This document shows positions 1 to 17,146 of a stretch of 17,146 nt of DNA, piece after piece. This DNA is from Verrucomicrobiota bacterium. Lineage in GTDB: Bacteria > Verrucomicrobiota > Verrucomicrobiia > Limisphaerales > CANJXF01. The DNA is taken from contig JBBQRQ010000108.1 in NCBI GenBank assembly GCA_038214755.1, forward strand, positions 1 to 17,146, written 5' to 3'. A model generated the notes under the pieces. That model made no database searches. It saw nothing but the letters and a program-made list of their open reading frames with translations, and was not told the origin of the DNA. The position numbers were made by a program, and so were the translations under genes. Positions within the stretch are counted from its first letter, which is position 1. Every line of letters begins with the position of its first letter.

Positions 1-87
1 CACCGCACTCCAAGACGCTATCGCGCTGTTTAGGCCTCCTCGAAATTCGCGTGAGCGTCTTGGAGTGCGGTGGCCCTCCACCGCTTT
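1..87. repeat. REP-like palindromic element (GCACTCCA/TGGAGTGC type); may extend left of the window
   Basis: Perfect 19-bp inverted repeat caccgcactccaagacgct (1-19) / agcgtcttggagtgcggtg (54-72), overlapped by a small hairpin gcggtgg-ccct-ccaccgc (67-84) followed by ttt. Confidence 0.8.
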
Positions 88-290
88 CAGGGGGACAACC
101 GACTCCTATTCCACTGAAAATGTCGAAGAACCCAATTTGACGACGTGGTTTGGAAGAAAAAAATTAACACGATCTTTTCTCAGAACTTGCTGATCGCAAC
201 GACTCGAACTTCTTTAACGGCGTGGTCCACCCAATAAGTCACCATAAACGGACGGCGGGATTTTGTTTGGTGGTGAATTTCGTGTTAGAC

Positions 291-324
291 AAAAAAAAGG
301 CGGCCGGGATTTTTCCCGGCCGCC
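291..324 (-). terminator. Intrinsic terminator of the LamG/Ig gene
   Basis: 11-bp GC stem ggcggccggga (299-309) / tcccggccgcc (314-324). The A8 run at 291-298 is a U-tract on the minus strand, just downstream of the stop at 341. Confidence 0.9.
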
Positions 325-340
325 GTGCAAACGAAAATGC

Positions 341-3300
341 TCAGAGCCTGAGCCTGTAGAACTTCTTCGTGGCGGCACTGAGCGCCACCGTGCGGGGAGA
401 GGTTGCGCCGGGCACGTCGGTGTAAGGTCCGGTGACCACGTCTGCTTGCTGCAGCACACCCACCGTCCAACTCAAAATCAAGTTGTTGCCGCTTCTCGTT
501 GCCGAGAGACTGAAGGTAGTAGAACCGGTGAAGCTGAAGCCATTGGTCGCCGCCACGTAGAGAGAGGCCGCTTCAAGCGGTGTAAGCGCCTTCTTCCAGA
601 TGCCCAAGTCATCAATATCACCCGACCCTGATTCCGGGTAGGTTCCGCTGGGGTCTTGCCCGATGTTCATCGAAAGCCCGGTATCAATGCTCGCCCTTGC
701 TGCAGTGACCGAGGTGCCGTTCTGCTTGTTGAACTTAACGGGCACGCCGTCGAGATAGTTTGCATTGCCGGCCTTGCGGTCGAATACATGCACCAAGTGA
801 TGCCAACTACCATCGTTGATCGAACCGACTTCGCCGCGGCCACCCACGCCATTACCGGCAGTGTCATAAACAGAGAAGGCCCAACCCCCCGGATAGGGGG
901 TTGCTCCATATCCATAGGTGTAAGCAAACACGATTCCTGGTGCGGTAAAGGTCGAGCCTACTGCATTGCAGAGGTAGGGGAGATCGCCGAACGTCATGTT
1001 GGCTGGTGTGCGGATCCAAAGAGCAACGGTGAAGTTGACGTTGGAACTGAATTGCAAGTCAGGACGGACACCCAAGGTGACGTAGTCATTGTTCGTCGTT
1101 GCAGCGTCGGTGGAAAAATGAAGTCCCTGACCGAGCTTGCCATCCGCCACATAGGTAGGCGTGGCGGTGTTGCTCGAAGTGCCGCTGATATGGATACCCG
1201 TGCCGTTGTTGGTGCGTCCGGTTACATCCGTTAGATTGTTGTCAAACGGCAGGTGCAGAACCAATCCGGGAATGGCGGGCGGGCTGGATGGCGCGGAAAA
1301 CACGGTGAGAACGGCTACAGCGCTATTGGTCGTGCTGGTTCCATTCACAGGATTGCTCGCCGTGACAGAGTAACTTCCCGCGTCGCTCAGGACCAGCGAA
1401 CTGATCGTTAGCGCACTACTGTTTGCGCCACTGATCGTTCCGCCGTCCGAGAGAGGAACTCCGCCTTTCTTCCATTGATAAGAAATGGGAGGCGTGCCAT
1501 ATGCGTGGACTGATAAGGTTACTGGCAGCCCGACGTAATTAGTTACCGACTGGGGCTGTAGATCAATTACCGGCGCGAAGTTCGTACCGTAGGCAGCCGC
1601 GTAATGCGTCTGAATCGTAGCTTCGCTCAGCGCATAGCTGTAGGCCGCAACTTCGTCAATGGTCCCGGTGAAACCGCCATCGTAATCCGGCGAGTTCCCC
1701 AAATGTTTAGAACCGATGCTGACAGGAACACTGGAAGCCCGCAGTCCTGCAGGACGGGGACTACCCGTGCCCGACACGACTCCGTCAACATAGATCTTCA
1801 TCTCGCCGCTGGTGTCATTGTAAACCCCGACGATATGTTGCCACGTGCCGTTAGGCCCGACGGTGGCCTCGGCCGTATACAACGAGTTCCCACCGCCTCG
1901 GGTGAAGAAGCGGTATTTAAACCCTACTACGTCTATGGAGAACTGCTCGCTGGCAGTAGTGCCGGATTGGCCGTTGCCTTTGGCAATGAGCGTCGATTCA
2001 TCATCCTGTCCTGCCGGTCCATTGGCCCAGAGTTCCAACGTGAAGTTGGTATGTCCCTGGAAGTTGATTCCGGTGCCGCTGATGTTGCCGACGTAACTGC
2101 CAATACCACCGGCGAACCCGACAGCAGTGTCGGGATCAATCGCGGAATAGCCGGGCTGGCCAAGCGCAGTGGCGAAATAGGTGCCATCATTTCCACCGTA
2201 TTTATCCAGAGCCACCGAGCCACTGGTTTCTCCAAGTCTCCAAAAGGCGATGGGCGCGTTGGAAAAGACTGCGCCTGCATAACCGGAAGGAATCGGTACC
2301 GCCGTGAGGGCCACACTAATGCTGTTCGACGAGCCAGCCTCGTTGGTTAGGGTGACACTGTAGTTTTTTGCGGTCGCCGCGCTGACTATGCCCGAATAGG
2401 TGGAGGACGTGGCTCCCGGAATCGGGGCGCCATTCGTATTCCATTGGTAAAAAATAGGCGTAGTGCCCGCCGCTGTTACGGAGAAGGTGAACGGCAAACC
2501 GTTATACCGCGTGATTGGTTTGGGCTGAACCGTAATGAGGGGTTTGGATGCTACTACAACCAAGCTCACTGAACTGGTAGCCGAGCCAAACCCATTGGTG
2601 ACGACCACCGCGACGGTCAGGTTGCCAGCGGCCAAATTGTTCAGGGTGAGGTTGGTGGTGGTGACCCCGGTCGATACGCCATTGGTGGACCAAAGGTATC
2701 CCAGGGTCGGACTGCCCTCAGCACCCACGGAGAAGGTTGCGGACGATCCTTTATACACGCCCGTTGGCACAGTTACCGGCTGCGAGATCACGGGTTTAAC
2801 CTGGGCGGCGTTGTAAAGCGCAGTGATGGTTCCGGCCGAGAGCGCCGTGCTAAAAATGGCGGGTTCGTCGATTAAGCCGCCGAAGAACAAGCCTCCGAGT
2901 GCGAGGGGCAACGCAGGGTCTGGCGCAGGACTGCTTCGTGAACCGATGGACCAGCGGGTAGCCACATCCAACGCCCCGTTGGCACTGGCAAGTGTTCCTA
3001 CCAATCCGCCGTTGCGATAAAGCCTCCAGTTGGCGCCATCATAAGTTCCAACCAGAAATACCCAATTGCCGATGTCTCCAGCCGGCATGGGGAAGAGGAC
3101 GGAGTCATAGTAACCACTGTTGTCCGTCACACCGACTTCGTAATAATTGCTGTCGCCCGCTCCACTGCCGCCCACACCACGTGAGATGCGAAGGAAGGTC
3201 TCGGCATGATTGATATCCCAGCCGTGCGCAATGATCGTGCGGAAGAAATCCTGAACGGCCGGCTTCACCCATGCCATCATGGTGATGTTGCCGGCAAAGT

Positions 3301-4450
3301 GCAGACCGGCGGCGTCCTGAAGGCCAATATAACCGTTCGCGTCATCGAAAAAGATGGCTTTGTTGCTCGCGCCTAGACCGGCGTAGCCCGAGCCACTTTG
3401 TGCCGTGAGCGCGCCCCACATGTTCGTGCCGTCCGCCGCATTGCCCAAAGTGCCGCTGTTCGTTACAATCGGAAAGGTGCTGGGATCCGGCGGGGTAACA
3501 ACCGCTTCGTCCATCCCCCAATAACCGACCGGATTGCCGGCGAGGATTTGAGCATGATAACCCGCGTTGTTGGTCGAGGCGGCGGAATAATGTGCCAGCA
3601 CCGTTGCGGGCGTAAGAACAGTATTGTAAACCGCCACTTCATCCATCCAGCCATCCCAGGTACGGTTTCCGCCGTGGCCTTGGGCAGCGGTTCCATTAGC
3701 AACGGGCGAGGGAGCGTCACTGCCAGTGCCGTTAAGCGGCGTGGCTCCGACGCGCAGTGACGATTGCGTGTTCGGCAACCAGCCGGTTGCCGAGGCGTCA
3801 CTGGGGGTGGTATTGACCAGGACGCCGTTGACGTAAATATAAACAGTCAAGCCATCATAAGTCACCGCGACATGTTGCCAGACTCCTGCTACCGCATTTC
3901 CGCTGGTGGCTGAACAGATCGCGGCATAGCCGCTCGTGAGGCCGAGGCGGAACTGCCACCGACCAGTGTTGTTCACATAAAAAAGCCATCCCGACCGGTT
4001 AGCCCCGCCAAACCAGTTCTGGTTAAATGAAGAGAGGGGGCAGAGTCCAGTAGCGTCACTCACAGGAAGAGAGTTGGGTTTAGCCCAAAATTCAATGCTG
4101 AATACCTTGGGGTTTAATGCAGGGTTAAAGGGAATTTCCACCTTCGATCCGCTGTAGCCAATAACTGGGCCGCCGGCGTTGTTTAATCGAATGGAGCTGC
4201 CCACCACGCCAGCCTGGCCTTTTAAAACATCCAATACCACGTAGCCATCACCGGTGGTTCCGAGACTGCCGGAGTTGGTCACCGAGTCGAGGGGCGGAGC
4301 GACCGCCGTCTCATTGAACCGCCAATAAGCTAATGGACTTTGGGCCAGGACATCGGAGGCATAATCCGCACGGAGCGGCAAGGCAGAGTAAAGGGCCAGC
4401 GCGAGCGCTCCGGCGAGGAACGACCTCGTTTTAAGAGTGTTGAGTTTCAT
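341..4450 (-). CDS. Secreted multidomain LamG (concanavalin-like jellyroll) / Ig-like protein with C-terminal FYRL module, 1369 aa
   Basis: N-terminal signal peptide (MKLNTLKTRSFLAGALALALYSALPLRA). Four LamG-like units (YW/FW-R-F/L-x-E openings, WQHVAVTYDG, WQHIVGVY, WHHLVHVF, IDEVA/IDEPA/IDDLGIW motifs). Three Ig-like units (PLITVQP...YQW...Y-S-V). Ends TGPYTDVPGATSP...KKFYRLRL. Confidence 0.9.
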   Translation of the reverse strand: MKLNTLKTRSFLAGALALALYSALPLRADYASDVLAQSPLAYWRFNETAVAPPLDSVTNSGSLGTTGDGYVVLDVLKGQAGVVGSSIRLNNAGGPVIGYSGSKVEIPFNPALNPKVFSIEFWAKPNSLPVSDATGLCPLSSFNQNWFGGANRSGWLFYVNNTGRWQFRLGLTSGYAAICSATSGNAVAGVWQHVAVTYDGLTVYIYVNGVLVNTTPSDASATGWLPNTQSSLRVGATPLNGTGSDAPSPVANGTAAQGHGGNRTWDGWMDEVAVYNTVLTPATVLAHYSAASTNNAGYHAQILAGNPVGYWGMDEAVVTPPDPSTFPIVTNSGTLGNAADGTNMWGALTAQSGSGYAGLGASNKAIFFDDANGYIGLQDAAGLHFAGNITMMAWVKPAVQDFFRTIIAHGWDINHAETFLRISRGVGGSGAGDSNYYEVGVTDNSGYYDSVLFPMPAGDIGNWVFLVGTYDGANWRLYRNGGLVGTLASANGALDVATRWSIGSRSSPAPDPALPLALGGLFFGGLIDEPAIFSTALSAGTITALYNAAQVKPVISQPVTVPTGVYKGSSATFSVGAEGSPTLGYLWSTNGVSTGVTTTNLTLNNLAAGNLTVAVVVTNGFGSATSSVSLVVVASKPLITVQPKPITRYNGLPFTFSVTAAGTTPIFYQWNTNGAPIPGATSSTYSGIVSAATAKNYSVTLTNEAGSSNSISVALTAVPIPSGYAGAVFSNAPIAFWRLGETSGSVALDKYGGNDGTYFATALGQPGYSAIDPDTAVGFAGGIGSYVGNISGTGINFQGHTNFTLELWANGPAGQDDESTLIAKGNGQSGTTASEQFSIDVVGFKYRFFTRGGGNSLYTAEATVGPNGTWQHIVGVYNDTSGEMKIYVDGVVSGTGSPRPAGLRASSVPVSIGSKHLGNSPDYDGGFTGTIDEVAAYSYALSEATIQTHYAAAYGTNFAPVIDLQPQSVTNYVGLPVTLSVHAYGTPPISYQWKKGGVPLSDGGTISGANSSALTISSLVLSDAGSYSVTASNPVNGTSTTNSAVAVLTVFSAPSSPPAIPGLVLHLPFDNNLTDVTGRTNNGTGIHISGTSSNTATPTYVADGKLGQGLHFSTDAATTNNDYVTLGVRPDLQFSSNVNFTVALWIRTPANMTFGDLPYLCNAVGSTFTAPGIVFAYTYGYGATPYPGGWAFSVYDTAGNGVGGRGEVGSINDGSWHHLVHVFDRKAGNANYLDGVPVKFNKQNGTSVTAARASIDTGLSMNIGQDPSGTYPESGSGDIDDLGIWKKALTPLEAASLYVAATNGFSFTGSTTFSLSATRSGNNLILSWTVGVLQQADVVTGPYTDVPGATSPRTVALSAATKKFYRLRL

Positions 4451-4664
4451 AGGTTCTATTGGTTAGGTTTCTTGGGTTTAAGTTAACGGATCAGACGGGC
4501 CACTCGGCCAGGGAGATTGATTTAAGATTAGCAAGTTGCCTTGCGAACAGGCCGAACACTTGGCTCAGGACGAAACAACGCGTCATTTTTTGAAGAGGCA
4601 AGTTCATAGAATGATAATCAGTTTTAGTGTAGGAGTTAGTTCAGCGGCTGCGATATATACTTAT

Positions 4665-5546
4665 TCAACGAGGACGCGTTGAGTGGTCTTGTAGCCAAGC
4701 CACATCCCGATTGCGGGGACTAGGTATTTCAGTGCTGCCGTCGAAGAGTAAACCTCCCTTTTTCAGCGCCGGATAGGTGCGTGGGTCTTGCCATCTCTTT
4801 ATTTCAGAGTGGCCATCCGCAAAGGAAAACCCACAGGCATTGTGATGATAGGTACCAGGCATGTCTGCCAACATATAGGAACCCGCATTGCCTGCAGGCA
4901 TGGCGGGCGTAGGGTATCCCTTCATGTCCGTATAAAAGTTGCCCCAGTTAATGGCGTCCTCCCGCTCATCCAGAAAAACGAAAATCTTAGTCGGTCCGGG
5001 GATGGCTAGCTCGCTGTACTTTTTGTAGAGGCGCCAGGATTTATCACTGAACACCCCCCCTCCAGTGCCCTTAAAGCCCCCGAGATAAAGGTTCATCACC
5101 ATGGAGCGCACCCTGGGCTTCTGCACCCCGGCCACGGTCACAAAGGAATTGTCGGATGGGCACTTGAAAATACCGAGGGACTTCCCGCAGTAGGGCCACA
5201 TTGGACTTCTGTAGATATCGACGCTCGGATCCCAATTTGAGAGATTGCCCGGGCTGAAATCAAGAGTGCCGCTCATCCAGACGCCCGGCTGGAAACCAGT
5301 TGTATCGCCGCTGGCGTAGAGAAGCATATCCCGGTTATCATCCGTGTAGAGTCGCCACGCGAGGGCCAACTGGCGGTGGCTGTTCATGCACATCACTCCT
5401 TGGGCCTTGAGTTTGGATTTGTTCAGCGCCGGTAGGAGCAGGGCGGCGAGAATCGCAATGATGGCGATCACGACCAGCAATTCGATGAGCGTAAAACCCG
5501 GGCGTTGGTTCGAGCCGTTCCAGTGTTTGTTATTCTGTGTCGTCAT
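4665..5546 (-). CDS. Prepilin-type N-terminal cleavage/methylation protein with H-X9-DG motif (DUF1559-like), 293 aa
   Basis: [25 protein letters not shown] prepilin motif; [15 protein letters not shown]-terminal [13 protein letters not shown] (H-X9-DG). Confidence 0.92.
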
Positions 5547-5843
5547 AATGGGATGGTGGGTTCGGATTCCTTCGAGGAGGATCGTCTAACTTTATCGAGG
5601 GCGACTCCTGTGGGTGGAACGTTTTGCAGACTCGTTTCCAAAGCGATCAAAGCGGAGGGTCCACAGTACGAGGACCCACGATCAGTTACGGGGCTGCTGC
5701 TTTTCTTTTTCGGATTGGGGCACATGCAGGTTAGGATTCGCTCCGTTATTAGTGGATTCTCCGAGTCCATTAGGCAAGTTTTTTTTCTATTTTTTTTCAG
5801 GGAGGGATTTCCGCCCGCAGTGGAACTACCGACCGCGAGAAAA

Positions 5844-6623
5844 TTATTCCCAACTGAGGATGTTGTCTTTGTTGACTCCGGCATTTGCCTTCGTGCTGGC
5901 GTCGATCTTTCCGTCGGGGCCGAATGACCAAATCATCACTGGCACATCGGCCTGGAAATTATCTCCTGAACTGTTCGTTCGAGAAAGATTCTTCAGTCCT
6001 TTAAGCGGGTTTGTTGAACCAGGGTCCTGCGAGACGCTCGCGTTGCGATAAAAGCCGTCGAGACATTTGTCATCGAAATCGCCGTCGAGAGTGATGATGT
6101 AGGGATTGCCCCAGGGATCGCGATACACGCCATCTGTTCCCACGCCGGCAGTGTTGGTGCCTGCCGAAATTTTTGGGCTGACAAACGAGATTCGCCGTGG
6201 ATTGGCAGCGGAGTTCGTATTCGGATAATTGTTCGCATTGCGCAAAATATTCATGACTTCCGAATTACAATTTTGATAACCACTGTTGCCTGTGCTCAGG
6301 ATCACTGGCGAAGAAATCTGTCCGTCGGGTTGGTCCGTCCCTTTTCGCACGGTGCCGAAAGTGAAGTCCGGACAATTGGCCGTCAAAGACCGCATCGCAT
6401 TTGAGGAAGCGGGCATCCGTTTGTATTCCGATTCGTATTGGTTGATGGCGGCGATGAGCGTGGTCATGTCCATTCGCGCTGCTTTAATTTTGACGGTGGT
6501 CTTGCTCTTGGTGAGGGCCGGGAGAAGCAGCCCGGCCAAAATAGAAATGATGGCGATGACCACCAACATTTCGATCAGAGTGAAAGCGAAGAAACGTCCG
6601 AAGCGTGGCGTGTTTTTTTTCAT
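5844..6623 (-). CDS. Prepilin-type N-terminal domain protein, GspG-like pseudopilin, 259 aa
   Basis: [25 protein letters not shown] motif; YRDPWGNPY and IWSFGPDGK...DNILSW motifs typical of GspG-like C-termini. Confidence 0.85.
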   Translation of the reverse strand: MKKNTPRFGRFFAFTLIEMLVVIAIISILAGLLLPALTKSKTTVKIKAARMDMTTLIAAINQYESEYKRMPASSNAMRSLTANCPDFTFGTVRKGTDQPDGQISSPVILSTGNSGYQNCNSEVMNILRNANNYPNTNSAANPRRISFVSPKISAGTNTAGVGTDGVYRDPWGNPYIITLDGDFDDKCLDGFYRNASVSQDPGSTNPLKGLKNLSRTNSSGDNFQADVPVMIWSFGPDGKIDASTKANAGVNKDNILSWE

Positions 6624-6714
6624 TTTTTAGGAGAGCGGCCGGGCGACGCCGACGTGCTCGATGGAAAAACAGTAAACTCTGTTTAAGTTCAAATCCACGA
6701 AAATTAAAGCGCCC

Positions 6715-6777
6715 GAAGTTGTAGCGGCGGGTCTGTGACCGCCGCTGAAGTTGTAGCGGCGCGTCTGTGACCGCCGC
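6715..6777 (+). repeat. Tandem pair of GTAG-footed REP-like hairpins (32-bp period)
   Basis: gaagttgtagcggcgggtctgtgaccgccgct (6715-6746) and gaagttgtagcggcgcgtctgtgaccgccgc (6747-6777). Each is GTAG plus a gcggcg(g)...ccgccgc stem. Confidence 0.8.
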
Positions 6778-6786
6778 ATTTATTTG

Positions 6787-7043
6787 TTAAGGCGTAACTA
6801 TTCAGTAGAGAAGTTGCTCGCCCTCACCCTAACCCTCTCCCCCGAGGAGAGGGAATAGCTATTGCGTGGCTCGAAAATTTTTTGCTCCATTGCACTAGCC
6901 GGCGTCTGGTTATTCGCAAAAGAACGCGCGTGATGACCCAGCGCATCAATATTGCCAAAACGCGGCGAACGATTCTCCCTCTCCTCGGAGGAGAGGGCCG
7001 GGGTGAGGTCGAGCGTTTCTTTTACTGAAATAGTTGCGGTTAA
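6787..7043. mobile_element. MITE/REPIN-like hairpin element, copy 1 (BoxC-like CCCTCACCC...CCCTCTCC...GGAGAGGG arms)
   Basis: Imperfect terminal inverted repeats ttaaggcgtaactattcagta...ctcgccctcaccc versus gggtgaggtcgagcg...tactgaaatagttgcggttaa. Each arm contains a ccctctcc-N-ggagaggg hairpin. TTAA occurs at both ends (6787-6790, 7040-7043). Confidence 0.75.
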
Positions 7044-7076
7044 GAATTTTTATTACAGTTCCAGTTATAGATTAGT

Positions 7077-7281
7077 TCGCCCTCACCCTAACCCTCTCCC
7101 CCGAGGAGAGGGAATAGCTATTGCGTGGCTCGAAAATTTTTTGCTCCATTGCACTAGCCGGCGTCTGGTTATTCGCAACGCGATAAACCGGCCGCTCCAA
7201 ATTACCAAAACGCGGCGAACGATTCTCCCTCTCCTCGGAGGAGAGGGCCGGGGTGAGGTCGAGCGTTTCCTTTTCACTGAA
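7077..7281. mobile_element. MITE/REPIN-like hairpin element, copy 2
   Basis: 7077-7178 is identical to 6818-6919 and 7205-7269 is identical to 6955-7019. The central segment differs. Confidence 0.75.
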
Positions 7282-7421
7282 TGATGCCCGATGAAGTTTT
7301 CAACGGCGGTCATAGACGCGTCGCGACAAAGTAGGATTTCCCGCGAGGTTCACTTGATCCGCGAAGTTTTTTTAATTCCAAGTGCCCGAGGTTTCATTAA
7401 AGTTCAAAAACTTTTTGAATC

Positions 7422-8933
7422 ATGTTTTTTTCACCATCGGCCAACAACGACCCGGGCGATTTGCCTCCAACCCAATCCGACCCGGCGAAAAATTTTCCTC
7501 ACCACTTTCCCGTTTTTCTCTGGCTCACATTTTTTGCAGTCGTTTTGTTTGCCATTCTTCTCAGCGCCCCGCCTCGGCTCGGGGCCAACAACGAAGATCG
7601 CATGGCCGAATACGTGACCGACGCCGTCACGCGGGGAAATTGGATTTGCCAAAAAGATGCGTCCGGCCAGGTGATGTCGAAGCCTCCAATGGCCTGCTGG
7701 ATTTCTTCGGTGGCAACTCTGGTCGTCGGCGAAATCAATCGCTTCACTTTGTATCTTCCTTCCGCGCTGGCCGCGCTGTTTCTCAGTTGGATAATTTTTT
7801 TCGCTGCTGAAAAATACTTCGGCTGGCGCGCCGGATTTCTAGGGGCCTCCATGTATTTGCTATCGAATGTGGCGGTCAACGAAATGGCCACGTCGCGCTT
7901 CGATGCGCTCTTCGGTTTATTCGTCACTCTCGGAGCGGTTGCGGCGTTTCGCGCCTGGAGGACCGGGCGCGGCTGGACTTGGTTCTGGCTCGCGGCGGCG
8001 GGCGCGACCCTCACCAAAGGTCCGCTTGGTCTCCTTCTTTCCGCCGCTGGATTGTTCGCGATTTTTTTTCAAAATCGCGATTCGAAAATTCCCATTCGCG
8101 GCTCGCATCTCCTCGGAATTATTTTGTTTCTCCTGATCGCCGGCGGTTGGTTTGCGCTGGCCTATTGGAAAATCGGCCACGCGCTCGTCGAGAAAATGAT
8201 TTTTCAGGAACTGGTCGGGCACGCCACCGGCGAGGGCAGAAGTCACGCGGGATTTTACAAACCTGCACTCTGGTTCCTGACCGATTTTGGGCCGTGGAGT
8301 CCGCTCACGCTTTTCTCGTTTTGGCGAATTTGGAAACGTCCCGCGCCGGAACTTGAAACCCGATGTTTCGAGCGATTTCTTTTTTGTTGGTTCATCCTTG
8401 GATTGATTCTTTTTTCATTGGGAGGTCACGATCGGTCGCGGCTTCTCTTTCCGATTGTCCCGGCGGCGGCGTTGCTGGCGGGCAATGAACTGGCGCGGCT
8501 GACCCGCTCGTTTTCTGCGCGCGCTTTGGTGATTGGAGTTGTCTTCTGCGCAACAGCCATGTTGGGACTCGTTGGATTCTATTACCACGTCAAGCGAGCG
8601 AAAACTCCGGCTGTGATTGAGAATATTAAAATGCGCGAACTGGCCGAAACTCTTCGGCAAAATTATGGAAAAACCATTTCGATCCGACATGTCGATAGCC
8701 CGTTTCCACTGCGGTTTTATCTGAAAGATTTCGGCCCGCGCGAGTCGATGGAGAACGCGGTAAAATCGTTGAGCGAAAAACCGGGGACGCTCGTGGCGGT
8801 AAGTGACTTTGAAAAATTTCTAACCACGCTCAGCTCAAACGCTCCGCCTCTCTACGTCGTGGCGCGCTGGCCGGAAACGGGCGAGGCTCGAGTTCAGATC
8901 ATCAGCAATCAGCCGATGAAATCGCAGCGATGA
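7422..8933 (+). CDS. ArnT-like / glycosyltransferase family 39 (GT-C fold) integral membrane protein, 503 aa
   Basis: Many hydrophobic helices; SKPPMACW, LPSALA, RFDALF, LTKGPLG, RLLFPIVPAAALL motifs typical of ArnT/PMT_2 proteins. Confidence 0.85.
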   Translation: MFFSPSANNDPGDLPPTQSDPAKNFPHHFPVFLWLTFFAVVLFAILLSAPPRLGANNEDRMAEYVTDAVTRGNWICQKDASGQVMSKPPMACWISSVATLVVGEINRFTLYLPSALAALFLSWIIFFAAEKYFGWRAGFLGASMYLLSNVAVNEMATSRFDALFGLFVTLGAVAAFRAWRTGRGWTWFWLAAAGATLTKGPLGLLLSAAGLFAIFFQNRDSKIPIRGSHLLGIILFLLIAGGWFALAYWKIGHALVEKMIFQELVGHATGEGRSHAGFYKPALWFLTDFGPWSPLTLFSFWRIWKRPAPELETRCFERFLFCWFILGLILFSLGGHDRSRLLFPIVPAAALLAGNELARLTRSFSARALVIGVVFCATAMLGLVGFYYHVKRAKTPAVIENIKMRELAETLRQNYGKTISIRHVDSPFPLRFYLKDFGPRESMENAVKSLSEKPGTLVAVSDFEKFLTTLSSNAPPLYVVARWPETGEARVQIISNQPMKSQR

Positions 8934-8951
8934 AACTGTTTTTTTAAGCGC

Positions 8952-9122
8952 GAAGTCCGAAGTCCGAAATCCGAAATCCGAAAGAAATCCGAAATCCGAA
9001 TACTGAAAACGACTTGCCGCCAGCGCTCAACAACGTGCTTTGCGACCCGCACAATGCCGCAGCACTTTCGGCCTTCGAGCTTCGGATTTCTTTCGGCTCT
9101 CGGATTTCGGGTTTCGGATTTC
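8952..9122. repeat. Inverted pair of heptamer (GAAATCC-type) arrays forming a long palindrome
   Basis: Left arm 8952-9008 and the reverse complement of right arm 9066-9122 are both 57 bp with the same layout: 4 heptamers, GAAA, 3 heptamers, GAAA. Confidence 0.85.
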
Positions 9123-9191
9123 AGGATAAATTCCTATGGCTCACAAGCAGCGTCGAAGACGTCGGCGTCACACTTTTTCACAAGAGATTTC

Positions 9192-9536
9192 TCACGCCGC
9201 CTCCACCAGCAGACTCTGGCTGCGGAGGCGGATTTGATTTTGCTTTTGTAATTGCAACCGCGCGCGCCGCGCTTTTTCTTCCAGCAACGCCGGGAAAAAA
9301 AGCAACGGGAACGAAGTCGTCCACGCCAGAGCTTCGGCGTCATTGGCGGCGCGTCGCAACGGCGCGTCGAGTTCGGCTTGAACAGAGTCGTCGAGCAACC
9401 GCCGTAATAAACGGCTTTTCAATTGCTCGAATTTTTTTTCCTGCTCGGCGCGAAATGGCGGCGCGAATTGCAGCGCCAAATCAAAACGCGTTTCCCGCGC
9501 GAACCGAGTCGGCACTTCCTGTTTTTTCTTTTTCAT
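9192..9536 (-). CDS. Hypothetical protein, basic and alpha-helical, 114 aa
   Basis: ATG at 9536 is preceded by the purine-rich RBS agaaaggaaaa. The sequence is protein-like (LRRAANDAEALAWTTSFPLLFFPALLEEK) and, from memory only, resembles conserved Verrucomicrobia hypotheticals. The 9590 start in the ORF track lies inside the terminator. Confidence 0.75.
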   Translation of the reverse strand: MKKKKQEVPTRFARETRFDLALQFAPPFRAEQEKKFEQLKSRLLRRLLDDSVQAELDAPLRRAANDAEALAWTTSFPLLFFPALLEEKARRARLQLQKQNQIRLRSQSLLVEAA

Positions 9537-9575
9537 TTTTCCTTTCTGATCTGCTTTTTGAAGCAGCAAATTATT

Positions 9576-9614
9576 AAACAAAAAACCCACGATTGACGGG
9601 CAATCGTGGGTTTT
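9576..9614 (-). terminator. Intrinsic terminator in the 5' leader of the 114-aa gene (attenuator candidate)
   Basis: Perfect 14-bp stem aaaacccacgattg (9582-9595) / caatcgtgggtttt (9601-9614). On the minus strand the stem runs into UUUUUUGUUU (9585-9576), about 40 nt upstream of the ATG at 9536. Confidence 0.85.
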
Positions 9615-9635
9615 AAAAATCTTTTGTTGGGTTGG

Positions 9636-9746
9636 TTAGAAGATTCCTGCCACGTTGCCAGAAGCCTGGTGCGAGCGCCAAATCGGCATCACTCCCACGG
9701 CGCATGCGGCGCACAGGCTGACTTTTACTGTGAACGTGTTTTTCAT
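9636..9746 (-). CDS. Putative leader peptide (36 aa, MKNTFTVKVSLCAACAVGVMPIWRSHQASGNVAGIF)
   Basis: Short ORF between a TTGACA promoter box and a terminator. Its Gly-Asn-Val-Ala codons (GGCAACGUGG) are complementary to the terminator's 5' arm and loop. Confidence 0.6.
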   Translation of the reverse strand: MKNTFTVKVSLCAACAVGVMPIWRSHQASGNVAGIF

Positions 9747-9758
9747 CTTCGAGGCAGG

Positions 9759-9787
9759 AAGAAACTCGACCGCGCCTGGATTGTCAA
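9759..9787 (-). promoter_or_regulatory. Candidate sigma70-type promoter for the leader peptide
   Basis: Perfect TTGACA (9787-9782, minus strand), a 17-nt spacer, then only a weak -10 (TTTCTT, 9764-9759), 12 nt before the ATG. Confidence 0.4.
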
Positions 9788-9865
9788 AAGAATTTTTTTC
9801 GGTGCGAAGGCGACGAGGGCGCATCTCACTCAATTGCAGGTTTCAAACCTTCGGAAAGAGGCGGC

Positions 9866-9942
9866 AACGGAACGCCGATCTCCTGATCGGCATTGGAACG
9901 CGCCACATTTTCGGCGAGCCGATCAGGAGATCGCGTTCCGTT
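9866..9942. repeat. REP doublet (GGAACGCCGATCTCCTGATCGGC type)
   Basis: aacggaacgccgatctcctgatcggc (9866-9891) and gccgatcaggagatcgcgttccgtt (9918-9942) are inverted copies differing by one base. The left unit is itself a hairpin (gccgatc-tcct-gatcggc). Confidence 0.8.
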
Positions 9943-10008
9943 ATTTTGCCGGAAATTGAGAGGCGCTCGAAGGCGATGAGGGCGCATCTCACCATCCTGG
10001 AAACAGGA

Positions 10009-10208
10009 TTGTCCCGAAGGGACTTGACGAGAATAGCCCGGCGTTTCAACGCCGGGAAAAGGGGCGCAATTTATAAGTTCCGAAGGGACGGCCGAAATGC
10101 TGAGTGATTGGATGAATTTTCAGCCGTTCCTTCGGAACTAAATCCCTCCCCACATCAAATCCCGACGTTCAAACGCCGGGCTATTATCAAATGTCCCTTT
10201 CGGGACAA
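10009..10208. repeat. ~200-bp nested palindromic REPIN/MITE-like element (GTCCC-GGGAC and CCCGGCGTT-AACGCCGGG hairpins)
   Basis: Ends ttgtcccgaagggac and gtccctttcgggacaa. Internal inverted pairs aatagcccggcgtttcaacgccggg / cccgacgttcaaacgccgggctatt and agttccgaagggacggccgaaa / tttcagccgttccttcggaact. Confidence 0.8.
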
Positions 10209-10265
10209 CTGACCGAATTGATTTCGCAAATGCATTCTCCCTTTGAATTTTTCCGCGTATCAGAC

Positions 10266-10293
10266 TTGAGCGACGGAAGTGGAGTGCTAGTAT
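10266..10293 (+). promoter_or_regulatory. Extended -10 promoter, probably giving a leaderless kinase mRNA
   Basis: TTGAGC (10266-10271), a 16-nt spacer ending in TGc, then TAGTAT (10288-10293). The GTG start lies 7 nt downstream with no SD. Confidence 0.5.
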
Positions 10294-10300
10294 CGCGGCT

Positions 10301-11320
10301 GTGAACGGTGATCCACATGACACGAGCAAGCCGTTGCGAATGGTCAGTTGCGGCGCGTGCAACACCAAAAATTTTATTCCCGGCGATTTGCCGAAGTTCG
10401 AAACCGTCCCCTGCTCCAAGTGCGGACATCCCGTCATGCTGCCAGTGTCACTCCGCCAATTCGAGTTGCGCGAAGTCATCGCGTCCGGCGGCATGGGCAC
10501 GGTTTTCAGCGCGTTCGATGTCAATCTCCAGCGCGAAGTCGCTTTGAAAATGATGAAGCGCGAGATGGCGCAGGATCAGGAAATTTTGGAAAGTTTTTAT
10601 CGCGAAGCCCGCGCCGGCGCATCCTTGAATCACACCAACATCATTCACATTTACACGTTCGACGAATTCGAGGGGCAACCGTATCTCGCCATGGAACTGG
10701 CCAACAATGGCAGTCTTGATTCTCGAATCACCGCCGAGGTACGCCTTCCCGAATACGATGTTCTCAGCACTGGGATCAAAGTCGCTTCCGCTTTGGCCAG
10801 CGCGTTGAAACACAACTTGCTTCATCGCGACATCAAACCGAGCAACATCCTTTTCAACAACGACTCGCCCCCGGAACCGAAACTGATCGATTTCGGTTTG
10901 GCGCGAAAAGCGGAGACCGATGAAGATGTTTCCAGCGAATCCAGCGTTTGGGGGACGCCGTATTACGTGGCGCCGGAAAAAATAAAACGGGAGCGCGAAG
11001 ATTTTCTTTCGGACATGTATAGCCTCGGCGGCACGCTTTATCACGCCTTGACCGGACACGTTCCCTTTGAAGCGCCGACGGTGGAGGATTTGGTTTCCGC
11101 GCATGTCCATACTCCGTTGACGCCGCCAAATCAGGTGGTGCTCGAGATCACCCAAAAAACCAGCGACGCTTTAGTGCGAGCGATGGCAAAGAATCCGGCG
11201 GACCGTTTCCAATCTTACGATGAATTCATCATTGACCTGACGGCAGCGCAAAGCGATTTGCTGGTCAATGAGCAAAAAATTCAAGCCAAAAACAGCGGAA
11301 AAAGTTGGTGGCGTCGTTAA
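10301..11320 (+). CDS. Hanks-type Ser/Thr protein kinase with N-terminal zinc ribbon, 339 aa
   Basis: CGAC...CSKC zinc ribbon; IASGGMGTVF, VALK, HRDIKPSN, DFG, GTPYYVAPE, SDMYSLG catalytic motifs intact; no transmembrane segment. Confidence 0.93.
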   Translation: MNGDPHDTSKPLRMVSCGACNTKNFIPGDLPKFETVPCSKCGHPVMLPVSLRQFELREVIASGGMGTVFSAFDVNLQREVALKMMKREMAQDQEILESFYREARAGASLNHTNIIHIYTFDEFEGQPYLAMELANNGSLDSRITAEVRLPEYDVLSTGIKVASALASALKHNLLHRDIKPSNILFNNDSPPEPKLIDFGLARKAETDEDVSSESSVWGTPYYVAPEKIKREREDFLSDMYSLGGTLYHALTGHVPFEAPTVEDLVSAHVHTPLTPPNQVVLEITQKTSDALVRAMAKNPADRFQSYDEFIIDLTAAQSDLLVNEQKIQAKNSGKSWWRR

Positions 11321-11400
11321 TGGCTTTTCATAGGAGCGCGGAATTGATTCCGCTTCGCCGTGGATCAAACCTGAACCCGACTAAAGAGCTACGGTGAAAA

Positions 11401-11556
11401 TGGGTGGAGCGGGCGACTCGCCCGTTCCGGTCGGCGACTCGCCGACCGGAAGTGAAAGCCATTCAAAGTAAAATAAGGACATCTCCTCCTTCGACGTCCT
11501 CTTTGTTCCGTCCGGCGCGTCGCCGGACGGAACAGGCCAGTGGCCTGTGCTACCCA
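11401..11556. repeat. REPIN-like doublet with GTGG/GTAG feet and tandem hairpins
   Basis: Left tgggtggagcgggcgactcgcccg-ttccggtcggcgactcgccgaccggaa; right ttccgtccggcgcgtcgccggacggaa-caggccagtggcctgtgctaccca (minus strand begins tgggtagcac). Both arms have the same two-hairpin layout in inverted orientation. Confidence 0.8.
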
Positions 11557-11563
11557 GAAAAAT

Positions 11564-11592
11564 AAAAAAAGGCAGGCGTTTGCGCCTGCCTT
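11564..11592 (-). terminator. Intrinsic terminator of the 127-aa gene
   Basis: Stem ggcaggcg (11571-11578) / cgcctgcc (11583-11590) with an A7 run at 11564-11570 (U-tract on the minus strand). Confidence 0.88.
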
Positions 11593-11614
11593 CAATCGTT
11601 GGTTTAAAGACCGC

Positions 11615-11998
11615 TTATTCTTTTTTCTTTTTGCTGGCTTTGACTTCACCTTCAACCTTCGGCCCGATGCGGAGACTGACCGCTTCCATTTTTCCGGCGG
11701 TGGTTTCGCGATACGAGCCGCCCACTTCATCGCCGACTTTGGCGTCGTCGAAAGTTTTTCCGGTTGGCGTGATTTTGGTTTGGGACGTAATGTGGATCGT
11801 TTTCTTTTTTACTTTGCCGATGTTGATGGTTTTGGCGGCCTTGTCGATTTCGTTAATTTTTCCCGAAAAGGTCGTGGGGCGGTCTTTCTTGACCTCGACA
11901 CTGGCCGATTTGTCCTCCGCGCGGAGGTTGATATCGGTGACGGCGGCCACAGCAGTGAGCGCACAGAGTGCGATAATTTTTACGAGATATTTTTTCAT
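11615..11998 (-). CDS. Small Lys-rich exported protein, probable OB-fold (DUF5666-like), 127 aa
   Basis: Signal peptide MKKYLVKIIALCALTAVAA; FSGKINEID...ITSQTKI...AKVGDEVGGSY...AVSLRIG beta pattern; RBS-like aggaaaga upstream; its own terminator downstream. Confidence 0.8.
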   Translation of the reverse strand: MKKYLVKIIALCALTAVAAVTDINLRAEDKSASVEVKKDRPTTFSGKINEIDKAAKTINIGKVKKKTIHITSQTKITPTGKTFDDAKVGDEVGGSYRETTAGKMEAVSLRIGPKVEGEVKASKKKKE

Positions 11999-12109
11999 AT
12001 GTTTTTTTGGATTTCTTTCCTATCGGTGTAACAAAAGTGTTTGGTTTGTAAAGCACCTTCTCCAGCGCAGCCGAAGGACGCGCTCTGACCCCGCGCCAGC
12101 CGAACCAAT

Positions 12110-12208
12110 AGGAGCGCGGACGTTCTTCGTCCGCGGGTTTCCAAGCGGATAAAACCCCAGCGTTTTCGCTTCTTCCGTTTCGCGCGGACGAAGAACGTCC
12201 GCGCTCCT
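12110..12208. repeat. REP doublet (GGAGCGCGGAC type)
   Basis: Perfect 26-bp inverted repeat aggagcgcggacgttcttcgtccgcg (12110-12135) / cgcggacgaagaacgtccgcgctcct (12183-12208). Each unit is itself a hairpin. Confidence 0.85.
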
Positions 12209-12303
12209 TTCGTTTTGGCGGCCCGATCGGAAGGTGCGCTCCGGTCCGATCACAAATTTCAATTGGCTTGTTTTCAATTCGTCTCGTCGCTATCTACAAC
12301 TGC

Positions 12304-13620
12304 ATGAATTACCGAGCCATTGCCTGTGCCGCCGGGTTTCTTTTTCTCAGCGCGTTTTTTCTTTCCGCCGAAAATTGGCCACACTGGCGCGGGCCATCTT
12401 TCAACGGTTCAACAACTGAAAAAAATCTCCCCACCACTTGGAGCAACACGGAAAATGTCCTGTGGAAAACGCCCTTGCCCGGGTCCAGCGGCGCGACACC
12501 CATCATCTGGGACGATCACGTTTTCGTTTCCAGTCCGGACGCGCAGAAAAATTTAAATCTGATTTGCCTCAATCGCCTCGATGGAAAAGTGCGCTGGCAA
12601 AAACAAGTCGCCGTGGGCGATAAAACCATTGGCCGAAATAACATGGCGTCTCCGTCGCCCGTCACTGATGGAAAAATGGTTTTCGCCCTATTCGGCACCG
12701 GCGATCTGGCGGCGTACGATTTTTCGGGCAAAGAACTTTGGTCGCGCAATCTCGGAAAGGATTTTGGGAAATTCGCCATCATGTGGCTCTACGGTTCCAG
12801 CCCCCTGCTCTATCACGGCAAACTTTACATCCAGGTTTTGCAACGTTCACCCCTTCCCGCGGATTACGCCCACGCCATCGATGACAAACCGACGCGCGAA
12901 TCTTATTTGCTCTGCCTCGATCCCATAACGGGAAAAGATTTGTGGCGCCACGTTCGGCCATCCGAAGCCAAAATGGAATCCAAAGAAGCCTATTCATCTC
13001 CCATTCCCTTCGAGGGGAAAAACGGCACGGAGATCATTATTGTCGGAGGCAATTGCACCACCGGACACAATGCGGAAACGGGCGAGGAACTTTGGCGCTG
13101 CGATGGTTTGAACGTGAAGGACGGGCCATGGATGCGTATCGTGCCCTCCCCGGTGACGGGGGCGGAAATGATTTTCGCCTCGGCCCCAAAACGCGAACCC
13201 GTTTTCGCGATCAAATCCGGCGGGAAAGGAAGCATAACGTCCACGCACGTCGCGTGGAAGTTTGACGAATATCCGAGCGATTGCGTCACGCCGTTATTTT
13301 ATCGGGGCAAACTTTTTGTGCTCGATGGGGACAAGCAGATGATGACGTGTCTTGACCCGACGACCGGCAAAAAGTTTTGGCAGGGCAATCTCGGGGTGCG
13401 CGACATCTTTCGCGGCTCACCCACCGGAGCGGATGGGAAAATTTATTGTTACAGCGAACGCGGCACCGTCGTTGTCCTCGATGCGGGAAAGGAATTCAGA
13501 ATTCTTTCGACTATTTCGATGAACGAAGAACCGTGCCGCTCCTCCATCGCCGCCGCGCAGGGAGAGCTTTTCATCCGCACGGCGCAAAACCTTTATTGCA
13601 TCGGAAAAAAAGCGCCATGA
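12304..13620 (+). CDS. PQQ-binding-like beta-propeller repeat protein (BamB-like family), 438 aa
   Basis: Signal peptide then ENWPHWRGP; repeated SPxx...LxCLDxxTGKxLW propeller blades; ends ELFIRTAQNLYCIG. ATG at 12304 chosen over 12268. Confidence 0.9.
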   Translation: MNYRAIACAAGFLFLSAFFLSAENWPHWRGPSFNGSTTEKNLPTTWSNTENVLWKTPLPGSSGATPIIWDDHVFVSSPDAQKNLNLICLNRLDGKVRWQKQVAVGDKTIGRNNMASPSPVTDGKMVFALFGTGDLAAYDFSGKELWSRNLGKDFGKFAIMWLYGSSPLLYHGKLYIQVLQRSPLPADYAHAIDDKPTRESYLLCLDPITGKDLWRHVRPSEAKMESKEAYSSPIPFEGKNGTEIIIVGGNCTTGHNAETGEELWRCDGLNVKDGPWMRIVPSPVTGAEMIFASAPKREPVFAIKSGGKGSITSTHVAWKFDEYPSDCVTPLFYRGKLFVLDGDKQMMTCLDPTTGKKFWQGNLGVRDIFRGSPTGADGKIYCYSERGTVVVLDAGKEFRILSTISMNEEPCRSSIAAAQGELFIRTAQNLYCIGKKAP

Positions 13621-13758
13621 CAGGAGCGCGGAGCGGAGAGACGGCCACGGCGGATTCGATTGCTTCGAGATCATTCTCTACCACCAGCGTAACGTGCCCG
13701 AATAATCAGTGACCCGTGTCTGGCAGAGGAAGGATTCTGCCTGTTCATTTTCCGACGC

Positions 13759-14583
13759 TCAATTGAACGTGCCGGGTGCATACATCGCTTCCCGGACTCG
13801 TTGGAGGTCGCGATCCGAGCGGGAGGCTGGTTGATTGATTCCCTTGAGCGTTCGCGTTTTCCTTTCCATCCATCGCCATCGCTCCGAGTGCCCATCCGCA
13901 AAAGAAAATTGTCCTCCGTTACCATGGCGGCTGGAGACCGTATTCCGCCATTCGGCCGAACCGCCTACCTGGTTGAGGGCGAAGTAACCATCGTCAATGC
14001 TGGTTCCGCTTTCGGAGGAATCATAGGGATCACTTTGCTCGTCCACAAAAAACATCGCTTTCGAGCTGTTAGGATTTTTGATCGAACCGAACTTCAGGTT
14101 CTCCTTCGAATTGGGATGAACAGAGCCTGCTGCCCCGGGGGTGTTCAGTCCCATCATTCCGGACAGCGAGTAGCTACGAACCCGTTGCACGCTCAGTCCT
14201 TTCAACGGCAACTTATCTCCAGGGCATTGATAAATGGCGGGCGACTTGTTGTAAGGAAAGAGCTTGGCCCTTTGAATTTCGGCCACGTTCGTCGCGCCCG
14301 GCAGGCTATCCACTCTTCCGCCAACCCAGGCATTCGTATCGGTGAGCATATTGGGGACGATGCCATCGGCGTTGTCTCCGGCATAAAGGATCGCAGCAAG
14401 AGTGAGTTGCTTCAAATTACTAATGCAACCGATGCCCACCGCCTTCTCCTTCGCCTTGGATAATGCGGGAAGAAGCAACCCCGCCAAAATCGCAATAATG
14501 GCAATCACGACCAGAAGTTCAATGAGCGTGAATCCGCGGGTGGTTGGGGACGCGGGTTGGCGACAGGAGTGGGTGTGGCTCAT
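13759..14583 (-). CDS. Prepilin-type N-terminal cleavage/methylation protein with H-X9-DG motif, 274 aa
   Basis: [53 protein letters not shown]. Start placed at ATG 14583. Confidence 0.92.
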
Positions 14584-14799
14584 GTTTTTAATAAAAAGTT
14601 TTTGGGCTTCTTTTATTTTTGCGGATAGCAGCCGGGAGAACAAGTGAAAGCTAGCGGGAATTGCCTCGCTGGTAAAGCATCGAAAAAAGCGCTGCAAGAA
14701 CGCGGTAGTGTTCGTCAATTGACAGTTGGGGGAGATTAAGGCGGGTTAGGTTTGGTAATAAAGTTGGCGGACTTCGGCGCGATGCTCTCTCCCGCAAGC

Positions 14800-14913
14800 C
14801 TGTAACTTTTTCGCCCCCGCCGGATAGTATCGGCATGGGCAACATGACAACGACCTTCCACGAGGCCTGCCGCCGGGATGCGGTGGACGGGTATCGCTTT
14901 ACTTCGCCCGGCT
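14800..14913 (+). repeat. Diverged 114-bp duplicate of the ECF promoter and first ~23 codons
   Basis: ctgtaactttttc, ggata, gcatg, caacgaccttccacga and the YRF codons all recur at an offset of exactly 114 nt. Confidence 0.8.
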
Positions 14914-14914
14914 C

Positions 14915-14942
14915 TGTAACTTTTTCACGCTTTGGGGATACT
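14915..14942 (+). promoter_or_regulatory. ECF-type autoregulatory promoter (TGTAAC-N16-GATACT); second copy at 14801-14828
   Basis: AAC-containing -35 followed by a T-tract, typical of ECF promoters. The ATG lies 6 nt after the -10 box, suggesting a leaderless mRNA. Conserved in both duplicate copies. Confidence 0.6.
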
Positions 14943-14948
14943 GTCAGC

Positions 14949-15452
14949 ATGAACGCGCGGTCAACGACCTTCCACGAACTGTATGTCAAGTATGCAGACG
15001 ACGTGTACCGCTTCGCGCACTGGTTGTCAGGAAATCCCCACGACGCTCGGGACATCACATCGGAGACGTTCGTCCGGGCTTTTACCGGTCCCAATGAACC
15101 CCGGATGGAAACGGTGAAAGCGTACCTGTTCACTATTGCACGCAACCTCCATCGCAAACAATGGCGACGCGCGTCGCGCCACGAGACGCTGGACGAAGGA
15201 ATGCCCGATCCGGCGACCTCGCCCGACAAAGTCGCGGTTAATCGTGATGAGTTCCAGCGGACAATGGCCGCCGTGCATGCCCTGCCGGAAATTGATCGGA
15301 CGGTGCTCCTGCTGCGCGCGGAGGAGGAGTTGTCCTATGAAGATATCTCGGCCGTGACCGGCCTGTCGGTGGCCGCCGCCAAAGTGAGAGTATTCCGCGC
15401 GCGAGCAAAACTCGCCGCTCTGCTAAAACCTGAAACCGGAGAAAAATTATGA
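14949..15452 (+). CDS. ECF-type RNA polymerase sigma factor, 167 aa
   Basis: Region 2 (VYRFA...DARDITSETFVRA...YLFTIARN) and region 4 (LPEIDRTVLLLR...LSYEDIS...GLSVAAAKVRVFRAR). Alternative in-frame start at 14835. Confidence 0.92.
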   Translation: MNARSTTFHELYVKYADDVYRFAHWLSGNPHDARDITSETFVRAFTGPNEPRMETVKAYLFTIARNLHRKQWRRASRHETLDEGMPDPATSPDKVAVNRDEFQRTMAAVHALPEIDRTVLLLRAEEELSYEDISAVTGLSVAAAKVRVFRARAKLAALLKPETGEKL

Positions 15453-15856
15453 ATGTAACCAAGAATGTCATCAACGACCTGTACCCCCTCTACATCGAGA
15501 AGGAATGCAGCGCCGACACGCGGGCGCTGGTGGAGGAGTATCTGCAACGCAATCCGTCACATGCCGAGGAACTGCGACGGGTTATGAGCGCCCCACTTCC
15601 TGGAGTCGTGCCGCCGGAGAAAGACCTTGATGAATCACGATCGCTCCGGGAGGCACGTCGTCTCGTGCGCCGCCGCTCGTGGCTGATGGCCTTCGCCATT
15701 TTCTTTTCGCTGACGCCATTTTCATTCGTCTTCATCGGCGGAGAAACGTGGTGGTTCCTGCGCGATGCCACGGGCAGCGCCCTCGTTTACGCCGCGCTCG
15801 GTGTCGTCTTTTGGATCATCTATGCCGTCGAACGCAAACGTTCCAACAGTCTTTGA
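15449..15856 (+). CDS. Putative membrane-anchored anti-sigma factor (degenerate zf-HC2/ZAS-like N-terminus, two TM helices), 135 aa
   Basis: ATGA overlap with the sigma stop; VINDLYPLYIEKECSADTRALVEEYL matches the anti-sigma N-terminal pattern; two hydrophobic C-terminal segments. Confidence 0.8.
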   Translation: MNVTKNVINDLYPLYIEKECSADTRALVEEYLQRNPSHAEELRRVMSAPLPGVVPPEKDLDESRSLREARRLVRRRSWLMAFAIFFSLTPFSFVFIGGETWWFLRDATGSALVYAALGVVFWIIYAVERKRSNSL

Positions 15857-15885
15857 AACAACCAAACCCATAACCAAAAACATCC

Positions 15886-16404
15886 ATGAAAATGCCATTC
15901 GCTCTTTGTGCCTCCCTCATGCTCGCCGCCACAACGCTCACGAAGTCGGTTTGGGGCGCGATGACCACGAACATGCATCCCCGGGAATCGAAAAGCCGGA
16001 TCATTGTCTCGGACCAGGTCGCCATAACAACGGAATGTTCTTACCAACGGGATGCGCTCCATATCGCGACGGTGATCGCCCCCTTTGATCGCGTCATGGA
16101 GAACACGCTCTCCAACTCGAACCTGGTGGTGGATTTCTCGCAAACCCCGCTCCTGGCCCGCACGCTGCCGCTGCAGCCGGGTGCGGCATTCGAGTTCATG
16201 TCCCTTAATCCGCAGAACAATTCGCTCGTCCCCTTGAAGCTTCGCGTGGTGGGAGAGGACACCGTCCAGAAGATCGCTTGCTACAAGGTTGAGGGGAGCG
16301 ATTTCGAAGGGGAAGCCACCTACTGGATCGAGAAAACGGGGCATCATCGCGCGATACGGATCGAGCAACCGGCCACAGGGAGAATCACGGAGTTGATGCC
16401 GTAA
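15886..16404 (+). CDS. Hypothetical exported protein, C-terminus DUF3108-like, 172 aa
   Basis: Signal-like N-terminus; LARTLPLQPG...VVGEDTV...CYKVE...YWIE beta-rich pattern; 29 nt downstream of the anti-sigma gene. Confidence 0.65.
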   Translation: MKMPFALCASLMLAATTLTKSVWGAMTTNMHPRESKSRIIVSDQVAITTECSYQRDALHIATVIAPFDRVMENTLSNSNLVVDFSQTPLLARTLPLQPGAAFEFMSLNPQNNSLVPLKLRVVGEDTVQKIACYKVEGSDFEGEATYWIEKTGHHRAIRIEQPATGRITELMP

Positions 16405-16472
16405 TGGGAGTGTGTGTCATCCCGTACGGGTCGCCTCCATGCACCGAAACTGTCAATGATTCGAAAGCCTGA

Positions 16473-16952
16473 TCAGACTGCGGGCTTCTGTTTTCCCCAC
16501 TCTGCCATCGCCTGGGCACATTCTTCCGGCGTGACATCTTTTGTGTGCGTCGCCACGCCCCAGAGGTGGCCGAACGGATCGAGGAATTTGGCGTAACGAT
16601 CGCCCCAGAACATATCCATCACCGGCATAACGACCTTGGCTCCGTTGGCTTGAGCTTTCTGGATGACAGCATCCACGTCGTCCACGTAGATCATCACGCT
16701 GGACGATGGCATTGGGCCGTCCATTCCTGGCGCGAAGGCGCCCATCTCCGGACTCTCGTCCCCGAGCATTAGCACGTGGTTGCGAATCTTGATTTCCGCA
16801 TGAGCGATCCTGGAGGTTTGCGGACAATTCATCCGCATCACTTCCGTCGCGCCGAATACTTCTTTGTAGAACTCGATGGCCTTGGCAGCATCACGCACGA
16901 TCTTGGAAGGAATCAATGCGTCGTGACCCTCGGGAATAGCTTTGGTGCTCAT
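16473..16952 (-). CDS. VOC family protein (PhnB-like glyoxalase/bleomycin-resistance), 159 aa
   Basis: AIPEG, AAKAIEFYKEVFGA, IAHAEIKI, YVDDVDA, DMFWGDRY, DPFGHLW motifs. Start at ATG 16952. Confidence 0.9.
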   Translation of the reverse strand: MSTKAIPEGHDALIPSKIVRDAAKAIEFYKEVFGATEVMRMNCPQTSRIAHAEIKIRNHVLMLGDESPEMGAFAPGMDGPMPSSSVMIYVDDVDAVIQKAQANGAKVVMPVMDMFWGDRYAKFLDPFGHLWGVATHTKDVTPEECAQAMAEWGKQKPAV

Positions 16953-17007
16953 GAAAGCGCTTCCGTCTGGCACCGTCAATTCCAATTTTTGCCATAATCC
17001 ACACCGG

Positions 17008-17146
17008 CACGGCCAATTCATGAAGATGATTGAAAGCTTGGCTGGCGGGCATGAAGGCAGCGGATGGCGTAGCGATGATGTTCGGCGTTCATGGCGGTGA
17101 AAAAGTCGGTGGTGGTTTTGTGCTGCGGTTTTTTCTGCCGGTTGCG
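17008..17146 (-). mobile_element. Probable right end of an IS (ISAs1-like): transposase C-terminus plus terminal inverted repeat
   Basis: An open minus frame runs from the window edge to TGA at 17018-17020 (RNRQKKPQHKTTTDFFTAMNAEHHRYAIRCLHARQPSFQSSS). The stop lies within cacggccaattcatgaaga (17008-17026), which resembles CAGGGC-type ISAs1 ends. The family call is from recollection only. Confidence 0.4.

What the first reader, a model, noticed from the sequence alone, without database searches (positions are those of the whole stretch)
9192..9787. Candidate ribosome-dependent attenuator: 36-aa leader peptide with antiterminator/terminator switch upstream of an uncharacterised gene
Seen on the minus strand, in order: TTGACA box, a 36-codon ORF (9746-9636), a perfect 14-bp terminator with U-tract (9614-9576), an RBS, and a 114-aa unknown gene. 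The last leader codons (GGCAACGUGG, 9659-9650) can form 10 bp with one bulge against CCACGAUUGCC (9609-9599), which is the terminator's 5' arm plus part of its loop, so the two structures are mutually exclusive. A second CGUGGG (9699-9694) also matches the arm's CCCACG. Established: this is the geometry of trp/his/leu-type and antibiotic-responsive attenuators. Inference: translation to the stop masks the antiterminator and causes termination, while stalling near the single Trp codon (9680-9678, 18 nt before the antiterminator) or within MPIWRSH would allow read-through. The leader has no run of one amino acid and the downstream gene is not a recognisable biosynthetic enzyme. It may therefore be an arrest peptide sensing a ligand or translation stress, with the basic helical protein as an unknown effector.
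Basis: partly seen in the sequence, partly recalled or inferred. Interest (0 to 1): 0.85.

Follow-up and report, generated by a model that had tools for sequence, protein, structure and literature searches.

The report
Conserved leader-peptide attenuator, verrucomicrobial orphan gene
A tiny translated mini-gene wired to a switchable transcription stop signal sits in front of a small protein of unknown function in many soil and freshwater Verrucomicrobiota; it is the textbook attenuation switch, but without the usual run of tell-tale codons, so what it senses is still open.

Summary
It is not chance. The same layout precedes homologs of the 114-aa gene in 109 of 110 loci fetched: TTGACA box, 32-40-codon ORF, conserved terminator, small hairpin, RBS.

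On 92 distinct leaders:
- The terminator is 99.1% paired, with 7 compensated pairs.
- The antiterminator is 91.1% paired, against 28-44% in slid controls.
- Synonymous sites in the antiterminator strand are frozen.
- The ORF is kept in frame in 89 of 92 despite nine different lengths.

A third segment, leader codons 3-5, can pair with the antiterminator strand and covaries with it. Support for this is moderate.

The same genome uses the same design, with classical codon runs, before isopropylmalate synthase (Leu), an acetolactate-synthase-like gene (Val/Ile) and DAHP synthase (Phe/Trp/Tyr). These serve as internal positive controls.

Verdict: a real ribosome-dependent transcription attenuator, absent from Rfam. 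The signal is unknown. A single Trp codon in 80 of 85 leaders is the best candidate sensor. This scan noted the same family before on another genome.

The parts
9782..9787 (-). -35 box TTGACA of the leader promoter
   Evidence: Sequence. T-T-G-A-C are at least 90% conserved in 92 leaders.
9759..9764 (-). -10-like hexamer TTTCTT, 17 nt after the -35 box (inferred)
   Evidence: Sequence. The aligned position reads TTTCTT, CATAAT, TATAAT or TTTAAT in relatives. The consensus scan did not call it in the window. No transcription start data exist.
9636..9746 (-). 36-codon leader ORF, stop codon included
   Evidence: The aligned start-to-stop frame is intact in 85 of 92 leaders, plus 4 with a shifted start. 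Control frames: +1 open in 0 of 92, +2 open in 40 of 92.
9733..9738 (-). Segment 1 (CACGTT, codons 3-5), candidate anti-antiterminator partner of segment 2
   Evidence: Minimum-energy fold of the window leader. 75.9% of cells paired against 28-55% in slid controls; pair 110/240 reads AU 68, GU 8, GC 7. Four-way table. The energy test was not significant.
9678..9680 (-). Single Trp codon, candidate stall site, 18 nt before segment 2
   Evidence: W is present in 80 of 85 leaders and exactly once in 74. Composition-shuffled ORFs give 48%.
9650..9659 (-). Segment 2, antiterminator 5' strand GGCAACGTGG (codons 30-33)
   Evidence: Synonymous sites are frozen: GGC in 76 of 78 Gly codons and GTG in 75 of 76 Val codons, against 44% and 59% in the downstream genes.
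9599..9614 (-). Segment 3: terminator 5' arm (9614-9601) plus the first loop bases. 9609-9599 pairs with segment 2.
9576..9595 (-). Segment 4: terminator 3' arm (9595-9582) and T-run
   Evidence: The stem is 99.1% paired, with 7 pairs changed on both sides in 65 cells.
9551..9566 (-). Second small hairpin (CTGCTT/AAGCAG) between terminator and RBS, no T-run, role unknown
   Evidence: A hairpin of at least 5 bp is predicted in 74 of 89 loci. Mean z is -1.1 and 24 loci have z < -2. The sequence varies between loci.
9540..9546 (-). Purine-rich ribosome-binding site GAAAGGA of the 114-aa gene
   Evidence: Sequence.
9192..9536 (-). Regulated gene: 114-aa protein, disordered basic N-terminus plus three helices, no known family
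   Evidence: No Pfam or NCBIfam family. 214 relatives. 1321 cluster representatives, none fused to another domain. AF2 pLDDT 84.5. No convincing fold match.
10301..11320 (+). Divergent Ser/Thr protein kinase gene, the commonest upstream neighbour of the module
   Evidence: Pkinase, E = 1.1e-45. A homologous divergent neighbour is present in 40 of 97 distinct loci.

Best explanation
This is a ribosome-dependent (leader-peptide) transcription attenuator that controls the 114-aa gene.

How it most likely works:
1. Transcription starts a few bases upstream of the leader ATG. This is inferred from the conserved TTGACA-17 nt-TTTCTT promoter.
2. The position of the first ribosome on the 36-codon ORF decides the fate of RNA polymerase at the terminator.
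3. If the ribosome reaches the last codons or the stop, it covers segment 2 (9659-9650). Segments 3 and 4 then fold into the terminator and transcription ends at about 9580.
4. If nobody translates, segment 1 (9738-9733) can hold segment 2, with the same result.
5. If the ribosome is delayed in the middle of the ORF, roughly codons 8-27, segment 2 is free. It pairs with the terminator's 5' arm (9609-9599) before the 3' arm is made, and polymerase reads through into the gene.

Shown here: the parts, their conservation, covariation in segments 2:3 and 3:4, selection for an open frame, and identical geometry in textbook Leu, Ile/Val and aromatic attenuators of the same genome.

Inferred: the start site, the role of segment 1, and the signal. 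My split for the signal is:
- slow decoding of the nearly universal single Trp codon, about 0.35;
- general slowing of translation by stress or antibiotics, about 0.3;
- a peptide-specific arrest, about 0.15;
- something else for the rest.
For: Recurrence and exclusivity:
- The architecture is in 109 of 110 loci carrying a homolog of the gene.
- All 26 distinct matches to the terminator pattern in 61 genomes lie directly upstream of a homolog. The reversed-pattern control gave 0.
- A covariance model gives strong hits (E <= 3e-12) in 77 of 151 genomes of the order.

Structure:
- Terminator 99.1% paired, 7 compensated pairs.
- Antiterminator 91.1% paired against 28-44% slid.
- Mean antiterminator duplex -18.7 against -13.4 kcal/mol for shuffled ORFs. 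The best partner lies at segment 2 in 89 of 92. The cognate arm beats foreign arms in 81 of 92.
- Divergent loci keep the pairing with different letters: L121 has GGGCGACATGGG against CCCATGATCGCCC, and L122 has a wholly different terminator.
- C at column 240 never meets A at column 299, 0 of 8.
- Synonymous sites are frozen in segment 2.

Translation:
- The frame is kept in 89 of 92 leaders through nine different lengths; 35-36 codons in 67 of 85.
- ATG at the aligned start in 82 of 92.
- Third-position excess, 220/249/311, p = 2e-4.

Internal controls: a genome-wide screen of the window's own genome finds the same design with codon runs before three biosynthetic genes.
- Isopropylmalate synthase: VNRNLNLRLLLNALLCGVAVGF
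- An acetolactate-synthase-like gene: MNLIALQIVVVRSVVVGDDAAGSCRA
- DAHP synthase: MNLSSFRFSAFWFGEYFIANLR
In each, the antiterminator strand occupies the last 5-8 codons, as it does here.
Against: - No expression data. No RNA run holds the locus, so the start site, the terminated RNA and read-through are unobserved.
- The leader has no run of any one amino acid, so the classical sensing logic is not visible.
- 5 of 85 leaders have no Trp.
- 3 of 92 leaders have a broken frame: L079, L080, L095.
- Frame +2 is also open in 40 of 92, so openness alone is weak evidence.
- In minimum-energy folds the terminator arm also finds a partner of at least 6 nt in 237 of 368 ORF-shuffled controls, against 91 of 92 real ones. 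That particular test discriminates poorly.
- Segment 1:2 is only moderately supported. The energy test gave -12.45 against -11.80, and partner positions were scattered.
- Two further helices in the window's own fold are not conserved.
Confidence: 0.8

Rival explanations
1. The antiterminator/terminator switch is real, but it is set by a trans-acting factor or a small ligand. One candidate is the basic 114-aa protein binding its own leader, as ribosomal-protein leaders do. The ORF would then be incidental or only auxiliary.
For: - The terminator arm and loop are unusually conserved in sequence.
- The protein has a basic disordered N-terminus.
- There is no run of regulatory codons.
- Extra conserved structure exists inside the ORF: the mid-ORF hairpin scores 0.309 for covariation against 0.18 in shuffles, 0 of 500 reaching it.
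Against: - The conservation of the terminator sequence is explained by its pairing with segment 2.
- The frame, the start and the stop are kept through many in-frame length changes, 89 of 92. A pure RNA or protein switch would not require that.
- Sister elements of the same design in the same genome carry obvious Leu, Val/Ile and aromatic codon runs.
- No Rfam family matches.
Confidence: 0.08
2. The 36-codon ORF with its terminator is an independent small gene, either a small protein or a small RNA. The 114-aa gene has its own promoter, and the complementarity is a by-product.
For: - A terminated RNA of about 170 nt would be a stable product.
- Attenuator-derived RNAs and leader peptides with roles in trans are reported for Sinorhizobium trpL (PMC6614838, PMC7298713; seen only as listing and start of abstract).
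- The linkage could reflect co-function.
Against: - Only 19-107 nt, mostly 30-60, separate the terminator from the gene's ATG, and no conserved promoter is visible there.
- The peptide is weakly constrained: 121 synonymous against 229 non-synonymous changes.
- The antiterminator strand is constrained at synonymous sites and covaries with the terminator. This only makes sense if read-through matters.
Confidence: 0.07
3. Chance juxtaposition of an ORF, a terminator and a complementary stretch.
For: Short open frames are common in this DNA; frame +2 is open in 40 of 92 leaders. Shuffled ORFs often pair with the terminator arm in minimum-energy folds.
Against: The arrangement is conserved in 109 of 110 loci across dozens of families of the order, with compensating changes.
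Confidence: 0.01

Closest known systems
Classical leader-peptide attenuators of amino-acid operons (trpL, leuL, ilv and pheL leaders of Proteobacteria; Rfam Leu_leader RF00512 and Trp_leader RF00513, accessions as quoted)
   Same: A promoter-proximal short ORF, an intrinsic terminator, an antiterminator that overlaps the ORF's 3' end and the terminator's 5' arm, and a possible upstream anti-antiterminator. Ribosome position sets the outcome.
   Different: There is no run of codons for one amino acid, and the regulated gene is not biosynthetic. The leader is somewhat longer, 35-36 codons. There is no sequence or model match to any Rfam family.
Leu, Ile/Val and aromatic attenuators of the same genome and order (G000:C38 before isopropylmalate synthase, G000:C1 before an acetolactate-synthase-like gene, G000:C75 before DAHP synthase)
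   Same: The same chassis: a TTGAC box, a leader ending ...G-x-V-G-F-stop, the antiterminator strand in the last 5-8 codons, an A-run, a CCC...GGG hairpin and a T-run, with about 59-67 nt from the stop to the end of the terminator match. The model built from the focal family hits the 3' half of the Leu leaders at E = 1e-6 to 1e-10.
   Different: Those leaders are 22-26 codons long and packed with the cognate codons. The focal leader is 36 codons long with one Trp codon and no run.
Antibiotic-inducible ribosome-stalling attenuators (erm, cat and ABC-F leaders from my own recall; tylosin-dependent stalling before yxjB, PMC6851288, seen as listing and start of abstract)
   Same: A short ORF without codon runs, where a stalled ribosome frees an antiterminator. 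Sister leaders of the focal type precede an MFS transporter and an EamA transporter.
   Different: No known stalling motif was recognised, the regulated protein belongs to no resistance family, and nothing here was tested with drugs.
Regulatory arrest peptides TnaC and SecM (recalled, not tested)
   Same: A conserved Trp some 13-16 residues from the C-terminus and a conserved Gly-rich C-terminal stretch.
   Different: Much of that conservation is explained here by RNA pairing. The peptide is weakly constrained overall. The terminator is intrinsic, not Rho-dependent.

Membership tests
Ribosome-dependent (leader-peptide) transcription attenuator | Short ORF near the 5' end of the transcript, kept open by selection | tested here: met
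   The ORF is kept in 89 of 92 leaders through nine lengths, and ATG is at the aligned start in 82. Third-position excess, p = 2e-4. Caveat: frame +2 is open in 40 of 92.
Ribosome-dependent (leader-peptide) transcription attenuator | Intrinsic terminator between the leader ORF and the structural gene | tested here: met
   A 14-bp stem plus T-run, 99.1% paired with 7 compensated pairs.
Ribosome-dependent (leader-peptide) transcription attenuator | Antiterminator mutually exclusive with the terminator, with its 5' strand within a ribosome's reach of the stop codon | tested here: met
   The strand lies in codons 30-33 of 36, and its 3' end lies 11 nt before the stop codon.
Ribosome-dependent (leader-peptide) transcription attenuator | Upstream segment 1 that sequesters the antiterminator strand when the leader is not translated | tested here: inconclusive
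   For: 75.9% paired against 28-55% slid; G-C at columns 110/240 in 7 of the 8 leaders with C at 240; segment 2 pairs with the first 44 nt in 66 of 92 minimum-energy folds. Against: the duplex-energy test was not significant and partner positions were scattered.
Ribosome-dependent (leader-peptide) transcription attenuator | Read-through depends on translation of the leader | not testable with these tools
   No RNA data for the locus. This needs reporter or in-vitro assays.
Amino-acid biosynthetic operon attenuator (trp/leu/his type) | Tandem or clustered codons for the cognate amino acid in the leader | tested here: not met
   The commonest residues are G 9.4%, T 8.6% and V 8.5%, with no runs. 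W occurs once in 74 of 85 leaders.
Amino-acid biosynthetic operon attenuator (trp/leu/his type) | The downstream gene is a biosynthetic enzyme or an aminoacyl-tRNA synthetase | tested here: not met
   The 114-aa helical protein has no Pfam or NCBIfam family, and its 1321 relatives are all small single-domain proteins.
Any Rfam family | Match to a curated covariance model | tested here: not met
   Nothing at E <= 1 in window 9540-9800. Nothing at E <= 0.1 in the leaders of 7 other loci.
Nascent-peptide arrest sequence (TnaC/SecM type) | Peptide sequence conserved for its own sake near the stall site | tested here: inconclusive
   M-[SA]-[IM]-W-x-R and G-[NI]-V are conserved. G-[NI]-V is RNA-constrained. 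Overall there are 121 synonymous against 229 non-synonymous changes. W shifts position in some leaders instead of being lost.

The most novel reading that the evidence does not exclude
The branched-chain and aromatic attenuator chassis of these Verrucomicrobiota has been re-used, stripped of its codon run, as a sensor built around one Trp codon in an [IM]-W-R context. On this reading it gates a small non-biosynthetic regulon:
- the 114-aa three-helix protein, whose best but weak fold resemblances are to sigma-factor region 2;
- in some genomes, an EamA transporter (leader ...CAIWRH...);
- an MFS transporter (leaders with FWF or three W).

It would then report either Trp-tRNA charging or drug- or stress-induced ribosome slowing to an unknown regulatory protein. 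The abundant terminated leader RNA or the peptide might also act in trans.
Probability: 0.2. Interest if true: 0.75.

Novelty: new member of a known kind. Interest (0 to 1): 0.5.

Why it matters
The finding gives a well-supported and apparently undescribed cis-regulatory family in a poorly studied phylum. Rfam has no match, and two literature searches found no paper that describes it.

It also shows that leader-peptide attenuation is a routine device in this verrucomicrobial order. The window's genome alone has Leu, Ile/Val and aromatic versions plus two orphan versions.

The orphan version ties translation status to a widespread protein family of unknown function, with 1321 cluster representatives. 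That supplies a concrete handle for finding out what the protein does and what the leader senses.

It is a useful test case for attenuators that lack codon runs. Screens based on codon runs would miss them.

Tried and rejected
- **Rfam.** No family in the leader or in the sister leaders.
- **Protein libraries and fold searches for the 114-aa protein.** Pfam and NCBIfam gave nothing. Foldseek against PDB gave no hit at E <= 0.001. The ESM Atlas returned only unnamed Verrucomicrobiota clusters. The profile search returned no fused or longer informative relatives.
- **VIA-align wide search.** The best Z was 7.5, with several sigma-factor region-2 chains among the top rows. This is below the level the tool calls meaningful for helical bundles, so it is a lead only.
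- **RNAalifold on the 92 leaders.** It returned only the terminator.
- **Two extra helices in the window's own fold.** These are GAAGAU 9750-9745 with AUCUUC 9644-9639, and AGGAAUCUU 9648-9640 with AAGAUUUUU 9623-9615. Neither is conserved. Real against shuffled energies were -2.86 against -2.97 for the first and -3.86 against -2.79 for the second. The cognate partner was better in 48 and 54 of 92.
- **The second CGUGGG (9699-9694).** Not conserved.
- **Count of antiterminator formation in minimum-energy folds.** It proved a weak test, because ORF-shuffled controls also pair in 237 of 368 cases. It was replaced by energy and position tests.
- **Duplex-energy test for segment 1:2.** Not significant.
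- **Copies of the leader in the window's own genome.** None by blastn or by pattern.
- **Sequencing runs.** No RNA holder is listed and only DNA runs are.
- **Earlier notes of this scan.** Searches by place and by sequence returned nothing.
- **Literature.** The two searches were 'Verrucomicrobia' + 'leader peptide' + 'attenuation' (5 papers) and 'transcription attenuation' / 'leader peptide' / 'antiterminator' / 'Verrucomicrobiota' with at least 3 of 4 terms (42 papers, none holding the fourth term among the 12 listed). Neither turned up a description of this element. I saw only listings and the starts of abstracts.
- **Distant paralogs of the gene.** L114-L116, L118-L120, L124 and L125 lack the leader.
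Full report
**Observation**

Read on the minus strand, the window shows the following features:
- TTGACA at 9787-9782.
- A -10-like TTTCTT 17 nt later, at 9764-9759.
- ATG at 9746, then a 36-codon ORF ending with TAA at 9638-9636.
- A 14-bp hairpin, 9614-9601 with 9595-9582, loop CCCGT, followed by a T-run.
- A second small hairpin at 9566-9551.
- A purine-rich RBS at 9546-9540.
- A 114-aa ORF at 9536-9192.

GGCAACGTGG (9659-9650) is complementary to CCACGATTGCC (9609-9599) with one bulged A. The full leader folds at -61.9 kcal/mol (z = -3.6, 0 of 200 shuffles as good) into the terminator plus a long-range helix, CACGUU 9738-9733 with AACGUG 9656-9651.

**The regulated gene is real but anonymous**

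- It matches no Pfam or NCBIfam family.
- It has 214 relatives in the protein collection. Those that carry a name are named hypothetical proteins, mostly of Verrucomicrobiota or Pedosphaera MAGs.
- It was found in 44 of 61 related genomes and in 366 loci of the species-representative genome collection.
- A profile search returned 1321 cluster representatives, all about 90-180 aa and none fused to another domain.
- AlphaFold2 (pLDDT 84.5) gives a disordered basic N-terminus and three helices.
- Foldseek finds nothing at E <= 0.001.
- The wide structural search gives at best Z 7.5. Several sigma-factor region-2 chains are among the top rows, below the level the tool regards as meaningful for helical bundles.

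**The leader is conserved with the gene**

- Upstream of the homologs, 109 of 110 fetched loci carry the same terminator. The narrow pattern finds 101. In 8 of the other 9, the variant hairpins are visible in the printed sequence. Only L096 lacks one.
- The stricter hairpin finder missed three of the 101 (L025, L057, L070) and skipped L074, whose upstream stretch was too short.
- I aligned the 92 distinct leader regions (A3). Duplicates were dropped, as were L025, L057, L070, L074 and L096. One row, L018, comes from the unpublished genome G009, and no claim depends on it.
- The -35 box, the Trp codon, GGCA.CGTGG and the whole terminator are at least 90% conserved, while the flanks are not.
- All 26 distinct matches to the terminator pattern in 61 genomes lie directly upstream of a homolog of the gene, and the reversed-pattern control gave none.
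- A covariance model of the leader gives strong hits (E <= 3e-12) in 77 of 151 genomes sampled from the order.
- More distant paralogs of the gene lack the leader.

**RNA switch**

*Terminator.* 99.1% of cells are paired. Seven of 14 pairs have changes on both sides, in 65 cells, and 0 of 500 shuffles reach this.

*Antiterminator.*
- 91.1% of cells are paired, against 28-44% when the partner is slid.
- The A-to-T variant at column 237 (AAC to ATC) simply shifts the bulge. This is my own reading of the sequences.
- At pair 240/299 the counts are U-A 43, U-G 40, C-G 8 and other 1. C never faces A.
- The antiterminator duplex averages -18.7 kcal/mol, against -13.4 for the best duplex in dinucleotide-shuffled ORFs.
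- In 76 of 92 leaders at most 1 of 20 shuffles does as well.
- The best partner lies at segment 2 in 89 of 92.
- A leader's own arm beats foreign arms in 81 of 92.
- Divergent loci keep the helix with other letters: L121, L122, L117 and L123, and L031, L032 and L026 by eye.
- Synonymous sites in segment 2 are frozen. Gly is GGC in 76 of 78 and Val is GTG in 75 of 76. In the downstream genes of the same loci the shares are 44% GGC and 59% GTG.

A cruder test was uninformative, and I report it as such. In minimum-energy folds the arm pairs with the ORF in 91 of 92 real sequences, but also in 237 of 368 ORF-shuffled ones.

**A possible segment 1**

- Codons 3-5 (A/C-CACGTT) are complementary to segment 2.
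- 75.9% of cells are paired, against 28-55% slid.
- Seven of the eight leaders whose segment 2 reads GCG have G at the facing position of segment 1. All eight have the G-C form of the terminator.
- In 66 of 92 full-length folds, segment 2 pairs with the first 44 nt.
- An energy test was not significant, and the best partner's position was scattered.

I treat the four-segment, trp-like model as likely but not established.

A mid-ORF hairpin just before the Trp codon has some covariation: score 0.309 against 0.18, with 0 of 500 shuffles reaching it. It is weak in the window itself.

**Translation**

- The aligned start-to-stop frame is intact in 85 of 92 leaders. Four more have a shifted start. 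Three are broken: L079 has TGA at the Trp position, and L080 and L095 are frameshifted.
- Lengths range over nine values from 32 to 40 codons, and 67 of 85 are 35-36 codons. The many length changes are therefore in frame.
- Control frames are open in 0 of 92 (+1) and 40 of 92 (+2).
- In 36 independent pairs, differences fall 220/249/311 on codon positions 1/2/3 (p = 2e-4). Single-base codon changes are 121 synonymous against 229 non-synonymous.

Selection therefore acts mainly on the frame being open, and only weakly on the peptide.

No residue dominates. G is 9.4%, T 8.6% and V 8.5%, while D, E and Y are depleted. Trp stands out:
- It occurs in 80 of 85 leaders, against 48% in composition-shuffled ORFs.
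- It occurs exactly once in 74.
- It lies 13-16 residues from the C-terminus in 70 of 86 occurrences.
- It is displaced rather than lost in most leaders that lack it at the usual column.

Internal Met is similarly over-represented, in 84 of 85 leaders.

**Internal positive controls**

Weak partial hits of the model covered the stretch from the antiterminator strand to the terminator. They turned out to be Leu-rich leaders.
- The window's own genome has VNRNLNLRLLLNALLCGVAVGF. Others include MNNTNLRLSLLNALLLGSTAVGF.
- There are 17 such loci. By eye, 14 show an isopropylmalate-synthase-type N-terminus downstream. Two of these were confirmed by Pfam: L127 with HMGL-like plus IPMS_D2, and L132 with HMGL-like only.

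A blind screen of the window's own genome asked for a TTGAC box, a short ORF, an antiterminator and a terminator upstream of a gene. It returned five candidates. The four preceded by a TTGAC box were:
- the focal element;
- the Leu leader;
- MNLIALQIVVVRSVVVGDDAAGSCRA before a thiamine-pyrophosphate enzyme of the acetolactate-synthase type;
- a 42-codon leader before an MFS transporter.

A relaxed screen returned ten candidates. It added MNLSSFRFSAFWFGEYFIANLR before DAHP synthase, along with some probable false positives.

In all five leaders of this genome the antiterminator strand occupies the last 5-8 codons. In the three textbook cases the regulatory codons end 1-3 codons before that strand. 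In the focal and MFS leaders the Trp lies 6-7 codons before it.

A focal-type leader (...KCAIWRHLMVKACLVAGGDLNF) also precedes an EamA transporter in another genome.

**Mechanism**

By geometry, and by analogy with the sister elements:
- A ribosome that reaches the end of the ORF covers segment 2, and the terminator forms.
- A ribosome held up in the middle third leaves segment 2 free to capture the terminator's 5' arm before the 3' arm is transcribed, and the gene is expressed.

The cause of the hold-up is not shown. The single Trp codon is the best candidate. General slowing of translation and a peptide-specific arrest are not excluded.

**Context**

- The commonest neighbours are a divergent Ser/Thr kinase, in 40 of 97 distinct loci and including the window's 10301-11320. 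A CitMHS_2 transporter lies about 160-200 nt downstream on the same strand in 33 of 97, but not in the window.
- In the window the kinase-to-gene spacing is 764 nt, against about 310-320 nt in the same genus. A repeat of about 150 nt, present in dozens of copies, lies just upstream of the promoter.

**Comparison and novelty**

The element works like the classical amino-acid attenuators and fails two of their defining features: the codon run and the biosynthetic target. It matches no Rfam model. The two literature searches found no paper that describes it (listings and starts of abstracts only).

This scan had already noted the same family on another genome (e1-2281294), a verrucomicrobial leuA attenuator (e1-2830329) and an aromatic leader before DAHP synthase (e1-951719). 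I reached the first two independently and checked the third in this genome.

I class it as a new member of a known kind. Interest is moderate, because the mechanism is textbook while the missing codon run and the unknown effector make it a good experimental target.

Noticed in passing
window 9817-9966 (flanking direct repeats 9805-9829 and 9968-9992; perfect 16-nt inverted repeat 9876-9891 / 9918-9933): A repeat element of about 150 nt, resembling a miniature transposable element, lies just upstream of the leader promoter. blastn finds dozens of copies at 82-95% identity across the window's own genome. It explains why the kinase-to-gene spacing is 764 nt here, against about 315 nt in the same genus.
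   Followed up: partly
window 10010-10056 (-) and 10161-10207 (+); also 6820-7260: Sub-threshold Rfam matches to Acido-Lenti-1 (32.5 and 30.8 bits, gathering score 37) form the arms of a 29-nt inverted repeat (10029-10057 / 10160-10188). There are also four whalefall-1-like matches at 6820-7260.
   Followed up: no
window 9551-9566 (-), and the same position in other loci: A second hairpin without a T-run lies between the terminator and the RBS. Its sequence varies but its structure is kept: at least 5 bp in 74 of 89 loci. Its role is unknown; it might stabilise the mRNA or be a processing or pause site.
   Followed up: partly
own genome G000:C38:28050-28134 (+), locus L127: A classical Leu-rich leader (VNRNLNLRLLLNALLCGVAVGF) with antiterminator and terminator precedes isopropylmalate synthase. 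The same arrangement is in at least 16 other genomes of the order. It is not in Rfam at E <= 0.1.
   Followed up: partly
own genome G000:C1, terminator ending near 34881 (+), locus L129: A Val/Ile/Leu-rich leader (MNLIALQIVVVRSVVVGDDAAGSCRA) with a terminator precedes an acetolactate-synthase-like thiamine-pyrophosphate enzyme.
   Followed up: partly
own genome G000:C75, locus L152 77-145 (+); gene at 222-1238: An aromatic-rich leader (MNLSSFRFSAFWFGEYFIANLR) precedes DAHP synthase (DAHP_synth_1, E = 5.8e-75).
   Followed up: partly
own genome G000:C158:1853-2093 (-), locus L128; also L143 (G154) and L150 (G044): Orphan attenuators of the same design precede transporters. A 42-codon leader (...RGFWFSLIKTTGQQEEII) precedes an MFS_1 transporter. 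A leader with three Trp precedes its homolog in G154. A focal-type leader (...CAIWRH...) precedes an EamA transporter in G044.
   Followed up: partly
loci L127, L141, L144, L151, just after the Leu-leader terminator: A recurring motif, AACCACGAATGAACACGAAT or a close variant, follows the terminator in several genomes. In L127 it pushes the isopropylmalate synthase start about 150 nt away. It may be another small repeat element.
   Followed up: no
own genome G000:C46, terminator ending near 23536 (-): The relaxed screen lists a Ser-rich short ORF (MASSSSSLTAAARSTS) with a weak 7-bp terminator before a 108-aa ORF. It may be a false positive.
   Followed up: no
window 9070-9135 (-): Downstream of the 114-aa gene lies a run of imperfect GAAATCCGAAA-like repeats, seen by eye.
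   Followed up: no
record titles of loci L053, L060, L069, L070, L077, L085, L088, L104: Some contigs that carry this Verrucomicrobiota-type gene and leader are titled Saccharimonadales, Acidoferrum, Binatia, Bifidobacteriaceae or Baltobacteraceae. These are probably mis-binned or mislabelled MAG contigs.
   Followed up: no
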